DNA of 64,000 nt from Trichodelitschia bisporula. Lineage: Eukaryota. Positions 1 through 64,000 of the stretch are shown in pieces. The stretch covers positions 807,803 through 871,802 of the forward strand of contig ML996687.1 in NCBI GenBank assembly GCA_010356995.1. The letters are read 5' to 3'. Every line of letters begins with the position of its first letter. Position 1 is the stretch's first letter. The translations under genes were made by a program, and so were the position numbers. A model generated the notes under the pieces. It was not told where the DNA came from and made no database searches. It saw only the letters and a list, made by a program, of their open reading frames with translations.

Positions 1-95
1 CGGCCATGGAGCGTCCCAAGCCGACCAAGCGGCAGCCTGTCAAGCCAGATGCCTTCCAGGAGCGAATTCTGAAGGGTGACTTCTACATGGATTAA
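1..95 (+). CDS. 3' end of a gene entering from the left edge (unidentified protein)
   Basis: Frame 3-95 reads AMERPKPTKRQPVKPDAFQERILKGDFYMD then TAA (93-95). Codon usage is coding-like and a T-rich 3'UTR follows. Confidence 0.6.
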   Translation, partial: AMERPKPTKRQPVKPDAFQERILKGDFYMD

Positions 96-984
96 GGAGA
101 TGGGACTTTCTTCCTGGCACCTCGTCGCATGGGATTTGTACCTCGTCTAGGCCGTCCGACTTGTATCCTGCGTTTCAATTCCCTTCCCTTTCGTGTATTT
201 GACCTACAGCTTTGTCGCGGGGACGAGCCTTGCCAAAAGTCGCCGAAGAGCGACGTGCTTGTATCATATGCTTTGAAGCTTGAGGTAACGCTTCCTCTTT
301 GTACATGTCCCTCGTTACACTGCGGGCCGAGATGATTTTGTACCACACGGGGGACGTCCCGTCTCTTCATGCGGTGCAGATTATGACGACGCTGCCTCTA
401 CTTACGATAGGACGGCGATTTGAGGGAATGAAAACAACAGCGAATGGTTTATGTCCAATGTTGATGCCTTCCATGAAGTTGGGGTAGGCGCTCATGGACT
501 AATGCTGGAGTTGTGGTTGTCATTTTCAGACTGATCTGTATGCTCGAGCATGACGTCGGCATGGAGTGAAAGAAGTCTAGTCTACACCTGTGCGCCCTGG
601 GTCCGGGTTTCGCGGTTCGCTTTTCTCTTCTGTTGCTTTGTCTTATCTACATCACCTTTGCTTCACTTTGCTTCATATGAGTATATGTTATGATAGTCAC
701 GGGAACGGTCACATAGGGATGGTGCTTCAGCTTTTGCTGGATTTTGAGGGTCCCCTTGTTTGTCATGAAAGGCCACACTGGACACTATAACAGTTTTAAA
801 ACCCGTACGCCTGCAATTCATTCCATGTTCGCTACTTCTTCCACTTCATCTATGTTGCTGACTCTGCTCCGACCAAGCTGCTGAGGAAATGAACGGTGTC
901 AAAGAATCCCAACCACGCTTCTCGGCGTCCCATAGTATGGCCACTTTCGCCGACGACCCTCCTCTGCAGAACGGCCCAGACAGC

Positions 985-2120
985 TCAGCTAAAGTCCTCT
1001 GCCGATTCCCGGAGGGTGTCTTCTATTCTTCCAATCATTGTTTCCTGGTGAAGGATTAGTCATTGGGAGAGTAATATAATATTTTTAGACCTACCTTCCA
1101 GTAGTCTAAGGGGCTCAGATTGGCTGATGGTTGTTAGTAAATGCTGTAAGCGAAGAATAAGCTATACGCACCGAATGCGTTGACCTTCTGCTGGTACCTA
1201 GCGGGTGGTTAGCAAGGATGAACAAGATCGTCGTGCAAACACCTACATGTCAGGGTCACCCGCCTCGATCGCTTCCTTCAGTTCTTGGAGCAGTGCGTAC
1301 TCCCGTGTCGTGAGGAAGGTCTTATCGATCTCAGCGTACCGCTGGAATGCCTGGCCGGCGCCGATGATGTCGTTGGTGGCCAGGTGGCAGACTCTCTCAT
1401 CAGCATCGCATCCCGCACTCGAGACGAGGGCCTTACCACCAGCCTTGAATAAGTGATCCTTGACACTGAACCGTAGCAAGTTATTTGCAATATTTGACTT
1501 CGCCACGTCCTCAAACACTGCAATAGCATCGTAGTACTCCTTTGCGATAGCCGACAGCTCCGCATATTTGAGCAAGCTCTTGTTCGCCGTGGCCTCCTGG
1601 TTCTCATCACGGTAAAAAGTGCCTGCCTGCTGGTACGCTGTGCGCGCACGCTCTGTCTCCCCAAGTTCTTCGTACAGCTTCGCCAGCGTCTCAAACTGCG
1701 CCGCCGCCCGCCGCGCATTCTTCCCCTCGCGGAACGCCGCGACCGACGCCTCGAGCACACGCGCTGCCTCTACGGGTGCCGTCTGCCGGTAGCACTTGAA
1801 GGCCTCGTTGAGCGCATTCGCCGCGTCGATGTGCTGCTTGATCTCGGTGCGCACGGCTGCCTCTCGCTCGTACGTCTGCCCCGCTTTCGCGAGGTCTCGG
1901 TCCATCTTGAAGGCATTGGCTGTGTGAGATGGCTCGCGTTAGCATTCAGTCGAGGTTACTCGTAGGTTTCACCGTTGCGGGATCTAGCTGCTTACTCACC
2001 TGCGTCGTTGAAGGCTTCGGCGGCGTTCTCCAGGCGCTGCTCTTTAGGCGTGAAGTTGAAGAGCCCGCCAGATTGCAGGGCCTTTTCGGCCTTACGCAGG
2101 AGAGTCTCGCCGTTAGACAT
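985..2120 (-). CDS. SEC17: Alpha-SNAP, vesicle fusion protein (multi-exon)
   Basis: ATG at 2120 gives MSNGETLLRKAEKALQSGGLFNF...LENAAEAFNDA|ANAFKM. Helical SNAP repeats include NNLLRFSVKDHLFKAG and DKTFLTTREY. Short 3' exons end in ...ESAEDFS*. Confidence 0.93.
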
Positions 2121-2578
2121 AGTGGACGTTGGCGTTTGAGGTTGTTATTTGTGAGTTGGTGTTGCTGAGCTGTCCGTATGGGACGGTGTGTGCTTCCAGT
2201 TTCGGGGGCCTGTGTCTGAGGCGCAGGCAGTTCAATGACGTTCCCGTAGTTGGTGGGGGTATGACAGGGTATGGCAGGGGTACGGATGGTGGGGAGACCA
2301 CAAGAGAGACGCTTGATCGACTTCTTAAAACGACCTCTTCCCGCCAGTTCTTCAGTATTAACCATCTGTGCTGAATAACCACTTCATAAGTGGAGTGTAT
2401 CAGTTTGTTTAACTCTCCATATCTTGCGCTCCTAAGTATCTTGGGCAGTTCACTTCATCAAGCGTGGGATGTCAGTGTCAACCAAACCATATGCCATCTA
2501 CGACTGCTCATAGTGATACAGTACAAAGACACTACACAACGCTAGCTAAGGCACATGCAAGCTCTCACATTCCTTCCC

Positions 2579-3478
2579 TCATGAGATTGGTTTCGAGCCA
2601 GGCCCGGTATAGCCGTTGTCCGGCAAGTACAGGTGCCGAACCGCACCCTTGGCAGTCAGGACGACCATCCGGATGACACCACCTGAGCTGCCATCCCATT
2701 TGATCGCCTCGCCCAGTGCACCTTTCACAAAGTTTATCCCCTCTTCTTCTGTCATGCCCTCCTTCCAGTTTGCGTCACAATAGCCGTAGATGTACGTAGA
2801 GCCCGACCCGGCAATCGCGTACGATTGTTTGTGCAGAGACCCGCCGAGAGGGATTGAGTACACCTGGCCTCCGTGCCGGTGGTCGAATCCGGCGATGATG
2901 ATACCGGCGCTGTGAAGATTTAGCTTAGAACGAAAGCAGTCAAGTCTAGCGGTACCTAAGTGCGTCCTTGTTGTCGTAGCACAGCTCCTGGAAGATGGCA
3001 GCCGCCGTCTGCGTATTGGGGGGCGCATTGTTTGTGATAGCGTACATGTTCAAGTGATACTGCACGATGTCGGCCACGGCCTGGGTATCCGCAGCAGAAC
3101 CGGACCGACAGCACCAGATCGTGTCCGCCACCTGCGTAAGCTTGTCCGTGACGCGATTCGCGATGTAGGCTCCAGTTGTCGTCCGACTGTCGGCACCAAG
3201 GATGACACCATCGCGGAAATTGATGGCCATGCTGGCAGCTTGTCAGTAATGCGGAGAAGGATAACGAGCGTCGAAGACAAACATGGAGGTTCCCAGGCTG
3301 AACATCATTAGCTATGCTGACCCCGGCTTGCAGATCAGGTTCATCTCACTTGACTTCGCCTTTCTTCAGGTGGTTCATATCCACGTGAATGCCATCTGTT
3401 CCCCCACTGTGCTTAGCAAACGCCAACGCCGATAAACGGGACGAAGGTACCTTCTCCGAGCGCACCGGTAGGCTGCAT
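2579..3478 (-). CDS. PRE3: 20S proteasome subunit beta1 (multi-exon)
   Basis: Spliced model [62 protein letters not shown], with [12 protein letters not shown] and DGSSGG motifs. Confidence 0.96.
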
Positions 3479-4303
3479 TTTGTGAAGAACGGGAAAAACG
3501 ATCTACAATCAACTTTAAAAAGAAGAAGGAAGCGGGAGAGTGTGTATGTATGGCTGGGCGGTGATGGAGCTTGCTGGTTCGGAGGCGCGAGACGGTTAGG
3601 CAGATGGAGTGCTGGCGACGACGCGGCGGGAGGTGAGAGCTCAAGAGCTTGGACCATGTTCTTGGCATCTCCCTCAGCCCTACGTACTGTACGGTACTGT
3701 GGTACTCCGCCGGCAATGGAAGGTCGCGACGGCCATCCTCAGATCCATTCACTTGACCTCTCTTCGGGCACGCTCCGATCAATCAGCCTCCATGCTGCTT
3801 TGGGCACTGAAAATTGAGCAATGGTCGTCATCCGATTACAGCAAGTCTTTTCTCAATGACACGATTTCTCGATCTACGGATGTACCTTTCGCTCCATACG
3901 AGTACCTTTCGCTCATTTACAAATTGACGATGCCTAGCTGATGAATCTGAAAAGGAATTATAACCGTTTCTGCAGAACCTACACTCTAAGCACTAAGCAG
4001 AACAATTAGTTCTATTGATTGAGGTCAGTACAAAGCCCGCTGATGAGTCTCTCAGGCCGTCTCATCATGTGACTGATATTAATCGCCAAGCGATCTTTCA
4101 TCTTGGCATGATTCTGGCAAGAACCGTCAAAGGGGACCCCTGGCCTCAAACGGTATCATCCCATCCCCAAACTCCGCTCTCGTCCCCGTCAGGCCCTTAC
4201 GTTGGTACACTTCCTCCACGCACACCTCCTTCTATCCCTAGTCAATCAAACCCGCTATCTAGACCCTGTACCACCGCGTACCTCCCGGAATTCACCGCAG
4301 AAC

Positions 4304-5371
4304 ATGAGCAACTACATTGATAGTGTTATTACCTACCTCCGCATTCCCGTCATCGCCTCCTCTGGCCTTGCAGCCTTGGTGAGCGGATTGTTGTATTTCA
4401 AGCAAAAGTAGGCACATGCTTGCTCATTTCCCCTTATGCTATACCATAGGCTCATTTCCTATCACAGTGAAATCATCTACCCGCGTAACGTCCCCCCTGG
4501 GGCGCGCACAGATGTGCCTCGACCCCCGCAATTCGGCATAACCGACTTCACGGAACTGATGCTGCCGACACCTGATGGTGAATCTCTGAGCGCTTTCCTG
4601 ATCCGCCCTGCCAACAGGCAGTATGCTCGCAATATCACTATTCTCATGTTCCACGGAAATGCGGGTAACATCGGCCACCGCCTTCCCATAGCTAAGCTGC
4701 TTAGCGACGATATCGGCTGCAACGTACTGATGCTGCAGTATCGCGGCTATGGCCTATCCACGGGTACCCCCAATGAAAAGGGTCTGAATGTTGACGCTCA
4801 AACCGGCTTCGACTACATTCGCCAGAGCGCAGAGCTGAGAGACACGAAGGTGGTGGTATACGGTCAGAGCTTGGGCGGAGCTGTAGGCATCAGCATCGTG
4901 TCGCGGAACCAAAAGGAGGGAGCGATTGGAGGAATTGTCTTGGAGAATACCTTCACGAGCATCCGAAAAATGATCCCAAGGTACTCAATGCTGTTATCGG
5001 GGGTGTCAGTCGCCGCTCGCATGTTGACTGATAATCAGTGCATTCCCACCTGCGAGATACTTGGCACCCCTTTGCCATCAGGTTTGGCCGAGTGATGAGC
5101 TCCTCCCCACCATCGAAAACATCCCGATCCTCTTTTTAAGTGGCCTGAGGGATGAGATTGTGCCGTACGTTCTCCCTAATAGCATATTTGACGCGCGTTG
5201 ACCGTAATACTTAGGCCGAGTCACATGAAAACCTTGTACGATGTCTGCCGTAGCCAGCCCAAGGTTTGGCGGGAGTTCCCTCAAGGCTCGCACAACGACA
5301 CGGTCGCGGAGCCAGGCTACTTCAACTATATCGATGAATTCCTAGACGAGCATGTTTGCTCCAAGAAATGA
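4304..5371 (+). CDS. bem46: BEM46/ABHD13-family alpha/beta hydrolase with N-terminal membrane anchor
   Basis: N-terminal hydrophobic segment ending LLYFKQ, then FHGNAGNIGHR, YRGYGLSTG and the nucleophile GQSLG. GLRDEIVP and GSHNDT complete the triad after splicing. Confidence 0.9.
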
Positions 5372-8300
5372 AATGGACATTGCAAGATACCCATGATTGC
5401 GTTGACGACTCTGTGGATGGTATGTACGAACCCGTTTCTTTTGGCAGAGTTCGTCAAGCCCTGAGTGCCGTTGAGGCTGAAGGCTGATAGCATTAGATTT
5501 GGGCATGGTGTCGATGATTTGCTGAGTTGTCAGGATTATATTTATCGCAAGTGTACCACGGTACCTCCTTGCTCGCTTGTCCCTGCAGAGCGGTTTCCAG
5601 TGCAAAGGCGCCTCATCCATGTACCTCTTGAATGATAGGTTGGAACCAGCCTTCGAGTATTGACTGGCACAAAACTAATGGCACAAATGGCAGTGAGAAT
5701 TCGCGAACGGAGATCTGGACATATCATTTCCTCCGGAGGATGATGCGCGGACATCGCCGGGGAACTGCCTAGTCCCAGGGCTGCCCTATGTTTATCGCAC
5801 ACATTGACCTCCTGCGCGATAAACGCCCGTACTGTACGCCACAGATGGCACCACGTACTGCGAACTCGACAACGACCAAACCGTTACTGGGGTGCTTACC
5901 CCCTTTTCGGAGCATTCCGTTTCCTCGTGCTCTACGCAGTTGCGTCAACTCATTTAGGTGCAGGTAGAGTCAACGAATGGGGCAATAGACCGAGACTTTT
6001 CTCCCTTTTGTCCACTACACTATGATGACTAGTCCCTAGCGTAATGCGTACCGCAGTACTGACTTTTGCTAATAGACAAATGATCATCTCGCCAGGCCAG
6101 AAAGGTCACGACATACTTTCGGCAACTCTGCTCTGCATAACGGCCTAGACCAATCAAACAAGACATCAACGACGAATAAATCTACCAATACATATTCTGT
6201 TTCAAGAAATCCTCGACGTCCACAGGGTCCAATCGCGGGCCCCAGACCCTGGCTTGATGATCCCGCTACTCGGCCCCGCACAACAACTGATCGCATGCAC
6301 CAAACCTGTAATTTAAGGGTTCAAGAGAGCTCCCCTCAGCCACGCCTTATCCAGCCGCCAATGGATTATCGCATGCTGAAACTTCTCGTGCGCAGTCTTG
6401 CCACATGCTCCCGTGGAGCCAGGAGCTTGAACACGCTGTGGTACGACGCGCCCGCGACTGAGGAGTCTCTAGCGAGTCTCCCATGGGCACAATTCTCCAA
6501 TAGAACACTAGATCAGGCACCAGAGGAACCTGACTAACAACGGCTCCTCCACCCGAGATCCAACTTCTCGGGGCACCGGGGGGCGGATGTGTCGCTGGCC
6601 CGCCCCCATTCCCTCGCGGCTATGCATTGCCTTTGCGCTCATGTCAGTGGCAAGCATGAATTGCACCAACCCGTGGCGCAAACGAGGAGCTTATCACCGG
6701 TGTTGATTCGTACTGGTCGCGCGGCCTGCAGTATACGCGGTAGAGCAGTCAATCATTGCCTGTCATCCGCATGTGCTAGTATGGAGAGAGTAACTGATCA
6801 AGGTGGGGATCGTCACTTCTTAGGCCCAATGTTGAAGATGAGCATCATTGTCGTATCATTTGGCTGTCGGCGTGGCCGAGTCACAAAACAACTTTCGTCG
6901 CAAGGGCAATGCAGGAGGTACAGAAAACAGACGTCGCAGTTGACTCGGAGGACAAAGTGATGCCGTCATACCTGCTCGGTTGTGGCAAAAGCTCGCAGCG
7001 TCGCCACTCGCCCCGCCACAGCGGGGACTAGGCCTGGGCCTATCCACGTGGGCTCTGAGGCTGTGCAGGGTCCAAAGAGCCAGTCGCACCCGCTCCTTTC
7101 GAGTCTTGGCCGATCAAGCTTGTTAACGCCTTCCACGGGTTCCAACCTAAGCCGCGATAATCAAATTGCGACGCAAATTCGTACATGCAGCATCGACTCC
7201 ACTCCCAACCACCACCCATCTGTCAACCTGCAGATCTCCCCTACATACCTCTAGTCTTGCAGGGTTCTGTCCCCTACCGTAGTAATTCCCCTCACCCTAG
7301 CTCATACCCACTTTGCAAGATCAAAGCGAACTGGCCCGAATTCGCTTCATCTAAATATCCATCTACTGCTGGCACCAGGCTTTGTAGCACTACGGATGTA
7401 CACTGTGGCTAGAGAACCTCAATGTGGCGCAGAGGTTCCCTGCTAGACGTTGTAGCTTCAGGGATACGCGATCCACGATCTCCGCACCGCAATAGCAGGT
7501 ATGTACAGTGAATAAATTTGGTAGTCAGAAAGTCCTCTGATGGACATCAACAACCAGTTCCTGGCGGCAAAGAACCGAGAACCTGCCGAGGCCAAGCCTT
7601 GAGCCCTCTCCGGTCCTACAGCAGTGAGCTAGCAGCTAGCGGGCTCCGTAGGTACAGTATTTCTGTGTGTACTACGTACTCAATATTGGGCATCATGGGT
7701 TTGCCACATTTGCCTTTCCTTTCGGATAGCTCCAGGCTCCGGTAAGCGAAACGTCGGCCTCACCGCGATGGACAGGAGATGTCCAGAGAATTTACCCTTT
7801 TGGGACCATATGGAAGTTTGGGATTATGTCCAAGCGGCGCCTAAGTTAGCTGTTGTTCTCATCCCGGTGGCCTGTTGGGTGTTGCCGACGCAGATGCAAT
7901 CACCCCGCATAGCCAACTTCGTACAATCAGATCCACAGCCTCTTCCTGTGTCGCGTCATGCTCTGCTTTGCACGCTCTGCCGTTAACTTCCCAGCCATGA
8001 ACAGATGGGGACCGGTTCTTCGTGTTCGAAATATCCCAACCCTTTTTCATCGCATGGCAACGGGCATCAACGCAGTTGATACTGTGGTATAGAGTTTCGA
8101 GGGGACGGCCCGGAAAAGTAAAAAAGCAAAAGGGTCAGAAAGAATTGGCCAATTGGCTTTGGTCATGAAGGGCGAGACGTTGCGATCTGTGGCGCGCCGA
8201 GCTGTCGAAGGTTCGACCCCATCTCCGCCTTTGCACACCCGCAGCAGGGAGAGCTTTTTTCCCTTGCGCATTGCGTACTTTAGGTTCCCTGCTGACCCAG

Positions 8301-9476
8301 CTTTTTTTTGAGCCGACATACCGTAAGCCACGAAGAGCACCAACACGGGGAATGACGAAGGATGTGGATGGGCTGAGCATGTGCATGACGCGGAAGTTGG
8401 GCACGAGGGTTAGCTAGGCTACTACGCATGTACGTAGCCTTGGAAATCAACCCTGGCGGGTTCGAGCTGGCTGGTGTCAAAAGTTGGTGCATGAAAAAAT
8501 GGGGGGTGGAAGGGATTGCTAGTATGTAGATGACGGGTGTGACGTGATGCTGGGAAACGGGAAGAGTCCCTGTCAGAGTATTCGGCCGGCCTGCGTCTAA
8601 GACGTCTACGGTACTCTACGGTAGTGTAAGGGACGGCGGGGGGTGGGTACGTAGTAGGGGGGGGGGGGGTAGGGTAGGAAGTTGTTGAAGGGAAAGAGTA
8701 TGCGATTTACGGATGTAGCGGTGCGAGATAGGTATCGTCTTTTCAAAATAGCCTTATCCGCATCGGCAAATTATTTGCCCATCCATCTGGGCTTTTTTTA
8801 TGCCTGCGCATACCGCGATTCCACCCATGTCATTCTTGGCATCGTCCAGACCCAGCTGTCCATCCCCCAGTTGTTCCCAAGATCCATCCAGGCCCTTTCA
8901 CGCCTTCTCTCCACTCCCCATCCCCCATCCCCCTCCAACTCCACCCCTCCACCCCTCCCCGCCAGCCTTGGGGACGGTTGGACCCGCCCAGGCGTTGCAG
9001 ACACATTAGGCCCTTGAACAGCGGCCCATCAATCCCCTTACGGATGTATACGACATGCTAAACACTCGATGCCTTCTCTTCTCCCACGGTCAAGCTCGCC
9101 TTCATCGGCTTCTTCGGGCGTCAAAGGCTTTCTCCCCTCTACCGCTTCTCACCTCCCTTTGGAGGAGATAACTGTCCCATTACGTCCCAGGCCTTTGTCC
9201 TCGCCTCGGACCTTGAGATAGCCGCTCCTAAGCAAAGGCCAAGAGTAACGCCACACCCGACGAATATACTTAGGGAAAGCTGGGTCATGACCGCCCCGCT
9301 TCGCCTTCTTCACCTCCTTTCCTACTGAGGGTACGATGTGCGTACGGAGAGAGGGCATGCCGACCAGCCTCGCGCCAAAAAAGACCACAGGGTGAAAGCT
9401 ACATTGGCGGAAATCATAGCTGCTGCTCACAGTATGTGCGCAGCATACGTAGAGTACGGATGTACTACGTACCCTT

Positions 9477-9516
9477 NNNNNNNNNNNNNNNNNNNNNNNN
9501 NNNNNNNNNNNNNNNN
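9477..9516. other. Assembly gap (40 N)
   Basis: Run of N followed by a C-rich low-complexity tract. Confidence 1.
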
Positions 9517-9953
9517 CTCTCCCCTCTCCCCCTTCCCCCCCCACCTCCCTCCAACCCACCCTTTTCGCGTTTCCAGCTCGCAGCTAGAATGCTCATCGAC
9601 AGGGACGAAGCGGAAAACGGCGGAGAGGAAATATGCAGGTCGGTAACCAAAGGTGTTTTTTTCCGCCTACAACTACAGTCAGGAACTAAGTCGCTACTAC
9701 CTTGAGCTCTCCCAAGCTCCCATGAGCTTCCATTTGTCCCCTTCACTATATTGGCATCGCCACCAGCCAAAAGCTGCATAATTACCTACCCACTTTGCCA
9801 CCGACAGCAAGGCGCACACCCCCTCTACCGTACCGTACTGTATCCTCTATCCCCCTCCCCTCCTCTAAACAGCATGACGGCCAATCGCACCTTGTTAGAG
9901 CCTCAGAGAGGAAGATGCTTGTCACTTCTTGCCAGTCGCAACTCTACCAACCT

Positions 9954-10016
9954 CTGCCACCACAGCCACCACTACCACAACTGCCACCACTCCCACTACT
10001 CCCACTACTCCCACTT
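9954..10016 (+). repeat. Degenerate 9-nt tandem repeat (about 7 units, CTNCCACNA-like) in a C-rich, G-poor tract
   Basis: ctgccacca cagccacca ctaccacaa ctgccacca ctcccacta ctcccacta ctcccactt. A (TACC)n run lies near 10364-10385. Confidence 0.8.
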
Positions 10017-11213
10017 ACTCAACTCACGCCTGCTCTTTCCTTAGACTCTCTGGCTTGATCCTTTCCACCTTGGATATGCCATGCTGCAAATGCTGCAAGA
10101 GAATGGAAAGAACTATCCCAGTTTATGTTCATCATCTCCACTTTCCTCTCATCAATCCTTCCCTTTCATCAATACTACTACATACATATGTAGTCGTCAT
10201 CCATTCTCATTCTCATATTCCACTCAAATATCCCTCTCCATATCGTTGTATTCCCCACTTCCCTATCAAACTCCTTCACTTCATACTGTCCTCTTCTTAT
10301 TCTTCTCCACCTTCTCCACCACTACCCTCTTCCCTTTTCTTCCCTCCCCCCCCCCCCCCAGTTACCTACCTACCTACCTACCTAACCCCCCCCCCTCTCC
10401 CTCCTCCCACCCCACACTCTTCATCTCAGCTCCCCTCCATTACCCTATTGCTCCCACACTAGCCACTAATCCCTCGCTAGCACTACTCTTCCATCAAAAT
10501 CCCACCATTTTTCTTTACCCTGTGTTATATTGCTCACCACCCCTCCCCCACACACTAGCTACCTTTTATCAACACCATCCCAATTCAAAAACCCTACTTG
10601 AACCCTTTCACTGCCACACTGCCACCCTCCGATCATTCCCCTTTCCTCGCCCCGCCACTAGCACCACGGGTTGATCGCTAACTTGCCTCCAAGCGTGCGT
10701 TTCTGGCCCAAAGTGGTTGATTGCTCGCGACCCAGCCTCTTAGCTCTCGAGACTCGGGTATCGACTCTACGAGCCCAGGCTTAGGGAACGACGTCTTCCC
10801 GTACACCCCAGATACCTTACCCGCTTCTCCTTCTTTTTTTAAATCCTCGCTTCGGAGTTGTGCCCATTCCGACGTCCTGATTGGAGTCGCCGCCTCTTCC
10901 CCGTGCAGCCTTGCCAGCCCTTCCCGCCCGTCAATTTCGAGCCTCTGGTCCTATCTGGCCTTCGCCACGTTGCTCGAGTCTCAGAGACGCAAAAGGGAAC
11001 GTAGTCTTTGTCTCTTTAAGCTTGTCATCTCGTTCTGAGCTTTCGAACTTCCGGTATGCGCATCTGAGCCCTCCCCCCCAATCACTTTTTCCAGCACCCT
11101 CGTTTTTAGTGCGTCGTGTCACTCGTTTGTCTGTTTCTTTGTAATAGTATGCTGACATGGCCTTTTGTTGGGTGCAGCAGTGGATAGCTCTGCCCATAAT
11201 TGTTGAGGAACGA

Positions 11214-13429
11214 ATGGGGGACCTGCCGGACGGCGATGCTGGCCCACCTCATCCAGCGCAGCAGGCGCAACAAGCACTACTGCAGTCTGCTCCCCAAGAA
11301 GATGCGTTGAAGCCCGCTTCGGGGGTCAGCGGCGTAACCAGCTCAACGCCTGCTTTCTACACCCAGTACTCCTCTCTGGATCAACAGCAGCACCAGCAGC
11401 TGCAGCGCTTCTCTTCACAGCCGGCCAGTCCTTACCAGCAACCCTACCAGCCAACGACTTCACCCTTTGGAATGGCGGGCTTGGTTTCAGCACTTCCAAA
11501 TTACCATTCTCCAGCTCAGCATTCCGTCACCGCCCAGCAGTCAGACCAGCAGCGGCTTTCAGGGGCATCAACTCCGGCGTTGGTTTACCAAATTCAGCAA
11601 AACCTGCAGATGCAGAACTACCAGTACATGTCGAGTCAGGGCTCGTCAATGTACTCGGATCCAGCGGCCGCAGCCTATGGAATGCAGTACCCTCCACAAC
11701 TGCAGCAGATGAACATCCAGTCTCAGAGCATGCCGAATGCGCTGTACGCTTCACCCGACCAACGAATGCCGCATCATGTTGCGCCGCAGCAGTTCTACCA
11801 GCATGGTTATTCGAGCCAGCGCAGTCCTGTCCCTCCCCAGTACATGTCGTATCAGCACCATCAACCACCGTACATGCCGAATACAGCCTTCGGTGGACCG
11901 CCCCACGGGCCCTATCCACGGCAAAGACATCATGTTTCTCGAGATTTCCCTCCAAAACCGCACCAGTCGTTTAGAAGTGTGGAACCGGGACAGCGCAGCG
12001 GGCAAGGTACTACGATCACGTCACAGCTGTCGAAATAGGGTCTTGTTCGCTAACACCATGTTTCGCTCGGCAGAAACCATCGTCTCATCATCTACGTCGT
12101 CCCTAGCGTCGCTTGTACCAGTCCCACGTGGCCCACCTCGCAAGCCAAAGCAGTCCGGTCATGCGCTGTGGGTCGGAAACCTACCACCGAATGCAGGAAT
12201 CATCGCACTGAAGGACCACTTTTCGCTTGATGCAAAGGACGACATTGAGAGCGTTTTCCTAATCTCCAAGTCCAACTGCGCATTCGTGAACTATCGCACG
12301 GCCGAGGCCTGTCATGCTGCGCAGATTCGCTTTCACGAATCGAAGTTCGCGGGCAGCAAACTGGTATGTCGTCTTCGAAAGCGTCAGGAGCCCAAGGAGT
12401 GGCCACAAGGGCCGAGGGCCCGATATGGACCGGGAGATTGGCCTACTAGTCGCAGGAGCTCATCAGGGATGTCCGCCGAGCCCGACGAGAGAGTTCCAGT
12501 GTTGGCCGGTGTGGGAGAAAGGGGCTGGGACGGAGTCGTTGGCAGCACGGCTGGAAAAGACACATTCAGCAGCCCCGGACCGCCTGCTGGCAGAACTAGA
12601 GACCGCTACTTTGTTGTCAAGAGCTTAACCCAACTGGATCTTGAGCAAAGTGTTCGGAACGGCATCTGGACAACTCAGTCGCACAACGAGGCCGCACTCA
12701 ACAAGGCTTTCGAGGTACGTGAACACTTTCGCAAGCATTGTTGAGATCTCGAGGAGGCCTTGAAACTGACTTGCTCTTTCGTTATAGTCATCAGAAGACG
12801 TCTACCTCATTTTTTCCGTGAACAAGTCAGGCGAATACTTTGGCTACGCACGCATGGCTTCCTCCATCAGCGACGATTCTGAAATTCATCAGGAGATCTT
12901 ATCCGCTACGACTCTGGCCGACCATCCTTTGCCTGACATTGTTGGGGATCCACCACCTCCGCAACTCAAAGCCCCATCCGCGCCGGCCGCGTCCATGCCT
13001 ACACTCGATCCACCTAAGATGATTCCGACACCGGCGACCGACACAGCACCCCCCGGCCGTGTTATTGACGACTCGGCCCGGGGAACCATCTTCTGGGAAG
13101 CCGGCTCGGTTGACGGCGAGAATACGGCTGCAACTGAATCAGACGGAGTGGACGGAATTTCACCTTCGAAGGCCGATTATTCCACACTAGAGTCTTCGCC
13201 ACAACCTCTCCCCCAGATTTATGGCAAACCTTTCCGTGTTCAGTGGCTCAGCACTACGCGGGTACCTTACTGGCGTATGCGCGGCCTTCGCAACCCGTGG
13301 AACTCGAACCGTGAAGTCAAAATTGCTCGGGACGGGACAGAATTGGAGACCACGTGTGGCAGAAAATTACTTGAATTCTTCAAGAGCCCGGAGAACATAG
13401 ACGGTGTAGTGTTGGCAGCACAGCGATAG
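11214..13429 (+). CDS. RRM + YTH (YT521-B-like) RNA-binding protein with Q/P-rich N-terminus
   Basis: RRM: HALWVGNLP...SNCAFVNY. YTH: RYFVVKSLT...GIWTTQSHNE, VYLIFSVNKSGEYFGYARM, NPWNSNREVKIARDGTELE. Introns near 12007-12073 and 12715-12787, plus a probable 5'UTR intron near 11054-11177. Confidence 0.9.
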
Positions 13430-14937
13430 GTGAAGCTTCGCATGGCCGAATTGGAGTCATCAGTGCCTGACCACACTCCACAAGAAATTAGCATTTGGCC
13501 TTGGGCACAGATTGGAGTCGGCGTGGGCATACTGCTTGCTGGTTGAGGGAGTGAGGCTGGGCCTACCTTCTTGGCCATTCTAGGTGAAAGGCGAGGCTTT
13601 GGATGATGATGTGCGATGATTGATGGGAATAACGACGACCTTGAAATGCTGGATGAACTGGTGTGGAGTAGTATGCTCCAGATGTCGAGCCCGGGACACG
13701 AGGCCTTGGAACTCAATGTCTAAAATGATATTGAATGAGGAAGTCTGACTTGCGTACCTGCGTATCTCTATCTTACCAAGTCGCTGAGACGAGCAAATCC
13801 ATGCTTGGTATGCATTTTTTTACCCTTCAGAACTTGCAGGAACCTTTCCGGAGTGCTCTGCTAAGTCTTCGGCAGCTTCAGGCCTCAACTGCCCGCGAAA
13901 GACCCCCATGTAGACCGATAAACTTTGCCACCCAAATATCATATCCAGCCCAATCACGTCAAAGAGTGAGCAGCAGCCCTTTTGGGTGTAGGAAGTGCAC
14001 GTGTGAATATTCCCTCGCTGCTGCCCTAGCCTTCGAGGGCATAGTTCGACTCTTCAGTTCGTCCCGAAAGTCATCACTCTGCCGCGCCCAAAGATCTGAC
14101 AAGGCTTGCACGAGGCGGAAGGCGTGATCACCTCTCGGCAAACGGCGGCCCGCCGCCCGGCTCCTCCGATTGCATCACAGATTCGATCCTGCGCCTCGTC
14201 TCGCCCTACGATGGCGAAATAAGGTCCTTGATCCAACCACACCTGCGGATCACGTCTCTGCGGGTCGTTCAAAAGGCGTAGAGGTGCAGGCCGCGTGCTG
14301 AGGCGCAGCTGAGATGTGGCCGTCGCGCTTGGTTTGGAATGCGCGGTGCACTCCCGCGGAGCTACCACCGCGCTACGTACCGTAGTACGGTAGGTACCGT
14401 ACGGTAATGGGTGGGAGCGGTGATCCCGCTTCTGTGGCTGAGATTACAGTGGGGTGGCGAATGCACTTGTGGCGCGATTGATTAGGAAGGTGGGGGGGGG
14501 GGGGGGGGGGTTACGCCGTGTTGGTGTTGGCGGGATTACTGTGGTTCAATTTCTCCTCTGGGCTACATAGTTAGTCAAGGTATGTTCGGCTTTGAAATGG
14601 GGGGGACCTGGGCTGCGATATGAGGGATTGGGGCTCACCGAGAACCCATCGAGCCCGGCTTGTTCAATATCCGAAGTAGGCTTCAGCTCGCGGCCTGCCG
14701 AAAACCCGACTCTAGAGGGAATGGAATGTAATGTAATTTAGAGGTTCACTGACGTAGGAAACTGGATCTGATCCTCGGGAATGTTAAAATCTATGTTCTG
14801 GGGTGATCCTACTTGAGAGTTTACCATGTTGAACAACTCAAAATGTACGATTTTGAAACACAGATTGATTTTAGGTACATATTCTATCGCGAACTTTTTA
14901 GCACTCATCAAATATCGCACAACTCATCTCATGGCAT

Positions 14938-17900
14938 TCACGCAACCGCTCCTCTTCCTCCAACTCTCGCGAGTGCTTCGCTCTGTTTCGCCGTGAGCTC
15001 CACTTTGGGCAGCGCCACGCCAACCCCGCTTTCCGGATGCGGCAGGAAGCCGACCTCGCACAAGTAGCTCACGTACAAACCCACAAGCTCCTCCGTCACT
15101 GCTCCAGCTGACCGAATATCTTCTCCTGTGGTTCCCAGATATCTCCTGAGCGTTGCCTTAGCTTTGAGGTCATCCAAAGCGGGACTCTTTGAGTCGTTGG
15201 GAAGATCTGTCACGGCGAGGTGGTACAGTGGCAGCAACGCGTGCTCCGGGAGCTTCTTCTCAACTGTGTTCGCGACGTATTTTTGCAAGTTGGTCTTCCA
15301 GATGTCGTACGGTCGCTTCTTCACGTCGTAGCCAAACGTTGCAAGAGCGCTGAGATATTCTCCGAAGGTGGTGGAGCGGTTAGTCGCATTGAGAACAGAG
15401 AGGCGCTCGGGCGGGCTGGCAGCCGCTGCGACGCAAATACGAGCAACCCAGTCGACTGGCATCATGTTGATGTAGTTGTTACGGCCGAGGTCCGGATATG
15501 ATGCTAACTGAATGCAGCCCTTCAAGATGCGAACCTGAAGCCATGTGTCAGCTATGACTCTGAAGGTATTGCGCTTATATACGCACCAGGAAGTCGTCGG
15601 TAACAGTTGTTCCACGCTTGGATTCGCCGGTCACATAACCAGGGCGGACGATGGCTCCGCGCAAGCCGCGCCGTCCGGCGTCTCTCAACAGGCCTTCACA
15701 TACCCACTTGGACTGGCCATAGCCGGATGGCAGGCCCTTCGCGCTGCCCATCAAGTCATCATCTTCACTCAAGGGGAAGCCTCGCGAGGCATGACCACCG
15801 GCCGCAGGGTCTAGGTAGTACTCTGTATCAAGTACCGACGTGCTGGATACGAAGATCATCTGCTTAGCTTTGCCCGTGGCACACAGCTGGAGCAGCTCAA
15901 CCGTGGACAGCACGTTCGGAGGACGCAGAGTGGCATAATCAAGCACCCAATGCACCTGAGAAAGTTAGTACCTCCGAAAGAGCATGCAGTATGCAGCACC
16001 TACCCTTGCGCCATTGTGGATGATGATGTCAACCTCCTACAAGATGTTAGCAAAGTTTAATGAGGATCATAAAGCCGAACCTCACCTTCGAGAAAGTATC
16101 CCAGTTAGATTTACTGACACCGAGCAAAGGCCGCGAAAGGTCTCCACAAACGCACTCAATGCGATCGTCAATCGTCAATCCGTACGCGATGCAGGTGTTC
16201 TTGAGTCTTTGAAGCCCATCCTCTGCGCTCTTAGCACGAACGTGGACTATAATGCGACCAAAATTGGTCTTGTCGCGGACGAGCTGGTCAATGATATGAC
16301 TGCCCAAGAAACCGGTTCCTCCAGTGAGGAACACGGTCTTGGCGCCTGAGCGACTGAGAGATGCCGAGGGGAACTTAGTAGGCAGTTGACCCGCAAGGAT
16401 ATTGACATCATTGGAATAGTACTCCTCCTGCTCCGGAACATCATTCACTTCATCCACGGTATCCATGCGATACCCGATGGGGTCTTGAAGCCTGTCCAGT
16501 TCGGCCGAAAAGGACCGGAGCGTGGGATACTGGAACAATGTGCTAAGAGACACATTTGCACCCGGAAACTGCTTAGTGACATCCAGTAGCAGGTACTGAG
16601 CAATTAGGCTGTGTCCACCGAGGTCGAAGAAGCTATCCTCGGGGGCAATAGTACGCGCAGATACGACGTTGGTAAGGTGACGGGCCCAGATATTTGCTAC
16701 AGCCTTCTCCGTTTCAGACAATGTCGTCTGGTCATAGGATGGCCGCCGCATAGCGGATCTGAGCTGAGCAGGCTCCGGGAAGGGAAGGGCTCGCTTGTCA
16801 ACTGTGCGGTGTAAGTTTTTGAGCATATTCCATCTGGAATGGGTTTACCTTTGCCATTGGGGGTCAGGGGCATCTTAATGAGTGGCACCAAGACCGTGGG
16901 CACGGCGTAGCTCGGGAGCTTGCCCTTGAGATACTCCCTGATCTCATGGCGCAATCCTTCAAAGCGCTTGAGCAGTCCCTCCATTGATCCATCATCAGGA
17001 ACAACAAGCTCCGTCCGTCCCTTCTGTTGAAGCCATTCTTTCCACTTCGCCATCTCAGGTACGAAGTAGCTGACAAGAGTAAGCTCTTCATCCTTGTCGC
17101 GCCGAACGAGCGTCACATTCTCTCGGATAAGTTCGTGCCGCGACAGGTGAGTGTCAATTTCACCGAGCTCGATCCGAAAGCCGCGAATCTTCACCTGGTC
17201 ATCCGCACGGCCGACAACGGCGACGTTGCCATCCTGCATGTACTTCCCCAAGTCTCCGGTGCGGTACAAGCGATCACGAATCTTGAATGTCTTTCTCCAC
17301 GGCTCTTTGGCTAAAAGAGCTTCGTCATACAGCTTCTCCCATTTGTTCGGCTCGACGAACCAGTTGGTCACAAACTTGGCATTCGTAAGGTCTTCAAGTC
17401 CAAGATAACCATTTGCCAGACCACCAGCGCGAACGTATATTTCTCCGATGATCCCGAAATCACAAGTCTTGGTCCTGTCTTTCCGGTCCACGACGAGAAG
17501 CTGCACATGTTGCATTCCCTGCCCAGCTGGAATGACATCCGGCATGCTGTCCAAGAAGCTGGGGTCTGATGCCTTGCTGGGGACTTCAAAGTAACTGACG
17601 CTTCGCTGCGTTTCGGTTGTTCCGTACATGTTGACAATGTACACGTTGGGTGCAAGATCTTGAAGTTTCCGACAGTCACGCTTCAAGAGCAAGTCACCGA
17701 CGAAGAATACACGGTTCAAGCTAGGAATTGTAGTCGAGGCTCCGCCCACCAGGATTTGCCCCATAGCTGGAGTTAGGTGAGAGACGGTCGCACCTTCTCT
17801 GCGCATCCACTGAGCCAACTTCTCGTGCATGATGTCATCCCTAGACGGGATGAGCAGGGTTGCACCGAGGAAAAGAGGAGTGAAGACATCGCGCTGAATC

Positions 17901-18871
17901 GGGTCATGTGCAATCCCGGACAACATGGTAAAGCGGTCATTTTCGCTGAGGCTGAATCGTTCAGCCATCCAGGGGAAATATTTCGGCAGCGAATAGTGCC
18001 GTCCGGCAACGCCCTTAGGTCTGCCCTCCGAGCCAGAGGTAAAAGACAGCGTAGGCGTATCATCGGGCCCAATTTCTACGTCCGGGTTTTGCAGAGACTC
18101 AGGCTTGGGACCGATAAATGGATCTTTCCCGTCGATGGCATTTCCAGATAAAAGAGATCCGTCATCCTTAAGTTCAAGAGCCGGAATTTCAGTTCGCAGC
18201 TTGAGGTTCTCGTCAATAAACTTTCGAACACTGGTATCAAGAGGCCCAGCCTCCCGGGTGGCCTTTTTGATGATGATAAGCGCCCGAGGCTGAGCCACAT
18301 CCAGATAAATTATCTGACGATCCGGTGGATAGAGCGGATCAATGACTGAGAAGCTGTCACTTCATTAGCACCGCTGAATCCACCAAAGGCTAGACTTACG
18401 CCGCGCCCGCCTTCAAGATGCCCATGATGGCTATGGCCTGAGTGGATTAGCTCAGCCTCATGCTGATGGCAGCATATCACGTACAAGGTCAACGCCACGA
18501 TAGGCGTAGCACTACACAAAGTCATTGAAAGGGCTTGAAAAATTAGGGCGGCCATTACGTACCATGACAACCTCGCCCTTTTGGACGCCATTGTTGATCA
18601 GATGGTTGGCAAGAATGTTAGCAGCCTCGTGAATTTGCCTGTAGGTGAACTCCCGGCGGGAAGATGTAGCACTCGCAGTTTCTTTACGAAGTTAGAAGTA
18701 CGTCTATCAAGAGTATATCGTGGGCGGATACAAAGGCGTACCGATGATGCATAGCCTGTCGGGGTGAGCTGCAGCATTCTTATCGAAAAAATGCTGAATT
18801 GGTCCCCGAAAGTCGTCCCAATGCAAATCGGCCGTGGGATCCGGAAGGCCGACATGCTGAGAGGGAGACAT
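14938..18871 (-). CDS. LYS2: L-aminoadipate-semialdehyde dehydrogenase (alpha-aminoadipate reductase; A-T-R NRPS-like)
   Basis: Starts MSPSQHVGLPDPTADLHWDDFRG. A-domain motifs FTSGSEGRPKGV, NMYGTTE, YRTGDLG and GFRIELGEI. Carrier motif FFDLGGHS. Reductase motifs LTGGTGFLG and GYGQSKW. Ends VGGRGAVA*. Confidence 0.96.
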
Positions 18872-19431
18872 GTTTGATGGGGAATAGAAAGTGAACTGCT
18901 TGCAGACCAGCCGATTGTGTTATTATTATTTTTGACTTCGATGGCTTGGGGCGAGGACGAGAAAAGAGAATGATTGCGTCGACATCCAGTCATTCACGGC
19001 ATGTCGTGCCCATGTTGGCCTGGGAATTTCCCGGCCTGTGCCGAGGAAGCACCGAGCCAGCATTTGCGCCTCAACGGTGGCCACTCGAAAAAGTCGTAAC
19101 CGCTATTCCTCGGTATCTTTATAGATGGGGGCGGCCACAACCTTTTCGGCCGGTTTCCTAGCCCAAGTGAGCCACAGCCCCCCGGACGCCCTTTCCGTTG
19201 TACAGTACAGTACGTCGAGTATAATATATACCCAGAGTACGTAAGGTTACTACTACGTAGCGCCTTCCTTGCACAACCGATGAATGACAAGGGCCTGCAC
19301 GAAGGCGAACTGGAAGCTTTCCACTGGAACTGATTACCTGCAAATAAACGTTCTCCAGTGAACATCCTAACAGCATCTTCGATATCTTCGAAACGTCCTT
19401 TTGACCTCATCTCAAAAGCATTCAAACAAAA

Positions 19432-20726
19432 ATGGTGCTCCAGGCCATCAAATACAAACGAGGCGAGCTCGAGATCCTCGACCAACTTCGACTGCCCCAT
19501 TCCGAAGTCTACGATCGGATCACGTCTAGCAAAGATGCCTGGCACGCCATTAAGGAGATGAGGACGCGAGGAGCTCCCGCCATCGCAATCGTTGCAGCAC
19601 TTGCTTTAGCTGTCGAGCTGGATACAAATGCACTTTCTTCCATCTCTGAGGAGGTAGAAGTTTTTATTGTTGAGAAACTCGACTACCTCTCTACTAGCAG
19701 ACCCACCGCTGTTAATTTAGCAGACGCCGCCACGAAGCTGAAGATCATTGTCGCCGCAGCTGCCCGTAAATCGGGGTCAACCGGCGAGGATGTTCATGAG
19801 GCCTATGTGCAGGCCGCTGAAAAGATGCTGGTAGACGACGTGAGCGACAACGAAGCCATTGGGAAACACGGTGCCGAGTGGATCGCTAGCAACACGACCA
19901 GCGGACGGGTAGGAGACAAAGTCAGTGTTTTGACACATTGCAACACCGGGTAATGGTAATCCTTTCCCCCAATCTCCGCAATACTCATACCACCAGTTCG
20001 TTGGCGACCGCAGGCTATGGCACAGCATTGGGAGTGATTCGGGCATTGCACTCCAAGGACTCACTGCATCACGCCTTCTGTACAGAGACCAGGCCCTACA
20101 ACCAAGGCTCCCGGCTAACTGCCTTTGAACTTGTGCATGATGGAATCCCGGCAACGCTCATCACCGACTCTATGGCAGCTGCGTTGCTGAAACTGAGAGG
20201 AGAAGAGGAGCGGATTGCTGCCATCGTAACGGGAGCAGACAGAGTGGCCGCCAATGGTGACACTGCCAACAAAATAGGAACATACTCATTGGTACGTCAC
20301 CAAAGTCCTAGTGTCTAATTGAATTAGATTAGGATTGCTACTTACATCGTACCGCAGGCCATCCTCGCGAAGTACCATGGAGTGAAGTTTCTGATAGCGG
20401 CTCCACGAACAACCATTGACCTCAACACGGCGACAGGCGACAATATTGTCATTGAGGAGCGACCGGGTAAAGAGCTGACATTGATGCGGGGTCCGCGGTA
20501 TGATGGCGTATCTGTCGACAGATCGGCTATCGAAACCGTGTGCATCGCTGCCGACGGCATTGGTGTGTGGAATCCCGCATTCGATGTTACTCCTGCCTGT
20601 CTCATTGATGGCATTATCACGGAAGTGGGCGTGGCCGAGAAAGATGAGGATGGCAAGTTCAACCTTCGTGCGCTCTTCAATGTTGGTGGACTCGAGGTAA
20701 AGGCTCCGACGGTTGGGGGTGTTTGA
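19432..20726 (+). CDS. MRI1: Methylthioribose-1-phosphate isomerase (methionine salvage)
   Basis: [84 protein letters not shown]. Confidence 0.96.
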
Positions 20727-20872
20727 TGTGGACTACAAGCTACGGTACACTTTACGCCTGTTGGTATCCAGGAACGGTTAAAATCAAAGGAAACAGCTCG
20801 AGATATATGAGCTAATACAGGTTTCTGAGCGCTGTCGTATGCTTCTCATCGTGGGTGCCACCATGTCGAGCG

Positions 20873-21214
20873 CTATGCATCTCTGTTGCTGTCATGGGAA
20901 CCAGCAGCCGCAGTGTCTGCGTCGGGATCGACATGTGAATCGGCATCGGCGGCCTGTCCTTCCGACGTGGATTGTTCTCGGGCCAACCGCTCTGCTGTAG
21001 CCAGCAACTCTTCAATTTTGCCCTCTATGGCGTCCAGATGCTGCTCTAAGGCCGTTGCTGTCCGCTCTGCACGAGCGAGGTCCTGCAGGGCCTGACTAAG
21101 TTAGAATAAAATTGCATGTAGGGGCTGGACAGGATGCGCGGGCTCTTGACGTGCCTGGGAAAATGATGCATCCTGAGGTGGACTGGCCTTGCTACCATCT
21201 TGCTCAACATACAT
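20873..21214 (-). CDS. Small (92 aa) coiled-coil protein, two exons joined by a GC-AG intron
   Basis: Exon 1 (21214-21155) MYVEQDGSKASPPQDASFSQ. Intron 21154-21092 is gcacgt...ctaac...cag. Exon 2 (21091-20873) ALQDLARAERTATALEQHLDAIEGKIEELLA...RDA*. Confidence 0.7.
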
Positions 21215-21665
21215 TGCGGTGATCTTGGGGTGCGCAGTTACGTAGCTGAAAAGGAGTCGGATATGGTACGGTAGTTTAGAGGAGCAATGCCGCTATCAGA
21301 CTGTCGGCCCCATTATTATTAGTTTCTAGATAGCGTGGATAGATACTGTAAAACTAGTTGCCTGTGCTGCCGATGGAAGTCACATGTGTCAAGCCCAAGG
21401 CACCAACACCAGGCCCGCCGCGTCACCCGGACTCCCGGACCCCGGCCCCCGGAGCTTCACTCTCACTGTCTGGACTCCGCGATACGACCGTACACCTTCA
21501 ACTCTCCCCTACGCTCCTCACCTACCCCCTTTCGTCTTCACTTTCAGCAGCGCTCCATCTCCCAGCACATCTGGTGTCATTGCGTCTTTTGCCTGCATAA
21601 AGCTACAATTTTCCAGTATATCCCCTTCTGCCGCGTCTCCATCGTCCTGTAGGCTCCAGTTCGCC

Positions 21666-24600
21666 ATGTATTCAGGATCGAGTTCCTTCTTGGGCTCCAA
21701 TTCGGCGCGGCCCGGTCAGCAGCCTCAGTACGGTCAACAGCCACCGTATGGCCAGCAGCCTCAGTATGGCCAGCAACAGCAGTTTCTTGGGGCTCAGCCG
21801 ACCGGGTATGGGCAACAACCGCTGGCTCAGCAGTACACTGGCTTTCCTGGGTCGCAGCAAGGCTTCGCTCAACCGCAGCCGCCCCCGCAACCTCTCTCGC
21901 AGCAGTACACTGGCTTTCCTGGCATTCAGAACCAACCTCAGCTGCAGCAACAGCAGCCACCGCAGTTTCAGCAGCAGCCGTCGTTTCAATCTGCTCCTCA
22001 GCCGAACCTTGCGCCGCCGCCCCAGCAGCGTCCCCAGCCGACGGGAATGACCTCGTCTCAAATGGCCGATGCTTTGAGAGGAGCTGCGCCCCAAACTCCG
22101 GAGCAGTCTCATCATTCCCAGTCGTCCTCGTCGAAAATACCGAACATTCGCCTCTCCTTCATAACTGCCCAGGATCAAGCCAAGTTCGAGCAATTGTTCA
22201 AATCGGCCGTTGGTGGTGGATCGGCCTTATCGGGAGAACAAGCTCGTGATCTTTTGATGCGTTCGAAGCTCCCCGGGAGCGACTTGTCGCACATATGGTA
22301 TGATGAGATTTCCGCTCGCCGGTCAATCTAATGGCTTTAGGACGCTTGCCGATACCACCAAGTCAGGTCAACTGATGTTCCCTGAGTTTGCCCTCGCCAT
22401 GTACCTCTGTAACTTGCGACTCAATGGCAAGGATCTTCCTCAGTCTCTCCCTGAACGAATCAAGAATGAGGTGTCAAGCATGGTGGACATCATTTCTTTT
22501 GGTGTCCCCGATGATCGGCCTCCAGCCCCCCCCAAGACGAATATGCCGAGCTTCGAACAGAAAAGCACTCCAGCACCGCCGACCGTAGAACAACCGCAGC
22601 CTCAGCAGTCAAACAGTCAGCTGCTCGCTAGCCTGGCTGCTCAGCCAACTGGATTCCCGCCTCAGATGGCGGGCTATCTTGGCCAGGGGTCGTTCTCCTC
22701 TCAGCCGACCGGATTAGCGGCGCAGCCAACCGGGTTTCCATCAGGTCCGCAAGCTACTGGGTACTCGGGTCCCCGGCCACCAATGCCGCCTATGCCTACG
22801 GGGTTTGGCTCTAATCTGGGGCCGCAGCCGACGGGCCTTGCGCCAATGGTTGCGCAGCCTACAGGTATGCCCGGTCAGTGGGGGTTTGTTAATGCACCGT
22901 CCACTGGTTTGCCCAATATTCAAGCCCTACAACAGCAAATGATGCCGCAGCCTGGACGCGAAGGAGGCTTCTCTACTTCTGGGCTTGCAGGTAACGCTAC
23001 CGTTCCCTGGGCCGTGACAAAAGATGAGAAGAATATCTATGATGATCTCTTTAAAGCTTGGGATGGGTTTGGAAAGGGGTACATCACTGGTTCGCAAGCA
23101 ATCGAGATCTTCGGACAGAGCGGCCTCGAGAAACAGGACCTGGAGAAAATCTGGACCCTTTCCGATCAAAACGACAAGGGTCGGCTAAACATTGACGAGT
23201 TCGCCGTGGCCATGCATTTAATCTATCGTAAGTTGAATGGTTATCCCGTTCCAAACCGTCTTCCGGCCGAATTGATTCCGCCTTCTACCCGCAACCTCAA
23301 CGACTCGGTCGGAGCGGTTCGGTCCATGTTGTCTAGAGAGGGCGAAGAGCGAAAGAACTCGGGCGCATATCTGCAACCTCAGCGCACAGGCGTAAGCTAT
23401 CTCAAAGCACACTCTTTCCGTGCTGGCAGTCCCCTCAATGTTGGACGCAAAGACGCCACCGTGTTCAAAAACAACGACGATGATATTGGTTACAAATCAA
23501 GTGCCAGACATCGCATTGGGGCTGGTGGCCGGTCTCCATCGCCCGCTCAAAGCCAATCCTCTAGTCCTGTTTCCGGCGAGTTGAGTGTGGACCAGCTAAA
23601 AAAGCTGATCCATGAGAAGCAAGTGCTTTTGGAGGCGATTGACTTCCGCGACGAGAACCAGGAAGAAGAGGACGACGCATTGGATCGGAGGGACCGCCGA
23701 GATGCTGATGAGCTGTACCGCCGTATAAGGCGCGTTCAGGAAGATATTGTCAGCCATCCGCACGCCTCTTTGAAAAGCGGCGATTCTGCGGCTGAAAGAA
23801 GGACCCTTCGCCGTCAGTTACAGGGCTTGAACGATCGTCTCCCTGATCTCGCGTCGCAGGTCCGGCGATGTGAGCGGGCCATTGCTGATGCTCAACTTGA
23901 GTTGTTCCGGCTGCATGATGCCAAAGCGCACCCCCACTCCGCAGCGAATATCATTGGTACTGGCCCAGGCGGCACCATCACCGAGTCGGATCGACTGAAG
24001 GCGCGGGCCAAGGCTATGATGCAGCAACGCTCGGCTGCTCTCACGGGGAAGAAAATTGCGACAAACGATGATGATCCGACCGCTGCCGCGAAGCGCCTTG
24101 AAGAAGAGAGCCTTCGGGTTAAGATGGAGATGGAGACCAATGAACGCTTAGTGAAGGACGTAGAGGAGAGTGTCAACACATTCGGAAAGAGCCTGGAGGA
24201 CAGTCTCAAAGAAGGTGCCGAGGATTCCACATCGGAACATGAGCGCCGCAGGTGGGAAGATGGGCTTGGTGTGGAAGATGAGGTCCGTGACTTCATATTC
24301 GAGCTTCAGCGAAGCCATCAGGCCGTCAAAGCGCGCAAGGAAGAGTATGATAACGACGAGCTCCTTGTCCCGAATTTGCTAACATTTCCAGGCCAATTAA
24401 CTCTAGAGAGCGCTACAAGTCCCCCATCAGCCGTGAGGAGGAGGTGCAGAGGACTTCGACGCCTGTACGTGCTCCGTCTCGGCCGGCAACGACACCTCCA
24501 CGTTCCCAGACCGGTACTTCCGGATCTTACGCGCAATATCGCACTGCCGAAGAGCGTGCTGCCTTTATCAAGCAGCAGGCTGAACAGCGTATGGCCGAGC

Positions 24601-26021
24601 GCCTTGCGGCTCTTGGCATCAAAGCCCCTTCGAAACCTGGCGAAACACCGCAGCAGAGGCAGGAACGGGAGAAGAGAGAAAGGGAAGAGCGTGTTCGCCA
24701 GGCGGAGGAAGAAGATGCCAGGCGAGAGGAAGAGCGCCAGCGCCGACTCGCTGACGAACAGATCGTCCCGCCTACCACGGGCAAATCGACCGCGAAGAAA
24801 CCTCCGCCACCTCCTTCGCGGAAGAACAAATCGGAAGTATCTCAACCGGCTGAATTAGAGGCCCTGGCAACCGAGGGGCGAGTGCAGCGTGACGGTGAGG
24901 AAGTGCAAGACGCCGAGCGTACGCGTATAGAGTATGTGCCCCACGCTGTCGGTCTGGAAACCGCTCACAATCGCAGGGAGGAAGACCGGCGTCAAGAAGA
25001 AGAAATTGCCAAAGAAAAGGAAGCCGCTCAGGCAAGACTTCGGGCCTTGGAGGAGCAAGTTCAGCAGAGCAAGCTGAAGAAGGAGGAAGACAAACGCCGA
25101 AAACAGGCTGCCCAGCGGGAAGCCAAGGAGAAGGCTCGCCTTGCTGCTCAGCGTGCCGAACTGGAAGCCGCTCGAGAGCGAGAACGGCAGTTGCAGCTTC
25201 AACTCGAGAGCATTGGTGACGAGTCCTCTTCGGATGATGAGGGGCCTCAGGAAATCACGCCGCAAGGGACGACGCCAACCCAGAGCCAGGAGCTGCCCAC
25301 CCAGCCCCCACCTGCTCCCCCGCTCCCGCCATCTCTTCCCCTCTCCCAGTCCAGCCCGCCTGCCACGAGCCCGCCTCGCTCCACGATCACGAGCCCATCT
25401 CAGCGGGCCGCGGATGTTGAAACGAAGAACCCCTTCCTCAAGAAGCTTGCGACCCAGAACACGGAGCCCGTTGCCCCCACAATTCCAACACCCCCGCAGC
25501 AAGAGGTTTCCACAAATCCATTCCATAGGCTTACACAGGACAACACTCCGAAGCCCTTTGCCGAGACCGCCCCGGTTGTGCCTACTGGGCGATCCCGCGT
25601 TCGGCCGGAAGAGGATGACTGGTCGGTGGTAGAATCCGACTCCGATTCATCGGACGACGACGATCACGCTCCTGGTGGTGCGAAGCAGCTTGCATCGTTG
25701 CTGTTTGGAACCATGGCCCCCCCGCGGCCGCTTTCATCCATGGGGAACAAGAGCCCTGCTGCAGATAGCCCTGTTCCTACCGCATCTCCGATTCAGTCTA
25801 GTGGGCCTCCACCTGCCCCTCCGCTGCCAACCTTGGGCGCGCCTCCCCCACCCCCTCCGATGCCATCTGGTGGAGCCCCTCCTCCACCGCCCATGCCTGT
25901 GCCCCGCGCTGCGCCTGTGGTTGGAGCTCTGTTGGGTGATATACGCTCCGGAAAACCACTGAAGAAGGTTGAGACGAAGGACCGCAGCGCAAGCTCACTT
26001 GCGGGGAGAGTCCTCGGTTAG
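21666..26021 (+). CDS. PAN1: Actin cytoskeleton/endocytosis scaffold with two EH domains, QPTG repeats, coiled coil and C-terminal WH2
   Basis: [31 protein letters not shown], many QPTG repeats, [15 protein letters not shown] motifs, a polyproline run, and [15 protein letters not shown]. Confidence 0.96.
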
Positions 26022-26178
26022 CAGTGTTCAATGCTTTTGTTGACTCATATTTACACAGACTGTTCCTCGCCGCAGCGAAAGAGACCCAGATTTTGTCGCG
26101 AACTTAGATAGTCAAATGCAGTCCCTTACATCAAGTGTATTTCTTGTCTCGAAGATTCCCAGGTTCTCTGAACTGTCG

Positions 26179-27225
26179 CTATCCTTGTATTTCCTCACCG
26201 ACAACAGTTCTCTCGCCCTCTCCAAAGATCGGTTTGAAAATATAGTCATATGTGCGCCATATATTCGCAAAAAGAGCCTCAAATAGCTTTACCAACCACT
26301 TTGGCGAACGACCTCTCTCATCCCGAAAGGTTCTCTGCATGGCGAACAGCACCACCATGATCGGACCCCAAATTAGCAAAAGAAGCACTAGGCCAACGCC
26401 CTGACTTGCTGAAGTCTTCCTGAATGCCTGCAGTGAATCAAGGTAGTCCCGGTATTCATGTGGCAAAGCGTGCTCATCGGCGCCATCTCTAATGAGCTTT
26501 AAATAGCGCGGCGATGGCTGGGCATAAGAGGGATCGGGGCGGCGTAATCGACCACGCAGGTTCAGCCGCATTAGTTGCTGGTCGGAGGGTAGCGGTGCAA
26601 ACAATGTGTGGGCCTTGAATGGCTGGCCTGAAGGTTTCTCAGGGATGCTGTCGCCCGGCGGCAGCGGGTAGCAGTCGACGAGGATATCGCGGTAGGATGA
26701 GCCGCCGCCCTCAGTGGCAATGATGTGGGCGTAGTCCTCGGGCGTGACCTCGTAAACCACGCCGACGAGGCCCTTCTTCCAGCGGTCCTTGCGGTAGCGC
26801 GGCGGGTGCTCAGCCTTGTGCTCAGCGTCATGGTCACGGAGGCCTGTGTTTGCGAAGCATGGCTCCGCGTACGGGATGCCGGGGATGTCGAAAGTCAAGC
26901 GCAGATCTGGGACCAAGACGTTAATTTGCGAGAGGGGTCGCACGCCGCGCCCTTTTTGGAAGGTTTCGTAGCAGAGATTGGAGCCGTATGCGAGGTAGAG
27001 GACCGTATGTGGTTGGTGTTGGTGTTCGATTTGGGCGTCGAGGGTGCCGTGATTGATATCGAAGGGCTTGGATTGGATGGACATCTCGAGGCGCTTGGTC
27101 GAGGGTTCGGGAAGGGGGTGATCCAAGGGAGAGCGAGGGACGCCGCGGTCACGACCTTTGAGCAGAACGAGGACTTTGGAGATGTCGAAGCGATTAGCGG
27201 CGACCAAGGGGCGGTTCTCGGCCAT
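26179..27225 (-). CDS. GliK-like gamma-glutamyl cyclotransferase-fold protein with C-terminal hydrophobic segment
   Basis: YLAYGSNL, IPYAEPCFA, GLVGVVYEVT, IIATEGGG and PSPRYL motifs. Single exon, 348 aa. Confidence 0.8.
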   Translation of the reverse strand: MAENRPLVAANRFDISKVLVLLKGRDRGVPRSPLDHPLPEPSTKRLEMSIQSKPFDINHGTLDAQIEHQHQPHTVLYLAYGSNLCYETFQKGRGVRPLSQINVLVPDLRLTFDIPGIPYAEPCFANTGLRDHDAEHKAEHPPRYRKDRWKKGLVGVVYEVTPEDYAHIIATEGGGSSYRDILVDCYPLPPGDSIPEKPSGQPFKAHTLFAPLPSDQQLMRLNLRGRLRRPDPSYAQPSPRYLKLIRDGADEHALPHEYRDYLDSLQAFRKTSASQGVGLVLLLLIWGPIMVVLFAMQRTFRDERGRSPKWLVKLFEALFANIWRTYDYIFKPIFGEGERTVVGEEIQG

Positions 27226-28018
27226 TTGGGCCTGTTATTTGCGTTATTATTGATGATATCACGGTTGTAGAGACTCTCACATCAGCGGCTCCTTTCAATC
27301 CCTGCATGTTGGCAACGTCGCGATATCCTGCCTCTTGCTGCAATGCTTGATGCCTGGAAATATGAGAACGCGTTGACCTCGCCTTTTATGAATGCCACAC
27401 CGTAAAGCGGGGTGCTGGTCTACTTAAAGTCTGACTCGGCACGGCTTGAGGCCGACTCGGATGCACTTATTTTTGGCGTAAAAGCGGACTGCTGCTTACG
27501 TAAGTAGTTGTCTCAACCCGATAATGGCAGGGAGCAAGTTATGACGCGGGACAATTCACTCCCGTCGGGTGGCGGAGGCAGCCGGCTCCTCTTGTGCCGA
27601 ACCGTAGTGAGCATTAGACCACCTGTCCTTGATCTGCTTGAAAAATGGCGTGTGCCGTGCACTATTCCGTACAGTACCGTACATTACCACCTCCATCACA
27701 TTAAGTGAATCCGGCCATCAACAGGCAGCAAACAATGCCCCTTTCAGCTTAGAGTCAGATGCCGAAAGGAGCCCGGCTGGAACCTCAGAATCACATGAAT
27801 GCAAGGCTCCGCTATTCAACTTTTCTACGGCATACGGCTCGTAGAATGGGCATGCTAACCGATAGGGAAGGTACTACGTCATCAGTATCCCATTACATTA
27901 AGTATACAAGAAAATCTGTCTCATGAGAACATAAGGGTATCCAAGTGTCGTAACCGATCCAAAAGTCGTTTATCATGAGGCGGCCGTTTCGGAGCATCAG
28001 ATAACTTCCTGACATCTC

Positions 28019-29113
28019 TTACATGGCGGCAATGGTCGCGTTTTTGCTGGCGTAGCCGTACGGCACAAATGGGGCGTGTGTGAAGTACGGTTCAAGTACT
28101 TTCTGGCTGTACGTGGTGTCGTCAACGCACATGCCACCCCCGCTGGGCCCAATATGTGGGCAGTGGACCTCCGGGCGGTAAGGAATCATGTTCTCATGAA
28201 CCATGCGGCAGAGAAGCGTATCGCGGCCCAGTTCATACGCAGTGCCAAAGCGCGTCTTCGCTGACAAAAAGTTGAAGCAGTCGGTGGCGTTGTCGTATTG
28301 CTGGTTTTCGCCAGTGCAATATTCGGTGTGCGTTCTGCAGATTCCCGTCGCGATTAGGGGTTGCAAGATGGTAATGGTCTGCTGCGGTGTCGTAGTGCCG
28401 AGCAGCGGCATGGCGAGGCCGAGGAAGTTATCGAAGAAGAATTGGAACCAGCGGAATGTGGCGTCATACTCGACGACCTGGCCCTGGGCATTCCACATGT
28501 TCCAAGTGTCGATTTCAATGGGAACCAGCCTGGCGACGCTGGTGAGATTGAACATGATGATGGTGGAGGCTGAGGCAATGTTTTGGCTCGCAGCGAAATG
28601 CACAATCTCATACGAAACAGGATATCCCAACAGTGTAGTCGCCCCCGGGTTCAAAGCGAGCGTAGCGAACAACCCGAAGAGGTACTCCGTATTCAGCTCG
28701 GGCCCGTCAAAAGTCCGGGTAACGTCCACCCTTCCAAGAACCTGAACAGGAAGGTCCTTTAGCAAGCCAGATATAGCGGCGCGGGGGCGCGTGTGCTCAC
28801 ATTTGGTGCCAGCAAGCTCGAATTGATGCTCTTGGCCTCAGCAACATTATTTGGGTACATAAAGGCATCCCAGAATTTGGTTTGCATCTTCCACATTTCG
28901 TCAAAGGTGAAATTTGGTTGCGCGGAATGGCCTCCCTTCCCTGCCACATAGTCAGAATAGCTTCACCAGCGTCAATGGCTCCGACATACCTCCTCCTCCC
29001 CCTTTGCCGCCAGGGTAACCACCCTTGGGAATGTATGTCGCATTTGTGGCAGGCAGGATGCCCCACCACAGTGTACAGAGCTGAATGACGAACAGTAGTT
29101 TAGAAAGCATCAT
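28019..29113 (-). CDS. Secreted protein of unknown function (signal peptide, Gly-rich linker, Cys-rich C-terminus)
   Basis: Spliced model MMLSKLLFVIQLCTLWWGILPATNA...GGKGGGG|GKGGHSAQPNFTFDEMW...APN|VLGRVDVTRTFDGPELNTEYLFGLF...HCPHIGPSGGGMCVD. Two GT-AG introns. Confidence 0.8.
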
Positions 29114-29641
29114 TGAGAATTGGAGATGGCAGTTACTGTAGCCAGGCTTTCACCGGAACGCAGCTCGAAGGCCTCTCCAGCTTTTAAGTAGCGCATGAGC
29201 TGAGAAGCCCGAGCTCCAGCAGGATACTGCACGCAGCACGCCAAGCAGCGGAGGTCCGCATTCGTTGCATTCGCTCCATCCTTCCATTGCTGCACCGGCG
29301 CACCGTCATGCCGGGCCACGTAGGTTGGTTGGCTGGTTGGCGAAGGACTTGATCGGATCAAGGAAGGGTGTTATGTTGGATAGGCATCGCCACGTAGCGA
29401 AATGGCGGCGTGGGGAGCGGCCTGCCAAGCCACGCATCTAGGTAGTTCTAGGCTGTAAGCCACTAAGTCGACTAACTGTCTGCGGGTTGAACAAGGAAAA
29501 ATAAGATAGAAAGTCAGAGTTATGTACCCACCAATGGGGCATCTACTTGACCGACGCCATCGAACCTCCCGGCGCCCTTTAGCGGTCGATGCGGCAGAGA
29601 GATTCGCAGTAGTCCTGCGGCAAAACGGCGAGCAACACGAA

Positions 29642-29686
29642 GGATGGCTGGAATAGCTGGAATGGCTGGAATGGCTGGATAGCTGT
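29642..29686. repeat. 9-nt tandem repeat (GAATGGCTG-like, about 5 units), intergenic
   Basis: ggatggctg gaatagctg gaatggctg gaatggctg gatagctg. Confidence 0.8.
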
Positions 29687-30869
29687 TGCAAATGGCTAGG
29701 AAGGCCCGGGCATCTGTGAGGGTGAGAGAGTCAGCATCATCGCCATCACCGTCATCGTTAATCTTTTCTTCGCTTGTGCTTCATATCGGCAGGTCAATCT
29801 GACATGGGGAATTAAGAGAAATCCCGGCCATCTGGATCGCACCTCTGACAGCATCATTTTGTTCTTTCCAGCCTCTGAATGAAACTCGAAAGTCGATCTG
29901 AAAAGTATTCGCGACTTGATCTTCCGGAAAGTCGCTTGTGGGAACACAACTGCTTCCCTAGCTGCCGATCAGCGCAGCGGCCGGAGTTGTGTCCTGTTAC
30001 CAGAGCCTCGGCTACGGGTACGAGTATCCCGTCCCCCACACTGTAGTACTACGTATGCACTCAGTGAACCGTTGCAAACAAAGGAAAACCGTCATCTGGT
30101 TCGCACGTCCGTCCGGATCACTTATCTTCACCGGGTGCTACAGCCTTATTAGCTGATCGGTCTCGTCCAGGAACCAGTCCTATTGCTGATGCAATTCCGG
30201 CTCCATCGGCTACCCGCAGGCGCTGAAAGAGCCGCGTGTCAGCCCCCGTAACGTTTCTTCTGCGCTTGTGCGGACGCGGCGGGGGAGCAATATTTAGCAA
30301 AAGCTATTCGTTGCATTCCACGAAACTAATAAACATAAGCCAATGCAGGCATATTTTCATGGACAGAGCAACGAGGAATGTGTTGTGCTGTACGTCACTC
30401 TATGCAAAAGGGACAAGATTGCTGTGCTGCACCTTTCAGCTCGGCCTTGGGAGAGTCTTAACCCATCACCAACCGGCAACGAGTGATGAACGGCCCTTGG
30501 TCCTCGGTGCTATCAACGCTCGGCGTTACGTACGCAACGTTATGTTTACCTCACCGACTTGCGAAACCCAGGGAAAACGGAGCAAATCACTAATCACCGC
30601 TCAACACCACTCCACGTCATTGGCTAATGCGAGGCCAGGCATCTATCAGTGAGACGAATTGGGCAAGCAGCTTCATATTACCCGCGTAGCTTCACGAATG
30701 TTGCATAGAACATCATGCTCGATTACACGCAACTCGCAAGAGGTGATATCCAAGCTATCATCTGGAATACTAATCAGCGCACAACATAAAACAGGGCCAT
30801 AAGTACACAAAGCCAGTTCTCCGTCAGACATCAACAGCCAAACTCGAATCACCGCAACTGGACACGACT

Positions 30870-31958
30870 ATGAGCGCACCCAAAGTCTTTGTTGTTGGGG
30901 GTACTGGAGCTCAGGGCATCCCGGTCATCCGGGGCCTCGTCAAGGATCGGACGTTCAGTGTCAAAGTGCTCACTCGCGATACGACTTCGAAACGAGCGCA
31001 GCAACTGTTGGCTCTCGGAAACGTTGAACTACTCGAAGGCACATTTGCGAGCGAAGCCGATCTCAGGACGGGTTTCTCTGGCTGCGACTACGCCTTTGTC
31101 AACATTGACGGCTTCAACTCTGGGGAAAAAACCGAAATCTTTTGGGCCATCCGCGCCTATGAACTGGCATTTGAGGCGGGCATCAAGTTTTTCGTCTACG
31201 GCAACCTGGATTTCGTCTACAAAAAGAGCGGCTATGACTCGAAATTCCGGTCGGGTCACTATGACGGCAAGGGACGCATCGGGGAATGGATCCTCGATCA
31301 GAACAGGACCAACCAGAATCGGATGCGCGCTGCTTTGTTTACGACCGGGCCGTATATCGAAATGACCATTGCCGCGCGGACCGTCATGACACCCAAGGTC
31401 GAGAATGGTGTTGTGACCTGGCGCGTGCCTTTGGGCGACGGTGCGGTTTGCCACGTCGCATTGGATGACTGCGAGCACTACGTTCGGTGGTTGTTCGATC
31501 ATCAGGACCGAGCCAATGGTATGGACCTAGAAGTGGCAATTGGACACATTCCGTATGTTGAACTGGCGGCCGCATTCGAGAATGTCACTGGCCATCCAGC
31601 CAGATACATCGACGAGTCGTTGGATGAGTACTGGAAAACCGGCCCAATGGCTCCGGCCGCGGATGCACCATGCGGCTACAACTCCAACTTAGCCGATCCT
31701 GCTGCCATGAACATTCGGACGAACTTCACAGGTTTCTGGAATATGTGGAAGTATTCAGGGGGGAATGGAGGTGTCATCAAGCGGGATTATGCGTTGTTGG
31801 ACGAGATCCACCCGAATCGTATTAGGACCGCTGAGGAGTGGTTCCGGCGCGAGGAGAAGCGGGGAATAGAAGTAGGCCTGGGGTCCCTGTGGGAGCGGGT
31901 GAACAATCCGAAGCCGACACTGAAGATTGTGGAAGACGGTGCCAAGGGTAGATTGTAA
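30870..31958 (+). CDS. NmrA-like atypical short-chain dehydrogenase (NAD(P)-binding)
   Basis: VFVVGGTGAQG Rossmann motif, VLTRD, GHYDGKGRIG. Intronless, 362 aa. Confidence 0.88.
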   Translation: MSAPKVFVVGGTGAQGIPVIRGLVKDRTFSVKVLTRDTTSKRAQQLLALGNVELLEGTFASEADLRTGFSGCDYAFVNIDGFNSGEKTEIFWAIRAYELAFEAGIKFFVYGNLDFVYKKSGYDSKFRSGHYDGKGRIGEWILDQNRTNQNRMRAALFTTGPYIEMTIAARTVMTPKVENGVVTWRVPLGDGAVCHVALDDCEHYVRWLFDHQDRANGMDLEVAIGHIPYVELAAAFENVTGHPARYIDESLDEYWKTGPMAPAADAPCGYNSNLADPAAMNIRTNFTGFWNMWKYSGGNGGVIKRDYALLDEIHPNRIRTAEEWFRREEKRGIEVGLGSLWERVNNPKPTLKIVEDGAKGRL

Positions 31959-32744
31959 ATATATGTCCAGAGGCATGCAGAAGGGAGCGTCTACCCTGGA
32001 ACGGTATTTTCAAGGAAAGAGGGGGGGAGGGGGGGTTAGAATGCCTTCATTCACTATCAGTCCAGTTTGTTTGATAATGAGAAGCGAGATGCCGCCGATT
32101 GATCTTAGAGTGACGTTTGAACTGGAGGTTGGTTGCTCCTGGGATTGTTTCCACTCCAATCCCGGAACTTCTTTTTTCCTGTTCACGCGCCTTTCATCCT
32201 CATTCGCCCTTCGGGCTTTTTAGGCTCAGGATGATGAAACAGCAAGATCCACACGTCCACGCAACACCTGCATTGACCTGCATCCAGCTTTTTCCTCCTG
32301 GCCACCGAATTCCATGTCTCCTGAAATGCTTCAGACCAATGTTTCCGATTCTCCCCATCCCCGGCCGCAGCGCCGCCCCTGTCTTTGAGTTCGTTTGGCC
32401 CCGAAAACCACACCATGCTAGGCTACAAGCGCCAGACCTGGGGCAGCATTCGTTGACCGTTACGAAGGTACGAAAATGATACCAGTCAATCTACTGCCCT
32501 GGTATGCATATCTTTGCCTGAGTGGAGAAGGGGGAGGCTCTTTGAGACTATGCGGACCATAAGTTTCCACACGTCATGGACAGTATAAGAGACTGGCCTT
32601 GGCTGTTTGTGTAGTGGTGAAATACTGTATCAGTCGTCCATCTTCTCTCACCACTTTTCTTCAACCGGCAGTGCCGCTTCTTGCCTTCAGTTCATCAATT
32701 TTTGTACATATACCCGAAGGCAGGTCCTTCAAGTCTATTCAAAA

Positions 32745-33541
32745 ATGCGTTTCTCTCACCTTCTACTCGCTGTCTGCTTTGCGGCCCTTTCTGCCGCAAA
32801 GACCCACCACGGGAACCGCAATGGGACAGCCACAGCTGCCGCAGGACGACAGGGTGGGCGGGCAAGCGGCAATGGGACAGCATCCGCGTCTGGGGCATCT
32901 ACAAGGGCGCAGTGCGCTGAAGTCAAGCGGCTGACTACACTCACCGAACTCGCCGCAAACACCACTCAACTCACCGAGCTTCAAACGAAGCAAAACCTCA
33001 CGGTTGCTGATATCGACGACATCAAGCAAGCAGCCGCCAACGCCAAGACGCGCCTTACCGCGCTTCGGAGTAACTCTACTCTTATTGCAGCCTGTGCAGT
33101 GGTTGAGGCAGACAATAAACTCCAGAGCCAGTGCCACCAGATCCAACGTTTGACCAAGCTTGCTGGTTTGGCCAACAATGCAGCCGCGTTGCAGGAGCTG
33201 CAGACGAGGAGAAACCTTACTGCCACTCAGCTCGACGAGATCAAGGTGCAGGCCTCCAATGCCACCACTCGGCTGCGGGAACTCCAAGCCAACACCACCT
33301 TGACAGCCAGCTGCCAGAATCAGAAAGCAAGCAATGGCAAGAAGAATCAAACAGGTGAGGCTGCCTAACCTTTCTAACCGTATCACTGAGCTAACCCCCG
33401 AAAGGCGTTGGGGCGGCTGGCACCCCGCCGTCCGGTAACAAGGTTACTCGAAGCATTGAAGCAAGCGCTGCAAGCAACAACTTCATGCCGAACGGGTTTT
33501 TCGTTTTGGTTGCTGGCGCTTCGCTTGCTTTAGCACTTTGA
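32745..33541 (+). CDS. Secreted, probably GPI-anchored surface protein with two ~62-aa Cys-bounded repeats
   Basis: Signal peptide MRFSHLLLAVCFAALSAA. Repeats QCAEVKRL...NSTLIAAC and QCHQIQRL...NTTLTASC. After an intron (about 33355-33404) the tail is SAASNNFMPNGFFVLVAGASLALAL*. Confidence 0.8.
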
Positions 33542-33775
33542 AGTGATTGATATTATGCACGGGGGAGATGCTCGTCTCTGGCAGACAGAAATCGGGGAAG
33601 GAGAGTTGAAGACAATGTCATACTTCAAATCAGATCAAACTATGGGATGGGAACCTTGTACATAGGAAGCGTCGCACACCAAGCGAACAAATAAGAACAT
33701 TCGTTCATCAGCTTCATACTTCATTACAGGGATATATCTCTGATATCGTACATGGGTACGCTCGAGACGGGAGAC

Positions 33776-34993
33776 TTATGTTGAATCGTCGCCCTCAGTA
33801 GTCGTTCGTCGTCTCTCCATGGCTCTCTTGATAGCACCGCTCACCTCGGGATTGTTCCTGATCTCATTCTGGACCAACCACGCTGTTAGTTGTTGTTGGA
33901 GCCTGTCCTCGGCCGAAGGGTCGTCCGCAAAAGGCGTCAGTTCAAGTTCGAGGAGTTTCTTCACGTTCCCGTCGACAGCTCCGATCAGAAGCGCTAACTG
34001 ATCTATCGTTTGACGCTGGACAACTTCCACGTTTCCTTGGTTGGTGGGGCTCCGAAATAGTGGAGTTAGCTGAGCAACGGCGATGAAGAATGACAGCGCA
34101 ATTTTACGTGCGAGGATGATGGCCTGGAACGGCAGGTAGGGCGGGCGAAGTCTTAATGTTGTGCAAAGAGGGTTGATCAACCGGGCTACCAGCGGAGGGA
34201 AATCAGGACGAGTGATAGTATGCGCCTCGAAGACAAGCATCGCTGCCAGAGCAAGATAACGCCACTGTTGATGATTAAAAAAACTGCATTTCCTGGTGCA
34301 ACGATACTTACGTAGCGCCCGTCTTCCATGTAGCCGAGCACACTCATGACAACCAGCATCAAAGCGCTCCCTAGGTAGTATGGTGCGATAGTCTGCGCAC
34401 CGGTCACGACGAAGTCAAATACCGTTTTGCACGAGCGCCATTGCAAAATAATCTGTCCGAAACGATCATATGCAAAGCGCTTTGCAGGATCGGTGAGCAC
34501 ATCGTGGGCTTGCTTGAGGTGGATGAACCCGGCTTCAGCTTGCTGCCGGAATTCGGGCATCACCTTGTCAGGATGAAGTCGGACTGAGCTATAAGCGCGC
34601 GTTAATAGCGACCTTGAGATATAAGTGGACTCAAAAGGACGTACATCTTGCGAAACTGGGTTCTAATGGTCCTCTCGTCGGCGTCAACTGGCACACTGAG
34701 ATCTCGGTAGAAAGTGCTGGCCCGCTGCAGTTCCCAGTCCGCTTCATATATTGTGTAGAGCAGATACGCAGCAATGACCAGAATGAATATGTTCTTCCGG
34801 TGCTTCGCCCATCTGGGCTCGCCGGGACGCGGTTGGTGTTCGCCGGCACGTAGGGTAATGCGATAGTAGAATGTCTGGAGCCATCCTGTTACAAGCTGGC
34901 CGATGTTAGTAGGCGCGATGAGAAATAAATTAAGAGCTTGCTTACATTTGGCAAAACGTACCACGCGCCCCATGAAAAAAGTTGGCTTGACAT
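33776..34993 (-). CDS. Membrane-associated DnaJ-domain protein
   Basis: Starts MSSQLFSWGAWYVLPN. J-domain with RLHPDK and LTDPAKRFAYDRFG. Several transmembrane segments and 3 introns. Confidence 0.87.
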
Positions 34994-35416
34994 CGTGGGT
35001 GCGAGGCAAGGGGTCGAGGAAGTGAGAGCTGGCGACCGTCATGCGGCGTCCACTGGAGACAGCCACATTGCATGTCCAGGGTCCACTCGGCTCGCCTTCT
35101 GTTGTACCGTACGGTAGCTACCGTATTTTTACAGGGATGGCTGCGCCGTGTCGATCTTCCGAGTCCGATCCGACCCTGGCGACTTTGAATGTCGGAAAGA
35201 TCCGACTTGGCACATCAACTTTATAGAGTGGGACAGGTACATCCGTATTAGATGCTACGGATTACTTCACTTTTCACGACTGTTTTGATCCCACACTGTG
35301 CCGTGGAATGCAAGGTAACAAATTGCTGGCATATTTATCTCGCCAGCAGCACATCCAACTGTTCAAGAACCCGAGACCCCTCCCGCAGGAGTGGTCTTGC
35401 TAAACTTCATCCAAGC

Positions 35417-37040
35417 TCAGAGCGCGCCCTCGTCATTGGGACGAGTTTCAGACGCCGATGGGTCTGCAATGTGATCGCCTTCAAATATAAAGCCAATCTC
35501 TACTAAACTTGTAGGTGAACACCCAAAAGTTTTCCTATGCTCCAAGAATGCCTTTCTGATTGCCGGAAACCGCTCACGCACCCAAAATTCCTTCTCCCCC
35601 CACTTCTTCGGAAGCTTTCCTCTCCCGCCATGGTCCAACCCTTCCCGAGGCTCAGCGCTTGCGGCCCAGTCATAGAGCATATTGATGTACTGCGCGTCTT
35701 TTGGGAAATTGAGCCTGTGGAAGCTTCTTCCGTTGCTAGACTGAGCAATATGAGCGGCCTCCCATGACTCCAGTTCTTCCACGGACGGCAAAGAAAGGCG
35801 TCCGGAGTAGAGGCGAGCAAGCACGGCAGCTTGCGCCTCTGACAATGGAAATGGAATGACCTTCTGCGGGAGCGCAAGGAAGGCCAAGGTCGGTGCAGGC
35901 GTATAGATCAGGTGAAGGCATGTGTGCTTAACCCTCAAGCCATCAGAAATTGGTGGTGGTTTAAGCTTGTCGAGAAATGGCATGGAGTAGAGGTAGCCGG
36001 TGCAAAAAAGAACATGGTCGACCTGTGCCTCGCTGCCATTGGCAAATAGAACGGATTGGTTCTCAGGAATGAACTTTGAAATCTCAGGGACGAGTTGAAT
36101 GACTGAATTCGAAGCAAACCCAGCTTCCAAAGAAGAATGGGACCTTTCAGCAACGAATAAGGTTCCTTGACAGACAGCGGCAAGTTGAGAAGCGATGTCG
36201 AGGCCGGATGCGCTGCTTCCAACAACGACGATTCTCTTCCCCATAAACTCCTCGGGCCTGCGGTAGTACTTAGAGTGTGATATTGCGCCTGGATATCGCT
36301 CCGCCCATGCCCGGACGCCCGGGATGTCGGGGACATACGGGACACTGTAATGCCCAGACGCGACTATAACAGCATCATATATGCTCGTCTGATTCCGCCC
36401 CAAATCAAGATCGAGCGAATCGACCCTCCATTGAGCATGAATCAAAGTCGGGTCACTTGAAGCTCCGTGAAGAGGCCGAACATCCAGGACCTGCCGTCGA
36501 AATTTGATCAAGCTTCGAATGTCGCCGGCGTAGTTCTGTAGATAACTTTGCACTTGGGAATGCTTTGGGAAGAGAGGGATGTCGTCTGCAAAGTTCAGAT
36601 CAGAAAAGCCCATCAAACACCTAGGAATGTTGGTTTCCAGCAGGTCATAAACCGGGCTTAGGAAGACTGGTTGTTTCAAACGGTCCGCGGCTTGGCCGTT
36701 GATGGGATGTTTGGTCCGCCATACCGGCTGTTCAGGTCCAAGATGAGCATCTGTTTGCGGGACGGAGAAGAGGTGATCTCCAGAACTCTCAGGCGTATAC
36801 CCCCAAACTCCGCCGATGTCGTCTCGCTGCTCAAAGACATCTATTGTCTGGAAGGCCCCTTCATTCTTGAGATATCTGACCAAAAATTAGTTCGGCAGAA
36901 GCCTACAGCCTACACACGTACTTCGCTGCAGCGAGGCCAGCTGGTCCCGCGCCTATAATGGCTACTTTATGGACATCGAAATGGAGTCTTTGCGACAGTA
37001 TTTCGTCCTTAGATATCAGTTGAGAAGAGCGGGTTGCCAT
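35417..37040 (-). CDS. FMO1: Flavin-containing (thiol-specific-type) monooxygenase
   Basis: VAIIGAGPAG in exon 1, FEQRDDIGGVW, YDLLETNIP, ASGHY, ISHSKYY, VVGSSASG, FCTGY. Confidence 0.88.
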
Positions 37041-37602
37041 GTTTCAAGTGGATGACACCGAGAGTTTCAAGATAAGATCTGTTTCTGGATGGGGATTAAG
37101 CCAAGAAAACCTTTGAATTGCACCATTGGCTTGCAACATTTCGAATCCAAAGTCGCTAACGCAAGCTTGGTCAGGACTTCTAGCCCGGCGCCTGAAGGAG
37201 AGTCACAATGCTAATGGCACTACAAAGGGATAGGCACAAGTGAGTGGGAAATTGTGGGTTATCACCGGCTCGACGCCGTGTACATCCGTAGACCATGACA
37301 TCCCGCTGCAGTTAGGAAGTGTGGAGTGAGATATTGCCTCTCAAGCCATTATGAATGGACGGTGACTTGGATACGATGTCAGGAAGCTGGCCACTTTACA
37401 CAAGAAGGGAACAAAACACGCAGCGCGTACACTGCGGTACGTAGTAGACGCGTCGGCACGTGGATTGAACAGCATCCTAAGGTACGCACGGAGCGCAAAG
37501 CGAGCTTGCCATCAAGAGACGCCAAGAGCGCCCTTGCTCATAAAATTTTCGACAAGCTCCCAATGTTCCTCGCTCCCCAACTCTCTCCTTCACGCATCTA
37601 AC

Positions 37603-38449
37603 ATGGCTTCTTCGCTCGACCAACTACCTCCTGAAAAAATCGATGAACTCTTGCAACAGGCAGAAGGGCGCTTAAAGGCTGGAGAGACCACCTGCCCGAA
37701 TGCTGCGACTGTTAAAACCAGATTTCCCAAGCTGGACGTCGGCACCCTCCCCACCCCGTATGTTCAGCAGTCCGGACCGGTCGTGTGTGCCGACAGCAAG
37801 GCGCTCGTCCCGTCTTCACAGCGGACGGTTTCAGAGAAGCCCAGGACGCTCGTTGACCCAGTTCTAGTGCGCCAAAGACGCAAAAACGGTATGTTCTTTG
37901 CATACCTTTCCGAATATGCTGTGAGGAAAATTACCCAATTCTTCTTGACGCGGTGCCCGGAACCGTTTTGGTCTCCTTGCCGCAACCTATGAGAGATTAT
38001 TTTCATAGTTACTCTGAGCATCAAACAATCCATTCATTTTACTCCTTCCTTCGTTGGATCGTTACTGACAACCCGAAGCCCCAGATACTCTTCCAGACTG
38101 GTACAACATTCCACGGACAAATTTGACAACTGAACTCAAACGGGACCTCCAACTGCTCAATATGCGCTCGGTTCTCGATCCGAAAAGGATGTACAAAAAG
38201 CAGGGAAAGTTCAAGATACCCGAATACTCTCAAGTTGGTCAAATTGTCGAGGGGCCGACAGAATTCTACAGCGCTCGGTTGAGGAATAAGGATCGGAAGG
38301 AAACTTTTGTGGAAGATGCCTTGGCCGGCGAGGTCGAAACTGGACGGTTCAAGAGGAAGTATGAAGAAGTCCAGACCAAAAAGACAAGCGGCAAGAAGGC
38401 CTTCTACAAAGCACTCAAGGCCAAGCGAAGCAAGCATGGCAAAGGTTGA
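37603..38449 (+). CDS. FCF2: Pre-rRNA processing protein Fcf2
   Basis: After intron 37889-38084: DWYNIPRTNLTTELKRDLQLLNMRSVLDPKRMYKK...QVGQIVEGPTEFYSARL. Confidence 0.9.
37916..38021 (+). ncRNA. snR63: Intronic box C/D snoRNA, snR63/SNORD46-type, predicted guide for LSU rRNA Am2256 (yeast numbering)
   Basis: Terminal stem ATGCT (37916-20) / AGCAT (38017-21). C box GTGAGGA (37921-27) and D box CTGA (38014-17). The guide TCATAGTTACT directly upstream of D is the reverse complement of conserved LSU AGUAACUAUGA. Confidence 0.85.
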
Positions 38450-39348
38450 ACGCTGCTGCACGCAGGTACGCTTGCCACCATTCTCGACCAATCTTCAGCT
38501 TCAAAGCGGAACACACTATTAAAAGCTACATTGCCCTTATGCCGCCTTACCAGCACCGTCTCATTTTACAGCCGCTACGGATGTAGTTGAATGGGCATTC
38601 GATGAAATTGGTACATGGGCTTACGCTACATGCACGCAGAATATCTTGAGATATTCGGCTTCGTGCCTAGGAAGTGAAGAGCCGAAGGATGGGTTCAGAG
38701 GAGTTATGCTAGCATTGAGCGGGATTCCCTTGGCGACGGCCCAGGGATGCCATTGTAGATGCATGCAATCGAGCACAGTGAACATACTCCTTAAACGGAC
38801 TGTCATATCAAGAACACTTGAGCTGGAATGCCATCTGGCGTCCCAGTTCACATTGCAGTTGACTTTGCAAACGGAACATACCACGTGATAAGATGCCTTG
38901 TGCTTACCGAAGATTCCACGCAGAATGTGTGACTAATCATTCCAGGCTTGGCAGAGGCGCGGGTCCTTGAACGGCAGCGGTATTCACTCTTCTTCTCTTC
39001 TACTCTTCGTCCGTCACCATCACATCGTCTCGCACAAACCGCCGTCTCCTTTCGGATCCCCACTTGCGAGCTGACGGACATCGAAATTACGCACTGCCAC
39101 CTTCGCTTGCTTAATCCTCCGCCAATCGAGAGGCGGCACCGTCACTGCATCGAGGCGCTTCTTGCGACGACTCCTGGAGGCACGCCTTCTTCCACTCGTT
39201 AGTCACAGCGAGCACGTCTGCAAGAAGTGAATTCGACGTTCGACTGCTGGACATACAGTTAGGGAGGGAGGCGTAGATAGCAGACCCCAAGGAAGCCAAG
39301 CGGCCTCCCTTACTCCGTACCGAACGAAACCAAGAAAAGTCATCAAAG

Positions 39349-40416
39349 ATGGCGTCCACCATGACTGAAGAGCGCGCCCTCTCACCAGGAGAGGTGCCTG
39401 AGACGCAGGCCTTGACGGAAAGGCCCCAAGAGTGGGCGCAGAACCTTAACATCCACCTTGTCTGCGCCGACTGCAAGGAGTACCCGCCCAACTTGGTCGA
39501 GGAGTTTGCATCGGGCGATACGGTGTGTGGCTCTTGCGGTCTGGTTCTCCAGTCGCACGTTGTCGACACGCGCTCAGAATGGCGCACCTTCTCGAACGAC
39601 GACCAAGGCAACGATGACCCCTCGCGTATCGGTGAGGCGGCCAACCCGCTGCTCAATGGTTCACAACTTTCCACAACCATTGCCTATGGGCAAGGCGATG
39701 CGCGGAGCAGAGACCTCAACCGTGCCCAGAACAGGGCGAATGCGGACAAGACGACGAAGGCCCTGCTGGCCGCCTACAAGCAGATCGGCACACTGTGCGA
39801 CTCGTACCACCTATCGCACAGTGTGGCAGACACAGCTCGCCAGCTCTACAAGATGACGGATGACACAAAGGCGTTCAAGGGCAAGTCGCAAGACGCCATT
39901 ATCGCCAGCACAATTTTTATCTCGTGCAGGCAGAATAACGTGCCGCGTACCTTCAAGGAGATCACCTCGCTCACCAAGGTGCCTAAGAAGGAGATTGGCC
40001 GTACGTTCAAGGCCCTCGAGAAGTTCTTTCAGAAGCACACTCAAAGCACCGTGGCCAAGAACGAAACTTACACCACGACAACATCGACGAAAGCGCAGGA
40101 TCTCTGCGGGCGCTACTGCTCAGGACTCGATCTTCCGCAGCAAATCAGCGTCATTGCAGGCGAGTATGCCGACGAAATGATCAAGGCTGGTCTGTTGGCT
40201 GGTCGTTCGCCGTTATCCATCGCTGCCGTGTCCATTTACATGATGTCGCACCTGATGGGTATGCCCAAGACGCCGAAGGAGATCTCACTCGTGGCCGGTG
40301 TCAGCGATGGCACTATCCGCACCGCCTACCGACACATCTTCGAGGATCGTAAGGCTCTGATCAAGCCTGTGTGGCTTGAAAAAGGCGGCAACATGGATCT
40401 TCTACCGCAAGCTTAG
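39349..40416 (+). CDS. SUA7: Transcription initiation factor TFIIB
   Basis: Zn ribbon CADC...CGSC, B-reader VDTRSEWRTFSNDD, and two cyclin repeats (PRTFKEI, GRSPLSIAA, GVSDGTIRTAY). Intronless. Confidence 0.97.
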   Translation: MASTMTEERALSPGEVPETQALTERPQEWAQNLNIHLVCADCKEYPPNLVEEFASGDTVCGSCGLVLQSHVVDTRSEWRTFSNDDQGNDDPSRIGEAANPLLNGSQLSTTIAYGQGDARSRDLNRAQNRANADKTTKALLAAYKQIGTLCDSYHLSHSVADTARQLYKMTDDTKAFKGKSQDAIIASTIFISCRQNNVPRTFKEITSLTKVPKKEIGRTFKALEKFFQKHTQSTVAKNETYTTTTSTKAQDLCGRYCSGLDLPQQISVIAGEYADEMIKAGLLAGRSPLSIAAVSIYMMSHLMGMPKTPKEISLVAGVSDGTIRTAYRHIFEDRKALIKPVWLEKGGNMDLLPQA

Positions 40417-40931
40417 TCTTGATATCGGAGGGCGGGCTCATAGACGGCTGGGTACGGAGATTTCTTCGATCTTTGGGATTTGCGAATGCTCTTATGCTGG
40501 GGCGAGTGTTGTGGCAGTGGGTCTAGGTTGGCGTCGACCGGAGCACGGTGTTCGGATGGCGCTGGGAGGGCTTGGTGCTATGCTTTTGTAAGGGCTTGAC
40601 GCAGACATGACGACGTGGTGGGGTGATGGCATGAAGGTCGAGGCAAAGCGGGCGGACGGAACCATTAAATTGGACAACTGGCTCATCTGTTGTTTAGACT
40701 GGCTGTCGGCAGCAAGTAAATTGATAGCTGGAGGTTTAAGGTGCGGGTATTTGCAAGTGTTAAAGTGTGAATGCGCATGTAACAAAAACCTGGCCATATT
40801 GCTCTTTCGTATACCTATCGCGATTGCCGCTCTATCTCCCCGCCGGCCCACTCCCGTACGGCAAAACAAAGCAAGGCAAGTAAGTCTAACAAACAAAAGC
40901 ACATAACTTTTCAGGACTTCCTCTCCCCTAT

Positions 40932-42405
40932 TCATTCGAGCTGCAGCAGCGCACGCACGCTGGGATCGCTAGACACATACACGACTGAGTGTTTGTCGGT
41001 AAAACCGTTGAACCTGGTAGCGGAGCACTTGGTGTATGCTGGTTGCTGTTAGCTGTGGTTCATCTAGAGACAACTCCGATAAACTCACCACCCATATCCT
41101 CAAAGTACATCCAGTCACCTGTCTGGATGACTTCCGGAAAGGAGCAGGCCTGGGCGATGCAGTCGATGCCATCGCACGTCGGTCCCCAGATGGAGTAGTC
41201 GACCATGTTGGGCGTCTCGTAGCCGCTGGAGTGAGCGGCATACAGGAAACGATCGCCTGCACGCAGGATACGTGGTACCGGGTTCTGGTGGTCGAAGATG
41301 ATGCTGGAGAAGTTGCCGTAAACGCCATCGTTGAGGTACAGCATATACGACGACGTACCCAAGGTAGGGTCATTGACCGTCCGGCGCGCAATCACGTGGC
41401 ACGCAAGCGTGAAGGCCGACGAGACATAGAAGCGGCCCGGTTCGCCAATGATGCGGATGTGCGGCGGAAAATAGCAGTCGAGCGCGCTCGACAGCACGGC
41501 TGCCATATCCTCGAAGGAGGCGTCGCTGCAGAAGCCACCTCCGACGTCGAGCGTGTGCATGGCAAAGCCTAGGTCGGCGGCCTGGTCGAAGACGACACGT
41601 GCGTCTTGCACCGCCTTGAGGAAAGCCTTGGGGTCGGAGGCGCCGGAGCCGATATGGAAGGCAACACCAACGACATTGAGGCCGAGGGCGTGCGCCAACT
41701 CGAGAAGATCACGGGTGTTGTCGAGTGACGCGCCGAACTTGAGGCTTAGCGGGCAAAGACTGGCCGAGTCGTCGGTCAGAATGCGCAGGTACAGCTCGGC
41801 GTCGGGCAGGAGCTGCTTGGTTTTGTAAAGCTCGTCGGCATTGTCGAAGGTGAGCTGTCTGACGCCGTTCTGAGCAGCGTAGCGGAGGTGGGACTTGGTC
41901 TTGCAGGGCTGCGCGTAGATGATGCGCGCGGGGTCAATGCCCATCTGGAGGACCTGCTCCATCTCGGCCTTGGAGGCGCAGTCGAAGCCGGTGCCGAGTT
42001 CGGCCAACAAGCGGAGAACCTGTGGATCCGGGTTACATTTGACCGCTGGTGATGTTAGCAAGTCACGCGACGAAAGAAAAACTTTGGTAACGGGATACCA
42101 TAATGCGGTTTGACGCGGCCAAGGTTCAGCTTCCACCTCAGGTGCTGGCGATAGACCTCGCCAAGGTCGGCAACAAAGAAGGCATCTTCGTCACCTACAT
42201 CGCACGTATCGTGATCGATGGTGGAGATGCGACATTCAAGGGCCTGAGAAATCAGGCGCTTAGCTTCAGTCAAGCCATGATTTATAGGGCGCAGCAAGTC
42301 CAAGTCGCTGCTACTTGCGTCTAAAACCGGTGGTGGCGGTGTTGGTGGGGTCGTTTGCAAAGGCAAATCGATGTAATCGTTAGACGTAAGAGCAGAAGGT
42401 GCCAT
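40932..42405 (-). CDS. SPE1: Ornithine decarboxylase
   Basis: AFFVADLG, PHY|AVKCN (PLP Lys), GFDCAS, LSLKFGA, FHIGSG, LDVGGGF, EPGRF, WGPTCDGID, MG|AYT...FNGF. Ends LQLE*. Two introns. Confidence 0.96.
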
Positions 42406-42474
42406 AACCCGGGGCAGCCCGCTCCTGGTTGTGTGGGTTTGCGATAGAAAGGGTAGAGTCGGGTAGTAGCAGTG

Positions 42475-42672
42475 TTAGGGGGGCCGGAACGGCTCGAAGC
42501 GGTTACTCGACGACAGACGAGGCCTCCTCGACTCTTCCTCAGAGAGAGGAAGAAGTCCAAAGGGCGTCCTATGCGGCAGCTGGAAGATTGGAGACACTTG
42601 GGAGCTTGGGGGAAGCGGAACAGGAATCAAGACGCCTGGGGGATGTCGGAACGGAGGCGCCAAGTGCGGGAT
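42475..42672 (-). promoter_or_regulatory. Non-AUG upstream ORF (uCC-like) in the ODC leader
   Basis: Stop-free frame ending ...SNRFEPFRPP-TAA about 70 nt before the ODC ATG. Only near-cognate starts are available (ATC 42672, TTG 42663). No ATG between the TATA box and 42405. Confidence 0.7.
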
Positions 42673-42831
42673 ATTTTGGTGATGTGTGATATTGGCGGGG
42701 AGAGGAACACCCGGAAGCGAGGGGAAGCCAAAGAGGAAGAGAAGAAAGAGAAAGATGCTGGGGGGGAGGGAAGCGGGGAGGGAAGAGAAGGGGGGAAGGG
42801 AGGGGGGGAACGGGTTGGATAGTATGCGGGC

Positions 42832-42840
42832 TTTTTATAT
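42832..42840 (-). promoter_or_regulatory. TATA box of SPE1 followed by a CT-rich initiator tract
   Basis: ATATAAAAA on the minus strand, then about 100 nt of pyrimidine-rich sequence (42720-42810). Confidence 0.65.
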
Positions 42841-44202
42841 TGAAACCCGTAATAGCGCGTGGGTGAGTGGGCAGGCGTACGAGCGGTTCCGGTGACTTGC
42901 GGGTTTGAGGCACCGAAACCTGCAAGGCTGTCGATCGTCTACTGAAGCACGATCAAAGGCGTGTTTGGCTGAATAAGTGGGCTTTTTGATGGGAGAAGGG
43001 ATTTTACGGAATACAGGGAACGAGGTTCTGGAGAGAGAGCAGAGGGGGTGCTGGGAGTGGGAGGAGAAGGAGGAGAGCAGAGGTGAGAAGGCCGGGATGG
43101 GAGGGGATGTGAGAGGATATGAGGGGATGAGTCGTTTTTGGTGAGGAAGGCGAAGAGAGTCAACAGATTGGGGAAGGGGGAGGGATGGAGAATGGCGGTG
43201 GAGAGGATGAGAGAATTTTTTTGTGGTGTTCGCTTCGGCCTGGCCCGGAGGCCCACACACAAGAAGCTGATGTGTGTACTCCGTACTACGTACCGTACCA
43301 TATCCCTGACTACCAGGACTACATGCCGTACCGGACACTATTATTTTGGCATTTGGGTGAGTGTTGTGAGTACCGCCGTCCGTGTGCCTTTCGGTACCTG
43401 TCGTAAGGTCCTTTCGCAACAGTGAGTGAAGTTACAGCAGGATGATACTAATATAGCTCGGCAGCCAGTCAACAGAGTGGTGATACGATACGGTGCTCCG
43501 TACATATACAAATAGGGTTGGGTGTTCGCATGTTCTCCTCCTCCCTCCCTCGAGCTCACCATAACTAAAGAGCGAGTGTGGCAACTCTCTCCTCCCTCTC
43601 TCTACTTTACTACGTTGCGTATGTACATCCGTATCTTGCAAGTATATATTGCCTGTTCAGTCCTTTGCTGCTGTTACCCGGCAGTCCCGCTGCATCGCCA
43701 CATCGCCACTCCCAGCAATCCACGTGACTCCTAGGGCGCGAAAGAGAGACCTCAATCGCCGATTACCGGATTGATGCCTTGTGGCTGCCTCGGGAACCTC
43801 TTTAGTCCTTACTGCCTCGGGCCGCAACGCACATGGGGACCATCAGCATCACATGCCAGATTCAAACCCTCCAAAAATGCCTCCCCGCTGCGCATGGCTT
43901 GGCCTACGTCACCGGGTCACGTTGTACAACCTACACGGCCCAAGGGCCCATACGTGCAGGAAGAAAGAGGGGTGTTGCAGTGTACGTCATGAGGCTGAAT
44001 ATGCTGCCCCGCTCCTTCCTCCGGCCAAGGTCATTCATCGTCGTGCTTCACGCGTACCGTACCCGTACTAGCTTCAAGTTTCACAATCCGCAAGCTTATT
44101 TAACCAGCTTTCCTCCCACTCTTTTATTTCCCTCACACAAGAACTCCAGCAACTCTTACCAACACTCCTCAATTTCAAATCCCAAACCAAACCCTCATCA
44201 TC

Positions 44203-44814
44203 ATGTCTTCCAACACCAACACCAACAAGGACCAGACCTCCACCCTTCAGTCGTATGTCGACTCGGCCAAGGGCGTCGCCCAGTCCCTCCTCGGTTCTGC
44301 CACCGGTAGCACTGCCGACAAGGCCCAGGCCGAAGACCGCAAGGCCACCGCCAACGCTGAGCACGACCTGTCCCACGCCGCCGCCAAGGCTGGTCCCTTT
44401 ACCGTCTCTTCATCCGGTGCCGTTGCCCAAGACGACCCCAACCGCAGCCAGGGCTCCTGGAACCAGACTGTCGGTGCGGGCAAGGAGTTTGTCGGTAATC
44501 TCGTCGGCGCTGAGGGCCTGAAGCGCGAGGGCATCCAGCAAAACCGTGAGGGCAAAGGCCAGGAGGCTCAGGGACAACTGAGCGATCTCGGCACGGGTAT
44601 CACTGATCGGTGAGCACTTCCTACCCAAAGAAAAAAGAAAAGAACTTCGGAGCAGTACGTGCTAACACATACAAGGGCTTCGGGTGCCATTGGCAGCGCA
44701 GTCGCTGGTCTCACCGGCAATACGGAAGAGCAGAAGCGTCGGCAGAACCAGCACGACACTGGCAAGACTCTGCAGCGCGGTGTTGAGGCCGACCTCCAAA
44801 AGCAGGACCAATAA
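44203..44814 (+). CDS. CsbD-like/Hmp1-like hydrophilic stress protein
   Basis: STLQSYVDSAKG, GSWNQTVGAGKEFVGNLVG, GQEAQGQLSDLG. After an intron, QHDTGKTLQRGVEADLQKQDQ*. Strongly biased codons. Confidence 0.8.
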
Positions 44815-45118
44815 ATGTGCAGCCTCGCAGTCATGCCGCGCGGTCTGGGAGTTTAGAGAGGCGTTAGGTACCCAGATACCCTAGGACTTTGCTATCAGAG
44901 AACATGTCTTTTACACAGCATTGAATGAAGTTATGGCTTGATTCCCTCTATGACGTTTTTCAATTATTAATCCTGTAGACGCTGGGTATAGTAGTAGCAA
45001 ATGTGACGCTTGAACAAAATCACCACCAGCTTGAACCGATGTGCACACAAAATGCTAGCACAATCGCTTCCCCTCAACTCGATGAACCAACCTAAGAAAG
45101 GTCCTAGAGGCTGCTGCC

Positions 45119-46416
45119 TTACTCTGGTTTGCCCGCCTCTGGTACAGTTTCCAACTCGGGGGCCTCCGTCGCCGCCGTGACAGGCTTGGGAGTCTTCACT
45201 GGTGTCTCTACCTTGGCTGTCTCCTCCACACCCTTGGCGAGCTTGACCGTCTCCGAGACTGAATCGAGCGCGCCAGCCTTTCCGCCGTATTCCTTGGGGA
45301 TGTCGGGACCAAGCTCCGACGTAAGGCTGGTACCATAGCTGATGACGCTAAACTTCTTGGTCGTGGCCGAAGGGAGCAAGGCCTTGAAGAAGGTAAAGAG
45401 CCAGCTCATGACAAGAGGAACGTTGAGGAAAAACTTTTTGCTCAGCGTCTCAGGATAGTACTTGCTGAAGAGGTCAATTGTCTGCTTGGATGCGGCCTTG
45501 ATGTGGGGATCCTGGCGCAAGAAGCTGATACTTTTGTAGTCATGTACTTGGATGCCCTGGTACTGGTCGGCACCCTTGCCGAAGTCGGGGATAGGCTCTG
45601 TGGCGGTAGCGAGACTGAGCTTAGAGATGCCGAGCTCCATGAGTGCGACGCGCCAGCGAAGAAAACTGCATGCACTGGTTAGTACCTAAATCCCATGAGA
45701 TAGGGCTGTCACACGTACGTGTCGACATTTCCAAAGGTCTTCTGGATATCCTTGACCGCGCCGTAGACATTGTAGGTCACCACTTCCTTGTCCTTGGTGC
45801 TGCCCGGAACCTTCTCGACCAATGTCACGAACCCAAGCCCGCCGAATAGCTCCTCACTGAACGTCTCCTCCAAGGCCTTGAGAGGTTGGTACTCCTTGCG
45901 CCACTTGAGCGTCGCCAGAAGCTGTTCTTTGGCCTTTGGGACCACGTTGCTGTTTGCACGGAGGAACTTTTGGAGGATGAGCTTGGTGTGGAAGGGAGTA
46001 TCAGCTTTGAGCTGGACACCGTACACCTCGGCGTAGTCCGCCTTCTCAAGAATGGAGGGGAGTTCCTTCACCAGAAGGCTGAGCGGATGGTCGGCGTCCA
46101 GAGTCGGCCAGACGGGGCCAATAGCAGCAGCCTCGCTGCCAGCGGCAGTTTCAGCCGCCGGAGTTGCAGCGCCAGTGTCCGTCTTCTCAGGCAGCTCATC
46201 GCCAGCTGCATCGGTATGGGCCGGGATGGCCTCCTGCTTGGGAGAGGCTGCCGTGGTGGTGGCTGTCGTCGAGGCGCGAATAACTTCCTCCACCGGAGCG
46301 GCCGGGTCCTTTGGCGCCAGATCTGCTTCACCCACTGGCTCGGCAAGCTTCGGAGCATCGACGGGCTCGGGATGGGCCGCAGGCGGAACTGCTGTGGGGT
46401 TGGTAGGGGAAGACAT
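45119..46416 (-). CDS. SFH5: CRAL-TRIO phosphatidylinositol transfer protein
   Basis: YAEVYGVQL, ILQKFLRAN, TLKWRKEY, VTYNVYG, WRVALMELGI, QVHDYKSISFLR, YYPETLSKKFFLNVP. One intron. Confidence 0.9.
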
Positions 46417-47469
46417 GTCGACGAGCGGTGGTATGAAGGACGATGGCAAGAAGAGCAGCTGGCAGGTAACAGTTGAAGAACGGAGGAGGGGACGGCAGCG
46501 CGTGGGAAGTGAAGGTGAAGGTCGATAAAGGGAGAAAGATTGAGGGAGAGAGGTAACCTACTGAGGAGTGAGAGGCTTTTGGTTGGACGAGCAACGTTCC
46601 ATCCCCAAGCAACAGTTCAAGCCCCAGGCACCAAAGGGTGCTTGGAAGGCGTGGAAACCTGAGGACGACATGGTACGAGTACAAGAACAGGCGATGGGCC
46701 AAGGGCAGTCCTGTGCGGTACGTAGCTCTTGGCAAGTTGGAAATGTCAATTCCGCCTTCACGTCTTGTTGTCTTGTCGCATTGTCTTTTGGGTAGCTCGT
46801 CACGCACTCCACACCTATCGTATGTCTTTCTGATATTCTTTCATATCTGCTCTCAAAATGTGGGCTAATTGCCAGGTGGAGAAGGGTCAGCAATATATGA
46901 CCTCCTCTCTCGGTTCTTGCCGTTGCGCTGGGCCCATTTCATCCCTAAACTCTCTAGAAAAAAACAACAACTATTACTAGTTCTACTACCCCATCCCCAC
47001 TCCAACCACGCGCATCGTCGTGCCATGCTCACCTCAAATGTCCTACGGATGTACATATCTCCCCCAGCAAACAGTATCCCACACTGAACTGGGTCAAAAA
47101 GCTAGCCTCCGAACGTGTTAAATTCACTTAGTACTAGCATATACACTACACTGCTATGACACACTCCCCGGCCCTTTCCCTCACCTTCTCTCCCGGTCCC
47201 CACATGTGACGGCATCATGGCTGACCGCCGCTGGGCGCCGCCTGGCTGGCAAACGGATTTACTACGAACGTACAAGTGTGGTAAGCAAGCCATTCAGCGC
47301 ATCCTGTCCTATCCGAATCCATGGCTTTTTATCTTGTCCTGGCTCGCACTCTGCCCCCAGCGCCGAAAACGCCGAAGCGCTGCATCATCCCCGGCTTGCC
47401 CGCTCTTCAACTATTTATGCCTCCCTAGCCCATATCCTCCCCCCCCCCACCTTGATCGCATTGTGTCGC

Positions 47470-49323
47470 ATGGAACTCTCTTCCTTTCCCTTAGCTTGCT
47501 GCTCACTGCTGCTGCTTCTCATTTGCAGCTCCTGCGTGCTTGTCGTCCGTCGTCTTTTTTACTCTCCCATCGCTCACTTTCCAGGCCCTCGGCTTGCCGC
47601 TGCCACTTTCCTCTATGAGTTCTACTATGACGTTGTCCGGGATGGCCGGTACACATGGGAAATTCGGAGGATGCATCAACAATACGGTAGCTGGATACTT
47701 CCATTCGCCTCCTTCTTATTGCTCATGTTGCATTCTACCCAGGGCCTATTGTGCGAATAAACCCCTACGAACTGCATATCAGCGATCCGTATTTTTACGA
47801 TAAGATATACGTTGGCCCTACCCGGCGCACTCAGAAATGGCACTGGTCAGCCAAAATGTTTGGGTTAGTCCCGTCCCCCCAGTCCAGTCCGCCTGCCAAT
47901 TGCCCTATCAGGACCACTCGCGCATCTGTTGGGACTGTAGACCATGATGTGCATCGAATGCGCAGAGCCGCCCTCAACCCGTCCTTCTCCAAGCAGTCCG
48001 TCTCCCGTTTGGAGCCTGTGATCCAAAGATGCATTGATCGGCTGTGCGAGCGTCTGCGCGAGTTTTCAGGCACAGGCAAATACGTCAATTTGAGCAACGC
48101 CTTCACATGTTTGTCTGCCGACGTAATTGGAAGCTATGCATTCGGAAGACCCTATGGCTTCTTGGAATCCGAGGACTTCCATCCCGCATGGCGCAAGTTG
48201 ATGATGGTAAGTGTTGTTGCTTTTTCCTGCCACTATGGCCGTGGGACTCTTGAAGGCGCAGCAGCAGCTCGGGATGGCTGCGGTTGAGCACCATATCATG
48301 GTCAGCTGATATTTCCTACTTGTGCCACACTGCTGACGTCTGCGGTGTAGGACCTGAGCCGGAGCACGCATTTGATGAAGCAACTCGGCTGGGCTTATGG
48401 CCTCCTGACATGCATTCCGGAGTTTCTTGTCAACCTGGTACATCCTCTCACCAAGGAACTTTTCCGCCTCCGACGGGACATAGCTTCTCAAATCGCCAAA
48501 GTAAGGCTGATGGACAAATATGGTGGCCAGCAAGTGCCACAGACTATATTCCACGGATTATTTGCGAGTGGTTTGCCCGCTGAAGAGCTCTCGACGGAGC
48601 GCCTGACCGAAGAAGGGTTGACAATTGTTGGCGCTGGAACAGTCACCACGGCGCACACCTTGACAGTGATAGTCTTCCACCTCCTCTCGAACTCTCATGT
48701 ACTGGAGGCATTGCGAAGAGAGTTGGACGACGCTGCTGCAGAAGGGCCGGAATGGACCTGGACGAAGCTCGCTCGGCTGCCACTTCTATCCGCCGTCATT
48801 AGTGAGGGTCTACGAATGTCTTATGGCGTCTCCCATCGATTGCAACGCATTTCACCGGACTCTCCCCTCCAGTACAAACAATGGACTATCCCAGCCGGAA
48901 CGGTACGTTTCAAGTCTAGTTTTAGGGTACGTGGACTGACGCGTACAGCCTGTGAGCATGACACAAATGGACATGCACGAAAACGAAACGATCTTTCCAG
49001 AAGCTGACGCGTTTATGCCCGCGCGATGGCTGAATGAAGCACAAAGACAAGCTCTGGAGGCCGGGACCGTGCCACCTGAAGCTCGAGAAGCCCGGAAGTT
49101 TCTTGTTCCGTTCAGTCGCGGCACGAGAGCTTGCTTGGGGATTAACCTCGCGTATGCAGAGCTCCATCTGGCGATCGGTTCACTCTTCCGACCCGTTGAA
49201 TGTGGTGGGCTGGATTTGGAACTTTTTGAGACGGACAGAGACGAAGTAACGTGTGAGTTGGACTGGTTCAATCCGGCGCCGAAGCTTGGATCCAAAGGTG
49301 TGAGGGTCATCGTCCATCGGTGA
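47470..49323 (+). CDS. Cytochrome P450 (trichodiene-oxygenase/CYP58-clan-like)
   Basis: N-terminal anchor, [41 protein letters not shown], heme motif [10 protein letters not shown]. Four introns. Confidence 0.92.
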
Positions 49324-50043
49324 GGGTGCGGAATGAAGGTTGAACTTTGCCTGTGGTTGACAGAACATCAGCGCTTTTTTTCAAAGTCGGTGGAAATTTG
49401 AAGCGCATCGGGAGGCCGGCACCACCGCTAAGGCTTTTAACCGAATCTTAGGAGAATAATCTTAATGCGGGGTATCAAGGCTGAGGCTTGCGTCCCGAGC
49501 GAGCAGCAGACGTGATAGGGTAAAGACGCCATGCAGGCACGTGGCGCTGCTGGTTCGCACCCATTGCCGAGCATTGAACCCGCGCCTGCGGGCAAAAAGC
49601 GGAGATTTTTATTCAATTGAGGCAAGGTAAGCTCTGACTTCCAGGATCATCTGCATGCAACGTACAGTGAGCGTGATGCCTCCCGAAGGGAAGTTTTCTA
49701 GGAACGAAGGAGAAGCGAGCGAGTTACCTAACGTCTTCCCACGGCTGCCCCGTCTGATAAGGTCTGATCGCCCCGCTAGCTAAGTACAGTAGCTTGAAGC
49801 CGCCGGGAATATGGCCGCGATGGCAGGGGAGCTAATGCCCGGCCGGTGAATCATAAGGGGTATATAATCCGTTTGACGGGGCTTACAGGTGAATGTTGAG
49901 CGCGAGGGGTCTACTTCGTCGTCCATGAGCCAGACCACATCATTGTACTCCCCACTTTTACCAAGTTCGCCACCTAGGAAGATTCAACAGTAGCCACGCC
50001 GCTTACGTAGAAGAGCACTGCCCTGTACGTTCATCCGCCAACC

Positions 50044-51723
50044 ATGAGCGATGCCGAGCGCCGGGCCGCCACCCCAGGAATGCTCGAAAAGGAAGTCGAG
50101 GCTCCCAGTTCACCCACCTCGCAAGTCGAATTCACAGAGGCTGCGCACGATGATGAGCGAGGTACTAGCGAAGCGCCACAGGAGTATGTTCCGCCGGACG
50201 GAGGATATGGATGGGTGTGCACTGCGTGTGTCTTCCTCATAAACGGACACACATGGGGGGTAAACGCTGTAGGCATTCTTCCGTCTCAAAACACGAGGAG
50301 CGCACTGCTCACAGCGACAGGTATATGGTGTCTTCCTCGCTCACTATCTCGCCAAAAACACATACCCCGGCGCTACGCCCCTTCAGTTCGCCTTCATCGG
50401 CGGCCTCTCCATCTCCCAGGCCCTATTCATTTCACCACTCGCAACAGCGACGGTTGCAGCGCAGGGTACACGCACTGCCTTATTTATCGGCATCTTCTTC
50501 GAAACACTCTCGCTCATTGGCGCCTCCTTCTCCACCAAGATATGGCACCTCTTCCTCAGCCAGGGCGTGTGCTTTGGCTGGGGTCTAGGCTTCCTTTTCG
50601 TCGGCAGTGTTGGCATCACGTCACAGTGGTTTTCGTCACGACGCAGTCTAGCCAACGGCATCGCGGCCGGCGGGTCCGGCATCTTTGGTCTCGTTTACGC
50701 GCTGGCGGCTGGCGCCATGATCCCGAGCCTTGGCCTGCCGTGGACGTACCGCGTGCTGGGTATGGTAACCTTTGCCGTGAACTCGGTGTGCTCACTTCTC
50801 ATCCGTGATGCAAACGCGAAGATCAAACCCTCCAAGCTTGCCTTTGATTGGCGACTGTTCAACCGATTTGAATTCATCCTCATGCTTGGTTACGGCTTCT
50901 TCAGCATGCTGGGGTACAGCGTGCTCCTGTTTTCCCTACCGAATTACGCGAACCGGATCGGGTTGACAGCCAAACAGGCGTCGGTGGTGGGAGCCGTGAT
51001 GAATCTTGGCCAGGGACTAGGCAGAGTGCCGATTGGATACTGGAGCGACAGCTTTGGGAGGATCAACGTGGCAGGGCTGATGACATTCCTGTCGGGTCTT
51101 TTCGTTTTGACGATATGGATCAATGCCAAAACCTATGCGGTGAGAAGCCTACTCGTAGCCGACGTACAGACCAAATATGCATAGCTAATACTTTGGAGGT
51201 CCTTCTCGTTTACGCCGTCATTGGGGGTAGCGTAGCGGGCACTTTCTGGGCAACTGCTGGGCCCGTTACGGCAGAGGTTGTCGGTCTCCGCGAGCTCAAC
51301 GCCGCTCTTTCTATTGTGTGGGTGGTGCTTGCAGTACCCACGACCTGTAAGTCGATTTGCCGTCAGTGAGAAAGACTGCTGATGTCGTCCAGTCTCGGAG
51401 CCAATTGGTCTAGAAATCGTGGAGCGAACGGGGAGCTATCTTGGGGCACAACTGTAAGTACAGACGTGAGGTCTCAGTGGGGTACTTTTGCTAAAGTGGT
51501 CAGGTTTTCCGGTATCATGTATCTCCTGGCCGCCATGTGTCTTTGGTTTTTGAAGGCGTGGAAGGTTGGTGAATTAGAGCGCACGGCGGCAAGGACTGGT
51601 ATGAGGGCTGAAGACATGAATGCCGTCGACACAGGTTTTGTTGAGCTCGAAGAGAGTGAGAGGTTGAACCGGGCGAAGGTGTCGAGTCTATCCCATCGGA
51701 TGTTATGCCGGAGCAAGGTGTAA
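50044..51723 (+). CDS. MFS transporter, monocarboxylate-porter (MCH-like) family
   Basis: PPDGGYGWV, NGHTWGVN|YGVFL, QWFSSRRSLANGIAAGGSG, SDSFGRIN. Many transmembrane segments. Confidence 0.9.
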
Positions 51724-52932
51724 GGTTAGAGGTGGGGTATGCGTAAAAGTGCTTTCTTAAAACTTGCTTGCTCTTGAGACGAACATAGCGCTGGAGTTGA
51801 GGTAGGATACGTACATCTGATTAAAGTCTTTTTTTGGAAGATTGCCGTCGTCGAGCTTGGTGCAAGAGTTGTGAGGGGGTGGCCTTTGGCGGAATGGCTG
51901 TAGTGATGAAGCCTCAAGGGCCATACTACTCCGCAGACTGAAAGGTCATGGCAGATCCCGTCCGCATAATAGACACCCAGGCAAGGCGGCCACGATTTTC
52001 TTTTCGTGTCGCCCTTACCCCAGCCACGCGCGGACACCGGGCCGGAGGTGACCCTTGACGGCTATCGGGGGTAGAACTGGTATACTACGTACAGGTAGTT
52101 ACCAAAGTACCGTACATAGTAAGCGATTTGCCCCGCATTTTCCTGGTACCTAGAATCCAGGTGTGAGTGTGCCCTAACCTCATTATTATACTAGTGTACC
52201 GGTACCTGGGTGCTTCTTTCCATCCCTTTTACAGTAATTTTCCATCACTTAAGGTTAACTACGTAGCCGCCAGTTGTGCCATCTGCAAGCTAAAAACCAC
52301 TTGGCGCCACTTCCCATCCCACCCGACCTCAACCCCTCCTTCCCGTCCATACTCGGGCCCGTCGGCGGCCCCCTTTCCTCATTTTGTCCCTACGGTACCG
52401 GGAAATCCTATTCCCCCTTTGTGCTACAGTATATACAGTACACAGTACTCTACATACTGTACTCGACCAATGCAAACTACCATTATACTTTCCTTTTTTT
52501 TTTACCTCTCTCGCTCTTTCCTCATCTTCCCCAAGTTGGCTGCAAGTCCGCGTACCTGCTTCGTCGTTGGCCTGTCCCGTGCAGTTACCCGCGCTAACCG
52601 CGAGGATAACGATCTTCCCACAATCACCACCACCCCGCTCGTTAGATCGTATTTTCTTCCCGCACTCTCCCCACCGCATCTACTGTTCCGCGATACCGTA
52701 CAATACAACCCCCCCCTCCCCCCACCCCCACCGCAAACCGACTTCACCGCCGCCGCAGACAAGAATTAGGCAAACAGTAAATCCAGACCGTTCCTCCTTC
52801 ACATCTTCGCCAAAGGAAAAAAATCCACGTATCACAGAAAGCCATCAGATCATCGAAGTCGTTTACGCCGTTCTCCGACCTGCCGCTGGTTCACTTACCC
52901 TTGTGTTACGCGTCGCCATCACATGTCACGTC

Positions 52933-55900
52933 ATGTCTAGGAAGGCTCAACCCCGTCTACTTCACCCACTATGGCAAGATGAAAGCGGTGACTCTGACAT
53001 ATCCATAACATCAACGGCTCCCAGTGAGCCTCGAAGTGAATACACCGTCGATGACATCCTGCTTGAAGATGAGCGGAGTGACGGCGTGTACTACCTCGTT
53101 AAGTGGAAAGACTATGATCTCCATCGGTAAGTCATTGCGTCCCAACACCAATTCGTATATCGGCAAGTAACCTCGTCTTCGCCAGCGCTACTTGGGAGCC
53201 AGCGGAAAATCTTAACGATGATCTACTCCACCAGTGGGAAGAGCGGAAGCGGCAGATTGCGAGCGGATTCAGGGTTCCCTTCGATATCAGAACCTGGGAA
53301 TCCGCGGTCGCTGCTGCCGAGCGCGCGAAAAAGCTCCGCAAAGCGAAACGCAAGGAGAAGCGCCAGGAACTCGCCAGAAATAAGAAAGCTCTCGAGCGGA
53401 CGACCAAAGCCCAGACGACCAAAGCCCAGCCGACCAAAGCCCAGACGACCAAATTCCAGCCGACTAAAGCCCAGCCGACGTCAATTGTCCAGGCTGCTAG
53501 AAATGAGCCATCGGACGAAGATGATATTCCTCTGCTTCATACGCTCAGAAAGAAAAAGAAGAAGATTCGCGAGAGCGACGCTTCCTCTTTTGAACCCGAT
53601 GAGGATGTCACATTGGCACAAGCGAAGCAATCTAAGGCAAAGGTGTCCGTTCAAAGATCGAAGACAGCCATGATGGAAGCTGCTGAAACATCGCGTCTCT
53701 CGACATCAACCACTGCTCGTGCTCGTGGCAACGGTACCAAAGAGTCCAAGGTCAAATCTCGGCCAGCTCAACCCACCGCAATATCGACGAACATTTCCCG
53801 TGGTCCTTCGGCGCAGTCCTCTTCGGACTCGGACACTCCACTCATGCTTTCAGTTTTGGGGCACACTAAATCTCTGTCCGTTGATTCTAAGTCCCCTAGA
53901 GTTACTAGTCGGGCACCGGCCACTAAGAACTTTGGAACGGCCGCAGCAGGCGCTCGCTTGGAGGTCCCCGGTGCTGCTAAGCCCAGACCTCAACTTACCG
54001 GCTCAGATCTGGCTGGAAGGAACACTCCGTATTCCCCTTCTGACGCTCCCAATTCTTCACGCAACCCCATATCAGGGCCATCTCAGGCGGAAGCTTGGCT
54101 AGAGAGTTTGACCGATACTTCCGGGAAACCAAATGCCGCTAACATTAAGAGGCCTCCTCCCTCTCAGGCGGTAAAACCACGGCCAGATGGTAGCACTGGC
54201 CGTATTGAACATAGCGGTGCTCTGCAAGCCAAGGCTGCTACCCCGCGGACAGTTGGTTTACAAGAGTCGCCCAAAGCAGCCCACCGCCAATCTGTGGACA
54301 TTGGTCAACTGCCCCGGCAGACTGCCACTGCCCAGTCTCGCCGCCAATCCGTTCCCGAGGTAGCTGCGGCAAAAGCTCATGGCTCTGCATCGCGAGGACC
54401 TGCCAGTGGACCGTCGGATGGTCCGCAAGTGGATGTAGTAGCAAACAGGCCCAAACGGAAGTTACCGGTGGATGCGCCAGAATCAGCATCTAAAGCCATC
54501 CGATTCAGCGGCAATGACACGGGTATGCCGGTTCAACAGCCCGGTGCAGCGCGGCAACTCACTAGCTCCACGACTGGGGCAGCTACCGTCACTACATTGC
54601 CACAGCCTTCTGCATCATCCTCCGCGCCCAAACCATCTGGCGTCCCGACGAGAAATCCCAAGGCCAAAAAGTCAGGACCGGCCAACGTGCTTGACAACTG
54701 GGCAGCTCCGCCAGTGAAGAAGACAAAGCCACCCCCATCTACAACCCTTGAGCCCGACGGTAAGAATAAACTGTACAACCTTTCGGCCATCCATAATGCG
54801 CAGGTCGCTGGTCGAAACGGCGCCACTCCAGAACCGTCACAGATTGTCCTGATGGAACCGAGCACGAGGAAGATAATTCATGAGCCACCACCCGCTCCTC
54901 GCCGTCCTGCTTCGCCGCCGCCCACGAGACCGACAAGAACGGCAGAATATCAGACCAATTCAACGATACCTCTAACTTGTCCCTATTGGAACGATAACCT
55001 GAGCTGCGATCTTGCCACCAGATGTCCATTCCTCCATGAATCTTCACGGGAGGTAGCTCCGTACCAGCTCTACGTCCAGTACATTGAGAATCTCCAAGGC
55101 AAGCGCATCTACCAGAAGTTTTCAAATCCGCCCGGCCCTTGTAGATACCGCTGGACCCAGCGGGGATGTTTCAAGAGCGTAGTCCAGTGTTCATTTGCGC
55201 ATTGGACTGAGCCCGAAGTGCCTAAGGTCCAAAATGAAGTGCCCAAGATACGAAAGGCTTGCTATTATTGGCCTAAGGGGAAATGTACCAAATCACAAGA
55301 GCACTGCGGCTTCTTGCACTACGACTGTGGTGTTGTTTCACATCCTCCACCACGACCGGGGGTATATGTTAACAACGTTCAGGAGAAACTGATTCCTCCA
55401 CATTCCCCTGCCCAAGTACCTTCGAACTCGGTTCACGAAACATCAAAAAAAGTTCGCTTTTCTCCCTCTGTCGATGACCAGCTCAGCCCAGCCTCCCCTG
55501 ATGACTCACCACCTTTGCCAGCTCGCGGCGAAGATTTGGTCGCAGCCCATATGTCTTCCCTCGCCGTGGACCTCTATCTGCCAACGAGCGCGGAGCCTTC
55601 TACGCAACTGAGCGTTGACTTCTATGGACTGAACGACGAAGCGAAAGTTGCCATAATTAGCTACCTGGGCAAGCCGACGTCTATGACCATACAACAAATG
55701 TGCCCGCGCGAAAGTCTTAAAGATCACGTGCTGCCGCTCGTCAGGGCCACAATTGCTAATGGCTTCATTGTCGCAACGTCTGAGCGTCGTCGGCTAAACT
55801 CCCTCGTCGATGTCTTGTTGCGCGTGGACAGCGCTGCTCTCGTGCCACTCGCTGGGTCGTCACTACTTATCCTGTATCCGCTTGAACAAGCTCAAAAGGA

Positions 55901-57036
55901 ATGGAAGTTCCTTGCGACAGCAGGTACCGAACCTTCCCAACCGGCGCCACTTGGCTTCTTCATCTTTTCCGGGATTGAGGCTCCCGCAACGACCCATCAG
56001 CCCGCGTACCGCCCGGAAGACGGAACGCTTGAAGGGTACCTGAAAGAAAGGCTTGGACTGGTCGGAGAAGACTTCTTCAAGTGCCATGAAGGTACTGTAG
56101 CGAAGGTCGTTTACCTCATGTTCAACAAAGACAACGAACTGGAGCTTGAAATCTTCACGAGGTTTTTCAGAGAACTAGGCGCCCGAGTCTATAATCATCT
56201 CGTACCTGGATCATGGAAAGGCTTTTGCGCAGATAAAGAGGGCGTCGTCATCGTAAGTGCACTCTTGTCAAGCTACGGTATTTCGTTTCATTCATATTTA
56301 TCGATGTATAGTTCCATCCAGAAGTGTACTATTACCCCCAGATTCCCAATCTGGCCACGCTTCTGTGGGGTCGCACGAACTTCTTCGAGATGGGCTGCTG
56401 CCGGCAGGAAAAGGACGGGTTTGGGAGGTATGCCTTTAGGTGCAAACCTCTCTTCCCCTCGGGTCGGACGGTTTTCGTCACTGATGATGTGCTCGAAAAT
56501 TATCCGCAAAAGGCGCTTCATATTGTTGACGATATCTTGAAGGCGAACAAGAGAAAAGGGGCAGCCAAGTGGCGGCTCGGGGGGCGACCCGGATTGTTGA
56601 ACTGGTTGTTGTCCTTGGCCAAGGCACACATGAAGGAGAATGAGAACGACAATACGACGTATGTGTGCCCCAAACAAGAGTTTCTGAGTGGTTGCTGACA
56701 GCTTCAAGGAGGGCCGCGCTGTGGGCCAAAACATGTCTATTGCTACCGTACGACGAGTCGCGTTCCGATCCGCCGTACACAGGACCGGATTGCGCCGTTG
56801 CCTCGATCCCACCTGATGACCTCCCAGAATGGGGTGAGCTCATACTGAAAAGCAAAGAGGATGCCAACACTTTCATCATTGAGTGGTTCTCCGTGTGGGC
56901 CTGCCTCAACGTCTCGTATTGCAGACGCTTTTTTGTGGTTCACTCAGGCGAGATGTCACAGTTGGCTGAGCAGTACAAGCATCTGATTTTCCAAACCCCA
57001 GAAAGGTATATTGAGAAGAAGAAAGCCAAGACCTAA
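52933..57036 (+). CDS. Large chromodomain protein with three CCCH zinc fingers and a C-terminal globular region (Chp1-like architecture)
   Basis: EYTVDDILLE...YYLVKWKDYDLHR|ATWEPAENL. Long S/P/A-rich linker. Fingers CPYW..CDLATRCPFLH, CRYRW..CFKSVVQCSFAH and CYYW..CTKSQEHCGFLH. Introns near 53127-53185, 56253-56311 and 56659-56711. Confidence 0.8.
53401..53479 (+). repeat. Coding 15-nt minisatellite (5 units) encoding (T/P)TKAQ repeats
   Basis: cgaccaaagcccaga cgaccaaagcccagc cgaccaaagcccaga cgaccaaattccagc cgactaaagcccagc. Confidence 0.9.
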
Positions 57037-57189
57037 ATAGGAAGTGAACCAAGGAAGCACAATTTTTTTCAACATCCGATGAGCTATTATGGTGGTGCCG
57101 TCGTGCTATTGCCGAGTCTTCAAATTGAGTGCCCTTACCCCGACTCGTCATTCGGCTTCTTCTTCTCCATTCTTTTTCCTCTTCATCGG

Positions 57190-57645
57190 TCAAGTCAATG
57201 GAGTATTCTTCATCATCTTTGTGATTAGAGGTGCTAGGGTAACAAGGCTCCCATAGGCTTCGGCTATTTCGGCTATCATCCCCCGCACATCTGCAATCTG
57301 GGTTAATAATGTACGCAAAGCATGACTGTATCAACCTACCCTCCTGCTCTTTTTCAGTGGTGCAGACCTCGTTGAGGCGGTTCTTGGCCCAAGTGAGGAA
57401 CTCGTCATCATTACAGGAACACGAGTAGTCTCCATAGATTACGGAAACTGGAGAGCACTTGGTATGTTTGGTTGCCTTAGTAAGAAGGGGAGTCTGAAGT
57501 AATGTTAGTATTTCGAAAGACAGCCTGGAGAGTCAAGCTTCTTACGTAACACACGCATGGGTAGCAGTTTAGAGCGCAAAGCTTGCAGTACGTGCCGAGG
57601 CCAGGGCGGTCAAGCAGGCGGACATCAGGGCAGAGTGAACTTCAT
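57190..57645 (-). pseudogene. Possible decayed secreted Cys-rich (CFEM-like) gene
   Basis: A good-context ATG AAG TTC ACT is followed by an early stop. A shifted frame gives the signal-like ALMSACLTALASA. Two canonical introns flank an exon reading KCSPVSVIYGDYSCSCNDDEFLTWAKNRLNEVCT. Confidence 0.4.
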
Positions 57646-57797
57646 GGCTTTGGTGTTGGATGTTTGAGGTAAACAGGAAAAGTTGCTGAGTTGGGGGGCT
57701 GGAAAGGTGGAGAGTTGTTGAGTTGGAGGAAAGGATGAAGGAAGTGGGCTGGCTTTGAATATCGAGGAGGATTGGGCCCTGACTGCTCATAACTGAG

Positions 57798-58689
57798 CTA
57801 TTGCTCTGGATAACACAGAGTGATTTCAACAACCGCCTCCATGGCCAGTGCGATGCCGGATTCCCTGGAAAGTTTCTGGCGAGCCACCGACCCGAGCCGG
57901 CTTTGAATGGATCGTGTCGGAATGCTCCACCGTCTCAAAGTAACGTACACACACGCAGCAGCTATAACCTTGGGAGGACACGTGGTGGCAAGCTTGTAGT
58001 TACGGCAACTAGTTCCATGGATCAGCTCGAGGCCCTGAGAGGCTCACCAGCTAAATACGCGCTAACCGCTAAGGTACGACATGCCTGGGCAAGAGGTGTG
58101 GCATCTTCGTCCACAATGCCATACTCAAGTTTACCAGTTGTACCCAGCCTGTCGAAGTTCGGAATATCAAGACAACGGCGATAGGTGGTTGCATGGCGCA
58201 AGTAATCAGATATGAACGAAAGCGGGGACGAAAAGCGAACGTCGAAGCTCAGTATTTTAAGCAGCACAATCTCGGCGCGCAGTACAGCCTGGTGTAGTTC
58301 ATCCGCTTCGTTGCTAGACCACCTCCGAAGCGCTAGAGCAACGGGGACCAGTTCGCTGATGTGACGGGGACATTCGGTTGGTTTGGAGGCGAGGCTCAGA
58401 GCAGCCAGAGTCAAAGTCTGGGACACCAATCGTGAGTCATGGGAACTGGCAGGCATGGGAATGGCACACTATCTCGTCAACGACTGGCATAAGCGTGTCC
58501 GGTTCCCGGCATTTTACGAACATATTCATGCAAAGATAAGTGGCGGCAAGAGTTGTGTCGAGACTTTGGCTCACGCCAGTGCGCGGGTCCCCCACTTTGA
58601 GGCTTTGAGCCGTACAGTCTCATGGCGTGGACCATGATGGCGACAAAGGCGCATTGATCGGCCTGTTGGTCTCCTGGACCAGGCGCCAT
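57798..58689 (-). CDS. Divergent transcription-type cyclin (cyclin-box protein)
   Basis: Spliced model MAPGPGDQQADQCAFVAIMVHAMRL|..DTTLAATYLCM..|TLTLAALSLASKPTECPR...AEIVLLKILSFDVRFSSP...|CRNYKLATTCPPKVIAAACVY. The ASK and E-x-x-L-L-x-x-L-x-F-D cyclin-box motifs are present. Confidence 0.72.
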
Positions 58690-59044
58690 CAGACCCGGTT
58701 GTGCTTTTGATATAGAAGTACAAAGACGGGATGTAAAAGTGAAGATGTGAAAGTTTGGCAAAGTGTCGATGGTAGTTGGAGCATTCAAGGCATCCAGACA
58801 TCAGTGCATAAGATCTAGTCCTATTTTAGACTAGCTCTATCTTCAACCACGCGTGCCACTCTGTCAGCCGTGTATTTGCATGTCCCACTCTACTGCGTAC
58901 TCCGTAGAACTAGGCCACAGACTCATGTGCAAGTAACGGCTGCAAGACCTGAACTTCCCTAGTCCATTCTCATCACATTCCACTGACTCTTCGTTGCCGC
59001 TTCTCCCCTCTCCTCTTCTTTGATATGGTCCACCTTCAATCCCG

Positions 59045-62000
59045 ATGAATCACAAGCCCATCATGGGTCGAACTGTGCCGCGGCCGAGGCCGATGTTACT
59101 TTCCCGGGACCTCTATGTTCCCCTTGAACGGTACCTACCGCTGGGCTCTATCACAGCACCGGGCCGAGCATATCATCCTTCATCAGCTGAATGGACCGAG
59201 GTCGCCGATTCTTCATCACTCCGTCTCCTGCCGGATGAAATCCAGGCTCCAACAAAAGCCCTCATTGAGCAGAAATGGCTCCGACTTCATGTAATGAATA
59301 TTGACAACATCGCCGTGTTCCGTGTTTACCTCCTACCCGCCGATGCCGCCCGTTCAATTGTGCAGCAGCGAACACCCAAGAACCACCTTCTTAATCTCAC
59401 AAAGCTTTTGAAAGCTATAGACACCTCCCCTGAGGCGTGGAATGGAAATCCGACTGGCCACAATGCCATGCCCTTCGATGCTCATGCAACTCCGATAGAA
59501 GGGTCGTTATTCTATCTGTTCAATACCCTCCCATCGCCATCACCTGCCCTCGAATCCATTTCCGACAGGTATTCTCATCATGCCGCTTCGGGCTTACTTG
59601 AAAATCCTCCCTACATCCCCGGACTTAGGACGCGTCTGTTCCCGTTTCAAGCTCGTTCCGCAGCTGCCATGATTGAACGCGAGTCTTCATTTCGTCTTCA
59701 CGCAGACCCGCGCTATGAGGCCAGGAAAGCACTTGATGGGCAAACCTTCTATTACTGTGCTCGCGATGCCATCTTCCTTCGGGATCCGATATATTGGGAA
59801 GCGCCTAAGGGCGGAATACTCGCTGAGACCATGGGCTTAGGTAAAACTGTCATCTGTTTGGCCCTGATTCTCGCAACCAAAGGACACGTGCCTCGCATAC
59901 CTCAGGAGCATGACAGGCATCCATCATACAGTACTGGCGTTCCAAGCTTGAGTCGGCTCGCTGCTGATACGGCTGGGAGGCACGGGCTTCCGGTGAAGTC
60001 ATTCCTAGCACGAAAGCGAAGAGAACGAGGGGAGCACATCAGGTTTCACGATGCATCATCTCGGCCACAGTACACCATCACCGCCAACCCGTCCGTTCTC
60101 CGGACGAATACACGCGCGCAGCCTCCTCCGCGCGAATTCACGCTCTGTGGCACCACCATCATCGTGGTTCCTCAAAACCTGGTTCATCAGTGGAAGTTTG
60201 AATTGAAAAAGCACGTATCTGAGAGTCGTGACGGCCTCCGAGTCCTTTACATGGACCAAATGACATCTCGCCTTCCCAGAGCTTCCAAAATCGCGAAATA
60301 TGACATCGTTCTGTTCAGCAGAAATCGTTTCGGAAAGGAATGGCGCCTCGACTCTGCCGGGCCTCCTCAGTTTTCTTCGAGGCATGCCCGCGGTCTACCA
60401 TACAAGCCACCGGACAATCGCTACTCCTCTCCATTGAAATCAGTGCATTTTCTTCGCATTATTATCGATGAAGGGCACGAGTTTTCGTCAACCAGCTCAG
60501 ACGCTGTTCAGGCTGCTCGGATGCTAGTGAAGACAGATCGAAAATGGGTTGTCAGTGGCACCCCGGCGCGGGATCGCCTCTTCGGTGTCGAGGTGGAGCT
60601 TGCGGCAGATGTATCGTTTGAAGAAGAATCTCAAGTTTCCACGGAAGCTGGGGCTGAATTCAATGGAACGCCAGAATATGCGAATGGCCTACCCATAACG
60701 GCACAATCCGTTCGAGCAGCCGCCCTTGACCGACGGAAGGCGTTTACACAACGGGAGGAATGCCTCGCGGCTGCCAAAAGCCTTGGAATTCTAGCCAAAA
60801 ACTTCCTAGGCGTTCAGCCTTGGGCCGGATCTGATGGCGAACGTGGAGCAGACTGGGAGGACTACATATATCGTCATGAGTCGCACCAAAGTCAGAGTCG
60901 AACCCATTCGTCCTTTTCATTAGGTCTGAAATCCACGCTTGAAACTCTGGTAGTGAAGGTGAGAACTTTCATCCTTTTTTTGGTAACTGCTAATATCTCA
61001 GACTCGTCCTGAAGACGTGGAAGTCGACGTCCTGCTGCCCCCGTTGCACCATAAAGTGGTCCCTGTTGAACCGTCTTTTTATGATGCTCTTACCGCAAAC
61101 CTCTTTGTTTTCTTCCTGACAGCTAATGCCGTTACGAGCGAAAGAGAAGATGTACGTGCCTTGGTGTGTCAGCACCATTGTCGCAGCGGCTAACAAAATA
61201 AGAGCGACTACATTTTCCATCCGAAAAGCAGGACCGCTCGCTCCCAGTTAATTACCAACCTCAGGCAAAGCGCATTTACATGGACAGGCTTTACACCTGC
61301 AGACGTTGAAGCGGCCATCGAGCACAGTCGAGCCTATCTCGCCAAGGAAGACACCAAATGTACGGCAATAGATCGGGCGTTACTACAAGAGTGCCTAACA
61401 TTTGCGCGGTTCATTCTCGCTTGTAAAGGATGGAAAGAGCTTTGTGCTGCCCATGAGCTTGGGGTGTTTGTGAAGGATTGGCCGAGTGAGTCTCGTAATG
61501 TCTGGGCTCTTACCAACGATGGCTCTACGGCTATGATTGGCATTACCCAACTAGCCCAGGCTCAGATGATTGTCAACTCGAGGCTAACCGATGCTGACCC
61601 GTTGGAGGGCCTTGCCATTGCTGGGAGGATAACGATGGCATTGGTTGAAGAGCACGCCGCTGCTGAGAAAGAGTCCAGGAGCAAGCCGACTTATACTCAT
61701 GGCAAGATGGGTGTTCCATCATCCGGCATTTTGGTTGAGCCATCAGCCAACAAGTCTCATCAACTCTCGAAAGCTCTCATCCGTAGGCTGACGAAACCAA
61801 ACGATGCAGAGGCCATATCACAATCTGAAGGAGTCGAATCTCCGCTTAGACCCCCAAAGCGCCGAAGGTCGACCGAATCATACGAGCAGTCCGGATCTCC
61901 GTCTGAGACTTCACGACTGGAAGAGACGAAAATTGTGGGTACCACGTCGGCGAAGCTAAGCTATCTCCTGGACAAGGTTGCGGAGCACCACAGGGACGAA

Positions 62001-62783
62001 AAGATCCTCATCTTCTACGATGCCGACAACACGGCCTACTACCTTGCCCAATGCCTCGATTTGATGCATGTCAAGCACCTCATTTATACGCGATCACTAT
62101 CCCAGGAGCAGCGCTCCGTATACATCGTGAACTTCGAAGAAGATGATTCAATCCGCGTCCTCCTCATGGACATCCGCGCCGGCGCCTTGGGACTCAACGT
62201 GAACAAAGCTTCGCGCGTCTTCTTCATCAATCCCGCCTGCCGTCCCGCCATCGAGGCTCAAGCCATCAAGCGCGCGCACCGCATCGGCCAGACCCGCCCT
62301 GTGTTCGTCGAGACGCTCGTGCTGCGGGGTTCCGTGGAGGAAGCCATCTTCCATCGCAGCAAAGCCATGACTTCGGCCGAGCACCATTCGGCCAAAGAGC
62401 TGACAGACGACAGTGGAATGGCTCAGGCAGTGCAGACGGCGACGCTGCTACCTTTTACGCACAAGGACGGGTCCCCCATGGCGCCATTGAAGGTGCCGCT
62501 GCGGTTGTTCGGTCAGGCTGACGACGACAGTCTGGTCAACGAGGGACCGAAGAAGCGTGTGAAACGTGGGCTGGCCAAGCGACAGGAGAGGGCAGGAGAC
62601 AGTGCTCTGGCCCTGTGTGACTCTGATAACGACGCGACGGAGCATGAGGACTGGTTGGGGTCTGGCAAGGCTTCGGATCTTGAGCAAGATGATTGCCTCA
62701 TCCCGGAAGTTATGGAACCGGGCGACGAGCTGGGAACATCGACCTTCCGGCCGAATGGCGATATGTTTGGTTTGCGAGCTTAG
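59045..62783 (+). CDS. SNF2-family helicase-like ATPase (Rad5/16-like group)
   Basis: LFPFQ, GGILAETMGLGKT, IIVVPQNLVHQW, RIIIDEGH, WVVSGTP, SAKLSYL, GALGLNV, QAIKRAHRIGQ. Introns near 60959-61001 and 61152-61203. Confidence 0.9.
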
Positions 62784-63163
62784 TCAAGGCGTGCGCGGAA
62801 AGTGTGGGGCTTGGGTTCTTCAATAACTAGTAGGGGAACGTCGGCATTTGGGGGATAGTTAAATTGAGTCGACCTCGAAGGCCGAGTAAGGCGAGTATAC
62901 AATCCAACCAACCCCATGTGAGTGTATTCTCGGCGCCTTGTGCTCGATCAACCCACCTTCTACATGCCGCCAAAGCGACAGATATCGTTTCATCGTAACC
63001 CAGATCCGCAGTATCTCAATGGCGTATCCAAGCGCCAGAAGCCCACCCAACAGACAAGCAGCGCTCAAAAAGGTATTCACAAGAACCAAGGTGGATGGCA
63101 ATTCACGCCTTCTTTGACCACAACGCACATCAAAAGATCCATTCCATCGCTCATGCATACTCG

Positions 63164-64000
63164 TCAGCGCGCGTTCGCCGATGCACCCTCAGCCCGGACA
63201 GCCGGCGCCGCCGACGGCGGGCGCGAAACCGGCGACACGGCCGTAATCTCAATCGACGGCAGCGCCCCCAGAGGTGCTAGACGGGGAACGGTGGGCGTGG
63301 CCGGACTTTCGTAGGGCGGCGCCTCGCCCCAGCCGAGGTTATCATAGCGTGGGGGTTCCTCGGTGGGGATGACGACGGCAGGTGGGGAATCGTCGGCAGC
63401 ACCTGGAGGCGGCACAATGGATGGCGAGCGCGAGGTCGCCTCAAGGGAGATTACATCGTAATCGTCGTCCTCGTCAGGGGGCGCGGCGGTCGAGGCGGCG
63501 CTGAGCACCGACGAGCCAGAGCGGCCGCGGTGGTGTGTGGCCAAGCTGCCGGTGGTGCCTGCGCCTACACCGGCACCAGCGCGCATGCTGTCGCTGCTGA
63601 TGGACGCGGCTGAGTCGAGGAGCGGACGGTTGTCGGAGTCGGTGGAGTTGGCGCGGATGCGCGACCCATCGTGGCGCGCCACACCCAGAGCACCGTACTG
63701 CACGGCCGAAACGCGGCGATCCCGGCTAGCCGACCGGTGCTCAGCAATGAGCTGGGCGGAACGCGGCGGATCTTGTTCGAGGCGCCGGCGACTCTCGTCC
63801 TGGAGACGGCGAACGGTCTCAAGGTCCCCGCGAGCACGCGCCTCGCGGCGTAACCGCCGCCGCTCCTCACGCTCGGCCGCCTCCTCGCGACGCGCTCGAC
63901 GAATTTGGTAGAGAGATTCCATCTCTTCGTCTCGGCGTGCCTCCTCTTCGTGTGTTGACTCTGGGTATTCGAGGACGACATCAATGCCAGCACGTTCGCC
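63164..64000 (-). CDS. 3' part of a fungal protein of unknown function (runs off the right edge)
   Basis: Open frame to the window end: GERAGIDVVLEYPES..EEEARRDEEMESLYQIR, a charged coiled coil, and PPRY and PPYESP PY motifs. Confidence 0.75.
   Translation of the reverse strand, partial: GERAGIDVVLEYPESTHEEEARRDEEMESLYQIRRARREEAAEREERRRLRREARARGDLETVRRLQDESRRRLEQDPPRSAQLIAEHRSASRDRRVSAVQYGALGVARHDGSRIRANSTDSDNRPLLDSAASISSDSMRAGAGVGAGTTGSLATHHRGRSGSSVLSAASTAAPPDEDDDYDVISLEATSRSPSIVPPPGAADDSPPAVVIPTEEPPRYDNLGWGEAPPYESPATPTVPRLAPLGALPSIEITAVSPVSRPPSAAPAVRAEGASANAR

Follow-up and report, generated by a model that had tools for sequence, protein, structure and literature searches.

The oversized FCF2 intron of Trichodelitschia bisporula as host of an snR63/SNORD46-family box C/D snoRNA

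Does the oversized intron of FCF2 in Trichodelitschia bisporula encode a small RNA and, if so, of which family and aimed at which target? The gene lies on the plus strand of the 64-kb stretch of fungal DNA that we analysed (the window). Exon 1 (coding part 37603..37888, 95 codons plus one nucleotide) translates to the N-terminus of the annotated protein P0002 (218 aa), and exon 2 (coding part 38079..38449) contains the Fcf2 domain (PF08698, E 2e-34; 118 bits against the Pfam family) and matches, at 100% identity, a T. bisporula protein of 218 aa that carries an Fcf2-domain label at NCBI. Contigs from runs X3 and X4 (one sample) show a 190-nt GT..AG gap at FCF2, and the DNA run X1 is continuous there; X3 and X4 are only guessed to be RNA, and their contigs are without all seven introns of the 33000-44000 stretch. 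Because the contigs skip 190 nt and the annotated protein has 218 residues, we place the intron at 37889..38078 (GTATGT ... CTGAC ... AAG). The initial annotation had it begin at the same donor GT, which is present at 37889, and run for 196 nt to 38084; the latter end was not borne out, since the CAG there would yield 216 aa, whereas the acceptor in use, AAG at 38076-38078, adds two residues that the annotated 218-aa protein has. That the intron is oversized, as had been noticed, holds for the part of the window where neighbours could be compared: 190 nt vs. 46-56 nt for the six other introns placed by contig alignment in 33000-44000 (11 of the 64 kb). The two in-frame acceptors lie 6 nt apart (AAG ending at 38078, CAG at 38084), and the contigs use only the first AG past the branch site. 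About 700 nt from FCF2 (37603), and divergent from it, lies a weakly covered minus-strand gene (35417-36922) whose intron measures 46 nt.

This single intron of the FCF2 coding region holds one box C/D snoRNA, almost certainly a real snR63/SNORD46 orthologue (37916..38021, plus strand, 106 nt including the terminal stem; ends predicted from a 41-copy alignment). The terminal stem, C box and D box first read in the intron are all present. Along the plus strand, the 5' arm of the stem, ATGC (37916..37919), pairs with GCAT (38018-38021); the variant box C, GTGAGGA (37921..37927), follows, TGAGGA being found in 39 of 50 distinct copies. Box D' TTGA (37945..37948), placed by alignment and fitting the D' marked in a published alignment, and box C' ATGAGAG (37989..37995), whose TG is invariant in our alignment, are degenerate yet conserved in position, as in that published snR63 alignment. 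Between them stands a hairpin (37950..37983) with the apical loop CC-GTTTT-GG (37963-37971), a C-GUNNU-G loop of the kind that marks snR63/SNORD46. The D guide TCATAGTTAC (38003..38012), antisense to LSU helix 69, precedes box D CTGA (38014..38017), which is present in 100% of the copies, these having been chosen by this very pattern. GTGAGGA and CTGA together can form a kink-turn, with the G-C pair of stem II kept in 41/41 copies and its A-U pair in 33/41; the G that replaces U in box C puts a G-U pair opposite box D and should be tolerated. The fold of region 37910-38028 has -29.7 kcal/mol (z -2.4). In the 64-kb window there is a single occurrence of guide plus D box, where base composition would predict about 3e-4 per 64 kb (an estimate made post hoc), and pattern search of the assembly gave a single copy of the snoRNA in the genome. 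A second match to TCATAGTTACTC (L003) was rejected: it is without a D box, and a control pattern gave three matches.

Like other intron-encoded snoRNAs, the RNA lies on the sense strand of a spliced intron, and its distance from the branch site is constrained. The branch A of CTGAC (38065..38069) is 51 nt past box D, and the corresponding distance is 44-61 nt in 50 copies; we attribute the length of the intron to an RNA of about 100 nt and a spacer of fixed size before the branch site.

Rfam, which had been suggested as a check of the intron, did not recognize the RNA at gathering score, nor did it match anything else in the 64-kb window at that level: the SNORD46 model (RF00218) reached 19 bits vs. 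a cut-off of 40, with E 0.2. With the stringency lowered, SNORD46 aligns over its full length, and the guide is also matched by three other C/D families. Our own covariance model gives 86.5 bits and no other match in the window, a score that is circular because the window is in the training set. The sub-threshold Rfam score and the non-canonical C box are what one would expect of a chance motif or a dead relic in an ordinary long intron, but the same C-box variant is the commonest one in relatives, and the boxes, the two stems and the spacing have all stayed intact and are conserved, so that we find this explanation hardly credible. Judged by sequence comparison, orthology is upheld by guide, structure and published alignment despite the score, and the case fills an annotation gap, namely, a family member in an FCF2 intron that Rfam misses.

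Comparison of orthologous FCF2 introns, reached by scanning metagenome contigs with an Fcf2 alignment and taking the best 80 of 237 relatives (a redundant sample biased to close relatives), showed boxes and guide to be conserved. The core guide stood 96-116 nt before the codon of a conserved tryptophan in 65 of these best 80 loci, or in 66 when one C-to-T variant is allowed, and these 66/80 FCF2 loci have guide and D box at the same intron position. Four of the remaining 14 are too short, having at most 60 nt upstream and ending in an apparent intron 3' end, and ten read open across the intron position. Three of the ten match intron-bearing loci at 99.9-100% in both exons, three others are 85-91% alike to intron-bearing loci, and four have no close partner. 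From sequence, then, the ten look like spliced transcripts, and intron loss may have occurred in the four without a close genomic partner. Among the best 80 of 237 there was no locus with an intron but without the guide: all 66 that show the intron carry it. By best protein match the hosts include relatives of Aureobasidium (100%), of Cladosporium and Friedmanniomyces (98%), and of Penicillium (92%), Lachnellula (91%), Amniculicola (86%) and Pseudogymnoascus (84%), genera of the Dothideomycetes, Eurotiomycetes and Leotiomycetes. In two metagenome proteins (P0005 and P0009) the gene calls read through the intron, adding about 55-65 residues, among them the guide in translation, IIVTLS.

From the same best 80 of 237, together with the window, we drew 50 distinct copies, dropping loci in which box D has less than 150 nt before it. 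In these 50 copies the guide has eight invariant positions and two that are kept in 92-98%, and past the terminal stem conservation drops to 30-68%; the invariance of guide and box D is partly built in, because part of the guide and box D formed the selection pattern, in which the C box, hairpin and spacing had no part. Across 40 loci (picked from the 66, excluding truncated and near-duplicate ones) identity to the window averages 0.69 for the RNA, 0.66 for exon 2 (where the slice taken from the window was shifted by one codon) and 0.49-0.52 for the intron spacers; the RNA is thus about as conserved as FCF2 exon 2, and the flanking intron less so. The measurable introns (n = 39) span 191-229 nt. 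Some copies vary in detail: L048, L049 and L069 have an extra short hairpin-like insert between C' and guide, bringing C to D to about 110 nt, and L004, L006, L007 and L008 have the C box CTGATGA, no CCCA element and the loop AUUUU. L006 also has a C-to-T change in the guide, which would make a G-U pair.

Both stems covary, by counts that are not to be read as probabilities because the sequences are related. RNAalifold on 41 sequences returned one hairpin, that between D' and C', with 92.6% of cells paired vs. 81.0% in shuffled and 33-48% in slid alignments; two-sided changes occur in 8 of its 11 pairs, and none of 500 shuffles scored as high. The 4-bp terminal stem has 74% of cells paired and two-sided changes in 4/4 pairs, with 39 two-sided-change cells over the tested pairs vs. 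14.7 in shuffles (0/500), although two of five measures were no better than shuffles. The covariation of both stems, the 66 loci among the best 80 of 237 and published homologues together support the compact, roughly 106-nt intronic snR63 proposed in the initial annotation.

The guide had been described as 11 nt abutting box D. The sequence TCATAGTTACT is indeed there at 38003-38013, adjoining CTGA, whereas the conserved part is 10 nt, the D-adjacent T being kept in only 82% (n = 50). These 10 nt are identical in yeast snR63, whose target is listed as L2256. By the D+5 count the methylated base would be the second A of GUAAC, which precedes Psi2258 by two bases; yeast Am2256 has the same place in the helix-69 loop (PMC2794176). 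The proposed aim at the Am2256 equivalent is thus supported as a prediction, from the identity of the guide to that of yeast snR63 and from a register taken from published sources. Pattern search and the Rfam LSU and 5.8S models found no rDNA of this species in the assembly, and none in the viral contigs. We ranked guide sites on L098, a stretch of eukaryotic LSU (Rfam-confirmed) on a stray contig of a bacterial bin, where helix 69 was the best site, at -13.7 vs. -11.7 kcal/mol for the next; L098 had been fetched with the target as pattern, so the match itself is by construction and only the ranking is informative. Several prokaryote genome records (L096-L123) hold contigs with eukaryote-type LSU rDNA, and in L096 a match lies within a 1.16-Mb bacterial contig.

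The initial annotation had implied that a compact intronic form is new. It is not: filamentous ascomycetes and fission yeast have it as a rule, from which budding yeast departs. The compact intronic snR63 is already described in two papers, as Neurospora CD33 in 2009 (PMC2780460) and in a 2011 alignment (PMC3116282). Liu et al. 2009 cloned CD33 (Nc CD33 of Neurospora crassa, EU780957; 102 nt) as an intron-encoded homologue of snR63 and U46, among Neurospora C/D snoRNAs of which 45/55 are intronic (PMC2780460). It shares with our RNA the intronic location, a D guide to the same site (26S-Am2218), the TCTGA end, an ATCCCA-like element and a GCAG...CTGC hairpin, and differs in its canonical C box ATGATGA and loop GUCAU; its host gene is not named in the material covered from that source. 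The Pezizomycotina rows of van Nues et al. 2011 (PMC3116282), Dothideomycetes among them, are likewise compact and share the ATGAGGA variant of the C box (which a Eurotiomycete snR63 there also has), the positions of D' and C', the CCGTYTTGG hairpin and the target L2256. T. bisporula is absent from these rows and page 25 of the supplement is without genomic context; the Alternaria row is, by eye, near-identical to our locus L064.

The snR63 of S. cerevisiae (Am2256) has the 10-nt guide, the target and the hairpin-loop motif in common with our RNA, and differs by 88- and 55-nt insertions flanking the hairpin (PMC3116282, PMC2794176). Human SNORD46/U46 (RF00218) is represented by a 104-position model that aligns end to end and shares the guide and the CCGUCUUGG motif. 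It has an extra pairing 3' of the target that the FCF2-intron RNA has not kept, such pairing being below the shuffled level in 41 copies. The S. cerevisiae snR63 has its own transcription unit.

The Schizosaccharomyces pombe snR63 (about 110 nt, intronic, with the same guide and hairpin) raises the question of whether our RNA is a double guide, its CCCA element before D' also directing methylation of the LSU U898 equivalent. According to the rows covered of the PMC4138321 supplement, which do not name the host, the S. pombe RNA has 25S-Um930 (12/0), predicted to be guided from the D' side, and 25S-Am2343 as targets, and its upstream guide matches the L898 guide of yeast snR40. Pairing of the C-D' spacers of our copies with the U898 target exceeds that of shuffled spacers (runs of 5.4 vs. 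4.2 nt on average; -7.1 vs. -4.9 kcal/mol), and pattern searches turned up no other U898 guide in this genome: one pattern match for a separate guide reads as coding sequence (control, 2 matches), and none of 11 one-mismatch matches to an snR40-type pattern had a C box. Against this, only 6/41 spacers have a run of at least 7 nt to the U898 region, to which CCCA pairing is mostly 5-6 nt and out of register, and three other LSU sites draw more copies (28, 28 and 22 of 41) than it does (18/41). The element (37932..37938) is itself partly conserved, its core present in 45/50 copies and CCCA absent in 7/41, and it stands anywhere from 5 to 11 nt from D', contrary to the D'+5 rule. We found no D' guide of at least 10 nt in fixed register such as S. 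pombe has, and the second guide predicted there appears decayed here. We therefore consider a double guide very unlikely; the D' side probably does not function as a guide, and CCCA is possibly a relic of a second one.

The preferred reading is thus of a single-guide snoRNA released from the FCF2 intron. In box C/D snoRNAs of this kind, core proteins assemble on the kink-turn, debranching and trimming release the RNA, and Nop1 methylates the target. For the present RNA, splicing of the host intron is observed, as is conservation of both sequence and structure. Snu13, Nop58, Nop56 and Nop1 would assemble on the C/D kink-turn during FCF2 splicing; the debranched intron would be trimmed to about 103-106 nt; the 10-nt guide would pair with helix 69 of pre-LSU rRNA; and Nop1 would 2'-O-methylate the A paired to the fifth base before box D (Am2256 equivalent). 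Co-expression of the snoRNA with FCF2 would follow from its intron position, and by sharing the FCF2 transcript it would, most simply, ride a ribosome-biogenesis promoter. This does not amount to a specific functional link between FCF2 and guide, since Fcf2 acts on the small-subunit precursor, as a component of its 90S form (PMC13542088), and the guide on the large subunit.

Alternatively, the conserved structure might act mainly in cis, on FCF2 splicing or mRNA level via snoRNP assembly, with guiding second. In three fungal classes, as assigned by best protein match, the FCF2 intron has kept the RNA, and the host is that same 90S pre-ribosome component, as a cis role might lead one to expect. 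The most conserved part is the rRNA guide, however, and human SNORD46 sits in RPS8 (PMC5025248, in the part covered), so the host of the snoRNA can change; nor was there an alternative joint or retained-intron piece among the pieces listed, from contigs that drop rare forms. A mainly cis role is, on balance, unlikely, and guiding remains our preferred function.

The FCF2/snR63 pair leaves known snoRNA function unchanged and joins a short list of fungal snoRNAs with a fixed host intron, namely, RPL7/snR39-snR59 and NOG2/snR191 (Lim et al. 2021; PMC8476143, main text and one supplement), which are likewise snoRNAs in conserved introns of ribosome or assembly genes across fungi. NOG2/snR191 also targets helix 69, with a different host and guide; there are thus two helix-69 guides in introns of ribosome-assembly genes. 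FCF2 itself was not found in that main text or supplement, nor did full-text search of the open literature find FCF2 as a snoRNA host. The main text of Canzler 2018 (PMC5824354) has no snR63, while its supplements and online alignments may hold the family; the part covered of PMC6171561 gave no match, and coverage also took in parts of PMC3919607 and PMC12309372. The fixed FCF2 host and a role for the hairpin loop may be unreported.

The hairpin loop is the one open lead. Its pattern is present in 50/50 copies and also in budding and fission yeast snR63 and the SNORD46 model, and the literature searched offered no explanation of its role. Conservation of the C-GUNNU-G loop (37963-37971) extends from budding yeast as far as human SNORD46, and L070 and published yeast rows show a compensatory change; in a subset of relatives A replaces the first G of the loop. 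As rRNA antisense it was rejected, its best sites in the 5' two thirds of LSU drawing only 11-15/41 copies; a site 22 nt before the target drew 11/41, and no rRNA partner stood out over those two thirds. More speculatively, and as a possibility to which we give rather little weight, FCF2 in filamentous ascomycetes would be a host of snR63 that is old but unreported. The C-GUNNU-G hairpin, which persists while the remainder of the RNA varies in length, would then be a dedicated binding site (e.g., of a helicase or an assembly factor) controlling when helix 69 becomes accessible or coupling snoRNP assembly to the splicing of FCF2, and CCCA would be left over from an ancestral second guide. In yeast, the effects of losing Am2256 alone are mild (PMC2794176), and the compact 106-nt RNA eases testing of the loop.

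Several Fcf2 proteins (P0011, P0024, P0027 and others) are labelled 'dTDP-fucopyranose mutase', apparently a mix-up with the bacterial gene name fcf2.

Follow-up and report, generated by a model that had tools for sequence, protein, structure and literature searches.

The window analysed here is a 64,000-nucleotide stretch of the Trichodelitschia bisporula genome that carries the gene for ornithine decarboxylase (ODC) on its reverse strand (Table 1). The three exons are separated by introns at 42098-42046 and 41088-41039, both of which are spliced out in RNA contigs of two runs, X1 and X2, that come from one sample. The 318-residue translation of exon 2 is 100% identical to the record named Trichodelitschia bisporula ornithine decarboxylase, a Pfam search assigned the gene to the ODC family in agreement with its homologues, and a search of the genome for ODC gave a single match. 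The RNA contigs equal the window sequence without differences (positions 42730-42756 were skipped as a repeat). The X1 contig is continuous from 43195 into exon 1 and the X2 contig extends to 43095; leader and ODC exon 1 lie on one spliced RNA contig with no joint in the leader. Among the neighbours identified by Pfam are Fcf2 (38069-38449, +) and TFIIB (39277-40416, +), the latter convergent with ODC, and a CsbD-like protein that scored below the curated cut-off (44104-44814, +) is divergent from it, followed by a CRAL/TRIO protein (45119-46557, -) and a cytochrome P450 (47470-48287, +).

Table 1. Features of the ODC gene and its leader, in window coordinates
Feature	Position	Strand	Remark
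ODC exon 1	42099-42405	-	start codon ATG at 42405
ODC exon 2	41089-42045	-	318-aa translation; flanking introns skipped in RNA contigs
ODC exon 3, through stop codon	40932-41038	-	
ATG-free stretch 5' of ODC	42406-43298	-	RNA contig covers up to 43195
TATA-like hexamer TATAAA, putative promoter element	42834-42839	-	RNA contigs run upstream past the hexamer
uCC frame (frame B), no ATG, 119 codons stop to stop	42475-42834	-	ORF reading
Pro-Pro-stop, inferred stall site	42475-42483	-	69 nt upstream of ODC ATG
Conserved uCC tail, 35 codons plus stop (QLPHRT...LLPLSEEESRRPR...FEPFRPP-stop)	42475-42582	-	scores 76 bits (DNA profile) and 47 bits (protein profile)
Motif invariant at nucleotide level (QLPH codons plus AG/AA)	42569-42582	-	single copy in genome
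Hairpin inside uCC, encodes LLPLSEEES (family LPLxEEE)	42530-42557	-	8-bp core conserved, loop variable
Region occupied in relatives by hairpin, ACG, PPP uORF and uCC start	42600-42830	-	no detectable module
Candidate start ATC (93 codons; A at -3)	42754-42756	-	in frame, absent from initial annotation; without homologous support
Candidate start ATC (71 codons; A at -3)	42688-42690	-	in frame; without homologous support
Candidate start ATC (65 codons; A at -3)	42670-42672	-	in frame; without homologous support
Candidate start TTG (62 codons; C at -3, G at +4)	42661-42663	-	in frame
Candidate start ACG (30 codons; A at -3)	42565-42567	-	10 nt 5' of internal hairpin

Upstream of the ODC start codon the nearest ATG is found only at 43301, giving an ATG-free length of about 895 nt. 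An initial annotation of this DNA had reported the lack of ATG between 42840 and 42406, correctly so, although the actual run is twice as long. One frame of this leader, called the uCC (upstream conserved coding region) frame or frame B below, has sense codons from 42834 to 42478 and the stop codon TAA at 42477-42475, its last residues being ...SSSNRFEPFRPP-stop. It had been described as open for at least 62 codons and ending RFEPFRPP-stop; both hold, and the frame is in fact open for 119 codons. Taken as properties of a single sequence these features are weak. When the 435 nt were shuffled 5000 times with dinucleotides preserved, 16% of the shuffles were without ATG, 12% contained a closed ORF of at least 119 codons and 5.5% an ORF of at least 62 codons ending in Pro-Pro-stop, which was combined with the absence of ATG in 0.9%. 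Freedom from ATG over 790 nt of leader was seen in 0.6% of shuffles. It is because of its conservation in relatives that we judged the uCC frame to be real. The TATA-like hexamer had been thought to mark the start of the leader, a view that finds no support in the X1 and X2 contigs, which extend upstream of it, though contigs cannot show a start site. A protein search with the 93-residue uORF peptide gave none among 80 candidates at E up to 1, a Pfam search of the peptide found no family, and Rfam 15 covariance models gave no match at E up to 5 over 42300-43400.

To place the frame in its family, fungal loci on metagenome contigs were fetched by alignment of ODC exon 1 only, and the leader therefore had no part in their selection. 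We kept 80 of at least 154 confirmed loci, among at least 594 pattern matches, a sample biased towards close ODC relatives. Of these 80, 79 have an upstream frame that terminates in Pro-Pro-stop, the one miss (L070) having a leader of 53 nt. Dropping 31 near-identical or very short leaders left 49 non-redundant ones, the window included, and all 49 carry Pro-Pro-stop with mixed Pro codons and a TAA (48) or TAG (1) stop. The preceding residue is R or K in 48 of the 49, and the one before that F or Y in 43. The conserved end is thus [FY][RK]PP-stop and not the FEPFxPP-stop originally proposed, E being found in 11/49 and P before F in 19/49. Between the uCC stop and the ODC ATG lie 14 to 218 nt, in all three frames (19, 17 and 13 leaders), and this variable gap therefore makes the uCC independent of ODC coding.

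The initial annotation had also proposed leader alignment and dN/dS as a check, and here the C-terminal end proved to be under amino-acid constraint. For the last six uCC codons dN/dS was 0.08 in frame versus 2.9 and 1.8 in the other frames, with 0.75-0.88 for the spacer after the stop and 0.05 for ODC as controls; these values were pooled over 24 loci in three groups with non-independent pairs, and were anchored on PP. Over the ten codons upstream of a QLPH motif (Table 1) the ratio was 0.69, and the window's own tail compared with five relatives gave 0.28-0.46 in the uCC frame. The proposal of a non-AUG ODC uORF with C-terminal prolines is in this way borne out, as the uCC of Pezizomycotina ODC, with Pro-Pro-stop in every non-redundant leader and a constrained end.

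The tail is the only part of the window's uCC that matches relatives. BLAST of the L020 leader against the genome found 42473-42582 as sole match (81% identity), and the DNA profile of the tail, which reaches 76 bits on the window, scored at most 1.4 on shuffles and 37-91 on held-out loci. The motif at its beginning was matched in 48/49 leaders with the same Leu and His codons, and where Arg follows it is AGG in 34/34; the residue after the His always has a codon starting AG or AA. For the QLPH(R/S/K) codons pN is about equal to pS, at about 0.12, in all frames, which indicates constraint at the nucleotide level. Further downstream the 8-bp stem of the internal hairpin is kept in most of 40 sequences; its covariation is weak, with 83 of 500 shuffles reaching the score, and folding of 42470-42610 is not exceptional (z -1.4).

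A motif fixed at synonymous positions, a retained stem, and survival of the tail in four loci that lack a start module (see below) would fit a tail that is mainly an RNA element, its 14-nt motif and hairpin controlling mRNA level or scanning while the frame is little translated here. The Neurospora ODC leader would fit it as well: according to the review PMC2811004 it represses about 30-fold, of which only about 3-fold is translational, with partial relief by polyamine depletion. The last six codons, however, vary synonymously yet keep [FY][RK]PP-stop, the window itself shows in-frame constraint, and the stem has weak covariation and no Rfam match; we consider this explanation unlikely.

The leader alignment revealed a second uORF in the relatives, started by ACG and overlapping the uCC. 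It comprises 28-41 codons (62 in L073), contains N-x-x-PPP and occurs in 38 of the 43 leaders that have at least 300 nt upstream of the uCC stop. Of the other five, L021 has it in a weaker context, while the window, L040, L079 and L061 are without it. The ACG has a purine at -3 (A in 37/38) and G at +4, and a near-invariant hairpin of 7-8 bp usually lies about 33 nt upstream of it (32 loci analysed). No shuffle out of 500 reached the covariation score of this hairpin, but one pair carries the signal; internal and upstream stems alike are conserved rather than covarying. All four Pro codons occur in the PPP, whereas the amino acids that these bases encode in the other frames are variable, and dN/dS of the ACG/PPP frame is 0.15 versus 1.67 and 2.21 in these frames, the choice of loci by motif biasing pN low. 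A hexamer TATA[AT]A is found within 500 nt 5' of the ACG in 9/38 relatives, at scattered distances of 45-450 nt.

Inside the ACG frame lies the family's uCC start, AUU (17), UUG (16), ACG, AUC or CUG in 36/42 aligned leaders, from which the frame is open to Pro-Pro-stop. The position 41 nt before PPP holds a near-cognate codon with A at -3 in 37/37 loci versus 14.9 expected from the frame-A (ACG frame) residues, a comparison made among related sequences. The distance from uCC start to PPP is 41 nt in 36/37 loci, L066 being the exception, whereas the length of the uCC ranges from 71 to 84 codons. At this start the wobble base follows its neighbour: Asp is GAT before Phe or Tyr, which yields AUU, and GAC before Val, which yields ACG where GAT would yield AUG. 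AUG is avoided throughout, the stretch from the module (hairpin, ACG, PPP uORF and uCC start) to ODC being ATG-free in 35/38 relatives versus 0.67 expected. The leaders of L026 and L075 have one ATG each, 79 or 64 nt before the ODC ATG and downstream of the uCC stop.

From the ACG to the uCC stop the distance is 3n+1 in 35/37 loci, the exceptions being L001 and L066. In L066 (about 1490-1750, +) the ACG and Pro-Pro-stop frames are fused in frame into an 85-codon uORF with both PPP and PP-stop. L001 has a 55-nt insertion between the QLPH motif and the uCC hairpin region that appears intron-like (GT...branch point...AG) and holds the locus's only leader ATGs; its removal restores the uCC frame and the 3n+1 offset. 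A leader intron linking frames A and B was considered and rejected, as the window's RNA contigs have no joint, and L020, L041, L046, L048 and L080 are without ODC intron 1 and have an unchanged layout.

The constant offset and the fusion in L066 could also be read as the trace of an antizyme-like +1 frameshift from the ACG frame into the Pro-Pro-stop frame, which here would start from ACG 42850. This codon stands at the 3n+1 offset in a context of A at -3 and G at +4, and in frame A the invariant motif reads Ala-Ala-Ala-stop. We regard such a shift as very unlikely. In 37/37 loci a conserved near-cognate start belongs to frame B itself (against the 14.9 that frame-A coding alone would give), and a pair of overlapping ORFs is therefore enough to account for the constant offset. 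Moreover, in 36/37 loci frame A either ends upstream of the motif or, in L066, is joined to B, only L073 reaching the motif, and the window's frame A is dissimilar to that of the family, its ACG 42850 having been noticed post hoc and possibly lying outside the mRNA. This ACG stands just 5' of the TATA-like hexamer and opens a frame (42850-42569, -) with PPP at codons 28-30 that stops at the TAG of the invariant motif, with the family's offset and no sequence similarity to it. It lies in very C-rich DNA and may be due to chance.

The module itself is missing from this genome. A DNA profile built from the module of 24 loci scored 23-90 bits on 12/12 held-out loci but found no match in 1200 nt of the window's leader, and a genome search for the exact module pattern gave nothing. 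A protein profile of the N-terminal part of the uCC frame scored below 0 bits in all three frames, with no similarity to relatives, and the window has no in-frame near-cognate codon at the aligned position of the family start. Matching of the window's frames by eye to the N-terminal halves of relatives was dropped, the profiles giving it no support. By these profiles this genome appears to keep only the last 36 or so uCC codons, without the start module. Three further loci (L040, L079 and L061) have a Pro-Pro-stop tail without the module; they retain an LE[RH]LxFS stretch that the window lacks. In a quick tree, with six short loci omitted, the window groups with L020 and further loci that bear the module (branch support 95) and not with these three, and its place therefore suggests more than one loss of the module.

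With hairpin, ACG, PPP uORF and family start all undetectable and the N-terminal half unrelated to that of relatives, the uCC might here be a decaying relic, its frame rarely entered and any switch weak or off. This we hold to be quite improbable, as the tail is as intact as in module-bearing relatives (76 bits against 37-91 in held-out loci), 119 codons are open, and the leader is free of ATG over about 895 nt (0.6% of shuffles for 790 nt). Three other loci retain the tail likewise, and the quick tree speaks for more than one loss.

The loss bears directly on where the frame could be entered. ATC 42690, ATC 42672 and TTG 42663, named at the outset as candidate starts, are indeed in frame; since the module with the family start is missing here, none of the three corresponds to that conserved start. 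Further in-frame near-cognates had been overlooked, namely TTG 42630, ATT 42627, GTG 42597, CTG 42579, ACG 42567 and ATC 42756. The candidate starts give uCC lengths of 30-93 codons, to be compared with the 71-84 from the relatives' family start. An in-frame NUG is present at the position of TTG 42663 in 39/45 leaders, including at 60-61 codons from the stop in the three other loci without the module. NUG makes up 56/95 of the Leu codons there versus 143/294 in ODC, not above ordinary Leu codon use, and plain Leu conservation may account for it. At the site of ACG 42567, ACG makes up 32/34 Thr codons in the aligned leaders. The uCC frame also holds a Pro-Pro-Gly at 42642-42634 (-), lying 30 nt past ATC 42672 and 48 nt past ATC 42690, and it is a matter of speculation whether this could substitute for the lost PPP stall.

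With the frame, its conservation, its coding constraint and the avoidance of AUG observed, and with the relatives' conserved start and ACG-started PPP uORF beside them, we think it likely, by analogy with characterised systems, that this is the uCC of Pezizomycotina ODC, a leaky uORF without AUG start, and that its slowed termination at Pro-Pro-stop would form a polyamine/eIF5A switch. For the window's uCC we infer translation, stalling and dependence on polyamines and eIF5A from this analogy. Against this reading we count the absent start module and the unrelated N-terminal part here, as well as the nucleotide-level constraint in the tail and the mostly non-translational effect in Neurospora. 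In the proposed switch most scanning ribosomes would bypass the weak starts and reach the ODC AUG. At high polyamine levels eIF5A-assisted termination at Pro-Pro-stop would slow, and the ribosome stalled there would block scanning and queue ribosomes over the weak starts, raising use of the uORF. More uORF use would mean that less ODC is made, a negative feedback. In most relatives a stall closer to the uCC start, 41 nt 3' of it, is probably provided by the overlapping PPP uORF. Since the module appears lost and the tail kept in this genome, ribosomes would probably enter its frame at one or several of the near-cognate codons dispersed along it (42690, 42672, 42663, 42567).

The layout in relatives leads us to a further idea, which we offer tentatively and regard as rather doubtful, of a switch in two tiers: the PPP stall of the hairpin-preceded ACG uORF would halt the scanning complex that is first in the queue at the uCC start. 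Polyamine-inhibited eIF5A would cause the stall at the invariant PPP, so that one non-AUG uORF loads another, and the PPP stall would make responsive a uCC start whose own stall is about 235 nt away. Alternatively, the constant spacing could come from the fit of the frame-A peptide in the exit tunnel. If the two-tier idea were correct, the constant 41 nt would serve as a natural ruler of the distance between 80S and 48S in the queue, the window and three other loci would be natural deletions of tier one, and L066 a natural fusion.

The uCC class was described by Ivanov, Loughran and Atkins in 2008, as cited in the review PMC2811004. According to the review, Pezizomycotina ODC leaders carry a uCC of about 100 codons whose C-terminus has neighbouring prolines and for which AUU, UUG or ACG are the putative starts. 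The window's leader shares with this class its place in front of ODC, the lack of AUG, the adjacent C-terminal prolines and a conservation that is strongest at the C-terminus, and the three putative starts are codons seen in the relatives here. The review describes a single uCC of about 100 codons, whereas the relatives have a Pro-Pro-stop frame of 71-84 codons and an overlapping ACG/PPP frame; its mention of ACG and of 100 codons may mean that its authors had seen the ACG start. It also reports a near-cognate start in good context in many uCCs, while the window is without the conserved start and has non-conserved ATCs with A at -3. The Neurospora leader data in the review at most suggest that the Pezizomycotina uCC depends on polyamines and eIF5A, the uCC itself not having been tested directly as of that 2009 review. 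In N. crassa extracts AUU, CUG and ACG codons do initiate (PMC5487733). A literature search found no second overlapping ACG/PPP frame described for fungal ODC leaders, though supplements of the 2008 and 2018 primary papers may contain one; the available parts of PMC11550727, PMC5009743, PMC5487733 and PMC4505036 describe no second overlapping frame in these leaders.

In AZIN1 (PPW) and HOL1 (PS-stop), as presented in PMC11550727, polyamines impair eIF5A, ribosomes pause at the proline motif and the queue raises the use of weak starts. The AZIN1 uCC has an AUU start and a PPW stall, and shares with the fungal uCC a near-cognate start, a proline stall motif, the mRNA of an ODC homologue and an expected negative feedback. 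Its stall occurs in elongation, whereas here PP stands at the stop; the likeness is one of description, and animal and Pezizomycotina uCCs are of independent origin according to PMC2811004. The HOL1 uORF of S. cerevisiae shares a proline-dependent termination stall in a fungal polyamine gene (PMC11550727); HOL1 is however a transporter and its uORF ends PS-stop, not PP-stop, so that this likeness too is one of description. The tiny and small uORFs of plant AdoMetDC offer another parallel, with two overlapping uORFs on a polyamine-synthesis mRNA, the second ending near proline (PMC2811004). Both plant uORFs are started by AUG and the first permits reinitiation, in contrast to the ODC leaders of fungal relatives, where both have near-cognate starts and the first has a conserved PPP.

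The window's element is a variant of the known uCC switch, and uORFs that end in Pro-Pro-stop are a published class, to which one more member would add little. What deserves attention is the arrangement of two uORFs in the relatives and its loss here. Such a pair of uORFs, which overlap, start at near-cognate codons and both contain a proline stall motif, at an invariant spacing, could provide exact mutations for testing the ribosome-queue model of how starts are chosen in a tractable fungus, and this module-less genome would be a natural control for the Pro-Pro-stop tail acting alone.
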